Origin: a virus
Length of the DNA stretch: 24,873 nt
Reading direction: 5' to 3' (one strand)
Virus genome (UHGV): UHGV-0240820
Positions 1 through 24,873 of the stretch are shown here, piece by piece (position 1 is the first letter of the stretch; each line of letters opens with the position of its first letter). Below the pieces are notes generated by a model. That model was given only the letters and a program-made list of their open reading frames with translations. It had not been told where the DNA came from and made no database searches. Both the position numbers and the translations under genes were made by a program.

Positions 1-1
1 A

Positions 2-157
2 CCAAGCATCCCCAACACTCAGGTCGGCGTATATGGCGACTGGTTTAATGATGGCAAGCCCACTTGGGATGACGGTGGTGGCGAAGACCTGTATCTCAAG
101 GAGGTAACCCACTGGATGCCGCTGCCAGAACCGCCGCAGGAGGTTAACCGTGGCTAA
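2..157 (+). CDS. hypothetical protein, 3' end only (5' part lies upstream of the window)
   Basis: Frame 2 is open for 51 codons from the window edge to TAA at 155-157; the end overlaps the GTG start of the next gene by 8 nt, suggesting coupling. No recognisable motif. Confidence 0.3.
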   Translation, partial: PSIPNTQVGVYGDWFNDGKPTWDDGGGEDLYLKEVTHWMPLPEPPQEVNRG

Positions 158-431
158 CCTGCAACTTGCCGTTAAAGGTGAATACTTCGATGCCATGATT
201 CGCGGAGAGAAAACGGAAGAGTATCGCCTGTGTAATGACTACTGGAATAAGCGAATTATGTTCCGCGAGTATGACCGCCTGATTATCACAAAGGGATATC
301 CGAAGCGCGACGATTCCAGCCGCAGAATTGACGTCCCGTATGACGGATATGAAATCAAGACAATCACACATCCGCACTTCGGCGATAAGCCGGCAAAGGT
401 GTTCGCGATAAAGGTGAATATTGATGGCTAA
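150..431 (+). CDS. ASCH-domain-like small protein (93 aa)
   Basis: GTG start at 150 preceded by AGGAGG (138-143). Contains a G-x-K-x-x-E-x-R motif (RGEKTEEYR) characteristic of ASCH/PUA-like domains. Domain call is from memory of the motif. Confidence 0.5.
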   Translation: MANLQLAVKGEYFDAMIRGEKTEEYRLCNDYWNKRIMFREYDRLIITKGYPKRDDSSRRIDVPYDGYEIKTITHPHFGDKPAKVFAIKVNIDG

Positions 432-726
432 ATCAGCAGCAGAGCGCAAAGCCGCTCAGAGAGCCAGACAAGCTGCATCTGGTGTGCGTAAGCTGGAAAT
501 TGTGCTTGATGCTCAGGAAATTGAAATGCTGGAGCGTAACTGTGCCACGCGTCGCCCCGGGCGTGCGCCTTACGAATTTGGTGAGTATATAGCGTTACTG
601 ATCCGCCAGGATGATGCACGCGTGCACGGGCGTATAAAATCGATCAGCAGAAACGTTGCGGTAAGTGCGGCGAGAGAGTTCCCGTTAATTCATGCCCGTG
701 TAATGGTGACTCGGAATGCTGGGTGA
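424..726 (+). CDS. hypothetical small protein; 3' part probably frameshifted (see findings)
   Basis: ATG at 424 with AAGGTGA (411-417) at 6 nt spacing. N-terminal 70 aa look protein-like; the C-terminal 30 aa in this frame do not, while the -1 frame encodes a Cys-rich ribbon-like tail ending at TGA 759-761. Confidence 0.4.
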   Translation: MAKSAAERKAAQRARQAASGVRKLEIVLDAQEIEMLERNCATRRPGRAPYEFGEYIALLIRQDDARVHGRIKSISRNVAVSAAREFPLIHARVMVTRNAG

Positions 727-756
727 CTAAAGGCTGGCATGAAACGAAATTAATAG

Positions 757-770
757 CGTGACATGTCACG
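757..770. repeat. 14-bp perfect palindrome CGTGACATGTCACG
   Basis: Read directly from sequence; the 12-bp core GTGACATGTCAC recurs at 3023-3034. Confidence 0.6.
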
Positions 771-810
771 AGTAGATTATGCATGATGAATTTGATGGGT
801 TTTGAATACT

Positions 811-837
811 GCCGCCAACTATGGCGGCTTTATTTTG
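811..837 (+). terminator. intrinsic terminator-like hairpin upstream of the terminase genes
   Basis: GCCGCCA (811-817), loop ACTA, TGGCGGC (822-828), followed by TTTATTTTG. Confidence 0.55.
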
Positions 838-842
838 CATGG

Positions 843-862
843 TACTATTACCACAACGGTAA
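843..862 (+). promoter_or_regulatory. -10-like TACTAT abutting dyad TTACCACAACGGTAA (848-862); candidate late promoter/operator
   Basis: Same hexamer-plus-dyad arrangement as at 21184-21203 on the minus strand. Lies 18 bp upstream of the terminase small subunit start. No good -35 element. Confidence 0.4.
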
Positions 863-879
863 CTATTACCACGGTGGTT

Positions 880-1476
880 ATGATGCCTGCTGAACCTAAA
901 ACCTATAAACGCAAATCAACGCAATTTAAGCCACTAACAGCAATGCAGGAGGCTTATTGCCAGTCATACATCAAAACGCCTGAAAACCAGACTCAGGCAG
1001 CGATTAACGCAGGATTCTCCCCAAATACAGCGGCAGTTAAAGCCAGTCTCATGATGCGCGATGAACGCATTCAAAAACGGATTGCCGAGCTGATGGAAGA
1101 GCGCAACAAACGAATGCGCGTCAGTGCTGATTACGTTCTCATGCGCCTGGTGGAGATCGACCAGATGGACGTGATCGACATCCTCAACGACGATGGGAGC
1201 CTTAAGCCAATCCGCGAGTGGCCGAAAATCTGGCGCACTACGCTTAGTGGCTTTGATCTGTCATCGACCATCATGAACATGAACGAGGATTCGATAGAGA
1301 CAATCCTCAAAAAAATTAAATGGCCTGACAAGGTGAAGAACCTCGAACTGATTGGTAAGCACGTCGACGTCAACGCATTCAAAGAACGCCTGGATGTTAA
1401 TGTGAATGTGACAATTGCTGATCGCATAGCGGCAGCCAGGAAGAGACTGAAAGAACGTCAGGATGGCAATCAGTGA
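880..1476 (+). CDS. terminase small subunit
   Basis: Position immediately upstream of, and overlapping (GTGA), the large subunit. Sequence resembles small-terminase families (from memory). Start placed at ATG 880 (or 883, GGTGG at 873-877); the ORF-track start at 802 is rejected because it spans the terminator and the direct repeat. Confidence 0.7.
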   Translation: MMPAEPKTYKRKSTQFKPLTAMQEAYCQSYIKTPENQTQAAINAGFSPNTAAVKASLMMRDERIQKRIAELMEERNKRMRVSADYVLMRLVEIDQMDVIDILNDDGSLKPIREWPKIWRTTLSGFDLSSTIMNMNEDSIETILKKIKWPDKVKNLELIGKHVDVNAFKERLDVNVNVTIADRIAAARKRLKERQDGNQ

Positions 1477-2948
1477 CAGATACAGCGTTATCTCCTGAAG
1501 AGCAGTTAATCGAGGATATTGCAGGGTTCACTCACGATCCGCTTGGCTATGCCCTCTATGCGTTCCCATGGGGGGAAGAGGGGACTGAACTGGCACATGC
1601 CACCGGCCCACGTCAGTGGCAGGCTGATGCGTTCCGAGAGATACGTGATCACCTGCAGAATCCAGAGACGCGCTATCAGCCGCTTATGCTGGCACGCGCT
1701 TCTGGTCACGGTATTGGTAAATCCGCATTCATCTCAATGCTGATCAACTGGGGCATGTCCACTTGCGAGGATTGTAAGGTCGTGGTGACCGCCAACACCG
1801 ACAACCAGCTACGAACGAAGACCTGGCCGGAAATTATCAAGTGGTCGAACCTTGCTATCACGAAAGACTGGTTTACCTGTACCGCTACCGCGATGTACAG
1901 CAATGACCTAGGGCACGACAAGCGGTGGCGGGCTGACGCAATACCCTGGTCTGAGCACAACACCGAGGCATTCGCCGGACTACACAACGAGCGCAAACGC
2001 ATCATCGTGGTGTTTGATGAAGCGTCGAACATTGCGGATCTGGTGTGGGAAGTTGCCGAGGGTGCGCTTACGGACGAAGACACTGAGATTATTTGGGTGG
2101 CGTTCGGAAACCCTACACGTAACACCGGGCGTTTTCGCGAATGTTTCCGCAAATATAAACACCGCTGGAAAACTGCGCAGATTGACAGCCGGACGGTGGA
2201 AGGCACCAACAAACAGCAGTTGCAGAAATGGGTTGATGACTACGGGGAAGATAGCGACTTCGTTAAAATCCGTGTGCGTGGCATATTCCCTGATGCATCT
2301 GAATTGCAGTTTATCCCTACCGGTCTTACTGACGAGGCAATGAAACGGGTGGTAACCGCTGCGCAGGTTGCACATGCTCCGGTGATAATCGGTGTTGACC
2401 CGGCATATTCAGGCGTTGATGACGCGGTGATATACCTGCGGCAGGGGCTACACAGTAAGGTGCTGTGGACTGGCAACAAGACTACCGACGATCTGATTAT
2501 GGCGAAGCGTATCGCTGACTTTGAAGACCAGTATCAGGCTGACGCGGTGTTCATCGACTTCGGTTACGGAACCGGTTTGAAGTCAATCGGTGACGGCTGG
2601 GGTCGTACATGGCAACTTGTTCCGTTCGGTGGCGCGTCTACTGACCCGCAGATGCTCAACAAGCGTGGGGAGATGTTCAACTCATGCAAGACATGGCTGA
2701 GGCTCGGCGGCATGCTGGATGACCAGGAAACAGCGGACGACCTGTCGACGGCAGAGTACAAAGTTCGCGTGGACGGTAAAATCGTTATCGAACCGAAGGA
2801 AGATATCAAGGAGCGGCTTGGGCGTTCTCCTGGTAAAGGCGATGCGCTACTGCTGACGTTTGCGTTCCCTGTGTCGAAGCGTCTGCGAATTCCCGGGCAG
2901 CAGAACCAGCAAGGCAAGGCCATCACAGATTACGATCCATATGCTTAA
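1473..2948 (+). CDS. terminase large subunit (ATPase + nuclease)
   Basis: 491 aa. Walker A-like GHGIGKS, Walker B-like VVFDEAS, and an RNaseH-like nuclease region (IGVDPAYSG...DDAV). GTG start overlaps the upstream stop. Confidence 0.9.
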   Translation: MTDTALSPEEQLIEDIAGFTHDPLGYALYAFPWGEEGTELAHATGPRQWQADAFREIRDHLQNPETRYQPLMLARASGHGIGKSAFISMLINWGMSTCEDCKVVVTANTDNQLRTKTWPEIIKWSNLAITKDWFTCTATAMYSNDLGHDKRWRADAIPWSEHNTEAFAGLHNERKRIIVVFDEASNIADLVWEVAEGALTDEDTEIIWVAFGNPTRNTGRFRECFRKYKHRWKTAQIDSRTVEGTNKQQLQKWVDDYGEDSDFVKIRVRGIFPDASELQFIPTGLTDEAMKRVVTAAQVAHAPVIIGVDPAYSGVDDAVIYLRQGLHSKVLWTGNKTTDDLIMAKRIADFEDQYQADAVFIDFGYGTGLKSIGDGWGRTWQLVPFGGASTDPQMLNKRGEMFNSCKTWLRLGGMLDDQETADDLSTAEYKVRVDGKIVIEPKEDIKERLGRSPGKGDALLLTFAFPVSKRLRIPGQQNQQGKAITDYDPYA

Positions 2949-2998
2949 TCCGCTGGTGGGGATAATGTCGTTGATATCCTCTGATGAGGATAAAACAA

Positions 2999-3025
2999 AG
3001 CCAGCTCATCGGCTGGCTGTTTGTG
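2999..3025 (+). terminator. weak terminator-like hairpin after the terminase large subunit
   Basis: AGCCAGC (2999-3005), loop TCATCG, GCTGGCT (3012-3018), then GTTTGTG. The T tract is poor. Confidence 0.35.
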
Positions 3026-3034
3026 ACATGTCAC
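3023..3034. repeat. palindrome GTGACATGTCAC (second copy)
   Basis: Exact 12-bp match to the core of the 757-770 palindrome. Confidence 0.6.
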
Positions 3035-3038
3035 GGCG

Positions 3039-3461
3039 TTAGAAGGTTATTTTATCGAATGCGGCGTTGATTGCCTTGGCGTCCTGCTCAGCACCAACCA
3101 CATCAAGTAAAGATCTTTTACTAAGCACTTCAGCCAGGCATTGTAACTTCATGTTGTATAAGTTTTCGCGCATGTAATCATCATCACTTTTTTCTTTGGC
3201 GTATACAGCGCGAGAAATATCAAACACATTGCCTTTTTCCATTTCAGTTTTCTGCGCTGAAATCCAGTCATGGCAAGTAACTCCTATTCCATGGTCATCG
3301 CTAAGCGTTAACCCGGCAAGTCGCTCACCTGGAATTGCTTCACAAAGCATTTCATTTCCTGCAAAAACACCATAAAAAATTGAATCATCACCCTGAACAA
3401 TGCGTACATATTTGCACGGCCATTCATTTAGATATTTAGCTAGCATGTCGGCTGTTTTCAT
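3039..3461 (-). CDS. hypothetical protein (140 aa), reverse-oriented moron
   Basis: Clean ORF with AAGGTGA 4 nt upstream of the ATG on the minus strand. Convergent with the terminase genes. No recognisable motif. Confidence 0.55.
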   Translation of the reverse strand: MKTADMLAKYLNEWPCKYVRIVQGDDSIFYGVFAGNEMLCEAIPGERLAGLTLSDDHGIGVTCHDWISAQKTEMEKGNVFDISRAVYAKEKSDDDYMRENLYNMKLQCLAEVLSKRSLLDVVGAEQDAKAINAAFDKITF

Positions 3462-3471
3462 GATCTCACCT

Positions 3472-3496
3472 TAAAAAAATGCCCGGCGAACCGGGC
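3472..3496 (-). terminator. intrinsic terminator (minus strand)
   Basis: On the minus strand: GCCCGG, loop TTCG, CCGGGC, followed by a T7 run (plus-strand A-run 3473-3479). Confidence 0.7.
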
Positions 3497-3659
3497 GAAC
3501 TGGAAGCAATGAGTTATGCCTTCCGTGGCTGTACTGGTTTACAGCATGAAGCCATCGCAATGGCGCCCTGCTGTAAAAAGGGCGGTGATAGTCCTTCAAG
3601 GGAAACCATCACCGCCAAGCCCCTGGAACTTCTGGCATCACGGTCCTTAGGCGTGATTC

Positions 3660-3736
3660 TGGCGTGGCATGCAGGATTCGAACCTGCGACCAACCGCTTA
3701 GAAGGCGGTTGCTCTGTCCAACTGAGCTAATGCCAC
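3660..3736 (-). tRNA. tRNA-Arg (anticodon UCU)
   Basis: Minus-strand 77-nt cloverleaf: acceptor GTGGCAT/ATGCCAC, D stem GCTC/GAGC, anticodon stem ACCGC/GCGGT with loop CTTCTAA, T arm GCAGG-TTCGAAT-CCTGC, discriminator G, encoded CCA. Differs from host argU at several positions (from memory), so it is phage-encoded. Confidence 0.85.
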
Positions 3737-4058
3737 AACGCTGAGAGCACTTAGCCTGTTAAGGCGCCACACTTTGTCGCGGCTCCATAAATGCTCTCAT
3801 CGTTGTACCCTCGTCTCTTCCGAGGCGTCACACCGAATCGCCGGGATGGTGAATCCCCGTGCGCGGAATAAAACCGCTCGACTTGCACATTCCGGCTACC
3901 TGGTTCGTTTGCCACAGCCAGGGAGGGTGCCCCTTAAACGCATCCAGACCGCTATCGGCGCATGTGCCATACGCCGTACTGCTCAAAATAAAAGCTCACT
4001 CCACCTGTTCAATTTAACGACAAGCCAGTCAGGTTAGTAACCGGAATGAACTCTTTGG

Positions 4059-4073
4059 TTACCTGAAAGGTAA
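4059..4073. promoter_or_regulatory. dyad TTACCTGAAAGGTAA (operator-like)
   Basis: One of six TTACC-N5-GGTAA sites; intergenic. Confidence 0.45.
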
Positions 4074-4163
4074 TAATTCGCGCATTAAATGTCAACTGTC
4101 TACGATAAATAAATCATATGTGGTTAAATTGGTAATAATTTAATTGCGTACGGAGTCATTGAT

Positions 4164-4370
4164 ATGTGCATGGGTAGCTCACCATCAGTGCCTGCAACAC
4201 CAGAAGTTCAGGCAGCACCACAGGAGCAGGATGCCGCCGTTGTTGATGCCCGCGACGAAGAAACTCGTCGCCGTCGCGCTGCTGCTGGTCGTAGTTCTAC
4301 GCTGCTTACCGGTTCTCAGGGCGACACATCAACTGCTAATACCAGCGGTAAAACGCTGCTTGGTCAGTAA
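4164..4370 (+). CDS. hypothetical small protein (68 aa)
   Basis: ATG preceded by CGGAGTCATTGA, a 12-nt string identical to the portal translation-initiation region at 4372-4383. Low-complexity Ala/Arg-rich product, so coding status is uncertain. Confidence 0.35.
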   Translation: MCMGSSPSVPATPEVQAAPQEQDAAVVDARDEETRRRRAAAGRSSTLLTGSQGDTSTANTSGKTLLGQ

Positions 4371-4384
4371 CCGGAGTCATTGAA

Positions 4385-6064
4385 ATGGCGGAAACAACTA
4401 AAGAGCGATTGAACAAACAGTTCGCACAACTTGAAAGCGAGCGTCAGTCGTTCGAGCCGCACTGGCGCGAGTTGAGTGATTACATCAACCCGCGTGGTTC
4501 CCGCTTTCTGACTTCTGAGGTTAACCGTAACGATCGACGCAATACACGCATTATTGATTCGACCGGGACTATGGCGGCGCGCACTCTCGCCAGCGGCATG
4601 ATGTCAGGCATCACAAGCCCCGCGCGTCCGTGGTTTCGCCTGGCTACGCCAGATCCTGAAATGATGGATTATGGCCCTGTTAAGTTGTGGCTTGAGGCGG
4701 TGCAGAACCGCATGAACGATATGTTCAATAAGTCGAATCTCTATCAGTCGCTGCCGCAGTTATACGGAAGCCTCGGCACATACAGCACTGGTGCAATGGC
4801 AGTGCTGGAGGATGACGAGGACATCATTCGCACAATGCCATTCCCGATAGGCAGTTACTACCTGGCTAACTCACCTCGTGGCAGTGTGGACACCTGTTTT
4901 CGCAAGTTCTCTATGACTGTTCGTCAGCTTGTTCAGGAGTTCGGGCTAAATAACGTCAGCGAATCCGTAAAAAGCATGTGGGAAAGCGGAACCTACGAGA
5001 AGTGGATTGAAGTGATGCATTCGGTTTACCCGAACATTGACCGCGATACATCGAAGCTGGATAGCAAGAACAAGCCATTCAAATCGGTTTATTACGAGGT
5101 TGGTGGCGATAACGACAAGTTGTTGCGTGAGTCCGGATTCGATGAGTTTCCAATTATGGCTCCGCGCTGGGAAGTTAACGGCGAAGATGTTTATGGATCA
5201 TCATGCCCGGGTATGCTGGCGCTTGGACCTGTTAAGGCATTGCAGCTTCTCCAGAAGCGCAAGTCGCAGTTGATTGATAAAGCCACCAATCCGCCGATGG
5301 TTGCTCCGACTTCCCTCAAGAATCAGCGCGCCTCCCTTCTTCCTGGCGACATCACGTATATCGATCAGATTACTGGTCAGGATGGTTTCAGGCCTGCTTA
5401 TCTGGTTAACCCCAGTACAGCAGATTTGGTGGCAGACATTCAGGACACTCGTCAAATCATTAACAGCGCCTACTTTGTCGATCTGTTCATGATGTTGCAG
5501 AACATCAATACCCGCTCGATGCCTGTTGAAGCGGTGATCGAAATGAAAGAAGAAAAACTTCTGATGTTGGGGCCGGTTCTGGAGCGTCTGAACGACGAAT
5601 GTCTTAATCCTCTCATTGACCGCTCTTTCTCGATGATGGTGCGTAAAAACATGCTGCCGCCACCGCCTGACGCGATGGAAGGCATGCCCCTGAAGGTCGA
5701 ATACATTTCCGTCATGGCTCAGGCGCAGAAGTCTATCGGCCTGTCCAGTCTGGCGTCCACGGTTAACTTCATTGGTCAACTTGCGCAAGCGAAACCAGAA
5801 GCTCTCGACAAACTCAACGTTGATCAGGCGATCGATGCATTCGCTGATATGTCCGGAGTGTCTCCAACCGTCATTGTTCCGCAGGAACAGGTTGAGCAGG
5901 CTCGCCAGCAACGGGCACAGCAACAACAGCAGCAACAAATGATGGCGATGGGGATGGCGGCGGCACAGGGTGCCAAGACGCTAAGCGAAGCTAAAACTTC
6001 GGATCCGAGTGTTTTGTCAGCTATGGCGAATGCAGTTAGTGGTCAGGGTGGGCAATCACAATGA
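4385..6064 (+). CDS. portal protein (podovirus type)
   Basis: 559 aa, located after the terminase genes. Gln/Met/Ala-rich C-terminal tail (QQRAQQQQQQQMMAMGMAAAQGA) resembles the T7 gp8 C-terminus as I recall it. Confidence 0.85.
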   Translation: MAETTKERLNKQFAQLESERQSFEPHWRELSDYINPRGSRFLTSEVNRNDRRNTRIIDSTGTMAARTLASGMMSGITSPARPWFRLATPDPEMMDYGPVKLWLEAVQNRMNDMFNKSNLYQSLPQLYGSLGTYSTGAMAVLEDDEDIIRTMPFPIGSYYLANSPRGSVDTCFRKFSMTVRQLVQEFGLNNVSESVKSMWESGTYEKWIEVMHSVYPNIDRDTSKLDSKNKPFKSVYYEVGGDNDKLLRESGFDEFPIMAPRWEVNGEDVYGSSCPGMLALGPVKALQLLQKRKSQLIDKATNPPMVAPTSLKNQRASLLPGDITYIDQITGQDGFRPAYLVNPSTADLVADIQDTRQIINSAYFVDLFMMLQNINTRSMPVEAVIEMKEEKLLMLGPVLERLNDECLNPLIDRSFSMMVRKNMLPPPPDAMEGMPLKVEYISVMAQAQKSIGLSSLASTVNFIGQLAQAKPEALDKLNVDQAIDAFADMSGVSPTVIVPQEQVEQARQQRAQQQQQQQMMAMGMAAAQGAKTLSEAKTSDPSVLSAMANAVSGQGGQSQ

Positions 6065-6357
6065 CAGATTACGAAGACGATCAACTGAAAGAAGAAAACG
6101 CCCGTAAGCAACGTGACATGGCACAGCGTGAAATTGATGACATTTGCTTTGTCATGAGCAGTGAACAGGGGCGTCGCGTTGTCTGGTCGGTGCTGGAGAA
6201 AGGCCGTGTGTTTTCCGCTATCTCACCGATGGACGCTATGGCAATGGCATTTAATGAGGGGCAACGCAATCTGGCGCTGGAACTGTTTCAGCGCGTTATG
6301 GCGCATTGCCCTGAACAGTATTTGAAGATGGCCAAAGAGGCCAGTGAACAGGAGTGA
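6061..6357 (+). CDS. hypothetical protein (98 aa) between portal and scaffold
   Basis: ATGA overlap with the portal stop; acidic, helical-looking. Confidence 0.55.
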   Translation: MTDYEDDQLKEENARKQRDMAQREIDDICFVMSSEQGRRVVWSVLEKGRVFSAISPMDAMAMAFNEGQRNLALELFQRVMAHCPEQYLKMAKEASEQE

Positions 6358-6359
6358 TC

Positions 6360-7055
6360 ATGAATTTATTTGAGCGTTTGCTGTATCGCCGTCTTTGCAA
6401 TGAGCAACCAGTCGATGGTGGAGCAGCTCCGGCTGCGTCAGAACCGTCAGCGCCTACAGGTGATAACCCTGCTCCAGTTGGTGATCCATCACAACAGGAA
6501 GGTGATAAGCCACAACCTGTTGCTGATGTCGATAAACCTGATGATGAAAAAAAATCTGAAAACGATAAGCAGGGTGAAAAAAAGGACGGCGATAAACCAG
6601 AGGGTGCGCCTGAAAAGTACGAGTTTCAGGCTGCCGAAGGCGTAGAGCTGGATACAGAAGCGTTGAAGGAATTCGAGCCGGTGGCGCGAGAACTAAACCT
6701 GACCAACGAGCAAGCGCAAAAGCTGGTTGATGCTTATCCGAAGATTCTGGCAGGTGTTCAGCAGCGCCAGGCAGAAGCCTGGCAGAAAACAACCGAGCAG
6801 TGGGCAGCGGATGTAAAAGCCGACAAAGAAATCGGTGGCGACAAGTTGATTTCTAACCTTAGCGCCGCACAGCGTGCGCTTGACCAGTTCGGGACACCTG
6901 AACTCAAAGAATATCTGAACACCACCGGGCTGGGTAATCACCCTGATCTGGTCAAAACGTTCGTGAAAATCGGAAAGGCGATGTCTGAAGATGGCATGGT
7001 CACCGGTGGTAATGAAGGCCAGCGTAGTGCGGCCGAAGTGCTCTATGGCAAATAA
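6360..7055 (+). CDS. scaffolding protein
   Basis: Highly acidic, Pro/Asp/Glu/Lys-rich N-terminal half and helical C-terminal half, immediately upstream of the capsid gene. Start placed at ATG 6360 (GGAG 6351-6354), not the GTG at 6354. Confidence 0.65.
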   Translation: MNLFERLLYRRLCNEQPVDGGAAPAASEPSAPTGDNPAPVGDPSQQEGDKPQPVADVDKPDDEKKSENDKQGEKKDGDKPEGAPEKYEFQAAEGVELDTEALKEFEPVARELNLTNEQAQKLVDAYPKILAGVQQRQAEAWQKTTEQWAADVKADKEIGGDKLISNLSAAQRALDQFGTPELKEYLNTTGLGNHPDLVKTFVKIGKAMSEDGMVTGGNEGQRSAAEVLYGK

Positions 7056-7069
7056 GAGAGGAAATGACA

Positions 7070-8056
7070 ATGGCTGTTAAAGGCTTAACTGCGCTAACGC
7101 TGGCTGACTGGGGTAAGCGCGTCGATCCAAACGGGAAAGTCGATAAGATTATCGAGCTTCTCGGTCAAACTAACCCGATCCTTCAGGATATGCCTTTTGT
7201 CGAAGGGAACCTTCCTACCGGACACCGAACCACCATTCGTTCTGGTTTACCTTCAGCTACCTGGCGTTTGCTGAACTATGGCGTACAGCCAAGCAAATCA
7301 ACCACAGTGCAGGTAACCGATTCCGTTGGCATGCTGGAAACCTATGCGGAAGTCGATAAGTCACTGGCTGATCTGAACGGCAATACCGCCGAATTCCGCC
7401 TGTCTGAAGACCGCGCATTTATTGAAGCGATGAATCAGCAGATGGCGCAGACGCTGTTTTATGGTGATTCCAGCGTTAACCCTCAGCAGTTTATGGGACT
7501 GTCCTCCCGCTATTCCAGCCTGTCTGCGGGTAATGCTCAGAACATCATTGATGCTGGTGGCACGGGTACAGATAACACCTCAATCTGGTTAGTGGTGTGG
7601 GGCGAAAACACCGTGCATGGCATCTTCCCGAAAGGGAAGAAGGCTGGCATCCAGATGGAAGATAAAGGCCAGGTGACACTGGAAGATGCTAATGGCGGCA
7701 AGTACGAAGGTTATCGCACCCATTACAAATGGGACAACGGACTTGCTCTGCGTGACTGGCGTTATGTTGTTCGCATTGCAAACATCGATGTCAGCAATCT
7801 TTCAGAACCATCCTCTGCCGCAAATATTGCCAAGTTGATGGTTAAGGCACTGCATCGCATTCCAAACCGTGGCATGGGCCGCCCGGTGTTCTACATGAAC
7901 CGCACTGTAGGCCAGGCTCTTGATCTGCAATCTCTGGAGAAAACATCTCTGGCTATCAGCGTAAAAGAGACTGAAGGCGAGTGGTGGACTTCATTCCGTG
8001 GTGTACCAATCCGTGAAACTGATGCGCTTCTGGAAACAGAAGCCCGCGTGGTGTAA
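7070..8056 (+). CDS. major capsid protein
   Basis: ~328 aa, after the scaffold gene and before a hairpin. Start placed at ATG 7070 (GAGG 7058-7061 at 8 nt spacing); alternative ATG at 7064. Confidence 0.75.
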   Translation: MAVKGLTALTLADWGKRVDPNGKVDKIIELLGQTNPILQDMPFVEGNLPTGHRTTIRSGLPSATWRLLNYGVQPSKSTTVQVTDSVGMLETYAEVDKSLADLNGNTAEFRLSEDRAFIEAMNQQMAQTLFYGDSSVNPQQFMGLSSRYSSLSAGNAQNIIDAGGTGTDNTSIWLVVWGENTVHGIFPKGKKAGIQMEDKGQVTLEDANGGKYEGYRTHYKWDNGLALRDWRYVVRIANIDVSNLSEPSSAANIAKLMVKALHRIPNRGMGRPVFYMNRTVGQALDLQSLEKTSLAISVKETEGEWWTSFRGVPIRETDALLETEARVV

Positions 8057-8107
8057 CGCCTGTTATTAACCTGTGGGTCGTAACAGACCCACTAATGGAG
8101 AAAGAAG

Positions 8108-8545
8108 ATGATCACCGACAAACTGTTGATGTTCTCCGAAGCTCAGGCGGTTACGAATACCGCGGCTTCTACTGACGTAATCGACCTCGGTCCAATTGAC
8201 GGAAAACGTCGTGATATCGGCGTGGGTTACCCGCTTGAGTTTTGGGCGCTGGTTAACGCAGCCGCCGCGGCAAGCGGTGATGCAACTGTAAACATCCAGT
8301 TGCAGACGAGTGAGAATAACAGCTCATGGACCACTATTTATGATAGTGGCGCACTGGCAAAGACCGCCCTGACAGCAGGTAAACGAGTTGTTTCTGCAAA
8401 GGTGCCTGCCGGTGTTCAGCGATATCTGCGTGTTAACTACTCCGTCGCAACTGGCCCACTAACGGCTGGCAAATTCACTGCGGGTATCAGTCTGGATGTT
8501 GATGCCAATACGCCGTACCCGATCCGCTCAAAAGTAACTGGTTAA
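8108..8545 (+). CDS. hypothetical virion protein (145 aa), possibly a capsid accessory/decoration protein
   Basis: GGAG at 8097-8100. Gly/Ala/Thr/Val-rich, beta-rich composition. Function is by position only. Confidence 0.5.
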   Translation: MITDKLLMFSEAQAVTNTAASTDVIDLGPIDGKRRDIGVGYPLEFWALVNAAAAASGDATVNIQLQTSENNSSWTTIYDSGALAKTALTAGKRVVSAKVPAGVQRYLRVNYSVATGPLTAGKFTAGISLDVDANTPYPIRSKVTG

Positions 8546-8555
8546 GGTGATATCG

Positions 8556-8891
8556 ATGTCAGGTGAGAAACCAAGATACCGCGTTCTGCGCCTCTCTCAT
8601 ATCCATAACACTCTGTGGCCGGAGGGGGCAGAAATCGAATACGAAGGTGAGCCTGGTAGCGCACTGGAACCTGTTAACGATGCAGCCAGACAGGCAAAAG
8701 CAAAAGTTGCAGGAAAGGTGTCAATGGCAGCAACCAGCACCAAAATCATCAACGATATGTCAGATGATGGTGAACTGGATAAGCTCCGTGAAGAGTACGA
8801 ATTGCTCTTTAACGAGAAGCCACACCATAACGCCAAAGCCGAAACGCTACGCGAGAAGATCGCAGATAAGCGTAAAGAACTGGGCGTGTAA
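8556..8891 (+). CDS. hypothetical protein (111 aa)
   Basis: ATG 8556 preceded by AAGGTGA (8544-8550); the ORF track's upstream GTG at 8547 would sit inside that RBS. Followed by a strong terminator. Confidence 0.5.
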   Translation: MSGEKPRYRVLRLSHIHNTLWPEGAEIEYEGEPGSALEPVNDAARQAKAKVAGKVSMAATSTKIINDMSDDGELDKLREEYELLFNEKPHHNAKAETLREKIADKRKELGV

Positions 8892-8908
8892 GCCTCGCGA
8901 ATCAGACA

Positions 8909-8931
8909 AGGGGCTTCGGCCCCTTTATTGC
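8909..8931 (+). terminator. intrinsic terminator after the capsid gene block
   Basis: AAGGGGC (8909-8915), loop TTCG, GCCCCTT (8920-8926), followed by TTTATTG. Confidence 0.7.
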
Positions 8932-8947
8932 AGGAGTATAGAAACTT

Positions 8948-9553
8948 ATGGCCTCTGTAGTAGAGATCTGCAATCGTGCGCTGTCCAATATTGGCAACAG
9001 CCGCAGTATTAACAGCCTGACGGAAGCCAGCAAGGAAGCGGGGGAATGTTCGCTGCACTTTGAGGCCTGCCGTGATGCTGTGCTTTCTGATTTTGACTGG
9101 AACTTTGCTACCAAACGCGTGGCGCTTGCAGATACGAACAATCCACCGCCTGACTGGGAATATGCGTACCAGTACCCGTCCGATTGTCTGCGCATTACTG
9201 AAATTATGCTTCCTGGTGTACGCAATCCAACAGCAGCAATGCGCGTTCAGTACGAAGTTGGTGCAGACACCAACGGAACAGGAAAGTTGATCTACACAGA
9301 CCAGCCGCAGGCATGGCTCAAGTATGTATCTCGCGTTACAGATGTGAACATGTTTGATGCCATTTTTATGGAGGCGTTGGCCTGGCGTCTTGCGGCAGCT
9401 ATTAACATGGCGCTGACTGGGAATGCAGACCTCGGTACGTTTGCCCTCAATATGTACAATCGCGTGATTCTTAGTGCTGGCTCGCATAGCCAGAATGAAT
9501 CACAGGAACCACTGCCACCGGTTGACGAGTTTACCATTGCGAGGTTGTCCTGA
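8948..9553 (+). CDS. tail tubular protein A-like (adaptor/gatekeeper, T7 gp11-like)
   Basis: 201 aa (T7 gp11 is ~196 aa). N-terminal pattern N-x-x-L-S-x-I-G...W-x-F resembles gp11 as recalled. AGGAG RBS. Sits directly before the 823-aa gene. Confidence 0.6.
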   Translation: MASVVEICNRALSNIGNSRSINSLTEASKEAGECSLHFEACRDAVLSDFDWNFATKRVALADTNNPPPDWEYAYQYPSDCLRITEIMLPGVRNPTAAMRVQYEVGADTNGTGKLIYTDQPQAWLKYVSRVTDVNMFDAIFMEALAWRLAAAINMALTGNADLGTFALNMYNRVILSAGSHSQNESQEPLPPVDEFTIARLS

Positions 9554-12024
9554 TGGCTATCAGTTGGATCCAGCCCAGCTTTGCCGGTGGTGAGATTGGA
9601 CCGTCGTTGTACGGTCGTATTGACATGGCGAAGTACCAGGTGGCATTGCGCAAGTGCGATAACTTTATCGTGCGGCAGTATGGCGGAGTTGAGAATCGAC
9701 CTGGTACGCGTTTTGTCGGTGCCGCCAAATATCCAAATCGGAAATGCCGCCTGATCCCGTTCCAGTTCTCGACGGTTCAGACTTATGCTCTGGAGTTCGG
9801 ACACCAGTACATGCGCGTTATCAAAGATGGTGCGTTGGTGCTGAACAGCAGCAATGTTATTTATGAAATTTCCACGCCATATACTGAAGCCGATCTGTTC
9901 CGAATTAAATTCACGCAAAGCGCAGACGTGCTTACGCTTGTTCATCCGGCATACCCGCCGAAAGAGTTGCGTCGCTATGCGCATGACAACTGGCAACTGG
10001 TTGATGTGGTAACGAAGAACGGACCATTTGAAGATATCAATATTGACGAGTCAGTGACGGTTTATGCCAGCGCCAGCACCGGGACAATTACGTTAACGGC
10101 AAGCGCCTCTATTTTTGGCGCGGAGCAGGTAGGCAAATTGTTCTATCTGGAACAGCCTGCAGTGGATTCTGTGCCGGTATGGGAAACCAGTAAGAGTACG
10201 TCAATTGGCGATATTCGCCGTGCAGACAGTAACTACTATCGCGCCGTTACAGTAGGCAAAACAGGCACTTTGCGCCCTTCGCATACAGAAGGCACATCAT
10301 GGGATGGCTGGGGCGGATCCGGTGATGATGATACCGGCATTGAGTGGGAGTATCTGCACAGTGGTTTTGGCATTGCCCGTATCTCTGCTGCAAATGGAAC
10401 TACTGCAACTGCCGAGGTGATTTCCTATATCCCTTCGCAGGTAGTTGGCGAGGATAATGCCAGCTATAAATGGGCTAAATATGCCTGGAACAGTGTTAAT
10501 GGTTATCCTGGCACTGTTGTTTATTATCAACAACGTCTTTACTTCGCCGCATCGACTGCGTTCCCTCAGACTATCTGGGCCAGCCGTACCGGGGATTATA
10601 AGGATTTTGGCAAAAGCAATCCTACGCAGGATGACGACAGAATTATCTACACCTATGCCGGGCGTCAGGTTAATGAGATCCGCCACCTGATTGATGTTGG
10701 TTCTCTGGTGGCGCTGACTTCCGGAGGTGAGTACGTCATCACCGGCGACCAGAACAAAGTGTTAACCCCATCATCATTTGCATTCAGCTCTCAGGGATCA
10801 AATGGCTCAAGCAACGTCCCGCCAATTGCCGTGGCGAATATTGCTCTGTTCGTCCAGGAGAAAGGCAGTGTTGTCCGTGATCTGGCCTACTCATTCGATG
10901 TTGACGGCTATCAGGGGAACGACCTGACCATCCTTGCCAATCATCTTTTTCAGAAGCACAGCATTGTTGACTGGTGCTTCTCGATAGTCCCTTACTCCAG
11001 CGCCTTCTGCATTCGTGATGACGGTAAATTACTGGTGATGACCTATTTGCGTGATCAGCAGGTTTTTGCATGGGCACCACAATCCAGTACCGGAAAATAT
11101 GAAAGCACATGCAGTATCAGCGAAGGCAATGAAGATGCGGTGTATTTCGTCGTTAACCGAACCGTTAACGGGCAAACAGTGAGATACATCGAGCGACTGT
11201 CCAGCCGTTTATTTACCAGCGATGAAGATGCTTTCTTTGTTGATTCTGGCCTTAGCTATGATGGAAGAAATACGTCTGACAGAACGATGACCATCACTGG
11301 TGGTTCTGGCGAATGGGATCACCGCGCGGAATATACAATCAGTGTTTCTGGTGGTGCGTACTTCACCAGTAGTGATGTCGGCGCGCAACTACAGTTCCCT
11401 TATACCGGAACTGATCCTGATACTGGCGATGAGGTGTCAAAAGAATTACGTTGCGACATTATTTCTGTAACCAGCAATACCGCTGTAGTGGTTCGTGCTA
11501 ACAGGAACGTCCCGCCATCCATCAGGAATGTGGCCACCACGAACTGGCAGATGGCGCGCCGGACATTTGGAGGCCTGTCTCATCTTGAAGGCCAGACCGT
11601 AAACATTCTCTCTGATGCGAACGTGGAACCACAGAAAGTGGTTTCCGGAGGTGCCGTCACGCTGGAATCTCCGGGGGCTGTAGTGCACATCGGCCTGCCA
11701 ATAACTGCTGAATTCGAAACACTGGATATCAACATTAACGGACAGGAAACGCTGCTGGACAAAAAACAGGTGATCCCGTCCGTTACTCTGGTTGTGAATG
11801 CCAGTCGCGGCATCTGGGCGACTACGCCCGGCGGTAAATGGTACGAATATCCACAGCGTGAATTCGAGTTCTACGATGATCCTGTTGATGATGCTACCGG
11901 AAAAGTAGAAGTGAAACTGGACAGTAACTGGGGCAAAAACGGACGTGTAAAAATCCGTCAGCTTGATCCGTTGCCGCTGTCTGTTCTTGCCGTTATTCCT
12001 CGCCTTACTGTTGGTGGGTTCTGA
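9553..12024 (+). CDS. tail tubular protein B-like (nozzle, T7 gp12-like)
   Basis: 823 aa (T7 gp12 is ~794 aa); ATG overlaps the upstream stop (TGATG). Called from size, order and beta-rich composition. Confidence 0.6.
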   Translation: MAISWIQPSFAGGEIGPSLYGRIDMAKYQVALRKCDNFIVRQYGGVENRPGTRFVGAAKYPNRKCRLIPFQFSTVQTYALEFGHQYMRVIKDGALVLNSSNVIYEISTPYTEADLFRIKFTQSADVLTLVHPAYPPKELRRYAHDNWQLVDVVTKNGPFEDINIDESVTVYASASTGTITLTASASIFGAEQVGKLFYLEQPAVDSVPVWETSKSTSIGDIRRADSNYYRAVTVGKTGTLRPSHTEGTSWDGWGGSGDDDTGIEWEYLHSGFGIARISAANGTTATAEVISYIPSQVVGEDNASYKWAKYAWNSVNGYPGTVVYYQQRLYFAASTAFPQTIWASRTGDYKDFGKSNPTQDDDRIIYTYAGRQVNEIRHLIDVGSLVALTSGGEYVITGDQNKVLTPSSFAFSSQGSNGSSNVPPIAVANIALFVQEKGSVVRDLAYSFDVDGYQGNDLTILANHLFQKHSIVDWCFSIVPYSSAFCIRDDGKLLVMTYLRDQQVFAWAPQSSTGKYESTCSISEGNEDAVYFVVNRTVNGQTVRYIERLSSRLFTSDEDAFFVDSGLSYDGRNTSDRTMTITGGSGEWDHRAEYTISVSGGAYFTSSDVGAQLQFPYTGTDPDTGDEVSKELRCDIISVTSNTAVVVRANRNVPPSIRNVATTNWQMARRTFGGLSHLEGQTVNILSDANVEPQKVVSGGAVTLESPGAVVHIGLPITAEFETLDININGQETLLDKKQVIPSVTLVVNASRGIWATTPGGKWYEYPQREFEFYDDPVDDATGKVEVKLDSNWGKNGRVKIRQLDPLPLSVLAVIPRLTVGGF

Positions 12025-12488
12025 TGATCGATGTTCAAATTATTCCCGCAACCGAAGAGCATCTTCAGATGATTTTGCCGGATGTTCGTCAGGCTGATAT
12101 TGACGAACTGTATGCGGTATCACTGATGACTACCGAAGATGCGCTGCGTGTTGGTCTGCGTACTGCGACTATGGCCTGGTCAGGATTTGCGAACGGAGAA
12201 CTGGTAACCATGTTTGGCGTATCTCCGGCGTCAATGATCGGTGGCAATGGTACGCCCTGGCTGGTCGGAACCAGCCGCATCGAAAAATATCAGAAGACAT
12301 TTCTTCGCCACTGCCGCCCTGTATTGCAGCAGATGCTGGCAGTTTATCCGCGCCTGGAAAACTATGTCGACGAGCGAAACCATGTTGCCAAAGCATGGCT
12401 GCACTGGCTTGGATTCAGGCTTGAAGAAGCCGCTCCTTATGGTGCTCTTGGTCTTAATTTCCACAGATTTCACATGGAGAGAAAATAA
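12024..12488 (+). CDS. internal virion protein candidate (gp13 position)
   Basis: 154 aa, translationally coupled (TGATG); position matches T7 gene 13. No motif recognised. Confidence 0.45.
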   Translation: MIDVQIIPATEEHLQMILPDVRQADIDELYAVSLMTTEDALRVGLRTATMAWSGFANGELVTMFGVSPASMIGGNGTPWLVGTSRIEKYQKTFLRHCRPVLQQMLAVYPRLENYVDERNHVAKAWLHWLGFRLEEAAPYGALGLNFHRFHMERK

Positions 12489-13054
12489 TGTGTAACCCAG
12501 CCATCGCTTTGGTTGCCGTCACAGTGGCATCCACAGCCGCGTCAATGTACAGCCAGAGCAAGCAGGCAAAATACCAGTCAGCCATAGCTGATCGGAATGC
12601 TGAAATTGCTGAAGCTCAGGCACAGGATTCAATCAATCGTGGGAATATTGAAGCGGATCAGCGTCGTCGTGAAATGCGTCAACGCTCAGGCACTGCGGCG
12701 GCCACTATGGGGGCTACCGGTGCGGAATTAAGTAGCGGAACAGCTCTTGACGTTTTTGCGGATAATGCTCAGTTCGGCACTCTTGATGCGTTAACGACAG
12801 TGAATAATGCTCAGCGTGAGGCATATGGGTATCAGGTTCAGGGAATGAATGCTCAGGCACAGGGGGCTGCTGCTCAGTCGGCTGCTAAATCATCGATGAC
12901 CAGCACTTTGTTAACGGCACCACTAAAAGCATACGGTGCATATAAGTTGGGTAGCGGAAGTATCAATCCGATTAGTAAGCAAGGAAACACGCCAATGTTA
13001 TCTAACTCAGGTTTTATGAATTCTGACTCCCGATTCAAAATAGGAGGTTATTGA
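12488..13054 (+). CDS. internal virion protein B-like (T7 gp14-like)
   Basis: 188 aa; N-terminus MCNPAIALVAVTVASTAAS resembles T7 gp14 (MCWAAAIPIAISGAQA, from memory); Ala/Gln-rich. Confidence 0.6.
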   Translation: MCNPAIALVAVTVASTAASMYSQSKQAKYQSAIADRNAEIAEAQAQDSINRGNIEADQRRREMRQRSGTAAATMGATGAELSSGTALDVFADNAQFGTLDALTTVNNAQREAYGYQVQGMNAQAQGAAAQSAAKSSMTSTLLTAPLKAYGAYKLGSGSINPISKQGNTPMLSNSGFMNSDSRFKIGGY

Positions 13055-15801
13055 TGCCTGTTGTTCCTACTACATCCGGACGCCAGGTGCAAAGTCGTGG
13101 TGTGCAAACCGGTGGTTTTCAGACCTTCGATGTTCCTCAAGCAGGTCAGGTGCTGGCGAATGTCGCAGATCAGTATGCGGTGGCATATGGTGAAGCCAGG
13201 CAGAAAGCGAATGTTGCTATGGCCCAGGAGGCGTTACTGCAATTTAACCAATTTGCAGATGACCAGATTAACAACCCTGAAAATGGGCTGATTTCTAAAC
13301 AGGGTAAAAACGCTCTTGGTCAGAGTGACGCTGTTATGAAAAATATGCAGGAAAGGGCTCAGGCATTATTAGGCTCAATTCCTGAAAGTGAGGAAAGGAA
13401 TAAATTATCCTTTCAACTCCAGCAGTCTATGCAGTCTTATTACAATCAGGCACGTCGATATGAAGTTGGGCAGTTTCAGCAATTCCAAGATCAAACGTAT
13501 TTGTCAGGAAATGCATTGGCTGTCACTCAGTCTGCGGGGCTATATAGCGATAACCAAGCATTTGTCGATTTAGCCAAGCAGCGATTTGAATCTATTGATC
13601 AATACGCTGATGCGCATGGGCTTCCTGATGGGTGGCGTGTTCAGCAGAAAACTCAGCTCAAGGAACAAATGGGGCAGCAAGCATGGATAGGAAATATCGC
13701 TCAAAAATACAACGAGTTTCTTCAGGTTAATGGAGAGCCAGGGGATCTTGATGGTGTGAGTCGTGCAATATCACATGGTAATTCATTGGATGCTCGTGGT
13801 TTACGTAATAATAACCCTGGTAATATTGAAGCGAGCAAATCTAACCCGTGGGAAGGTCAGATCGGTAGCGATGGACGTTTTGCAACGTTTGCTACCCCTG
13901 AGCATGGAATCCGCGCGTTGGGTAAAAATATGTTGTCTTACCAGCGTCAAGGCTATGACACCGTTAGCGAGATTGTTAATCGCTATGCTCCGGCTAGTGA
14001 TGGTAATAATACTGATGCTTATATTAGGGCATTGTGTGGTGAGCTTGGTGTTGGGGAGAATGATCAGCTTGATATCTCTAACCCAAAGACACTAGCTGCT
14101 TTATGTGCTGGGATTATTAAACACGAAAATGGCAGTATGCCTTATAGCACCGAACAGCTTGAAACTGGTATCTCGGCAGCCCTTGGTCTAACTAACCTTG
14201 ATTCACCTAAGCGTTATACGGGCAATGCGGCATTTGATGCTATGAGCCCTCAAATGCAAATACAGGCATTGAGGCAGGCTAATGAGCTGAGAAATCAGTA
14301 CCGCCAGCAGTATGCGGACCAGCTTAGCACCGTAGTTAAAGATGCATATTCAGCCCTTGATGAAGGATTGAAACCTGAGCAGTTACCTTCTGAGGACGAT
14401 TTTATCCGGGCCAATGGTCCGCGCATTGGCGCTATGAAGTGGAAGGATATGCAGGCGCAGATACAATATGGAGGTGTCATTGGTGCCGCTAAAGACCTCA
14501 CTCCAGAAGGACGACAAGACATTCTTGAACGTTTACGTCCACAGGATCCAAACGCTCCTGGATTTGCAGCTAACCAGCAACGCTGGGAGAAAATGCAGGC
14601 CAAATTTAAAGAGATGGATAGGGAGTGGGAGATTCAGCAGGGAAGAAACAGGTTCGTGTCTTCAATGCAAAATAACTTCCCGCTGGACCCGAACGACAAA
14701 AACAATCAGGCAGCGGTAGACCGTTATTTCGCGCAGGATATCGCGCCTTCGTTTTCCATATCTGATCCGCAGAGCATCAATACACTGGTCACCGTCACAA
14801 CTAAAAGCGGCATGATACCAACTCAGGTTAAAACAATGCTTAACAGTGGAGCAACATCAAGAGATCCTGCGCTGGTTGTCCCGATGGCAAAATTCTACGG
14901 TCAGTTATTCGATAATAATCCGGCGGCAGCGGCAACACTTGATAAAAGTACGATGGCATTTTACGGCAAGGTTTACGATTATTCCCGCGCTGGCGTGCCG
15001 GAGGATAAGGCTGTTGATATGGCTTACAGCCAGGTGTTCCAACAGGATGACCGAATGAAACAGATGCTTTCCACTGCCATGCGAGACAAAAAATATGTCG
15101 CGGCGAGGGCAACTGCTGCACAAAATAACGCCAGCAGTCTGACTTCCTTTGGTTCGTGGTCTCCGGATATTACCGATCCAGGAAAATCAAATGCGGCCTA
15201 TCAGCGAGATTACCAGACAATTTACGATGCTAACTTTGTACAGACAGGTGGCGATGCAGAACAGGCTGAGAAAATGACCAATGCCATGATCAGAACCACC
15301 TGGGGAGTTTCTACGGTTAATGGCAAAGCAGAGGTTATGAAGTATGCACCTGAGGCATTGTACGGAGTAAATAATGGTGCTGGTAACTGGATACAGGGGC
15401 AGTGGGAGCAGGAAAAACGCGAGCTTAAATCAAAATCCTTTGGCGGTCCTCGCAGTGATACGGACTTAATACTTGTTTCTGATGGCCTTACGGCAAGGGA
15501 TAGGAGTTATGCTGTTATGGTTTTACAGCCTGACGCAAACGGAGCGATAGAACCGAGAAATTATATTGGAGAAAATGGTCTCCCTGTTCGTTTCAAGCCG
15601 GATCAGCTGACATCTCCAATGTACAGGCAAACCATTCAGTTCCAGCAACAGCGTGTTGATGAGGCTAGAGTGCGGAGAGAAGGCAATCCGCTGCCGCAGT
15701 TCAGCAATAAAGATGGATATACTCCTCCAGATCTGACCAAACCATTCGGTTATGGTTCAGCCAATTACCTTCCGAGCAATATATACGCAGGGGGCAAATA
15801 A
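13054..15801 (+). CDS. internal virion (core/ejection) protein C-like (gp15 position)
   Basis: 915 aa; ATG 13054 preceded by AGGAGG (13042-13047); coupled to neighbours on both sides. Confidence 0.55.
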   Translation: MPVVPTTSGRQVQSRGVQTGGFQTFDVPQAGQVLANVADQYAVAYGEARQKANVAMAQEALLQFNQFADDQINNPENGLISKQGKNALGQSDAVMKNMQERAQALLGSIPESEERNKLSFQLQQSMQSYYNQARRYEVGQFQQFQDQTYLSGNALAVTQSAGLYSDNQAFVDLAKQRFESIDQYADAHGLPDGWRVQQKTQLKEQMGQQAWIGNIAQKYNEFLQVNGEPGDLDGVSRAISHGNSLDARGLRNNNPGNIEASKSNPWEGQIGSDGRFATFATPEHGIRALGKNMLSYQRQGYDTVSEIVNRYAPASDGNNTDAYIRALCGELGVGENDQLDISNPKTLAALCAGIIKHENGSMPYSTEQLETGISAALGLTNLDSPKRYTGNAAFDAMSPQMQIQALRQANELRNQYRQQYADQLSTVVKDAYSALDEGLKPEQLPSEDDFIRANGPRIGAMKWKDMQAQIQYGGVIGAAKDLTPEGRQDILERLRPQDPNAPGFAANQQRWEKMQAKFKEMDREWEIQQGRNRFVSSMQNNFPLDPNDKNNQAAVDRYFAQDIAPSFSISDPQSINTLVTVTTKSGMIPTQVKTMLNSGATSRDPALVVPMAKFYGQLFDNNPAAAATLDKSTMAFYGKVYDYSRAGVPEDKAVDMAYSQVFQQDDRMKQMLSTAMRDKKYVAARATAAQNNASSLTSFGSWSPDITDPGKSNAAYQRDYQTIYDANFVQTGGDAEQAEKMTNAMIRTTWGVSTVNGKAEVMKYAPEALYGVNNGAGNWIQGQWEQEKRELKSKSFGGPRSDTDLILVSDGLTARDRSYAVMVLQPDANGAIEPRNYIGENGLPVRFKPDQLTSPMYRQTIQFQQQRVDEARVRREGNPLPQFSNKDGYTPPDLTKPFGYGSANYLPSNIYAGGK

Positions 15802-18800
15802 TGCCGATATATGAACAGGATCCTAAAGAGTTGCTTGGCGAGGATATTCAGCAAATAGCAGCACCTGATGACAGTAATTTCTATATGGAAACACCTTCTT
15901 TGCTTTCTGCTGTGAACCCATTTACCAGTGATCAACGCGTTCAAAGGTCTAGACAAGCAGCATTTCGTATAGATAACACGCTGGGTAGCTTTATTGCCAG
16001 TGCTCCTTTCAGTCAGTTTGACAGGGTTGAAGGATATAACCCATTTGATAACGATGCAGCAGATATTAAAGGCTATGAAGATTTTGCAGATTCGTTTATC
16101 AACTCCGGTTCGCCTGAAGAAACAATGGCAATTAAACATCGAATCGATCAGCAGAGAGCTGACATGGAATACAATTCAGGCTTGGGATTTGCTGGTACAG
16201 TCTCTTCTGTAGCAATGAGATTAGCAGATCCATTCAATGCGATTTCTATGTTTATTCCGTTCGGCGCTGTCGTTCGTGGCGGTCGTATTGCAGAAACAGC
16301 CGGGCGTTTTGCCCTGGCGAATGCTGCTGGCAGTGTTGCTTCAGAGGCCGCATTACAGGCCACTCAGGAAGCTCGCTCAGCGATGGAGAGCGTATCGAAC
16401 GTTGTTGTTGATGCTCTCGTTGGTGGGATCCTTGGTGCTGGTGCACAGCTACTTGCTGGACCTGGCGCGCGCGAGGCAGTGGTTAACTCAGTAGGTAATC
16501 ATTTGCGAGGTATGGATTCTCCTCAAAGCATTGGTGCAGCTCAGGTTTTCAATACCACACTCGATCAGGAACAGCTCGCTGGACTTGGACTTGCTAACAA
16601 AACGTTGAGTGTCACTCCTGCTGGCCGCTTGGCGCAATCACCATCTCTTGTCTCCCGTCAGATTAACCAGCAGCTTGCCGAAAATAACTATTTCTTCGCC
16701 AAAAATGATGAGGGGTTGGCTACGTTTACGGCAGTCGAGACTAAGATTAAGCAATACGACGCCATGCTTTATAAGCAGATGGAAGCCACTCGTGATGCTT
16801 ACCAGCAGTACAGCAAATCTGTTAGCGCCCGCGGCGTGAAGAGGATGAACTTTATTGATTTCAATGAAGCTGTTGGCATGGCTATGCGCCGTGGTGATCA
16901 GAGTGATATTCCTGAGGTTTCACAAGCAGCCGCCAGAATCCGCCCCATTTTCGAGACCACAAAAGCCCGTATGCAGGAACTGGGGATCCTTCCTAAGGAT
17001 ATCGATGTCGTGACGGCGAAAAGTTATCTTCCCCGCATTTATAAGTTCGATAAGATACTTTCCGACCGCACTGAATTCAGAGGGCGAATTGCCAACTGGA
17101 TACAAGGGATTAGTGCCAAAGGTGCTGACAAAGCAGGTCAGCGAATTGAAAGGATAAATTCATTGCTAAAAACTGCAGAGGAATCGGCACCGCGCGCTGA
17201 TGCTCTCGCTAGTGAAATCGCTGAAGCGGAGAAATGGTCTGGTAAAAAAATTCTACTCATGGAAGAACTGGATAAACGAAATAAGCTTATATCTCAGGAG
17301 ACTGACACACAGGCGCGTCTTACAAGAATAGAAAAAGAGTTGGCCGAGACTTCATCAGAAAAACTTCAGGCAAGAATGATGAAAGAAAGCTCTGACCTTA
17401 AAACACGCCTTGATGATATAGCGCAGGCAAAGAGTGAGCTTCCTGTCTATCAGCGCCATATGGAGTTGTTGGATAATCCACGGAAATATCGTTCTGAGCT
17501 TCGCCGACTGCAAAAACGGGCAAATTCAACCACAAGGCTGAATGCAAGCCGCGAACGAGCACTGAAGCAGATGGAGCCTCTATCCCGAGAGGAAGCAGAG
17601 GACGCTGCTGACGAGATCGTGAATAAAATAATAGGCGCACCTTCCGGGCTTGTACCAGCCGATATTATCCCAGAGAGACTCGTTGGTCGGGCTGGTTTCA
17701 CTAAAAGCAGAACGCTGCTTATTCCTGATGAGCGTATAGAAGATTTTCTTGAATCAGATGTTAACTACATCATGGAAAGTTATCTCCGGCAGGTGGCACC
17801 AGAAATTGAGCTGACTGCGCAGTTTGGCCGTAAAGATATGGGGGAGCAAATCCGTCAGGTTAGTGAGGAATATACCCGGCTAATAAAAGAGGCTAAAACA
17901 CCTAAACGACGTGCAGTTCTTGAGAAGCAACGGGCGGCTGATATTAGGGATATTACGGCTATGCGTGATCGACTGCTTGGTACTTACGGTGCACCTCAAG
18001 ATCCACGCAGTTTCTTTGTTCGTGCCGGGCGAGTTGCTAGGAATATTAACTTCCTCCGTTTGCTTGGTGGAATGACCGTCTCCGCTGCAACTGATCTGAT
18101 GCGACCGATGATGCAGCATGGCCTGAGAAAATCTCTCGGACCAATGGTAAGCATGCTTAAAAATATGGACTCAGTGAAGATTGCAACCAGGGATTTGCGA
18201 GAAATGGCCGTTGGGCTTGATTATGTCCTGTCTACGCGTACAAAGGCTATAGCGGATCTTACTGACCCATATAGCCGGAGAAGCGCCGCTGAGCGAGGCC
18301 TGAACTGGATGACGCAGAAATTCGGTAACTGGACGCTGATGAATCAGTGGAACAGCGCACTTAAATCATGGTCTGGGATGATAGTGCAGTCGAGGATACT
18401 TGACGCGGCTCGCCAAGTTTCTGCTGGTGGCACGCTCTCCAAAAGTGAAATGCGGAAGATGGCACAGGTCGGCATCAATGAAGATGTTCTGCGCCGAATC
18501 GGGGAGCAATTCGGGAAGCACGGAGAGGATATGGACGGGCTGTTAACCGGGCATAGTCATCTGTGGGATGACCGTTTCGCTAGAGAGATTTTCCAGTCTG
18601 CAGTGCTGAAAGATGTAGACTCAGTGATTGTAACGCCTGGCGTAGGTGATACACCGCTGTTTTTTAGTAAAGAAGGCTGGAAGATGATCACGCAGTTCAA
18701 AACGTTTATCTTCGCACAGCATAACAGGGTGCTGGTATCTGGTATCCAGCAGGGCGATGCTGCATTCTATCTTGGTGCGCTTGGCACGATTGCGCTTGGC

Positions 18801-19190
18801 TCAATGGTCTATATGATGAAACAGAAGTTAAGCGGTCGCGATATTGACTACAGCTGGAATAACCTTGTGAAAGAGGGGATCGACCGGGGCGGAATGCTTG
18901 GCTGGCTCTCTGAGCCGCTGAATACCGTTGAGAACATAAGCGGTGGTAGGTTTGGTCTTGGCGCGATGTTTGGTGCGCCTCCGGTATCAAGGTTTCAGAG
19001 TCGTAATGCTATTGGTGCTTTACTTGGTCCTACCTTTGATCTTGGCGGTGATGCCGCGACGGTTGCGAATGGTGTACTTAACGGAGAATTTGACAGCCAG
19101 CAAACCCACGCGGTCCGTAAAATGCTACCTTTTCAGAACCTGTGGGCGATATCACCATTACTAAATAAAGTTGAAGAGCAGATGAAATAG
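15801..19190 (+). CDS. internal virion (core/ejection) protein D-like (gp16 position)
   Basis: 1129 aa, coupled (TAATG). Gly/Ala-rich segment near residues 120-200 resembles a T7 gp16 segment as recalled; no N-terminal transglycosylase motif seen. Confidence 0.55.
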   Translation: MPIYEQDPKELLGEDIQQIAAPDDSNFYMETPSLLSAVNPFTSDQRVQRSRQAAFRIDNTLGSFIASAPFSQFDRVEGYNPFDNDAADIKGYEDFADSFINSGSPEETMAIKHRIDQQRADMEYNSGLGFAGTVSSVAMRLADPFNAISMFIPFGAVVRGGRIAETAGRFALANAAGSVASEAALQATQEARSAMESVSNVVVDALVGGILGAGAQLLAGPGAREAVVNSVGNHLRGMDSPQSIGAAQVFNTTLDQEQLAGLGLANKTLSVTPAGRLAQSPSLVSRQINQQLAENNYFFAKNDEGLATFTAVETKIKQYDAMLYKQMEATRDAYQQYSKSVSARGVKRMNFIDFNEAVGMAMRRGDQSDIPEVSQAAARIRPIFETTKARMQELGILPKDIDVVTAKSYLPRIYKFDKILSDRTEFRGRIANWIQGISAKGADKAGQRIERINSLLKTAEESAPRADALASEIAEAEKWSGKKILLMEELDKRNKLISQETDTQARLTRIEKELAETSSEKLQARMMKESSDLKTRLDDIAQAKSELPVYQRHMELLDNPRKYRSELRRLQKRANSTTRLNASRERALKQMEPLSREEAEDAADEIVNKIIGAPSGLVPADIIPERLVGRAGFTKSRTLLIPDERIEDFLESDVNYIMESYLRQVAPEIELTAQFGRKDMGEQIRQVSEEYTRLIKEAKTPKRRAVLEKQRAADIRDITAMRDRLLGTYGAPQDPRSFFVRAGRVARNINFLRLLGGMTVSAATDLMRPMMQHGLRKSLGPMVSMLKNMDSVKIATRDLREMAVGLDYVLSTRTKAIADLTDPYSRRSAAERGLNWMTQKFGNWTLMNQWNSALKSWSGMIVQSRILDAARQVSAGGTLSKSEMRKMAQVGINEDVLRRIGEQFGKHGEDMDGLLTGHSHLWDDRFAREIFQSAVLKDVDSVIVTPGVGDTPLFFSKEGWKMITQFKTFIFAQHNRVLVSGIQQGDAAFYLGALGTIALGSMVYMMKQKLSGRDIDYSWNNLVKEGIDRGGMLGWLSEPLNTVENISGGRFGLGAMFGAPPVSRFQSRNAIGALLGPTFDLGGDAATVANGVLNGEFDSQQTHAVRKMLPFQNLWAISPLLNKVEEQMK

Positions 19191-19191
19191 G

Positions 19192-20043
19192 ATGAAAAAA
19201 ATAAATTTGTTTTTTGGCATAGTGCTTTCAATAGTCTCTGTAAATCCTACAGCTGCCAGTTCATTGCAATGCAATAAGGATAACTTTGATGCATGCAAAA
19301 CGTGTGAACAATTATCAAAGGCTATCGACTTAAAAGAACCTAATCGTGGCGATTACTATAGAGGGGCTTTATGGAATGGGCTTTACGCCTCTTATGTAAT
19401 TAATTGCCCTGTGGTTGCTGAGAAGTTACTGAGCCATGGTGCTATACCATCATATGGCGGATATATGGGGTCTATGGGGGCGGTTCTGACAGGAAAATGG
19501 CCTCATAACAATGAATCAATAAATCTTTCATGGGCAGATTTGCTTATAAAACATGGATTTGATGTTAATAGGCATACGGGGAATTATAAATCAGCTACTG
19601 AAGTATGGGCTATAGATAAAAAACAGATTGAATATAAGTCAGTTTTTGACAAGTTAATTCAATCCAGCGAAGTAAAACCACTCGATCCTTCAAGAAATTT
19701 AGAATGGTGTGCGTCTGAAGGGTATCGCTCAGTTGTCGTTTATTCCCTTAACTCATGTATAGAAAATGCTATAAAACGTTTGGATGATGGTGTTTCTTCA
19801 GCGTCTGATATTTCATCAGCAGCCGTAAATTCCTGTACTAGCGATGTAGAAAATTTCAATAAGCATTTGGCATGCAAAGCAGCTGTTAAAGAAAACTCTG
19901 ATAAAGAGAGAAGCGACGTTTACCAGTTATTAACCAGTGATAGTCAAATGAATAAAAATGTTATTGATATGCTGAAGGAAAGAAATATTGAAACGGTTCT
20001 TGAATTTAGAGCTGAAAATCGATCAGCGAAAACTGCACAGTGA
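19192..20043 (+). CDS. secreted protein of unknown function (283 aa, AT-rich moron)
   Basis: N-terminal signal peptide (MKKINLFFGIVLSIVSVNPTAAS), about 10 Cys, AT-rich codon usage unlike the structural genes. Start is 1 nt after the gp16-like stop. Confidence 0.6.
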   Translation: MKKINLFFGIVLSIVSVNPTAASSLQCNKDNFDACKTCEQLSKAIDLKEPNRGDYYRGALWNGLYASYVINCPVVAEKLLSHGAIPSYGGYMGSMGAVLTGKWPHNNESINLSWADLLIKHGFDVNRHTGNYKSATEVWAIDKKQIEYKSVFDKLIQSSEVKPLDPSRNLEWCASEGYRSVVVYSLNSCIENAIKRLDDGVSSASDISSAAVNSCTSDVENFNKHLACKAAVKENSDKERSDVYQLLTSDSQMNKNVIDMLKERNIETVLEFRAENRSAKTAQ

Positions 20044-20049
20044 TCAAAC

Positions 20050-20074
20050 AGGCCGCTTTCGCGGCCTTGTTTTT
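20050..20074 (+). terminator. intrinsic terminator
   Basis: AGGCCGC, loop TTTC, GCGGCCT, followed by TGTTTTT. Confidence 0.75.
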
Positions 20075-20234
20075 AACGAATGCCACCGCCGCCCGGGCGG
20101 GAATCCGCAGAACGCCCACCGCAGCGGGAGCCGTCAGCAGCAGTGTCGCTGTCGTGCTGACAACGACCGGCAAAGGCCTGAGTTGAAGCTACCAGAGACA
20201 ACAAAACGAACAGTGCAGCAAATGCTTTTTTCAT
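20073..20234 (-). CDS. small exported peptide candidate (53 aa)
   Basis: Internal Met of ORF 20073-20306 starts a classic signal peptide (MKKAFAALFVLLSLVASTQAFAG) followed by a 30-aa Gly/Arg/Asp-rich tail with 2 Cys. GC-rich, in contrast to its flanks. Confidence 0.35.
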   Translation of the reverse strand: MKKAFAALFVLLSLVASTQAFAGRCQHDSDTAADGSRCGGRSADSRPGGGGIR

Positions 20235-20315
20235 TGTGAAATTTCCATCTATAAGCCACCTCAATGTGGCGTCAATGAGTGTAGCACTGACTTTTGTTTC
20301 GTCCATAAAAAACTA

Positions 20316-20828
20316 CTATGCAGGCTTTTTGGATTTGTACGAATAATCCCACGGATAAACATTTCTACTAAGTGGAGCTGTATTCGTTCGTTCATGAAAT
20401 AATTTTGTGAAATTCAATACGGAATCCATCCAAACTTTTGCGTTAGCTTTGGTGTGTGCGGGCGGGTCCCAATAAGCTAGTAAGGCTGCATCTCTTATTT
20501 CATTGACTGCATATATGAGATATGCGTTACTGGTTGGTTTTGGCCTGTAATTTCCTTGTTCATCAATCAATCCATATGACCACTCATCCCAACACTGTTC
20601 AGTACATGAGTATGAATATGATGCATATTCACCAATATTGACATGAACCTTTCTGAGATGGAAGCCTAATACTTCGTCTGGTCTTTCAAAAAGAGTATCT
20701 TTTCCCAGATCAGGATGATGACCATGACGCCAGTGTTGTTTAAAAGCATCTTTTAGCGAAATCAGAAAGTCATCAGTTTTAAACTCACCAGTAGGTATAA
20801 CCTTCCCGCTATACTCACTCAAAAACAT
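20316..20828 (-). CDS. hypothetical protein (170 aa); candidate toxin/effector of a two-gene module
   Basis: Strong RBS (AGAGGA at 5 nt spacing). His cluster (HWRHGHH) and a Cys/Trp-rich segment (YSCTEQCWDEW). Start overlaps the upstream gene's 3' end by 14 nt. AT-rich. Confidence 0.55.
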   Translation of the reverse strand: MFLSEYSGKVIPTGEFKTDDFLISLKDAFKQHWRHGHHPDLGKDTLFERPDEVLGFHLRKVHVNIGEYASYSYSCTEQCWDEWSYGLIDEQGNYRPKPTSNAYLIYAVNEIRDAALLAYWDPPAHTKANAKVWMDSVLNFTKLFHERTNTAPLSRNVYPWDYSYKSKKPA

Positions 20829-21141
20829 CGAATTCCTCTTCCTTCATATGCGTTTCTAATGAGTTAAGCTGGCGGAAAGATATCTCTTTTGATTCTGCAG
20901 ATGAGAGCTTTTTTATCCGCTTGATATTCTTTGTGATAGGAATAGACATTGTATGCACATCAGCGGATGCTCTTGGCTTTGTGCTGATAAAAATATGGCG
21001 CAATGCCGCATTTTCACTATTGAACGAGCCAATAGCTGATTTACGTGCTACAACCTTACCAGTAAAAATACGACTCTTGCTACGCTTTGCATGAGTTCCG
21101 CTTCTTACCGGACCTCTCATCACGAATCCAAGTTTTGTCAT
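20815..21141 (-). CDS. hypothetical basic protein (108 aa); candidate partner (antitoxin/regulator?)
   Basis: GGAG RBS. Arg/Lys-rich N-terminal half and acidic C-terminus (HMKEEEFDVFE). First gene of the overlapping pair. Confidence 0.5.
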   Translation of the reverse strand: MTKLGFVMRGPVRSGTHAKRSKSRIFTGKVVARKSAIGSFNSENAALRHIFISTKPRASADVHTMSIPITKNIKRIKKLSSAESKEISFRQLNSLETHMKEEEFDVFE

Positions 21142-21183
21142 CTTTAATCTCCGGTAAGTTACAGGTATAAAATAAAAACAGGT

Positions 21184-21226
21184 TTACCTTTAAGGTAATA
21201 GTACGCTATTCACCCCCGGTCTGCAA
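21184..21226 (-). promoter_or_regulatory. candidate sigma70 promoter with overlapping operator dyad
   Basis: Minus strand: -35 TTGCAG (21221-21226), 17-bp spacer, -10 TACTAT (21198-21203), overlapping dyad TTACCTTTAAGGTAA (21184-21198) by 1 bp. Confidence 0.45.
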
Positions 21227-21270
21227 TCTGTACAGAATTATTTAAAGGCACATCCCTGTGCCGCCGCCCG

Positions 21271-21927
21271 TCAGAAGAACCCTGCTTTGTCGTTGATGTA
21301 CTCCGCGTGCGTCTGGATATCACGCAGGCATTTGCTCACACCGACGATGTAGCAGAACATGGTGGTCAGTTCCGCCGCCGCGCCCGATACGTCGTGCCCG
21401 TCTTCCTGTAACTGGTTCAGCAGATTCATCAGCAGTGAGTTCTCCGTCAGGCCGAGAACACCAGACGGAGAATGAATCAGGCTGCGGTAGCCGGGCTTCA
21501 GCGGGGCACTGTATTCTTTTTTGTCTTCCAGCTTGATCGCCTCCATAATGGCGGGCATGAAGCCTGACAAGACCTTCTCCACTTTTGTTTCTTGTTGTCT
21601 TAAACGTTTCTCGCATTCAATGAAGTAGCGTCGCACCTGGCGACCTTTTTCGTTACGCTCGACCATCGCCAGCTCTTTGGCTGTATCAAGGGTGAGGTGG
21701 TACTCTTTGCGGTTGTGGCCGCCTCTACCAGATGTTTGCTTTCCCAAATTGGAAAGCAAAATATAGTCTTGATTTTCAATGAATTCGTATTCTGATATGC
21801 GATTTGTAATCCATGCTGCAAACACCTTTTTAACACCTAAAAAAGCGTGCAGATCGCGGGCATTACAAAGTAGGGCTGTTTCGTTAGATATAGTGCCGTT
21901 GAATACGGGGATGAGTTGAGCGTTCAT
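21271..21927 (-). CDS. phage antirepressor (AntA/Bro-N-type N-terminal domain plus C-terminal domain)
   Basis: N-terminal sequence ([12 protein letters not shown]...[32 protein letters not shown]) matches the conserved AntA-type antirepressor domain as I recall it. GGAG RBS. C-terminal 80 aa are paralogous to ORF 23077-23334. Confidence 0.75.
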
Positions 21928-22085
21928 GATGGCGTCTCCACTTAGCGAATTACATCACCACCGCTGAGACCAATCAGATGGTGGTGAACTGAACGGAGTT
22001 GGTCTTACCGGCCTAAGTGGTACCGGCGTCCTTTCGGACCCCCATTCAGCCCACCATAATTCTGGCATGACTGTGCTATACGCAT

Positions 22086-22108
22086 AAAAAAACCACGTCT
22101 GGCGTGGT
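22086..22108 (-). terminator. intrinsic terminator-like element (minus strand)
   Basis: On the minus strand: stem ACCACG/CGTGGT (22092-22097 / 22103-22108) followed by a T7 run (plus-strand A-run 22086-22092). Confidence 0.5.
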
Positions 22109-22200
22109 ATGCGCCACTTAGTAATCCGGGAGACCAATCCCGGCACTGGATTTTGCCAGTGCCCGATTACTATGGCACAAGAGGAGTGCGATGTAAATTT
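22086..22200 (-). ncRNA. structured non-coding leader or sRNA candidate
   Basis: No ATG on the minus strand across 22086-22200. Hairpins at 22126-22143 (6 bp) and 22142-22163 (8 bp) share two nucleotides. Ends in a terminator-like hairpin. Confidence 0.3.
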
Positions 22201-22213
22201 ACCGCAAAGGTAA
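22199..22213. promoter_or_regulatory. dyad TTACCGCAAAGGTAA (operator-like)
   Basis: On the minus strand a -10-like TATCAT overlaps the dyad by 1 bp, with TTGATT 17 bp upstream as a candidate -35. Confidence 0.45.
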
Positions 22214-22291
22214 TGATAAGCGCGAATAAATATCAAAATCAACCGTATTTGGTTGATGGAGTTTAATGCTTGATCACCTGAAAGCAAGATA

Positions 22292-22306
22292 TTACCTTTA
22301 AGGTAA
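22292..22306. promoter_or_regulatory. dyad TTACCTTTAAGGTAA (operator-like)
   Basis: Identical to the 21184 site; 21 bp upstream of the ATG of the 242-aa gene; preceded on the plus strand by AGATAT. Confidence 0.45.
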
Positions 22307-22326
22307 TGTTATTGTGAGGAAAAGCA

Positions 22327-23055
22327 ATGGAAGTTTTCTGGATAGTTGTTGGTGTGGTTGCGGTGATTATTTACGTTATCAACCAGAACAAGACTAAGAT
22401 CTCTGATCGTACGGTCGTTAATCATAACAAAACGATAAAGACCGAAGATGGGGAGATAACGATTAATCGTACACAGGTGATAGAACACACCTCTACTCAG
22501 TTTCAAAAAACTGGAGGTAATGCGCCTAATATTTCCGCACCTCCTGCTTATGATAGTGCGGTAATCCAGACATATTATAAACAGCAGGAGTTAGCAAAAG
22601 AGAGGCAACTGATTCAGCCAAAGCCATTTACAGCAGAGCTTCCACATGGAGTGTCAACGCGTCCGGCATATCATGGAAGATTCCCTGGTGATGACACATC
22701 GTCTCAGTCACCTAAAAAAGCACCTCAGGCAGTATCAGAGCCAGCAAGAATACCTTCTGTATCGCCGTCAAAAGAAGAATCAGCTAACGAAGTTTCAAGT
22801 GCCCGCAAGCAGTGTTTGCGATGCAGAATAACCCTTCCATATGAAAAATTCAGGAAATCGTCAAAAAATCCAGATGGATTGACTAAGTGGTGTGCAAGGT
22901 GTCTCGATGGCCCAAAGAATACACGCCATATGAAGTGGTGCCCAATTTGTAATGTCCGCAGAAAACGAACCAGTTTTTACCCTAATAATCAAAATGCGGA
23001 TGGCTTAATGGCATGGTGCAAAACGTGCTGGGACGAGCACAAAGCGAAACGATAG
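22327..23055 (+). CDS. membrane-anchored protein with C-terminal tandem zinc-ribbon-like repeats (242 aa)
   Basis: N-terminal TM helix (FWIVVGVVAVIIYVI), Pro/Ser/Gln-rich linker, then two repeats of C-x2-C ... DGL ... WC-x2-C. GAGGA RBS. AT-rich. Followed by a terminator. Confidence 0.6.
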   Translation: MEVFWIVVGVVAVIIYVINQNKTKISDRTVVNHNKTIKTEDGEITINRTQVIEHTSTQFQKTGGNAPNISAPPAYDSAVIQTYYKQQELAKERQLIQPKPFTAELPHGVSTRPAYHGRFPGDDTSSQSPKKAPQAVSEPARIPSVSPSKEESANEVSSARKQCLRCRITLPYEKFRKSSKNPDGLTKWCARCLDGPKNTRHMKWCPICNVRRKRTSFYPNNQNADGLMAWCKTCWDEHKAKR

Positions 23056-23079
23056 GCCGCTCTTGCGGCCTTTTCTTTA
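23054..23079 (+). terminator. intrinsic terminator
   Basis: AGGCCGC, loop TCTT, GCGGCCT, followed by TTTCTTTAT; nearly identical to the terminator at 20050-20074. Confidence 0.7.
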
Positions 23080-23334
23080 TCTGGTTTGCTTTCGTAATTG
23101 TTCGGCACAATAGTCGAGATGTGTTTGCAGATCCTGCATAGACATCTGTGAGCTGGTGACGTAGTTAATCAGTGCAGTCAGTTCGGCAAGTGGGCCATCG
23201 ACATTAAATCCATCCTTATCGAGATCCCGGAGTAATTTCATCAAGTGCGATCCCTCCACCAGTGACCTGACGCCTCCCGGCGTGTGAATCCTTTCGGTAA
23301 ATCCGTCTTCCAGTGGATAGTGATACTGCTGCAT
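23077..23334 (-). CDS. stand-alone antirepressor C-terminal-domain paralog (85 aa)
   Basis: About 50% identical by eye to the C-terminal 80 aa of the antirepressor at 21271-21927. Start placed at the internal ATG 23334 (GGAGAAG RBS); the longer ORF to 23457 lacks an RBS and spans the operator dyad. Confidence 0.5.
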   Translation of the reverse strand: MQQYHYPLEDGFTERIHTPGGVRSLVEGSHLMKLLRDLDKDGFNVDGPLAELTALINYVTSSQMSMQDLQTHLDYCAEQLRKQTR

Positions 23335-23410
23335 CTTATCTTCTCCATGCAATAACTGTATGTTTATACAGTAACAAATAATTTGTTTGCTATCCAGCAC
23401 GTTTTGCAAA

Positions 23411-23425
23411 TTACCCGAAAGGTAA
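23411..23425. promoter_or_regulatory. dyad TTACCCGAAAGGTAA (operator-like)
   Basis: Lies between the divergent antirepressor-paralog and tail-spike starts. Confidence 0.45.
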
Positions 23426-23529
23426 TATCTATTGGTATTTATAGTCTTTTTATCCATATATGGTTTTTCAGGTAATAGAATAACCAGATATGCGGCGCAA
23501 CGGGTGCTGCGACTATCTGGAGATTTAAC

Positions 23530-24786
23530 ATGACGGTCTCAACCGAAGTTGACCACAACGAATACACCGGTAACGGCGTTACGACATCGTTTCCGTATAC
23601 TTTTCGAATTTTCAGAAAATCAGACCTGGTTGTTCAGGTGTCTGATCTGAACGGAAACGTAACAGAATTGGTCCTGGATACCGGTTATACGGTAACTGGG
23701 GCGGGCACTTATAGTGGCGGTTCTGTGGTTCTTCCGTCTCCGCTTGCTACTGGATGGCGAATTACGATAGATCGTGTGCTTGATGTAGTGCAGGACACAG
23801 ACCTTCGCAATCAGGGAAAATTTTTCCCCGAAGTGCATGAAGATGCCTTTGACTACCTGACGATGCTGATCCAGCAATGTTTTGGGTGGTTCAGACGTGC
23901 ATTGATGAAACCATCTTTGCTTGCAAAATATTACGATGCAAAGCAAAACAAAATTTCTAACCTTGCAGATCCATCATTTGAGCAGGACGCTGTAAATAAT
24001 CGCTCAATGCGTAATTATGTCGATGCTGCAATCGCCGGAGTTGTTGGTGGTTTTGGTTGGTTTATTCAGTATGGTTCTGGGGCTGTGTACCGAACGTTCC
24101 AGGATAAAATGCGTGATGCTATTAGCCCCAAAGATTTTGGAGCTGTTGGTGATGGTATAAATGACGATTCCACTGCAATAAGCGCGTGCCTTGAAGCCTC
24201 ATCTCCAGGTTATAAAATTGACGGATTAGGGCTTACTTTTAAAGTATCAACTCTTCCGGATGTCAGTCGATTTAAAAATGCTCGTTTTTTATTTGAGAGA
24301 ATACCGGGCCAGCCTCTTTTTTATGCTTCTGAAGATTTTATCCAGGGAGAGTTATTTAAAATTACAGATACACCGTGGTACAACGCCTGGACGCAGGATA
24401 AAACGTTTGTATATGACAATGTCATCTATGCGCCTTTTATGGCTGGAGACCGCCATGGTGTAAATAACCTCCATGTTGCATGGGTTCGCTCAGGAGATGA
24501 CGGGAAGACCTGGACAACGCCGGAATGGCTTACAGATTTACATGAAAACTATCCCACAGTTAACTATCACTGCATGAGTATGGGGGTTGTCAGAAATCGC
24601 CTTTTTGCTGTAATTGAGACGCGGACCGTGAGAGGAAATAAACTGCAGGTTGCAGAGTTGTGGGATCGCCCAATGAGTCGCAGCCTTCGCGTTTATGGTG
24701 GTATAACGAAAGCAGCAAATCAGCAAGTCGCTTATATTCGCATTACTGATCACGGATTGAACCGCCCCGGGAATCCTGGAGACTAA
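23530..24786 (+). CDS. tail spike/fiber protein, 3'-disrupted by IS insertion
   Basis: GGAG RBS. N-terminal ~140 aa resemble the T7 gp17 particle-binding domain (from memory). DFGAVGDGINDD motif and an Asp-box SGDDGKTW (24491-24514). From ~24758 the reading frame runs into IS terminal sequence; the last ~9 codons and the stop are IS-derived. Confidence 0.7.
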   Translation: MTVSTEVDHNEYTGNGVTTSFPYTFRIFRKSDLVVQVSDLNGNVTELVLDTGYTVTGAGTYSGGSVVLPSPLATGWRITIDRVLDVVQDTDLRNQGKFFPEVHEDAFDYLTMLIQQCFGWFRRALMKPSLLAKYYDAKQNKISNLADPSFEQDAVNNRSMRNYVDAAIAGVVGGFGWFIQYGSGAVYRTFQDKMRDAISPKDFGAVGDGINDDSTAISACLEASSPGYKIDGLGLTFKVSTLPDVSRFKNARFLFERIPGQPLFYASEDFIQGELFKITDTPWYNAWTQDKTFVYDNVIYAPFMAGDRHGVNNLHVAWVRSGDDGKTWTTPEWLTDLHENYPTVNYHCMSMGVVRNRLFAVIETRTVRGNKLQVAELWDRPMSRSLRVYGGITKAANQQVAYIRITDHGLNRPGNPGD

Positions 24787-24873
24787 ACTTCCTGAGAAAG
24801 AGGTAAACAGGATGACTAAAAATACTCGTTTTTCCCCTGAAGTCCGTCAACGGGCAGTCCGTATGGTTCTGGA
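24758..24873 (+). mobile_element. IS3-family insertion sequence, left end (IS629-like), continues beyond the window
   Basis: Terminal sequence TGAACCGCCCCGGGAATCCTGGAGACTAAACTTCC followed by an OrfA start; identified from memory, not by search. Confidence 0.65.
24812..24873 (+). CDS. IS3-family transposase OrfA, N-terminal fragment (truncated by window)
   Basis: MTKNTRFSPEVRQRAVRMVL matches the N-terminus of IS629/IS1203-type OrfA as I recall it. AAGAGG RBS upstream. Confidence 0.7.
   Translation, partial: MTKNTRFSPEVRQRAVRMVL

Follow-up and report, generated by a model that had tools for sequence, protein, structure and literature searches.

Does a short GC-rich open reading frame (ORF) lying among AT-rich phage genes encode a protein and, if so, of what kind? 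The question is raised by one locus of the UHGV virus genome UHGV-0240820, whose 24,873 nucleotides were analyzed as a whole and are called the window below. A first-pass annotation had placed on its minus strand a 53-codon ORF that might encode a small periplasmic peptide or be non-coding, and the ORF was found at exactly the coordinates claimed (20073..20234). It encodes the precursor MKKAFAALFVLLSLVASTQAFA|GRCQHDSDTAADGSRCGGRSADSRPGGGGIR* (the bar marks the predicted cleavage site). The coordinates of all features are given in Table 1.

The reported contrast in base composition is real: the GC content of the ORF is 0.58, versus 0.37-0.41 for its neighbors (0.369 for 19192..20043, 0.388 for 20316..20828 and 0.407 for 20815..21141). 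It is 0.383 in the upstream spacer and 0.483 over the whole window. Within the ORF, the signal part (first 22 codons) has a GC content of 0.44 and the mature part (last 31 codons) of 0.68. By codon position the mature part reaches 0.72 (position 1), 0.75 (position 2) and 0.56 (position 3); the excess lies in positions 1 and 2, not 3, and is therefore due to Gly, Arg, Ala, Pro and Asp codons. An origin as foreign GC-rich DNA was rejected because the excess is confined to these two positions. The tail, described as rich in Gly, Arg and Asp with two Cys, indeed contains 8 Gly, 5 Arg, 4 Asp, 4 Ser and 2 Cys among its 31 residues. The ORF had also been called antisense between genes: it does lie on the minus strand, but the word antisense is misleading since no other gene overlaps it. 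The plus-strand gene 19192..20043 converges on it, and the next three minus-strand genes run in its own direction.

Table 1. Features of the locus, in coordinates of the window
Feature	Coordinates	Strand	Remarks
Mobile cassette	20048..20312	-	265 bp: promoter-like region, 5' hairpin, SD, ORF, terminator
Maximal ORF in the same frame	20073..20306	-	77 aa from ATG 20306
Putative -35, TGGACG (4/6)	20300..20305	-	16 nt before -10; read from sequence
Putative -10, TACACT (TAnnnT)	20278..20283	-	from the upstream alignment
Stem-loop GCCAC-ATTGAG-GTGGC	20255..20270	-	predicted mRNA 5' end
SD-like GGAA	20243..20246	-	8 nt before ATG
ORF	20073..20234	-	ATG to TAA, intact, 53 codons
Sec signal peptide (predicted) MKKAFAALFVLLSLVASTQAFA	20169..20234	-	codons 1-22; predicted SPase I cut after Ala22
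Mature peptide (predicted) GRCQHDSDTAADGSRCGGRSADSRPGGGGIR	20076..20168	-	codons 23-53; 31 aa
Stop codon TAA	20073..20075	-
GC-rich hairpin AGGCCGC-TTTC-GCGGCCT	20050..20067	both	shared by two convergent transcription units

Protein family and predicted export

The gene and its family are already known and annotated, and are ordinary in kind. A CDS is annotated at the same coordinates by PGAP, GenBank and PHROGs. The product is the RefSeq entry WP_000708858.1 ("hypothetical protein"), AEW24557.1 of phage TL-2011b ("putative transmembrane anchored protein") and Orf11 (QGF19617.1) of phage phiv142-3; its UniProt counterpart A0A0A1A7U0_ECOLX is a "transmembrane anchored protein", a name shared by the phmmer relatives (70-100% identical) and which is a topology guess only. 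The protein belongs to PHROG 14503, which it matches over residues 1-53 of 53 (E=2.3e-40). Relatives returned by protein searches come from Klebsiella, Citrobacter, Cronobacter, Franconibacter, Salmonella, Pectobacterium, Dickeya and others. When 1.84 billion representative proteins were searched with a profile, 372 matched at E<=1e-3, and a second search gave 662 clusters ranging from Proteobacteria to Cyanobacteria. Genome scans located members in Enterobacterales, Pasteurellaceae, Acinetobacter, Pseudomonas, many Rhizobiales and other Alphaproteobacteria, Burkholderia, Paraburkholderia and Cyanobacteria. A literature search on the accession, the family name, the DGSRCG motif and the carrier phages found no paper on the protein. 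The study of phiv142-3, an APEC prophage, analyzed orf10, the neighbor on the upstream side, and linked it to serum resistance; orf11 was not among the serum-induced genes.

The commonest form of the family is a precursor of 46-56 aa, ending in a module of 26-28 aa, C-x12-C-G-x-R-[SA]-A-x-x-R-P-G-G. In an alignment of 58 sequences the stop falls 0-4 residues past the GG of the module, and ten residues are invariant: C25, A32, G35, S36, C38, G39, R41, R46, G48 and G49. The stretch from C25 to G49 is nearly invariant among the relatives returned by protein searches, unlike the signal part, and the module itself changes little from E. coli prophages to Rhizobiales, Burkholderia and Cyanobacteria. 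Longer members carry it right after the signal peptide or at the extreme C-terminus, sometimes twice; in some relatives it lies beyond a membrane helix, outside the membrane. Among 89 longer members scanned, a few also have PG_binding_1 or bacterial SH3 (SH3b) domains, and these fusions were individually confirmed for two proteins (P0194 and P0156). Chromosomal, non-phage copies exist as well, for example between bacA and ffh.

The mature peptide is predicted to be about 3.06 kDa and slightly basic (pI about 8). AlphaFold2 models it with a pLDDT of 79 and a beta-bridge around the A-A-D-G-S turn. No structural match was found for the peptide or the module; a profile search of PDB sequences gave at best E 0.22, to a loop of a cellobiohydrolase, which we took as chance. 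The Pfam scan of the peptide returned no match even at E<=1, and when the longer relatives were included the module was left unmatched in Pfam, NCBIfam and PADLOC. NCBIfam gave just weak chance matches (HxsA3 and MarB) through the signal peptide, and PADLOC-DB 2.0 none for the ORF or its six neighbors. A likeness to the CKPHDC loop of Ivy-type lysozyme inhibitors was considered and rejected, for want of a conserved His and because the loops are not of the same length.

Export was examined on the same 58 family members, aligned on the first Cys. The precursor of the window is laid out as MKK (n-region), AFAALFVLLSLVA (h-region) and STQAFA|G (c-region), and the description of it as a canonical signal peptide holds by the classical rules, whose features are conserved throughout the family. 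Ala occupies position -1 (three residues before the first Cys) in 55 of the 58 members, a small residue (A, S, V or T) position -3 (five before the Cys) in 57, and Gly position +1 (two before the Cys) in 56. The n-region holds 1-2 Lys or Arg within the first six residues and the h-region is an uncharged stretch, typically of 12-21 residues. Following the classical -3/-1 rule, the predicted cleavage junction is A-x-A|G-[NP]-C. The signal-peptide part diverges freely among homologues yet remains hydrophobic. On these features, Sec export followed by cleavage by signal peptidase I (SPase I) after Ala22 is very probable. Together with the relatives in which the module lies outside the membrane, they lead us to infer a periplasmic location. 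A lipoprotein processed by SPase II was rejected: the lipobox L-[AS]-[GA]-C with Cys at +1 is absent, two residues (G-R or G-N) separating Ala22 from Cys25 in 56 of the 58 members. A single variant, from Cronobacter (..AYAAC), approaches a lipobox. In some relatives combining a lipoprotein signal and a helix, a naive reading of topology puts the module in the cytoplasm.

Were the hydrophobic segment not cleaved, the product would be a signal-anchored inner-membrane mini-protein (N-in/C-out), possibly a regulator of the MgrB type whose periplasmic Cys pair modulates a sensor kinase or a transporter. MgrB-type proteins are small membrane proteins with a periplasmic Cys pair, and the resemblance is real: about 50 aa, one N-terminal hydrophobic helix (residues 2-15 in the AlphaFold model) followed by a short tail with two conserved cysteines, and a predicted periplasmic location. 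The database name "transmembrane anchored protein" goes in the same direction, as do relatives whose module has a membrane tether, either a helix of its own or a lipobox. However, outside the module nothing is as conserved as the A-x-A|G-[NP]-C junction, which is expected of a cleavage site but not of an anchor, and which predicts release from the membrane, whereas the hydrophobic part evolves fast (dN/dS up to about 0.3-1). No known small regulator, MgrB included, was seen to resemble it in sequence. We therefore judge the anchored form unlikely, and retain the cleaved, soluble peptide.

A small Cys-containing exported peptide, on a mobile element and next to toxin-antitoxin-like genes, could also bring to mind a secreted toxin, a bacteriocin or a RiPP precursor directed against competitors. 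Such an activity is very improbable: genes for immunity, modification or export do not recur beside it in 90 loci, its leader is of the Sec type and not a double-glycine or RiPP leader, and the module also forms a terminal domain in ordinary envelope proteins and occurs in chromosomal contexts of a housekeeping kind. A RiPP or microcin was rejected on the missing partner gene and the Sec leader. More generally no neighbor of any kind was found to recur across the 90 loci; therefore the protein probably acts alone, on a target conserved among hosts.

Coding evidence and choice of the start codon

To evaluate coding, the DNA of six distant homologues was compared with the window. The 53-codon frame is under strong purifying selection: synonymous differences have reached saturation (pS 0.6-0.8), and for the mature part most pN values fall within 0.05-0.15 (range 0.01-0.18). 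Over the 25 core codons, position 1 is variable in 6, position 2 in 3 and position 3 in all 25. Ser codons alternate between AGY and TCN among homologues. Conservation of the frame, which had been suggested as a check, was examined on seven divergent sequences, homologues from Klebsiella, Cronobacter, Pectobacterium and Dickeya being among those compared: the ORF frame alone is free of stops in 7/7. Homology stops at the borders of the ORF, the flanking DNA being unrelated in distant loci. On this comparative evidence, 20073..20234 is almost certainly a genuine protein-coding gene.

The same frame is open as far as ATG 20306, so that the true product could be a 77-aa protein in which the hydrophobic segment is internal. 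PHROG 3117 (77 aa) is matched with E=4e-36, and several metagenome gene calls are 66-85 aa long. This longer product is nevertheless very doubtful. N-terminal extensions are unrelated or missing among homologues whereas the MKK start is conserved, which is why ATG 20234 is preferred over ATG 20306; the extension would moreover overlap the conserved TAnnnT and hairpin region described below, and PGAP and GenBank call the 53-aa form.

The last alternative, an accidental ORF within a GC-rich spacer, a terminator region or a small RNA between convergent operons, draws on the shortness of the ORF, its weak SD and the adjoining bidirectional terminator, but is hardly credible given the variation restricted to position 3, a frame open in all homologues, the AGY/TCN switches, saturated synonymous sites beside a nearly invariant peptide, homology ending at the ORF borders, 662 protein-level relatives, and a scan of 19700-20600 with the Rfam 15 covariance models that returned a single chance match (E=0.32) outside the ORF. 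The non-coding option left by the first-pass annotation is thus discarded, the reading frame being conserved among homologues.

The cassette and its prophage context

Judged by its sequence, the window is an E. coli prophage of the temperate, phiV10/epsilon15-like kind (Uetakevirus): at 99% identity, the region matches both E. coli chromosomes and temperate podoviruses of this type. The ORF belongs to the accessory region that separates the ejection-protein genes from those of the antirepressor and the tailspike. On one side are found a 283-aa gene and the gene of a large ejection-type protein (DUF919); on the other side a YafO-like/108-aa pair, an AntA/Bro-N antirepressor and the tailspike region. 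A megablast search with positions 19900-20400 of the window gave matches covering 149-413 of the query, i.e. a block at 20048-20312 that is common to TL-2011b, phiv142-3, HEMP4 and Phi05 contigs with 98-99.6% identity. This block is the 265-bp cassette of Table 1.

The cassette seems to carry its own expression signals. In an alignment of the upstream regions of 13 divergent Enterobacterales loci, the T, the A and the final T of TAnnnT are the sole invariant columns, and a TGG-type hexamer is present 16-17 nt 5' of this putative -10 in 6 of the 13 loci, the window included. A consensus promoter scan called no promoter here, as TGGACG-N16-TACACT scores 8/12, below its threshold. In Klebsiella the terminator of the upstream operon directly precedes the cassette, which favors a promoter of its own. 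We consider it fairly probable, from these alignments, that the gene has its own weak sigma-70-like promoter and is expressed in the lysogen. In the window itself, read-through from the upstream YafO-like operon is an equally possible source of transcription.

Just downstream, 12 of the 13 loci have a predicted hairpin in the same position. It starts 6-9 nt after TAnnnT (6-7 nt in 11/13), and its arms vary by lineage while being still complementary: GCCAC/GTGGC, GCCGC/GCGG, GCTGC/GCAG, GCCGTC/GATGGC and ACCACC/GGTGGT. Of the cells in the hairpin alignment 87.7% are paired, compared with 26-61% when the partners are slid. Compensatory changes affect 3 of the 5 pairs, and a covariation score as high was reached in none of 500 shuffles. 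As the sample is small and the sequences are related, this covariation is supportive, not conclusive. A GGA or AGG motif lies 8-14 nt 5' of the start in nearly all Enterobacterales homologues, with variants such as AGGAGG (locus L011) and GAGG (the lambdoid contig L012).

At the other end, the GC-rich hairpin at 20050-20067 provides the cassette with a terminator. The terminator scan calls it on the plus strand, where the T-run is good (20068-20075) and faces the convergent late operon; on the minus strand the T-run is weak (GTTTGAT). A GC hairpin is found ~5-30 nt past the stop in 16 of the 17 homologues examined, the exception being Rouxiella (L024), often with a T-run on the strand of the gene itself. 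The homologous stem-loop is annotated as a terminator in the phiV10 record.

Presence of the cassette varies between close relatives. Five Uetakevirus phages carry it (TL-2011b, phiv142-3, HEMP4, EC.W1-9 and ZX5). It is missing from phiV10, save for a 48-bp end that comprises the terminator and the final ~24 nt of the reading frame; this remnant (...GGGGIR*) directly adjoins the antirepressor gene at its end. In typing phages 9 and 10, too, only these 48 bp are matched. Full copies, i.e. covering at least 80% of the ORF, were counted in 436 of 5426 complete E. coli genomes (about 8%), and about 70 others hold a partial copy only, which in the four matches listed consists of the last ~39 nt. 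Carriers include ExPEC and APEC lineages. The identical protein is encoded on at least 1000 contigs, and 336 relatives were found in IMG/VR.

The flanks are mosaic. From 400 bp on each side of the cassette in 76 IMG/VR contigs with an identical 53-aa protein, we distinguished at least 10 unrelated upstream and at least 8 downstream classes, in 47 combinations. Homologues are situated as follows: in a podovirus prophage of Klebsiella, behind a Bro-N antirepressor and small genes; in Cronobacter and Pseudomonas alloputida, between the ejection-protein genes and the tailspike gene, as sieA is in P22; at one locus, after a RelB/YafQ pair; in Pectobacterium and Dickeya, between tail genes and a MuF_C polymorphic toxin; and in the lambdoid contig, 9 nt after a Rap1a-like gene that follows cI (Peptidase_S24). 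This last position is that of rexAB in lambda, and the cI-Rap1a-gene arrangement is the best hint that the gene may be expressed in the lysogen. A functional link with the adjacent YafO-like toxin-antitoxin pair was rejected, the upstream neighbor being different in most carriers.

By these properties the cassette can be classed as a phage moron: accessory, mobile and with mosaic flanks. Morons, in the sense of Juhala and Hendrix, are exemplified by gp15 of HK97 and by bor and lom of lambda. Like them, the present gene is a dispensable extra that comes with a terminator of its own and an apparent promoter; it is lodged among conserved phage modules, has a composition unlike that of its neighbors and is present or absent among close relatives. 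Unlike characterized moron products, its product has no sequence relationship to any of them. Phage morons are described in PMC3573123, where the moron studied is a different one.

Known systems and possible role

Taken as a whole, the best explanation of the locus, and a likely one, is a coding, autonomous moron cassette for a small exported Cys-loop peptide. Having a putative promoter and a terminator of its own, the gene could therefore be expressed in the lysogen apart from early and late phage transcription. Transcription would start from the weak sigma-70-type promoter TGGACG-N16-TACACT, independently of these phage programs; the mRNA would begin with a short protective stem-loop and end at the shared GC hairpin. 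The 53-aa precursor would be exported by Sec and cleaved by SPase I after Ala22. C25 and C38, which DsbA could join, would be oxidized and close a 12-residue loop, which would display the invariant D-G-S turn and have the R-x4-R-P-G-G tail after it. The soluble 31-aa peptide would then act in the periplasm and bind a component that diderm envelopes share.

What this activity is for can be approached by comparison. Phages encode several exported or envelope proteins of superinfection exclusion: Sp of T4, Sim of P1, SieA of P22 and Cor of phi80. The peptide shares with them a phage origin and a predicted export to the envelope. It differs by a far smaller size, by the lack of homology and of any PADLOC match, and by the existence of non-phage chromosomal homologues. 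Since these homologues exist, the family does not imply a role specific to phages such as superinfection exclusion, and they show that the ancestral role is cellular. Our best guess for the phage form, which is tentative at most, would be lysogenic conversion in the form of envelope protection, e.g. by blocking an incoming phage or a periplasm-acting toxin; the position in phage genomes, the cI-operon arrangement and the Rap1a neighbors fit with it.

By eye, the module itself resembles the extracellular Ca-binding domain Excalibur (PF05901, DxDxDGxxCE). In its core, D-x-A-x-D-G-S-x-C-G, the Asp, the Asp-Gly and the Cys are spaced as in Excalibur, and both are extracytoplasmic (by prediction, for the present module) mini-domains bounded by Cys. 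In contrast to Excalibur, the central Asp is replaced by an invariant Ala, the first Asp is often Gln and the distance to the first Cys differs. A calcium-binding site of the Excalibur kind was rejected on the invariant central Ala and the lack of a Pfam match at E<=1. More speculatively, the module may be an unrecognized extracytoplasmic mini-domain binding a universal component of the envelope, with the stand-alone form captured by phages protecting the envelope of the lysogen. We hold this proposal as a whole to be improbable. The target would be for example peptidoglycan or a Tol-Pal-type component, and the phage form would be a plug-in lysogenic-conversion cassette against incoming phages or periplasm-acting toxins. 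The A-[SA]-D-G-S core of the module (ASDGS) recalls the TolB box of colicins.

For annotation, these results mean that the ORF is genuine and that its 53-aa start is the correct one; its product is better termed a small exported (probably periplasmic) prophage accessory protein than a "transmembrane anchored protein". The locus also offers a clean and compact example of a moron, with a putative promoter, a 5' hairpin, an ORF and a terminator within 265 bp, that moves among mosaic phage backbones. As for the family, this mini-domain is widespread and extremely conserved, and the peptide is small enough for chemical synthesis, which makes it a cheap target in the search for a new envelope interaction.

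Gene neighbourhood of the small gene

The genes flanking the small gene (53 codons, predicted to encode an exported two-cysteine protein) were analyzed on both sides. Directly upstream lies the pair formed by the YafO-like gene and the 108-aa ORF (see table). The overlap of these two reading frames suggests that they are likely a toxin-antitoxin pair. At the equivalent relative position, the E. coli locus L011 carries a RelB/YafQ pair.

On the other side, the late operon ends with the 283-aa gene, which converges with the small gene on the shared hairpin, a GC-rich stem-loop terminator. The sole match of its product is PHROG 6118, of unknown function, and the protein has a signal-like N-terminus of its own: MKKINLFFGIVLSIVSVNPTAASS. 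In the Klebsiella relative L005 the same slot is taken by a Rap1a-domain gene, so the 283-aa gene, too, is probably an accessory gene with an exported product.

The antirepressor gene was considered as well. GC content climbs to 0.57-0.585 in its C-terminal half, and PhiV10p22, annotated separately in phage phiV10, corresponds to the last 29 residues of the window antirepressor. These two observations indicate that the gene contains a mosaic joint and that phiV10 is probably mis-annotated at this point.

Coordinates of the features surrounding the small gene in the window and in locus L012
Feature	Location	Strand	Remarks
283-aa ORF	window 19192..20043	+	AT-rich, GC 0.37
YafO-like protein	window 20316..20828	-	Pfam E=9.5e-4, below cut-off; PGAP: YafO family toxin
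108-aa ORF	window 20815..21141	-	14-nt overlap with the YafO-like ORF
AntA/Bro-N antirepressor gene	window 21271..21927		GC-rich C-terminal half, window 21200-21600
cI-type repressor (Peptidase_S24), Rap1a-like gene, then small gene	L012 4927-6153		lambdoid contig

5' hairpin and partial copies

A short hairpin with compensatory changes in its arms (window 20255-20270) lies 3' of the invariant TAnnnT, the putative -10 hexamer of the cassette. An equivalent site is present in loci L004-L006, L020-L027 and L029, and in most loci a CTACACA-like box follows downstream. This hairpin may stabilise the 5' end of the mRNA, or it may act as an operator or attenuator.

Like phiV10, some 70 complete E. 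coli genomes carry the small ORF only as a partial copy. The phiV10 remnant (L003, ~3001-3048) consists of the terminator and the last ~24 nt of the ORF; in the four partial E. coli matches listed (H78-H81), the match spans its last ~39 nt. These partial copies are either the scar of a deletion or a joint left by recombination, and lie in the GC-rich 3' end.

Variant family members and the lambdoid arrangement

Homologues L048, L049, L053 and L056 (Burkholderia, Paraburkholderia) and the longer proteins P0072 and P0119 possess a lipobox or signal peptide, a second hydrophobic helix and a Gly linker, followed at the extreme C-terminus by the Cys-loop module. Naive topology predicts a cytoplasmic module in these two-helix members, in contrast to the form where it directly follows the signal peptide. 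P0080 has a weak NCBIfam "invert_tail" match (E=0.078). A more distant subtype has four cysteines, CPCPYN..NGS.CG.RSAYS.PGG..P.CYP.DV (P0115, P0121, P0123, P0181, P0187), in some cases as tandem repeats. In P0181 a single copy adjoins a segment that looks Excalibur-like by eye; Pfam gave no match for this protein at E<=0.1.

In the lambdoid contig L012, the small gene follows the cI-type repressor and Rap1a-like genes after a 9-nt gap, with a P22_Cro gene divergent from it. The Tolumonas locus L028 was grouped with L012 for this arrangement. The small gene of L012 holds an immunity-operon position comparable to that of rexAB.

Follow-up and report, generated by a model that had tools for sequence, protein, structure and literature searches.

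A probable YafO-type toxin-antitoxin cassette behind a phage-wide operator in the viral genome UHGV-0240820

The two-gene locus and its surroundings

The window, that is, the whole stretch of DNA analysed here, is the 24,873-nt viral genome UHGV-0240820, and the cassette under study occupies positions 20316-21141 on its minus strand. A preliminary description made from the letters of this DNA had claimed two overlapping minus-strand genes in this segment, AT-rich relative to the structural genes. Both open reading frames lie exactly at the coordinates claimed and overlap by 14 nt, and the GC content is 39.7% in the cassette versus 49.5% in the structural genes. The features discussed below are as follows; groups A-F are the partner groups of related loci.

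20316-20828, minus strand: toxin gene, 170 aa; divergent YafO-family protein with a predicted RelE/HigB (BECR) fold, putative mRNA endoribonuclease
20815-21141, minus strand: partner gene, 108 aa; putative antitoxin of the unnamed family phrog_5933
20815-20838, minus strand: overlap/coupling region with the Shine-Dalgarno sequence GAGGA (20834-20838), the toxin ATG (20826-20828) and the 14-nt overlap
20818-20919, minus strand: C-terminal module of the partner, about residues 75-108, RIKKLSSAESKEISFRQLNSLETHMKEEEFDVFE; conserved in group A and common to groups C, D and F
21149-21152, minus strand: partner Shine-Dalgarno sequence GGAG, 7 nt ahead of the partner ATG (21139-21141)
21184-21198, no strand assigned: operator dyad TTACC-N5-GGTAA, TTACCTTAAAGGTAA; abuts the -10 element and is one copy of a phage-wide operator
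21198-21226, minus strand: candidate sigma-70 promoter with -35 TTGCAG (21221-21226), a 17-nt spacer and -10 TACTAT (21198-21203)
21247-21262, minus strand: stem-loop GGCACA-GGGA-TGTGCC just past the ant stop codon, from sequence and fold

Our best explanation of the locus, which we regard as probable when all of its parts are taken together, places the cassette in a phiV10/epsilon15-like (Uetakevirus-like) E. coli prophage, where the pair fills an accessory-gene slot. The cassette lies directly 3' of an immI-type antirepressor (ant) operon, in which an AntA/Bro-N antirepressor gene comes after isrK and a C4 antisense RNA, whose a1/b1 targets are also present. This neighbouring system, as distinct from the cassette itself, resembles the immI region of phage P1 and the isrK-type region of Gifsy-1, with isrK, C4 and the antirepressor immediately upstream. 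Unlike the immI region, the cassette is a separate transcription unit that stands behind a stem-loop with its own candidate promoter, and we know of no toxin-antitoxin pair in the classical immI region. The stem-loop is a candidate boundary that parts the ant operon from the cassette and, judged from its sequence, may serve as a weak terminator or an RNA-stability element; in other group-A loci the equivalent of the stem at 21247-21262 was seemingly kept by two-sided changes, as read from the alignment by eye with no formal count. No known RNA family was found in the cassette or its leader.

The content of the slot differs between related phages: phiV10 has nothing in it, EC.W1-9 has a two-gene cassette of unrelated content, and TL-2011b has a homologue of the toxin next to another partner. 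The exact cassette is present in 69 complete E. coli genomes in RefSeq, and a scan of genome contigs yielded no confirmed loci. In the literature we found no paper that names the two proteins by accession and none on YafO-like cassettes of this phage group.

The 170-aa protein as a divergent YafO-family toxin

The preliminary description had pointed to a weak resemblance between the 170-aa protein and YafO-type toxins, and this proved to be real homology: hhalign of a 41-sequence toxin-family profile (A4) against K-12 YafO gave 95.4% with E 1.7e-8 over 108 columns. A shallow toxin profile reached a probability of only 8.8% against YafO, and therefore a deeper alignment was required. In Pfam, residues 36-145 matched positions 7-100 of the 101 positions of the YafO_toxin profile with 19.7 bits (E 9.5e-4), which is under the PF13957 gathering threshold of 25 bits, while across the family the profile was matched by 26 of 41 diverse members at E <= 0.01, the best at E 6.8e-23. 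The earlier view that neither protein could be placed in a family, and that the module might be undescribed, holds for the 108-aa partner but not for the 170-aa protein, for which RefSeq already has a name, 'type II toxin-antitoxin system YafO family toxin', carried in the records of the 69 complete E. coli genomes.

Residues F29, G36, P39, G42, D44, H62, Y106 and H125 of the toxin correspond to F25, G32, P35, G39, D41, H62, Y88 and H109 of YafO and, with the exception of P39, are invariant or nearly so throughout the family. From the aligned sequences, His62, His125, Asp44 and Tyr106, together with the Gly-x-Asp loop, are likely candidates for the active site. AlphaFold2 (AF2) with the 41-sequence alignment predicted a RelE-like alpha/beta fold of the RelE/HigB type; this run was used instead of one with a shallow 10-sequence alignment, which gave a pLDDT of 39 and was unusable. 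Foldseek of the model against the PDB returned no significant match. Sequence searches of the PDB with the toxin, the partner and YafO gave no match for any of them, so that by this search the YafO branch is without a solved structure. Profile comparison and the predicted model together show the 170-aa protein to be a distant member of the YafO toxin family whose fold is of the RelE/HigB type. K-12 YafO is a translation-dependent mRNA interferase (PMC2814082), and growth arrest by mRNA cleavage is known for K-12 YafO only (PMC2814082, PMC8546651). By analogy, the 170-aa toxin would cut mRNA and thereby stop translation, probably on or near the ribosome.

A metal-dependent enzyme had been proposed earlier from a His cluster and a Cys/Trp-rich segment. 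Both stretches are present in the sequence (HWRHGHH at residues 32-38, then C75, C79, W80 and W83), but across the family W80 alone is near-invariant, H38 is merely often kept, and the cysteines and the other histidines vary; the two clusters were dropped as metal-binding sites for lack of family conservation. The predicted fold, moreover, is that of the RelE-superfamily RNases, which to our knowledge do not use metals. With a metal-free fold and variable clusters, we find a metal-dependent enzyme hardly credible.

A decayed or inactive remnant, in which the RelE-like fold is kept and RNA cutting is lost, as in a ribosome-binding or structural accessory protein, seems very improbable to us. 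It would accommodate the Pfam score under the threshold, the insertion of about 18 residues and the C-terminal extension relative to YafO, and the truncated toxin copies present in databases (P0016, P0018 and P0030). However, the residues that stay invariant at 20-30% family identity are those conserved in YafO, the dN of the toxin is low (0.15-0.22), and the partner is strictly retained, which argues that the toxin alone is dangerous.

The 108-aa partner and its coupling to the toxin gene

Most antitoxins are acidic. The 108-aa partner is strongly basic (pI 10.6) and is without a match to a known antitoxin or DNA-binding domain; the strongly basic product with an acidic tail noted from the outset is borne out by a pI of 12.0 for residues 1-78 and of 4.5 for residues 79-108. 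It matches phrog_5933, annotated 'function unknown', at 1.8e-73, and has no significant match in Pfam, NCBIfam, PADLOC or PDB.

We compared 85 related loci, among them Serratia, metagenome and IMG/VR loci, in which the partners fall into six groups (A-F). In every one of the 85, the toxin gene is immediately preceded by a partner ORF that overlaps or abuts the toxin start. The N-terminal and middle regions of the partner groups are unrelated, and N-terminal regions are freely swapped even inside groups B and D; a C-terminal module is common to several groups. No Pfam domain was found in any of the six groups, and no DNA-binding domain was detected. The dN of the partner is 3-4 times that of the toxin, with a dN/dS of about 0.4-0.6, below 1; its very basic N-terminal two-thirds evolve fast.

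In hhalign comparisons of the partner C-termini, groups A, C, D and F shared the module, also when the last 8 residues were trimmed: the pairs A-F, A-C, C-F and C-D gave 92%, 75%, 95% and 96%, respectively, against 37% for the best reversed control, and leave-one-group-out HMMs placed the partners of groups A, C, D and F over 3323 decoy ORFs. The module is robust in these four of the six groups, marginal in B and unproven in E, and is predicted to form a helix followed by an acidic aromatic tail. Because the partners are otherwise unrelated yet share this module of about 30 residues in four of six groups, we infer that the partner neutralises the toxin, and the element at residues 75-108 or so would be the part that binds and neutralises it. 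The conservation of the tail may be partly due to the toxin Shine-Dalgarno sequence and start codon embedded in it.

The toxin ATG (20828) falls within the Asp-Val codons of the partner, with the GAGGA sequence 5 nt upstream, and the identical 14-nt overlap recurs in loci from Serratia and from metagenomes as well as in groups A and B of IMG/VR. At the other end of the partner gene, a ACCGGAGAT-A-AGATGACAAA block around its Shine-Dalgarno sequence is conserved across group-A loci. A hairpin that would sequester the ribosome-binding site, formed by a 9-bp inverted repeat (21104-21112 / 21150-21158) around the partner Shine-Dalgarno sequence and ATG, was not taken as functional, as it is unconserved in other group-A loci and the fold z-score of the leader is only -1.15.

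The 108-aa protein might instead be a co-transcribed nucleic-acid-binding regulator or adaptor and no antitoxin at all, with the YafO-like protein controlled in some other way or harmless. The high pI, above all that of residues 1-78, is in line with such a role, as are the absence of similarity to YafN or any known antitoxin and the first 10 residues of the partner, which are invariant across group A. This alternative, which we rate as quite unlikely, has to face the strict co-occurrence and translational coupling in 85 of 85 loci and the free exchange of N-terminal regions, also within groups B and D. Moreover, the sole element common to the unrelated partners is the C-terminal module beside the toxin gene, and thus toxin binding fits better than binding of DNA or RNA.

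A YafN-like C-terminus was also considered. The ends of the partner ('...HMKEEEFDVFE') and of YafN ('...DMTDDDFNDFKE') look alike by eye, but the likeness failed a shuffle test: with an HMM built from 34 partner C-termini, YafN received -1.1 bits, a score that 999 of 2000 shuffles reached. Likewise, hhalign of the partner alignment A2 against YafN reached only E 0.061 over 29 columns.

A weak candidate promoter abutting a phage-wide operator

The candidate promoter of the cassette agrees with the consensus at 7 of 12 positions and was missed by a consensus scan; at the aligned position, two related loci (L024 and L026) carry TTGCAA-17-TATATT. Its order of -10 element and then dyad is in the same register as in the ant promoter at 22242-22213 (TATCAT directly followed by TACC), which the scan did call. 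The dyad that had been described near this promoter is real (21184-21198), and its arms are kept in related loci: ahead of the partner gene in groups A-E the arms are conserved and the 5-nt centre is variable, and the dyad is the same in these groups regardless of the partner N-terminus. The claim that the cassette has its own promoter with an operator had to be revised, in that the dyad is phage-wide and recurs at many other promoters of the phage and is not an autoregulatory site specific to the cassette.

Seven copies of the dyad occur in the window versus 0.46 expected, and none of 100 shuffles reached seven. The phage phiV10, which is without the cassette, has 14 copies, including those in the repressor/cro intergenic and early-left regions. 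The dyad also precedes the unrelated cassette of EC.W1-9. Copies further stand before the transcription units of ant, int and terminase. The C1 operators of P1 are dispersed over its genome, and the dyads of the present phage are likewise spread genome-wide. A cassette-specific operator was rejected, as the dyad does not co-vary with the partner N-terminus and is found throughout the phage and in phages that have no cassette. Since there is no such co-variation, autoregulation looks unlikely. By its positions, TTACC-N5-GGTAA looks like the immunity operator of the phage, so control is probably exerted by the phage and not by autoregulation.

The position of the operator bears on an alternative that we consider unlikely, although less so than a regulator or a remnant, namely that the toxin, with unchanged biochemistry, is a lytic-phase RNase, silenced by the prophage repressor and switched on only after induction or infection, which degrades the mRNA of the host or of a competitor phage while the 108-aa protein times or restrains it. 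The -10 element of the cassette abuts an operator that phiV10 has in its repressor/cro and early-left regions and that also stands before the ant, int and terminase units, autoregulation is made unlikely by the lack of co-variation with the partner N-terminus, and the cassette directly follows the C4/isrK-controlled antirepressor operon; in the relative ZX5, lytic growth is driven by the product of this operon (PMC9782041). On the other hand, that the repressor binds the dyad is deduced solely from position, and a lone operator copy with a weak promoter may permit basal expression in the lysogen. In addition, phiV10 grows without any cassette, so the cassette is dispensable for lytic growth, and low-GC accessory genes in variable slots are typically morons expressed in lysogens.

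Proposed mechanism and significance

We favour, as the probable reading, a bicistronic type II toxin-antitoxin-like cassette made up of a divergent YafO-family toxin and a 108-aa neutralising partner under phage-operator control. The toxin-antitoxin reading already offered in the preliminary description is backed in silico by the homology to YafO, the RelE/HigB fold and the overlapping genes in antitoxin-then-toxin order. The cassette would be transcribed from the weak sigma-70-type promoter, whose -10 element abuts one copy of the phage-wide operator, and because of this position its expression would most likely be set by the prophage immunity repressor through presumed binding to the dyad, not by antitoxin autoregulation. 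The 108-aa partner would be translated first, with translation of the toxin coupled to it via the 14-nt overlap, and the partner's C-terminal module of about 30 residues would bind the toxin and neutralise it. The toxin would be freed once synthesis of the partner stops or the partner decays faster than the toxin. The benefit may lie in shutting out other phages, in holding on to the prophage or in an RNase role upon derepression. Searches of PADLOC-DB v2 with both proteins and four neighbouring proteins gave no match at E <= 1, and NCBIfam yielded nothing of use either.

As in type II systems, the two genes are small, adjacent, co-directional and coupled, and always occur together; a DNA-binding antitoxin that autoregulates via a cassette-specific operator was not found, and in having no such operator the cassette deviates from classical type II modules.

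A further-reaching version is possible but rather doubtful: a YafO/RelE-type RNase module, gated by the immunity operator of the prophage and not by antitoxin autoregulation, would release the toxin-partner pair in a burst at induction or infection and so shut off translation of the host or of a rival phage, and the partners would form a new modular antitoxin family in which a conserved neutralising peptide of about 30 C-terminal residues is joined to interchangeable, highly basic N-termini with a second function.

The cassette is a modest variation on a known toxin-antitoxin theme, within a well-known class, and no new kind of system. If the favoured reading is correct, it would add a new antitoxin family to the YafO branch of the RelE superfamily, which has been little studied, and it would provide a clean natural case of a short, portable neutralising peptide on interchangeable N-termini, in a module wired to the immunity operator of a temperate phage rather than self-regulated. 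Such control would also bear on the question of what profits from toxin-antitoxin cassettes in prophages, the lysogen through defence or retention, or the phage in its lytic programme. In practical terms, the 108-aa 'hypothetical protein' in 69 complete E. coli genomes and related prophages could be labelled a putative antitoxin, and the two variable slots on either side of the antirepressor gene would become recognisable as cassette hot spots.

Comparison with known systems

The cassette resembles K-12 YafN-YafO in its homologous toxin, with the shared F, G, G-x-D, H, Y and H residues, in its small adjoining genes in antitoxin-then-toxin order, and, by analogy, in the mRNA cleavage expected to block translation. 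Antitoxin followed by toxin is the gene order of the YafO family (PMC11980606). The two systems differ in several respects. The toxin has 170 aa and K-12 YafO has 132; the former is extended at its C-terminus and carries an insertion of about 18 residues, in which W80 lies. The 108-aa partner is unrelated to K-12 YafN, which is of the Phd/YefM type, and has no PhdYeFM or other Pfam match. The genes overlap by 14 nt here and are separated by a 2-nt gap in K-12 YafN-YafO, and the present pair is carried by a prophage and stands behind a phage operator, while yafN and yafO of K-12 belong to the chromosomal dinB-yafN-yafO-yafP cluster.

Compared with the ribosome-dependent mRNases of the RelE superfamily HigB2 (HigBA2) of Vibrio cholerae and HigB1 of Mycobacterium tuberculosis, the toxin has an identity of only 11-14%. 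In higBA modules the toxin gene comes first and the antitoxin HigA is of the HTH type (PMC11980606), whereas here the antitoxin-type gene stands ahead of the toxin.

In Escherichia phage TL-2011b, the pair gp45-gp44 occupies the same slot, between the small secreted-peptide gene and the antirepressor gene. Its partner gp45 has only 59 aa, without significant similarity to the 108-aa protein, and the C-terminus of gp45 is not demonstrably the partner C-terminal module. Its gp44, a homologue of the toxin at 33% identity (E 2e-27), exceeds the gathering score of Pfam YafO with 26.3 bits and bears the RefSeq name 'YafO family toxin', and the same dyad lies upstream of the TL-2011b cassette.

Cassette anatomy and genomic slot

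The window is an E. coli podophage or prophage of the phiV10/epsilon15-like kind. In it, the preliminary description had proposed a candidate toxin-antitoxin (TA) or abortive-infection module of two overlapping, AT-rich minus-strand genes, the first encoding a basic product with an acidic tail. Both open reading frames (ORFs) were confirmed:

20815..21141, minus strand, partner gene (108-aa ORF; putative antitoxin)
20316..20828, minus strand, putative toxin gene (170-aa ORF)

The ORFs overlap by 14 nt; the toxin ATG (20828) is formed by an Asp codon of the partner together with the initial base of the codon that follows, and the toxin Shine-Dalgarno sequence GAGGA (20834-20838) is embedded in Glu codons of the partner. 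The composition and charge were also as described, with a GC content of 39.7% in the cassette versus 49.5% in the structural genes and a partner pI of 12.0 for residues 1-78 and 4.5 for the last 30 residues.

The flanking DNA on both sides matched the phiV10/epsilon15 group; the cassette itself was mostly without a match. It occupies a slot of variable content, bordered on one side by a gene for a small secreted peptide and on the other by an AntA/Bro-N antirepressor gene (ant). The slot is empty in phiV10, is filled in EC.W1-9 (L002 2929-3730) by an unrelated overlapping pair (a 167-aa DUF2335 predicted membrane protein and a 108-aa protein), and carries in TL-2011b a 181-aa toxin homologue (33% identity, E 2e-27) with a 59-aa partner unrelated to the 108-aa protein. 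TL-2011b and EC.W1-9 were the only phages encoding a toxin homologue among 50,697 phage records searched, and homologues were also found on a few plasmids. Of 5426 complete E. coli genomes, 69 carry the exact cassette; in these, the 108-aa product is a "hypothetical protein" in RefSeq, whereas the 170-aa product already bears the name "type II toxin-antitoxin system YafO family toxin".

Two E. coli plasmid records, NZ_CP079771.1 and NZ_CP079768.1 (41,027 bp), encode a TL-2011b-type YafO family toxin; their size of about 41 kb suggests that they are phages of this group, either episomal or wrongly assigned.

The putative toxin is a divergent YafO-family protein

The 170-aa protein gave a near full-length match to Pfam YafO_toxin (PF13957) at 19.7 bits, below the 25-bit threshold; PHROGs assigned it to phrog_1651 (function unknown), and PADLOC and NCBIfam searches returned nothing useful. 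The family is small: when 1.84 billion cluster representatives were searched exhaustively with HMMER, only 54 clusters of relatives emerged. Across 41 aligned, diverse members, 26 of which matched PF13957, F29, G42, H62, and H125 were invariant and G36, D44, P50, W80, S100, and Y106 nearly so. The family profile matched K-12 YafO with a probability of 95.4% (E 1.7e-8), with F29, G36, P39, G42, D44, H62, Y106, and H125 identical to YafO residues. The weak YafO resemblance noted earlier was thus correct, while the suggestion of a metal-dependent enzyme was not supported; the view that neither protein could be placed in a family now holds for the partner alone. An AlphaFold2 model built on the 41-member alignment was confident (pLDDT 95.7, pTM 0.90), whereas a shallower alignment gave no usable model. 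YafO was described as a translation-dependent mRNA interferase (PMC2814082), and its ribosome dependence was later questioned (PMC8546651). Among BECR-fold toxins, 13 families are recognised; PF_YafO is one of them, and its gene order is antitoxin to toxin (PMC11980606).

Shortened toxins, 80-98% identical over the retained part, occur in public assemblies: P0016 (136 aa), P0018 (102 aa), and P0030 (86 aa). P0030 lies on a 4.68-Mb E. coli contig, and P0018, from a 585-bp contig, may simply be cut off. Toxin-inactivating mutations are frequent in decaying TA loci, and some of these proteins may represent such mutations.

Most partner groups share a C-terminal module

The partner showed no significant match in Pfam, NCBIfam, PADLOC, or PDB. 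Its handful of recognisable homologues (41-51% identity) are invariant at the N-terminus (MTKLGFVMRG) and conserved at the C-terminus, but variable in between. At every one of the 85 toxin-homologue loci (80 from IMG/VR, retrieved with a toxin profile, plus five from Serratia and a metagenome), an ORF on the same strand lies immediately upstream and overlaps or abuts the toxin start. These partners (59-183 aa) fall into six groups, A-F, with unrelated N-terminal and middle regions; the N-termini are all basic. A shared pattern runs through the last approximately 35 residues: (K/R)-x-(M/L/I)-(S/T)-x-x-E-x-x-x-(I/L)-S-(R/F)-x-(L/M), followed by an acidic, aromatic tail, usually Glu-terminated. 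In leave-one-group-out HMM searches, partners of the other groups scored above 3323 decoy ORFs. The links persisted in hhalign after the terminal 8 residues, whose codons overlap the toxin Shine-Dalgarno sequence and ATG, had been trimmed:

Trimmed hhalign comparisons of partner C-termini (probability, E-value)
Groups C-D: 96%, 8.9e-9
Groups C-F: 95%, 3.3e-8
Groups A-F: 92%, 5.5e-7
Groups A-C: 75%, 2.7e-5
Best reversed control: 37%, 3.5e-4

The shared module is marginal for group B and unproven for group E (TL-2011b type). The partner dN is 3-4 times that of the toxin, with a partner dN/dS of about 0.4-0.6. Many type II antitoxins carry their toxin-binding, neutralising element at the C-terminus, and by analogy we infer that the C-terminal module may play this role. 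A tempting likeness of the partner C-terminus to that of YafN did not survive a shuffle test.

The cassette lies behind a probable phage-wide operator

The cassette had been credited with its own candidate promoter, overlapping an operator dyad. The relevant elements, including all copies of the dyad TTACC-N5-GGTAA in the window, are as follows:

21262-21247, stem-loop just past the ant stop codon, in the ant-cassette intergenic region
Between stem-loop and dyad, candidate promoter TTGCAG-17-TACTAT, read from the sequence
21198-21184, dyad TTACCTTAAAGGTAA, directly abutting the candidate -10
848-862 and 866-880, tandem dyads just before the likely small-terminase start
4059-4073, dyad
22199-22213, dyad with the same -10 register (TATCAT|TACC), at the ant promoter called by the scan
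22292-22306, dyad before the gene at 22327
23411-23425, dyad

The dyad proved real, but it is phage-wide rather than cassette-specific, and the cassette promoter was not called by a consensus promoter scan; two relatives (L024 and L026) have TTGCAA-17-TATATT at the aligned position. The window contains 7 dyads against 0.46 expected, and none of 100 shuffles reached 7. In groups A-E the arms are conserved and the centre is variable, regardless of the partner N-terminus, and the dyad also precedes the unrelated cassette of EC.W1-9 and occurs in cassette-less phiV10. The complete phiV10 genome has 14 copies, nearly all of them in intergenic control regions. The divergent repressor (p40) and cro-like (p41) genes have two between them, the early-left operon has two at its start, and others lie ahead of int, terS, the ant leader, and additional units. 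Judged from these positions, the most economical reading is that TTACC-N5-GGTAA is probably the immunity operator of phiV10/epsilon15-like phages, and the cassette would therefore be under phage control and not autoregulated. The papers searched contained no description of this dyad. A hairpin that could sequester the partner's ribosome-binding site was also considered and was not conserved.

The TA reading is well supported in silico: the cassette comprises a divergent YafO/RelE-fold toxin and a partner of an unnamed modular family, in a hot spot behind a phage-wide operator. From its sequence, it would work like a type II YafO module, yet we file it as a variant rather than a plain member because its putative antitoxin does not belong to the YafN type, it has no cassette-specific operator, and its toxin falls just short of the Pfam threshold. 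Its interest is moderate: RefSeq already identifies the toxin, exchange of partners is familiar from TA biology, and no new mechanism is demonstrated.

Neighbouring genes

The region beyond ant contains the following features:

21977-22175, minus strand, ant leader (isrK, C4 antisense RNA, a1/b1 targets)
21977-22061, minus strand, C4 antisense RNA (Rfam, 61.2 bits)
22086-22162, minus strand, isrK (Rfam, 67.7 bits)
22242-22213, minus strand, scan-called promoter TTGATT-18-TATCAT, abutting a dyad and driving the ant leader
22327-23055, plus strand, 242-aa zinc-ribbon gene (Stc1-like, endonuclease-VII-like CxxC motifs; phrog_6762)

With isrK, C4, and a1/b1 (the c4-a1b1 target element being a sub-threshold match), the leader forms a P1-type immI region. 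In the relative ZX5, a homologous antirepressor promotes the lytic cycle (PMC9782041). The far side of ant, occupied here by the zinc-ribbon gene, is a second cassette hot spot (L091 22102-23041; L016, L041, and L048; L002 4988-5903). EC.W1-9 has its toxin homologue there (46.7% identity), and E. coli IMT16316 and several IMG/VR phages have a second, different YafO-like toxin-partner pair, so some phages carry two paralogous cassettes.

Other genes of the window are as follows:

20073-20306, minus strand, small gene downstream of the toxin (phrog_3117/14503)
421-726, plus strand, 101-aa ORF lying shortly before the tandem dyads, its start ribbon-helix-helix-like (RKLEIVLDAQEIEMLERN)
802-1476, plus strand, annotated small-terminase ORF (TTG start at 802)
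3660-3736, minus strand, tRNA-Arg (anticodon TCT), between the terminase and portal regions
19192-20043, plus strand, 283-aa ORF with a signal-peptide or lipoprotein-like N-terminus (phrog_6118, function unknown)

Read from an internal start, the product of 20073-20306 combines an N-terminus resembling a signal peptide (MKKAFAALFVLLSLVASTQAFA) with a Gly/Arg-rich tail. TL-2011b and EC.W1-9 have this gene too, so it is part of the phage backbone rather than of the cassette, with which it is probably co-transcribed. The first approximately 76 residues of the 101-aa ORF are homologous to the phiV10 p55 'transcriptional regulator'. Because the annotated small-terminase ORF contains the tandem dyads, its true start is probably the ATG near 881. 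The 283-aa ORF had no Pfam match and has the lowest GC content in the window (36.9%); it has the look of a further accessory gene, placed where the structural operon ends.

Follow-up and report, generated by a model that had tools for sequence, protein, structure and literature searches.

Two paralogous Ant-domain genes with separate predicted control regions in a Uetakevirus-like phage genome

Results

The DNA analyzed here, called the window, is the whole 24,873-nucleotide stretch of virus genome UHGV-0240820. It carries two genes for Ant-domain proteins, both on the minus strand and 1,150 nt apart, which confirms the spacing of about 1.1 kb given by an earlier sequence-only reading. The small ant gene (positions 23077..23334) encodes a protein of 85 aa that starts with MQQYHY and is an SPC32H Ant ortholog (chain E of PDB 5D50). 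The long ant gene (21271..21927) encodes 218 aa and was classified from its Pfam and 5D50_E matches and its mosaic boundaries as a putative chimeric accessory antirepressor. Between the two lies ORF242 (22327..23055, plus strand), which encodes a membrane-anchored, cysteine-rich protein with CxxC motifs; the protein matches phrog_6762 (6e-147) and, weakly, Stc1. ZX5, phiV10, and Tyrion have no ORF242 at this site; the ORF is inserted cargo and no part of the antirepressor system. A GC-rich, terminator-like hairpin found by a consensus terminator scan (23054..23071) separates the converging small ant gene and ORF242. Unless another strand is given, the features described below are on the minus strand; the hairpin and the operator dyads carry no strand.

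The small Ant protein

Residues 2-84 of the 85 in small Ant matched 5D50 chain E (86 aa) with an E value of 4e-47 (phmmer against PDB), and the protein was ~88% identical to the product annotated as "ant" in SPC32H (KC911856; tblastn). The synteny is that of a Uetakevirus-like genome, in that the gene diverges from the one for the tailspike and lies downstream of those for the ejection proteins. Among 50,697 phage records, 35 contained small Ant, and these were essentially the same records as those bearing Rep, for which homologues were found in 37 (36 full-length and a 37th that was a partial Pseudomonas cI match). On these matches, the small gene is identified as the ortholog of SPC32H Ant, the LexA-controlled lytic-switch antirepressor of epsilon15-like (Uetakevirus) phages, a protein studied by experiment and solved as a crystal structure. 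Pairwise dN/dS for small Ant was 0.06-0.16, and the gene is under strong purifying selection. A longer call of 126 aa for this reading frame (to 23457) was rejected; the extension spans the operator and the LexA box, and stop codons interrupt it in phage Tyrion and in a Klebsiella relative.

The small ant promoter region contains an element beyond those described in the sequence-only reading, a near-consensus LexA (SOS) box, TACTGTATAAACATACAGTT (23354..23373). Its core, CTGT-N8-ACAG, is perfect at 23356-23371, 21-36 nt upstream of the small ant ATG, and a Shine-Dalgarno sequence, GGAG, lies at 23343-23346, also upstream of the ATG. The box aligns with that of SPC32H, and its location is shared by SPC32H, phiV10, Tyrion, Klebsiella ST512, and ZX5. 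In SPC32H, ant is reported to be under LexA control (Kim & Ryu 2013, as cited in PMC7380047), and the predicted box points to SOS/LexA control of small ant in the window as well. Pattern counting further located a Rep-type dyad, ATTACC-N5-GGTAAT, at 23410..23426 (TTACC-N5-GGTAA at 23411-23425), 77-91 nt upstream of the ATG. The arms of this dyad were invariant and its spacer varied in 6 phages, and the promoter as a whole, dyad plus LexA box, was kept in 6 phages from 4 host genera. Orthology with SPC32H Ant, together with this conserved LexA-box promoter, argues that the small gene is neither a decoy nor a remnant.

The TTACC-N5-GGTAA pattern occurred 7 times in the window versus 0.46 expected; the SPC32H genome had 18 copies versus 0.48 expected, and three of the 18 fall in the interval from rep to the cro-like gene. 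These counts suggest that the dyads would be bound by Rep. The rep gene itself lies outside the window, and the cognate Rep is deduced from relatives and from the operator dyads. In MB31, the nearest complete E. coli relative, Rep matches 5D50_A at 4e-42 and the same dyads surround rep. The MB31 Rep is only 42% identical to the SPC32H Rep. Among E. coli phages, Rep is 98.5-100% identical.

The long Ant protein

The long protein has the two-domain structure, with an AntA-type N-domain, that the sequence-only reading had assigned to it. The AntA domain (PF08346; 4e-26) covers aa 22-92 (21652-21864) and scored 91.8 bits against a cutoff of 27. The Ant-type C-domain covers aa 135-216 (21280-21525) and matches 5D50_E at 5e-14 over aa 137-213. 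The proposal that the 85-aa protein resembles only this C-domain was upheld by pairwise alignment. BLASTP of the 218-aa against the 85-aa protein gave 34 identities in 78 positions (44%; E=5e-20) at aa 134-210 of the long protein; the Smith-Waterman score was 164, compared with 24 +/- 4.5 for 2000 shuffles (z=31), none of which reached 164. Both proteins matched phrog_450 (small Ant at 1e-47, the long protein at 4e-36) as well as 5D50 chain E, and 17 invariant alignment columns were common to the small-Ant and long-type subfamilies. The homology of both proteins to 5D50 is sequence-based only; an AlphaFold2 model of the long protein from an 18-sequence alignment had a mean pLDDT of 42 and was unusable. 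A word-indexed protein search with small Ant returned orthologs only, and the fused architectures emerged from an exhaustive profile search.

No nucleotide-level similarity was found between the two Ant-domain copies, and no third copy was found across the window. The combination of 44% amino acid identity and zero nucleotide similarity indicates an old paralogy rather than a recent duplication. The C-domain of the long protein is thus assigned, by sequence, as a paralogous Ant domain outside the small-Ant orthologous group. Its dN/dS was 0.05-0.29, and purifying selection acts on both ant genes. In phage records, the long-type C-domain was seen only as a second match in records also carrying small Ant. 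Among 5426 E. coli genomes, it was present in ~470, with up to 3 copies per genome, and the small gene was present in ~529; each ant gene thus occurs in roughly 9-10% of complete E. coli genomes. Among E. coli phages, the long-type C-domain was nearly invariant. It was 38-44% identical to small Ant, and its Rep interface may differ; binding of this C-domain to Rep is presumed.

Comparison of related loci indicated a mosaic gene. The RNA leader and the C-domain were common to the window, phiV10, ZX5, and TL-2011b, and the N-domain at the same slot was Bro-N in phiV10, ZX5, TL-2011b, and Tyrion and ORF6N in Ecol_AZ162. TL-2011b carries a further fusion, of P22_AR_N to an Ant-type C-domain. The long-type C-domain formed its own subfamily, joined to at least five N-domains: AntA, Bro-N, ORF6N, P22_AR_N, and pRha. 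The AntA segment of the window was 92.6% nucleotide-identical to the ant gene of an Stx2a phage, and the lambdoid phage PA16 has the same AntA N-domain but an unrelated P22_AR_C C-domain, implying that the C-domain tracks the immunity type. A distant relationship of the Ant domain to P22_AR_C, the C-domain of the Stx-phage AntA proteins, was considered and rejected (hhalign probability, 0.5%). The Stx-phage AntA genes carry sRNA-Xcc1 in place of the isrK/C4 leader described below, which places the N-domain swap junction at the start codon. The long gene therefore appears, from these alignments, as an accessory, mosaic partner in which leader and C-domain are constant and the N-domain is exchangeable. 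It does not encode a stand-alone, LexA-controlled protein of ~86 aa; the domain is fused behind AntA, and no LexA-like site was found in 21928-22330 with one mismatch allowed.

The RNA leader of long ant

The claim that operator dyads lie upstream of both genes held for each gene, with a refinement for the long one: its dyads do not adjoin the coding sequence but lie 270-380 nt upstream of it, where a structured RNA leader has its promoter. By pattern count, one Rep-type dyad (22292..22306) lies between ORF242 and the divergently oriented leader promoter, and another (22199..22213) abuts the -35 hexamer of that promoter; the arms of the latter and the following ATTTACA were conserved in 6 phages, with a variable 5-nt spacer. 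The leader promoter predicted by a promoter scan, PisrK (22169..22197), consists of TTTACA, 17 nt, and TG-CATAGT. Its -10 region, TTGTGCCATAGT, was invariant in 6 phages, and it ends 7 nt upstream of position 1 of the isrK model.

Two structured RNAs follow. The first is an isrK-like RNA (22086..22162; Rfam RF01394, 67.7 bits versus a gathering score of 50), which has an intrinsic terminator composed of a hairpin plus a U-run. The second is a C4-type antisense RNA (21977..22061; RF01695, 61.2 bits versus a gathering score of 45); C4 scored 68-78 bits in the 6 related loci scanned. The C4 recognition motifs are b', CCACTTAG (22013-22020), and a', AGACCAA (21999-22005). By complementarity, a' pairs with a1, TTGGTCT (22131-22137), and b' with b1, CTAAGTGG (22114-22121), both in the isrK-like RNA. 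The same two motifs pair with a second set in a downstream target region (21936..21973), which comprises a2, TTGGTCT (21967-21973), b2, CTAAGTGG (21938-21945), and the long ant Shine-Dalgarno sequence GGAG (21936-21939), which b2 overlaps. The a'/b' motifs covaried with both target pairs, forming three specificity types in 6 phages. C4 would block translation of long ant. In the window and in each of the six other loci with a long gene (6/6), that gene was preceded by both isrK and C4; the two RNAs were absent from SPC32H, a phage without the long gene.

Translation of the leader showed a 37-codon candidate ORF (21955..22068) that overlaps C4 and stops 27 nt short of the long ant ATG. By analogy, this ORF may be the counterpart of orf45 in Gifsy-1; its ZX5 equivalent (114 nt) is annotated as an "ash family protein." In the ORF6N variant of the locus, a 168-aa ORF intervenes between leader and ant.

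Discussion

The sequence-only reading was right about the structure of this locus and had its function inverted, and its interpretation is partly supported overall. Our preferred interpretation, to which we assign a probability of about 0.7, is that the two genes encode antagonists of an epsilon15/SPC32H-type Rep that use one effector fold and respond to different inputs, forming a feed-forward latch or a second channel. Small Ant would be the ancestral, lineage-wide antirepressor of the lytic switch. In a lysogen, host LexA would keep its promoter silent, probably together with Rep at the adjacent dyad; DNA damage would lead to LexA cleavage, and small Ant would be made. In SPC32H, an Ant tetramer binds two Rep dimers (PMC9638917). 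By homology with that complex, small Ant in the window may likewise act as a Rep-binding, Rep-releasing tetramer, which would capture two Rep dimers and break up the DNA-binding Rep tetramer.

Long Ant, in the same interpretation, would be an accessory protein in which a diverged paralog of the Ant domain sits behind an exchangeable N-terminal domain. A Rep-operated promoter would produce the isrK-like terminated RNA and the C4-type antisense RNA of a P1-immI-like or Gifsy-1-isrK-like cassette. The a'/b' loops of C4 would pair with the isrK targets and with the second target pair covering the long ant Shine-Dalgarno sequence. Long Ant would thus have no SOS input, would be made only with Rep absent or inactivated (in a fresh infection or after small Ant had fired), and would appear only once a threshold imposed by the antisense RNA had been exceeded. 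It would then reinforce Rep inactivation as a feed-forward latch or as a second input channel. The latch is a matter of logic, not of data. If repression of PisrK by Rep is real, the long form alone would be unable to start induction. Counted against the preferred interpretation is that the E. coli and Salmonella phages have small Ant proteins with 88% identity and Reps with just 42%.

A more general proposal, possible but doubtful, is that the Ant fold is a portable repressor-targeting module that is used twice in a two-stage switch. SOS would fire the free-standing Ant, and loss of Rep would then derepress the Rep-operated, antisense-thresholded cassette, whose fused Ant paralog would lock induction in or, alternatively, open an SOS-independent route. 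If this proposal is true, PDB 5D50 would offer a structural account of the variable "C-terminal halves" of many antirepressors as the choice of the repressor targeted.

Transient Ant production on infection is known from the Ant proteins of P1 or P22. On that model, the long form would be made transiently on infection, before C4 accumulates, and would mainly target the Rep of other epsilon15-like prophages. The cassette design is homologous to P1 immI, with C4 and a/b targets, and its specificity motifs vary from phage to phage, as they do in the heteroimmune pair P1/P7. In addition, the long C-domain has diverged from small Ant (44% identity), a single E. coli genome can contain as many as 3 copies of it, and the annotators of phiV10 named the gene "anti-immunity." However, the cassette promoter bears a lineage-wide Rep-type dyad, and a resident Rep of the same operator specificity would therefore shut the cassette on entry. 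Moreover, the near-invariance of the long-type C-domain and the 98.5-100% identity of Rep among E. coli phages fit self-targeting, and action mainly on other prophages is regarded as unlikely.

A role outside antirepression is more doubtful still. The Ant-like C-domain could be an oligomerization module for an N-terminal DNA-binding regulator of the AriS type: AntA, Bro-N, and pRha are predicted DNA-binding domains, Ant is a tetramer, and the AntA domain of Listeria AriS regulates phage genes after induction, making the label "antirepressor" misleading (PMC9043618). Such a role is hard to square with an N-domain that is swapped freely while C-domain and leader are kept. The C-domain is, furthermore, confined to Rep-bearing phages, and overexpression of ZX5 ORF4 cut lysogeny 1000-fold.

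The sequence-only reading had suggested that the long protein is "the" antirepressor and the short one a dominant-negative subunit, modulator, or decoy. Mixed oligomers are conceivable, since the shared domain tetramerizes in SPC32H Ant (PMC9638917), and the genes adjoin in many genomes (~529 small genes and ~470 long-type C-domains among 5426 E. coli genomes). Against this, the short protein is an antirepressor by itself in SPC32H, a phage without the long form; small Ant is the lineage-wide partner of Rep and the long form is optional; and the small gene has an SOS-gated promoter of its own, as expected of a primary inducer. A decoy function is accordingly given very little credence. Its other suggestion, that one copy is a decaying by-product of local duplication, draws on two paralogous copies 1.15 kb apart on the same strand and is already contradicted by the data, both ORFs being intact with dN/dS well below 1 (small ant, 0.06-0.16; long C-domain, 0.05-0.29), without nucleotide similarity, each with a separate conserved regulatory region, and the long-type C-domain being a subfamily of its own found with five different N-domains.

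Several known systems resemble parts of this locus. The P1/P7 immI region (c4-icd-ant1/ant2) shares with the window a C4-family RNA (RF01695), a'/b' motifs complementary to upstream and downstream target pairs, the latter covering a ribosome-binding site, a downstream AntA-family domain, a repressor operator at the promoter, and specificity motifs that vary between relatives. In contrast to immI, the window has no icd-like gene; the only candidate found between the leader and long ant was the 37-codon ORF overlapping C4, and b2 covers the ant Shine-Dalgarno sequence directly. The upstream targets lie within an isrK-type terminated RNA, and the C-domain of the effector is SPC32H-Ant-like and not ANT/KilAC, the domain associated with Ant1/Ant2 of P1/P7 (PMC9043618). 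Furthermore, the window is from a podovirus with an HTH Rep, not the C1 of P1. The isrK-orf45-anrP region of Gifsy-1 is a characterized analogue with a similar order: an isrK-family RNA and terminator come first, next a region that is a short ORF or a processed RNA, and last the antirepressor gene. There, the isrK terminator is leaky, prophage induction by the antirepressor needs no SOS response (Hershko-Shalev et al. 2016, PMC4825925), and short IsrK acts in trans, through a small upstream ORF, to switch on translation of the read-through mRNA. Gifsy-1 differs in being a lambdoid prophage and in feeding into AntQ, and AnrP is likened here without a sequence comparison. Listeria AriS (Azulay et al. 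2022) has a similar two-domain design, with a constant ANT/KilAC C-domain that inhibits the SOS response; although annotated as an "antirepressor," AriS carries out SOS inhibition and postinduction regulation (PMC9043618). The C-domain in the window instead has the SPC32H-Ant fold by homology and also occurs as a free-standing gene in the same phage.

Two phages come closest. SPC32H, with its Ant/Rep pair (Kim & Ryu 2013; Kim et al. 2016; PDB 5D50 and 5D4Z), has a small gene of equal length and ~88% identity in the same slot divergent from the tailspike gene, with the same layout of LexA box and dyad in the promoter, and the C-domain of the long gene belongs to the same fold family (E=5e-14). 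SPC32H has the small gene only; the window adds a fused paralog downstream under a different control circuit. In vB_EcoP_ZX5, ORF4 fills the same genomic slot behind a leader of the same isrK/C4 family, it matches the long protein of the window at every one of the last 80 aa, and the small Ant proteins are 100% identical; ORF4 differs in having a Bro-N N-domain in place of AntA. Overexpression of ORF4 promoted the lytic cycle: the lysogen titer fell from 1e9 to 1e6, and the level of rep mRNA dropped by 75% (Li et al. 2022, PMC9782041), in an assay of the GST-tagged whole protein in which the domains were not separated. That report mentions neither the small Ant, which is annotated as hypothetical, nor the RNA leader. 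PHROG 450 is still labeled "unknown function," and small Ant has no Pfam family. The natural misreading of a small "hypothetical" gene is corrected here, the gene being the likely master inducer in these phages. The comparison also joins two bodies of work, on SPC32H Ant (structure and LexA control) and on the long "anti-repressor" of ZX5, that do not cite each other in the literature searched. Nature has in effect run a domain-swap experiment at this locus, and its outcome suggests that the repressor type is matched by the C-domain rather than by AntA, Bro-N, or ORF6N. The locus offers a tractable system in which one repressor would integrate an SOS input and an antisense-RNA-gated input. The arrangement of two antirepressors is real but largely known.

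Genome setting and paralogy of the two ant genes

Bounded at one end by the small terminase gene and at the other by a tailspike gene with endosialidase domains, the window covers the structural-gene half of a temperate podophage or prophage of the epsilon15/phiV10-like (Uetakevirus-like) type. Two antirepressor (ant) genes lie in its variable region, with ejection-protein genes on one side and the tailspike gene on the other. The long gene (21271..21927, minus strand) encodes a 218-aa protein whose residues 22-92 form an AntA domain (PF08346, 91.8 bits), and the small gene (23077..23334, minus strand) encodes an 85-aa protein that aligned to aa 134-210 of the long one. The sequence-only reading had described the small gene as a paralog of the C-terminal domain (C-domain) of the AntA-type protein, located about 1.1 kb away on the same strand, and the present analysis bore this out: the alignment showed 44% identity (E=5e-20) and scored 31 standard deviations over shuffled controls, both proteins matched phrog_450, and the genes were separated by 1,150 nt. 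The dyads that it had placed upstream of both genes were likewise recovered, as TTACC-N5-GGTAA, which occurred seven times in the window versus 0.46 expected.

Two functional suggestions fared less well. The proposal that the short gene is a dominant-negative modulator or decoy was not supported, and a recent duplication or a duplication remnant was rejected because the copies had no nucleotide similarity and both genes are under purifying selection (dN/dS of 0.06-0.16 in the small gene; 0.05-0.29 in the long-gene C-domain). The two genes are old paralogs.

The small gene and its promoter

The small protein matched PDB 5D50 chain E (“Anti-repressor protein,” 86 aa) over its whole length (E=4e-47) and was 88% identical to the annotated ant product of Salmonella phage SPC32H. 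[quoted passage not shown] Upstream of the small-gene ATG was a near-consensus LexA box, TACTGTATAAACATACAGTT (23354-23373), whose core, CTGT-N8-ACAG (23356-23371), lay 21-36 nt from the start codon; the promoter region also contained an ATTACC-N5-GGTAAT dyad (23410-23426). Both elements occupied the same positions in SPC32H, phiV10, ZX5, Tyrion, and one Klebsiella phage. Many databases list the gene as a 126/127-aa ORF (23077..23457, minus strand), with 833 members in one cluster. This call is a widespread start-site misannotation; the longer ORF was rejected as an artefact, since the extension covers the LexA box and the operator and is broken in Tyrion and the Klebsiella phage, and the extra 41 codons were not conserved as coding sequence. 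The divergence of Ant and that of the SPC32H-type repressor, Rep, were out of step: between Salmonella and E. coli phages, the small Ant was 88% identical and Rep only 42%, and the values for Klebsiella phages were ~60% and 45%, respectively.

Rep-type dyads

SPC32H contained 18 copies of the dyad versus 0.48 expected. Three of these lay in the interval separating rep from the divergent cro-like gene, and another three lay at the early-left operon, on the downstream side of rep. The same pattern surrounded rep in MB31, the nearest complete E. coli relative, whose Rep matched 5D50 chain A at 4e-42. The dyads are therefore very probably Rep operators, and we infer that Rep binds them. Two adjacent dyads were also located at the start of the small-terminase ORF (848-880) and one upstream of the portal operon (4059-4073), the same places as in SPC32H; thus, late operons may be direct targets of the repressor, or the site may also serve a second regulator.

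Modular structure and distribution of the long gene

The long-gene C-domain also matched 5D50 chain E (5e-14). Among 50,697 phage records, a long-type domain copy was found only as a second match in records carrying a small Ant, and the small-Ant records were nearly the same set as those in which a Rep homologue was present at full length (36 of the 37 records with a Rep match). The long gene was absent from the Salmonella members epsilon15, SPC32H, and SPN1S; most E. coli phages of the group had it, as did Tyrion (Enterobacter) and some of the Klebsiella phages.

Nucleotide comparison of this region revealed a clean mosaic. The leader (22221-21954) was 78-82% identical to those of phiV10, ZX5, Tyrion, and Klebsiella phages and 94% identical to that of TL-2011b; the C-domain and downstream sequence (21546-21182) were 83-95% identical to the same E. 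coli and Enterobacter phages, not Klebsiella; and the N-domain (21953-21547) was shared with none of these phages and was 92.6% identical to a Stx2a-phage ant gene. The corresponding N-domain was Bro-N in ZX5, TL-2011b, and Tyrion and ORF6N in E. coli Ecol_AZ162, and TL-2011b had an additional P22_AR_N fusion; the C-domain was nearly identical throughout. In lambdoid phage PA16, an AntA domain was joined to a P22_AR_C C-domain unrelated to the Ant-like one. The C-domain therefore follows the phage repressor type, with interchangeable N-domains. When 1.84 billion representative proteins were searched exhaustively with a profile, only 59 members of the Ant-domain family emerged, most of them stand-alone (80-95 aa) and the remainder behind AntA, Bro-N, pRha, or ORF6N. 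TL-2011b (locus L002, 7277-8221) carried three Ant-domain genes, namely, the small gene and the Bro-N and P22_AR_N fusions. In phiV10 (locus L003, 4071-4750), the long gene was broken into two ORFs, one encoding a 194-aa Bro-N protein and the other 29 aa; its C-domain matched as two separate segments, suggestive of a frameshift or a sequencing error in the Ant-like domain.

Leader RNA of the long gene

The long-gene leader contained an isrK-family RNA (22086-22162; Rfam, 67.7 bits) and a C4-family antisense RNA (21977-22061; 61.2 bits). In each of the six further loci examined, the long gene was likewise preceded by this pair; SPC32H had neither RNA. A predicted promoter (TTTACA, 17 nt, TG-CATAGT) ended 7 nt upstream of the isrK start, with a Rep-type dyad directly 5' of it; in six phages, the dyad arms and -10 region were invariant and the dyad spacer was variable. 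No LexA-like site was found near the long gene. Exact complements of the C4 recognition motifs, CCACTTAG (b') and AGACCAA (a'), occurred once in the isrK element and once at 21938-21973, where CTAAGTGG overlapped the GGAG Shine-Dalgarno sequence of the long gene. Across phages, the b'/a' motifs changed in concert (CCACTTAG/AGACCAA, CCTTTTAG/ACGCCAA, and CCTTTGTAG/AGACCAA) and the targets covaried with them, with one lapse, an imperfect b1 target copy in the Tyrion isrK element. The AntA-type ant genes of lambdoid Stx phages PA16, Stx2_Ech14022, and P13374 were preceded by sRNA-Xcc1 (RF02221) rather than isrK/C4; Stx2_Ech14022 had two tandem copies with AntA-like sequence behind each; behind the first copy, the match spanned only ~270 nt.

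Neighboring genes

The tailspike gene (23530..24786+, running past the window end) combined an epsilon15/T7-type N-terminal adaptor with endosialidase domains (End_N_terminal, End_beta_propel, and End_beta_barrel), so this Uetakevirus-like phage targets the K1 capsule. Relatives carried glycosyl hydrolase 28, SGNH hydrolase, or other receptor-binding modules in this slot. Between the ant genes, on the opposite strand, ORF242 (22327..23055, plus strand) encoded an N-terminal transmembrane helix and a cysteine-rich C-terminal region with CxxC motifs; it matched phrog_6762 and, weakly, Stc1 and endonuclease-VII-like zinc ribbons, and a Rep-type dyad lay ~20 nt upstream of its ATG. ORF242 was absent from ZX5, phiV10, and Tyrion, and its TL-2011b counterpart was only a “similar to hypothetical protein” misc_feature. 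A 170-aa YafO-family toxin-like ORF and an upstream 108-aa ORF (phrog_5933), overlapping by 14 nt (20316..21141, minus strand), look like a toxin-antitoxin-like moron, which may be under Rep control; a Rep-type dyad (21184-21198) lay just upstream. Two ORFs in a low-GC stretch (38-40%; 19192..20306) resemble lysogenic-conversion cargo: one of 283 aa with a signal-peptide-like N terminus (phrog_6118) and, encoded on the other strand, one of 77 aa whose hydrophobic segment is signal-peptide-like.

Model and prevalence

The best-supported reading is that of two Rep antagonists with a common effector fold. The small Ant would be the primary trigger, gated by LexA and probably by Rep as well, and the long form would be an accessory factor, Rep operated and antisense thresholded, that would not sense SOS directly and would be expressed only when Rep is missing or its neutralization is under way. 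A long form blind to SOS and made only without active Rep would suit a reinforcing latch or second input channel, the role that we favor; the main rival explanation is that the long form acts transiently on infection, in anti-immunity or cross-talk.

The small gene with its promoter was present in 529 of 5,426 complete E. coli genomes and the long-type C-domain in 470, at up to three copies per genome. Since both genes are widespread and “antA/AntB antirepressor family protein” is the routine annotation of the 216- to 218-aa AntA fusion, both are of known kinds. Modestly new are the presence of the SPC32H-Ant fold in the long proteins as a shuffled C-terminal module, its tracking of Rep immunity type, and its deployment by one phage under two different circuits; a literature search, with the two primary SPC32H papers outside its scope, found this shuffled-module and two-circuit reading stated nowhere.

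Comparison with known systems

Listeria AriS likewise has alternating N-domains before a constant ANT/KilAC domain, and each of the two domains has an activity of its own that is not antirepression (PMC9043618), a cautionary precedent for the antirepressor reading. ZX5 ORF4 is a Bro-N version whose last 80 residues were identical to those of the long protein. Its overexpression lowered the lysogen titer from 1e9 to 1e6 and rep mRNA by 75%; that study took ORF4 as “the” antirepressor and did not mention the small Ant (PMC9782041), which is annotated as hypothetical in ZX5. The leader arrangement resembles the Gifsy-1 isrK-orf45-anrP module, whose downstream antirepressor triggers prophage induction in non-SOS conditions (PMC4825925). 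With its C4 motifs, paired targets, and Shine-Dalgarno overlap, the leader follows the same antisense logic as P1/P7 immI, and the order in Ecol_AZ162 (locus L013, 5001-6219), an isrK/C4 leader, a 168-aa ORF of no assigned family, and the ORF6N-Ant fusion, recalls the c4-icd-ant gene order of P1.

What the first reader, a model, noticed from the sequence alone, without database searches (positions are those of the whole stretch)
23530..24873. Tail spike truncated by an IS3-family insertion; Asp-box suggests a sialidase-like receptor-destroying domain
The spike has a T7 gp17-like N-terminal adaptor, a DFGAVGDGINDD motif and an S-x-D-x-G-x-T-W Asp-box at 24491-24514. It is interrupted at about codon 409 by the IS left end, which supplies the last ~9 codons and the stop. 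The segment around VNYHCMSMGV...WDRPMSRSL resembles phage endo-N-acetylneuraminidases as I recall them, so the ancestral phage may have targeted a polysialic-acid capsule. The prophage is probably defective for adsorption unless the rest of the gene lies beyond the IS.
Basis: partly seen in the sequence, partly recalled or inferred. Interest (0 to 1): 0.6.

Follow-up and report, generated by a model that had tools for sequence, protein, structure and literature searches.

The report
IS-disrupted K1 endosialidase tailspike, Uetakevirus prophage
This is the front 40% of a well-known phage tail-spike enzyme that digests the polysialic-acid (K1) capsule of E. coli, cut off by a common jumping gene (IS629) in a gut-metagenome prophage: real, but ordinary prophage decay.

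Summary
ORF 23530..24786 (418 aa) carries the first 410 codons of a 1039-aa endosialidase tailspike. Pfam finds End_N_terminal, the first 112 of 367 positions of End_beta_propel, and the start of End_beta_barrel. Residues 205-410 are 69% identical, without gaps, to the crystallised K1F enzyme endoNF (E 4e-100). The intact allele occurs in 72 complete E. coli genomes, including K1 strains IAI39, CE10 and IHE3034. It is 99.5% identical to the tailspike of the published temperate Uetakevirus vB_EcoP_ZX5, and residues 193-1039 are 95% identical to the CUS-3 endosialidase. From base 24758 the sequence is the exact left terminus of an IS629/IS3411-type IS3-family element. The element adds 8 foreign codons and a stop. 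Four of five catalytic residues, the second Asp-box, the stalk and the C-terminal chaperone domain all lie beyond the break, so the product should be inactive. The host element is an epsilon15/phiV10-like prophage, not a T7-like one. Its N-terminal adaptor is only distantly related to T7 gp17. The window is a metagenome contig that stops inside the IS, so simple insertion versus IS-mediated deletion remains unresolved. Interest is low.

The parts
23519..23522 (+). GGAG ribosome-binding site 7 nt upstream of the tailspike ATG
   Evidence: read directly from the sequence
23530..24786 (+). Truncated tailspike ORF, 418 aa: 410 native codons, then 8 IS-encoded codons (NRPGNPGD) and TAA
   Evidence: One amino-acid difference (V57G) from the IAI39 allele in the first 410 aa. 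DNA 99.9% identical to the best intact alleles.
23530..24141 (+). N-terminal particle-binding adaptor (aa 1-204), epsilon15/phiV10 type; distant relative of the T7 gp17 N-terminal domain
   Evidence: aa 1-166 are 67% identical to the phiV10 tail fibre N-terminus. aa 1-180 match the Dpo31 tailspike N-terminus in PDB at E 4e-32. 80 IMG/VR loci carry the same adaptor at >=92% identity, fused to about 20 different C-terminal modules. Pfam PF03906 is sub-threshold. hhalign gives 72.6% probability.
24133..24168 (+). DFGAVGDGINDD motif (aa 202-213), at the module-exchange point between the adaptor and the receptor-binding part
   Evidence: Similarity to CUS-3 and K1F endosialidases begins at aa 193-205. 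Similarity to other Uetakevirus spikes ends at aa 203-260.
24142..24342 (+). Endosialidase N-terminal extension domain (aa 205-271), complete
   Evidence: Pfam PF12218, 1-67 of 67 positions, E 1.5e-32
24343..24678 (+). First part of the catalytic six-bladed beta-propeller (aa 272-383): profile positions 1-112 of 367 only
   Evidence: Pfam PF12217, E 1.1e-70. The intact allele covers 1-367.
24454..24456 (+). His309 codon, equivalent to endoNF catalytic His350; the only one of five key catalytic residues retained
   Evidence: alignment to 3gvl; residue list from PMC12632334
24490..24513 (+). Asp-box SGDDGKTW (aa 321-328), first of the two in the intact enzyme
   Evidence: The second (SSDLGTSW, aa 576-583 of the IAI39 allele) lies beyond the break.
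24676..24757 (+). Start of the beta-barrel (polySia-binding) insertion domain: 29 of 83 profile positions, then cut
   Evidence: Pfam PF12195
24758..24873 (+). Left end of an IS629/IS3411/IS1203-type IS3-family element, same orientation as the spike gene. Includes an imperfect terminal inverted repeat of about 25 bp (24758-24782). The window ends inside it.
   Evidence: 116/116 identical to an IS3-family copy and 115/116 to IS629-named copies. The full 1310-bp copy in IAI39 has matching inverted ends TGAACCGCCCCGGG.
24813..24873 (+). First 20 codons of IS orfA (MTKNTRFSPEVRQRAVRMVL...), cut by the window end
   Evidence: gene called at the same place in L002; RefSeq annotation of the 99%-identical copies

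Best explanation
The region holds the 5' 39% (410 of 1039 codons) of the single tailspike gene of an epsilon15/phiV10-like (Uetakevirus) prophage of E. coli.

How the intact spike works:
- The N-terminal adaptor (aa 1 to about 200) docks the trimeric spike to the tail.
- The endosialidase part (GH58 type) comprises an N-terminal extension, a six-bladed beta-propeller with an inserted beta-barrel, and a stalk. It binds and cleaves the alpha-2,8-polysialic acid K1 capsule so the virion can reach the cell surface.
- A C-terminal S74 chaperone domain drives trimer folding and then cleaves itself off.

What happened here:
- An IS629-type IS3-family element transposed into codon 410, inside the beta-barrel insert. 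This fuses 8 foreign codons and a stop.
- The product keeps the adaptor, the N-terminal extension, about 30% of the propeller, one Asp-box and His350(309).
- It lacks R549, E581, R596, R647, the second Asp-box, the stalk and the chaperone domain.
- It should therefore neither fold into a trimer nor cleave polysialic acid, and the prophage cannot make adsorbing virions.

Shown: the identity of both partners, the exact junction, what is missing, and the intactness of the other virion genes in the window.

Inferred: loss of function; recency of the event; that the window end is an assembly break in a repeat.
For: Endosialidase identity:
- Pfam End_N_terminal, End_beta_propel and End_beta_barrel.
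- endoNF crystal-structure chains at E 4e-100; 143/206 identical without gaps.
- The intact 1039-aa allele in IAI39 has all five endosialidase domains, including End_tail_spike and Peptidase_S74.
- That allele aligns end to end with endoNF, with R549, E581, R596 and R647 conserved at aa 515, 547, 562 and 613. The residue list comes from PMC12632334.
- It is 99.5% identical to the vB_EcoP_ZX5 tailspike, 95% to CUS-3 siaK1 over aa 193-1039, and 62% to K1F gp17. The ZX5 paper describes the same three-part spike.

Prophage type:
- 82% of the window matches phage EC.W1-9 at 97.6%; 50-57% matches phiV10 and TL-2011b.
- 18 virion genes are collinear and full length against EC.W1-9.
- Gene order in relatives is spike, lysis cassette, integrase.

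IS:
- The exact terminus TG... abuts spike sequence with a 1-nt overlap.
- RefSeq names the matching copies IS629/IS3411.
- IS629 is present in 3553 of 5426 E. coli genomes.
- 62% of IS629 copies in O157 lie in prophages, and the element makes 3-4 bp target duplications (PMC3271280).

Reality of the junction:
- The identical 418-aa product was called on 4-5 contigs from ENA and JGI/IMG.
- ENA contig k127_42761 ends exactly 126 nt (k-1) into the IS. That is the signature of a repeat-induced assembly break.
Against: - The right end of the IS and the distal spike fragment were not found anywhere. No target-site duplication could be shown, and a simple insertion is not proven.
- No complete E. coli genome carries the same junction.
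- Loss of activity and of adsorption is inferred from homology, not measured.
- The host's capsule type is unknown, because the source is a metagenome contig.
Confidence: 0.93

Rival explanations
1. IS-mediated deletion or rearrangement rather than a simple insertion. The IS now joins the spike 5' fragment to unrelated DNA. The distal 629 codons, and possibly the lysis cassette and integrase that follow in relatives, are gone.
For: - No distal junction (IS right end, 0-6 nt, then the continuing spike sequence) was found in viral, metagenome or representative genome contigs.
- The homologous prophage region of IAI39 holds three IS629-type copies and fragments within 17 kb, and the copy examined has no matching flanking duplication. 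IS-driven scrambling of this prophage type therefore occurs.
- In O157, only 21 of 47 IS629 sites show a target duplication.
Against: - The searched collections do not demonstrably include the source sample's other contigs, so absence is weak evidence.
- The 5' fragment is 99.9% identical to intact alleles, and the other virion genes are intact. This fits a very recent single event.
Confidence: 0.2
2. The spike-IS junction is a metagenome assembly chimera, and the real gene is intact.
For: The window is a short-read metagenome contig that ends in a multi-copy repeat. No isolate genome shows the same junction.
Against: - The join falls exactly at the first base of the IS terminal inverted repeat, with only 1 nt shared. 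That is what transposition gives, not k-mer mis-joining at k=127.
- The same 418-aa ORF was called on 4-5 contigs in two data sources.
Confidence: 0.03
3. The truncated protein retains a function. For example, the adaptor domain might occupy tail hubs of related Uetakeviruses, or the spike function might be supplied in trans by a co-resident endosialidase prophage.
For: - The complete adaptor and N-terminal extension are retained, with the native start and ribosome-binding site.
- K1 strains often carry a second endosialidase gene of CUS-3 type.
Against: - The trimerising stalk and the S74 chaperone domain are missing.
- The CUS-3 spike has a P22-type head-binding domain (PF09008), not this adaptor, so it should not fit a Uetakevirus tail.
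- The allele is rare: 4-5 contigs, against 72 complete genomes and 19 IMG/VR contigs with intact genes.
Confidence: 0.03

Closest known systems
Tailspike (ORF7, QTH80017.1) of temperate Escherichia phage vB_EcoP_ZX5, genus Uetakevirus (MW722083; PMC9782041)
   Same: The intact allele of this gene is 99.5% identical over all 1039 aa. It has the same genome position: antirepressor region, spike, holins, endolysin, integrase. It has the same three-part architecture.
   Different: The window copy is cut at codon 410 by an IS. The region between the 283-aa ORF and the spike (about 20.2-23.5 kb) differs from ZX5.
CUS-3 endosialidase tailspike siaK1 (CP000711), P22-like K1 prophage
   Same: 95% identical over aa 193-1039 of the intact allele, that is, the same endosialidase module.
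   Different: The N-terminus is a P22-type head-binding domain (PF09008), not the epsilon15-type adaptor. The phage backbone is different.
EndoNF, gp17 of lytic phage K1F (PDB 1V0E, 3GVJ/K/L, 3JU4; chaperone domain 3GW6)
   Same: 69% identical over window aa 205-410 and 62% over the whole catalytic part. The fold domains, Asp-boxes and catalytic residues are conserved in the intact allele.
   Different: K1F uses a genuine T7 gp17-type N-terminus. BLASTP of the two N-termini finds nothing. The window copy lacks everything after endoNF residue 451.
phiV10 / epsilon15 tail fibre (PhiV10p25, epsilon15 gp20)
   Same: The N-terminal adaptor is 67% identical over aa 1-166. The phage type and gene order are the same.
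   Different: The receptor-binding part is unrelated (O-antigen specific). In phiV10 an O-acetyltransferase gene follows the spike.
IS629 / IS3411 / IS1203 (IS3 family, 1310 bp)
   Same: 99-100% identity over the 116 nt present. It has the TG... terminal repeat and the orfA start. Its known preference for prophages also fits.
   Different: Only the left 116 nt are in the window. The frameshifted orfAB, the right end and the target duplication cannot be seen.

Membership tests
Phage endosialidase (endo-N-acetylneuraminidase, GH58-type tailspike) | N-terminal extension domain (Pfam PF12218) | tested here: met
   aa 205-271, 67 of 67 profile positions, 111.5 bits against a cutoff of 26.3
Phage endosialidase (endo-N-acetylneuraminidase, GH58-type tailspike) | Complete six-bladed catalytic beta-propeller (PF12217) with inserted beta-barrel (PF12195) | tested here: not met
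   The window copy has propeller positions 1-112 of 367 and barrel positions 1-29 of 83. The intact allele in IAI39 has both complete. The window copy is therefore a gene fragment of a family member, not a functional member.
Phage endosialidase (endo-N-acetylneuraminidase, GH58-type tailspike) | Catalytic residues H350, R549, E581, R596, R647 (endoNF numbering; PMC12632334) | tested here: not met
   Only H350 (His309) is encoded before the break. The other four map to aa 515, 547, 562 and 613 of the intact allele, where they are conserved.
Phage endosialidase (endo-N-acetylneuraminidase, GH58-type tailspike) | Two Asp-boxes (S-x-D-x-G-x-T/S-W) | tested here: inconclusive
   One is present (aa 321-328). 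The second (aa 576-583 of the intact allele) lies beyond the break.
Phage endosialidase (endo-N-acetylneuraminidase, GH58-type tailspike) | Stalk domain (PF12219) and self-cleaving C-terminal chaperone domain (Peptidase_S74, PF13884) | tested here: not met
   Absent from the window ORF. Present at aa 722-876 and 877-937 of the intact allele.
Phage endosialidase (endo-N-acetylneuraminidase, GH58-type tailspike) | Cleavage of alpha-2,8-polysialic acid | not testable with these tools
   Needs an enzyme assay on colominic acid or K1 cells.
IS3 family, IS629/IS3411/IS1203 group | Terminal inverted repeat starting 5'-TG, and near-identity to named copies | tested here: met
   TGAACCGCCCCGGGAATCCTGGAGA at 24758-24782, matching the right-end repeat of the 1310-bp IAI39 copy with 2 mismatches. 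115-116 of 116 nt match annotated IS3-family/IS629 copies.
IS3 family, IS629/IS3411/IS1203 group | orfA-orfB with programmed -1 frameshift and a DDE (rve) transposase | not testable with these tools
   Only 20 codons of orfA are in the window. The 99%-identical IAI39 copy is annotated 'IS3 family transposase, programmed frameshift'.
IS3 family, IS629/IS3411/IS1203 group | 3-4 bp target-site duplication flanking the element | not testable with these tools
   The right end is not in the window and was not found in the public collections searched. The expected size comes from PMC3271280.
Phage_T7_tail (PF03906) N-terminal tail-fibre adaptor | Score above the Pfam gathering threshold | tested here: not met
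   13.3 bits against 25.2, covering only aa 135-161. BLASTP against a K1F-type N-terminus finds nothing significant.
Phage_T7_tail (PF03906) N-terminal tail-fibre adaptor | Profile-level homology over the whole domain | tested here: inconclusive
   8 of 10 diverse homologues of the adaptor give PF03906 hits: three span nearly the whole domain at matching positions, one of them above the cutoff (P0105, 27.6 bits), and five cover short segments only. hhalign of the adaptor profile against T7/K1F-type N-termini gives 72.6% probability, E 3e-5, over 136 columns. The single-sequence AlphaFold model was unusable, pLDDT 37.
Uetakevirus (epsilon15/phiV10-like) prophage | Collinear virion module and spike position | tested here: met

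The most novel reading that the evidence does not exclude
The IS629 insertion might be a selected disarming event rather than neutral decay. A K1-encapsulated lysogen could benefit from silencing a capsule-degrading enzyme that is released on spontaneous induction. Alternatively, the retained adaptor-only fragment could interfere with assembly of incoming related Uetakeviruses. Nothing here excludes either idea. The rarity of the allele and the absence of recurrent independent insertions argue against them.
Probability: 0.03. Interest if true: 0.4.

Novelty: already known. Interest (0 to 1): 0.12.

Why it matters
It matters little beyond correct annotation.

- The gene should be labelled as an IS629-disrupted pseudogene of a K1-specific endosialidase tailspike in a Uetakevirus prophage.
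- The contig end should be read as a repeat-induced assembly break.
- The locus illustrates two textbook points. The same endosialidase module is grafted onto T7-type, P22-type and epsilon15-type adaptors at a joint just upstream of the DFGAVGDG motif. IS629 preferentially lands in prophages.
- Intact alleles (ZX5-like) could be useful as K1-capsule depolymerases. This truncated copy is not.

Tried and rejected
1. Search for the source or a longer contig. The proximal junction was searched as an exact pattern in genome, metagenome and viral contigs, with no hit.

2. Search for the distal junction. IS right end, N{0,6}, then the continuing spike sequence was searched in viral, metagenome and genome contigs, with no hit.

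3. Search with the C-terminal 629 aa. It found only CUS-3-type and other full-length spikes, plus many contig-end partials. There was no IS-flanked distal fragment.

4. Exact-protein look-up. It gave 4-5 contigs, but all similar and none reading through the IS.

5. Single-sequence AlphaFold of the adaptor (aa 1-204), to test T7 gp17 likeness by fold. The model was unusable (pLDDT 37), so no fold search was run.

6. Considered CUS-3 as the host prophage. Rejected, because the backbone is epsilon15/phiV10-like and the adaptor is not the P22 head-binding domain.

7. Considered a pectate-lyase-type beta-helix depolymerase because of the DFGAVGDG motif. Rejected: PF12708 scores only 16.6 bits over 21 residues, whereas the endosialidase domains score 111-239 bits.

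8. PADLOC scan of the accessory ORFs found no defence-system hits.

9. The association of intact alleles with K1 capsule genes across genomes was not tested formally, because no neuS query sequence was at hand.

Full report
**What is in the sequence**

ORF 23530..24786 (+) encodes 418 aa and is preceded by GGAG at 23519-23522. The DFGAVGDGINDD motif is aa 202-213 (24133-24168). It is the only S-x-D-x-G-x-[TS]-W match in all six frames of the window, where composition predicts 0.02.

From 24758 the sequence reads TGAACCGCCCCGGGAATCCTGGAGA... It is 116/116 identical to an annotated IS3-family copy. It is 115/116 identical to copies that RefSeq names 'IS3-like element IS629 family transposase' or 'IS3411 family'.

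**Identity of the protein**

Pfam gives three endosialidase domains:
- End_N_terminal, aa 205-271, complete, E 1.5e-32.
- End_beta_propel, aa 272-383, profile positions 1-112 of 367, E 1.1e-70.
- End_beta_barrel, aa 383-411, positions 1-29 of 83.

The best solved relatives are the K1F endosialidase endoNF chains 1V0E and 3GVJ/K/L (E 4e-100). The match is 143/206 identical without a gap. A pectate-lyase-like reading of the DFGAVGDG motif is not supported: PF12708 gives 16.6 bits over 21 residues.

**The intact allele**

72 of 5426 complete E. coli genomes match bases 23400-24758 at 99.1-99.9%, and every match stops exactly at the IS.

In IAI39 the gene is 1039 aa, annotated 'endosialidase catalytic beta-propeller domain-containing protein'. 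It has all five endosialidase Pfam domains, including End_tail_spike (722-876) and the Peptidase_S74 chaperone domain (877-937).

It aligns end to end with endoNF. The catalytic residues listed in PMC12632334 are H350, R549, E581, R596 and R647. They map to H309, R515, E547, R562 and R613 and are conserved.

The window fragment differs from IAI39 by one residue (V57G) in 410.

In the phage collection:
- the intact allele is 99.5% identical to the tailspike of the isolated temperate phage vB_EcoP_ZX5;
- it is 95% identical to the CUS-3 endosialidase siaK1 over aa 193-1039;
- it is about 62% identical to K1F gp17.

The ZX5 paper describes the same architecture. Carriers include strains known to be K1: CE10 (titled O7:K1), and IAI39 and IHE3034 (K1 status from general knowledge).

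**The junction**

- The intact gene reads CAC GGA TTA TTT GCT...
- The window reads CAC GGA TT|G AAC CGC CCC....
- Spike identity ends at 24757/24758 and the IS terminus (TG...) starts at 24758, with one shared T.
- Codon 410 stays Leu. The IS adds NRPGNPGD and TAA.
- IS orfA starts at 24813.

The 99%-identical copy in IAI39 is 1310 bp, with imperfect inverted ends of about 25 bp. IS629 makes 3-4 bp target duplications, and in O157 62% of its copies lie in prophages. IS1203 and IS3411 are isoforms of it (PMC3271280). The element occurs in 3553 of 5426 complete E. coli genomes.

**Is the junction real?**

The window corresponds to a human-gut metagenome contig: ENA ERZ917825, run ERR1190736, contig k127_42761. 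The project, PRJEB12123, is used in papers on obesity cohorts.

That contig ends exactly 126 nt (k-1 for k=127) into the IS. This is what a repeat-induced break in a de Bruijn assembly looks like. The window end is therefore an assembly limit, not a biological end.

The same 418-aa product was called on 4-5 contigs in ENA and JGI/IMG. A join at the first base of the IS inverted repeat with only 1 nt of overlap is the mark of transposition, not of a chimera.

**Host element**

The window is the virion module of an epsilon15/phiV10-like (Uetakevirus) prophage:
- 82% of it matches phage EC.W1-9 at 97.6%, and 50-57% matches phiV10, TL-2011b and the O157 typing phages.
- All 18 genes from small terminase to the 283-aa ORF are collinear and full length against EC.W1-9.
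- In relatives the spike is followed by holins, endolysin, spanin-like gene and integrase.

The spike is thus the only visibly damaged virion gene in the window. Its 5' part is almost mutation-free, so I infer a recent event.

**The 'T7 gp17-like' adaptor**

aa 1-166 are 67% identical to the phiV10 tail fibre N-terminus. That record's annotation calls it similar to epsilon15 gp20. aa 1-180 match the Dpo31 tailspike N-terminus in PDB.

The family is very large: 26,184 representatives at E<=1e-3. In 80 IMG/VR loci the same adaptor (>=92% identical) is fused to about 20 different C-terminal modules. Nineteen of those are intact 1039-aa endosialidases, and none carries an IS.

Evidence on the T7 relationship is mixed:
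- The window protein's Pfam Phage_T7_tail score is below threshold, 13.3 vs 25.2 bits.
- BLASTP against a K1F-type N-terminus finds nothing.
- 8 of 10 diverse homologues give PF03906 hits. Three span nearly the whole domain at matching positions, one of them above the cutoff; five cover short segments only.
- A profile-profile comparison gives 72.6% probability over 136 columns.

The adaptor is therefore probably a distant relative of the T7 gp17 N-terminal domain. Its immediate family is the epsilon15/phiV10 type, and the phage is not T7-like.

**Consequence**

This part is inferred. The product lacks:
- four of the five catalytic residues;
- about 70% of the propeller and most of the beta-barrel;
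- the second Asp-box;
- the trimeric stalk;
- the chaperone domain, which in endosialidases is needed for trimer folding (established knowledge; Schwarzer 2009 and Schulz 2010, cited).

The related phages examined show one spike gene in this module. The prophage should therefore not produce adsorbing particles. Finding the distal fragment behind the IS would not change that.

**What remains open**

It is unresolved whether the event is a simple insertion or an IS-mediated deletion or rearrangement. Neither the proximal junction nor a modelled distal junction was found in representative genomes, JGI metagenomes or IMG/VR. A protein search with the distal 629 aa gave no IS-flanked fragment.

IAI39 shows that this prophage type can accumulate several IS629 copies and rearrangements.

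**Verdict**

The family, the module exchange and the IS are all known and already annotated. Interest is low.

Noticed in passing
window 21977-22061 (-) and 22086-22162 (-), upstream of 21271-21927 (-): Rfam hits above gathering score to C4 antisense RNA (61.2 bits) and the isrK Hfq-binding sRNA (67.7 bits). They lie side by side just upstream of an AntA-type antirepressor gene (Pfam PF08346). This looks like a P1/P7-style antisense-controlled antirepressor (immI-like) module inside a Uetakevirus prophage.
   Followed up: partly
window 3660-3736 (-): tRNA-Arg (anticodon TCT) in a roughly 1.4-kb stretch between the large terminase and portal genes, next to a 140-aa ORF of unknown function (phrog_4846). 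The O157 typing phages 9 and 10 annotate a tRNA-Arg in the matching region.
   Followed up: partly
window 20316-20828 (-) and 20815-21141 (-): Two overlapping ORFs of 170 aa and 108 aa. The 170-aa one gives a sub-threshold YafO-toxin hit (19.7 vs 25 bits). They could be a toxin-antitoxin-like moron pair. There is no PADLOC hit, and both fall in PHROGs of unknown function.
   Followed up: partly
window 22327-23055 (+), hairpin 23054-23071: 242-aa ORF (phrog_6762, unknown function). Its Cys-rich C-terminal 45 aa resemble the zinc-binding region of endonuclease VII, Lar-like and HNH phage proteins. It is followed directly by a strong terminator-like hairpin.
   Followed up: partly
window 12488-13054 (+): This 188-aa virion-module ORF is only 63% identical to its EC.W1-9 counterpart, whereas all flanking genes are 93-100% identical. 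It is a small mosaic replacement inside an otherwise conserved module.
   Followed up: no
window 23080-23334 (-): 85-aa ORF just upstream of, and divergent from, the spike. It is 100% identical to the EC.W1-9 homologue and about 40% identical to the C-terminal part of antirepressor proteins (phrog_450; weak anti-repressor phrog_1760). It is the counterpart of phiV10 p24, which that record annotates as similar to epsilon15 p19.
   Followed up: partly
protein clusters around the spike (no window coordinates); L003-L005, L009, L014, L018, L032: Hundreds of 'partial' endosialidase or 'peptidase S74' proteins of 150-660 aa in draft E. coli assemblies, and eight IMG/VR contigs, end inside this gene. 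A likely cause, not tested, is that many K1 strains carry two endosialidase modules about 95% identical (CUS-3 type and Uetakevirus type), which breaks short-read assemblies there.
   Followed up: partly
L001 (E. coli IAI39, NC_011750.1:2747403-2764761): The homologous IAI39 prophage keeps an intact spike. Within 17 kb it also carries three IS629/IS3411-type copies or fragments, further IS3 fragments and a group II intron reverse transcriptase, which interrupt neighbouring genes.
   Followed up: no
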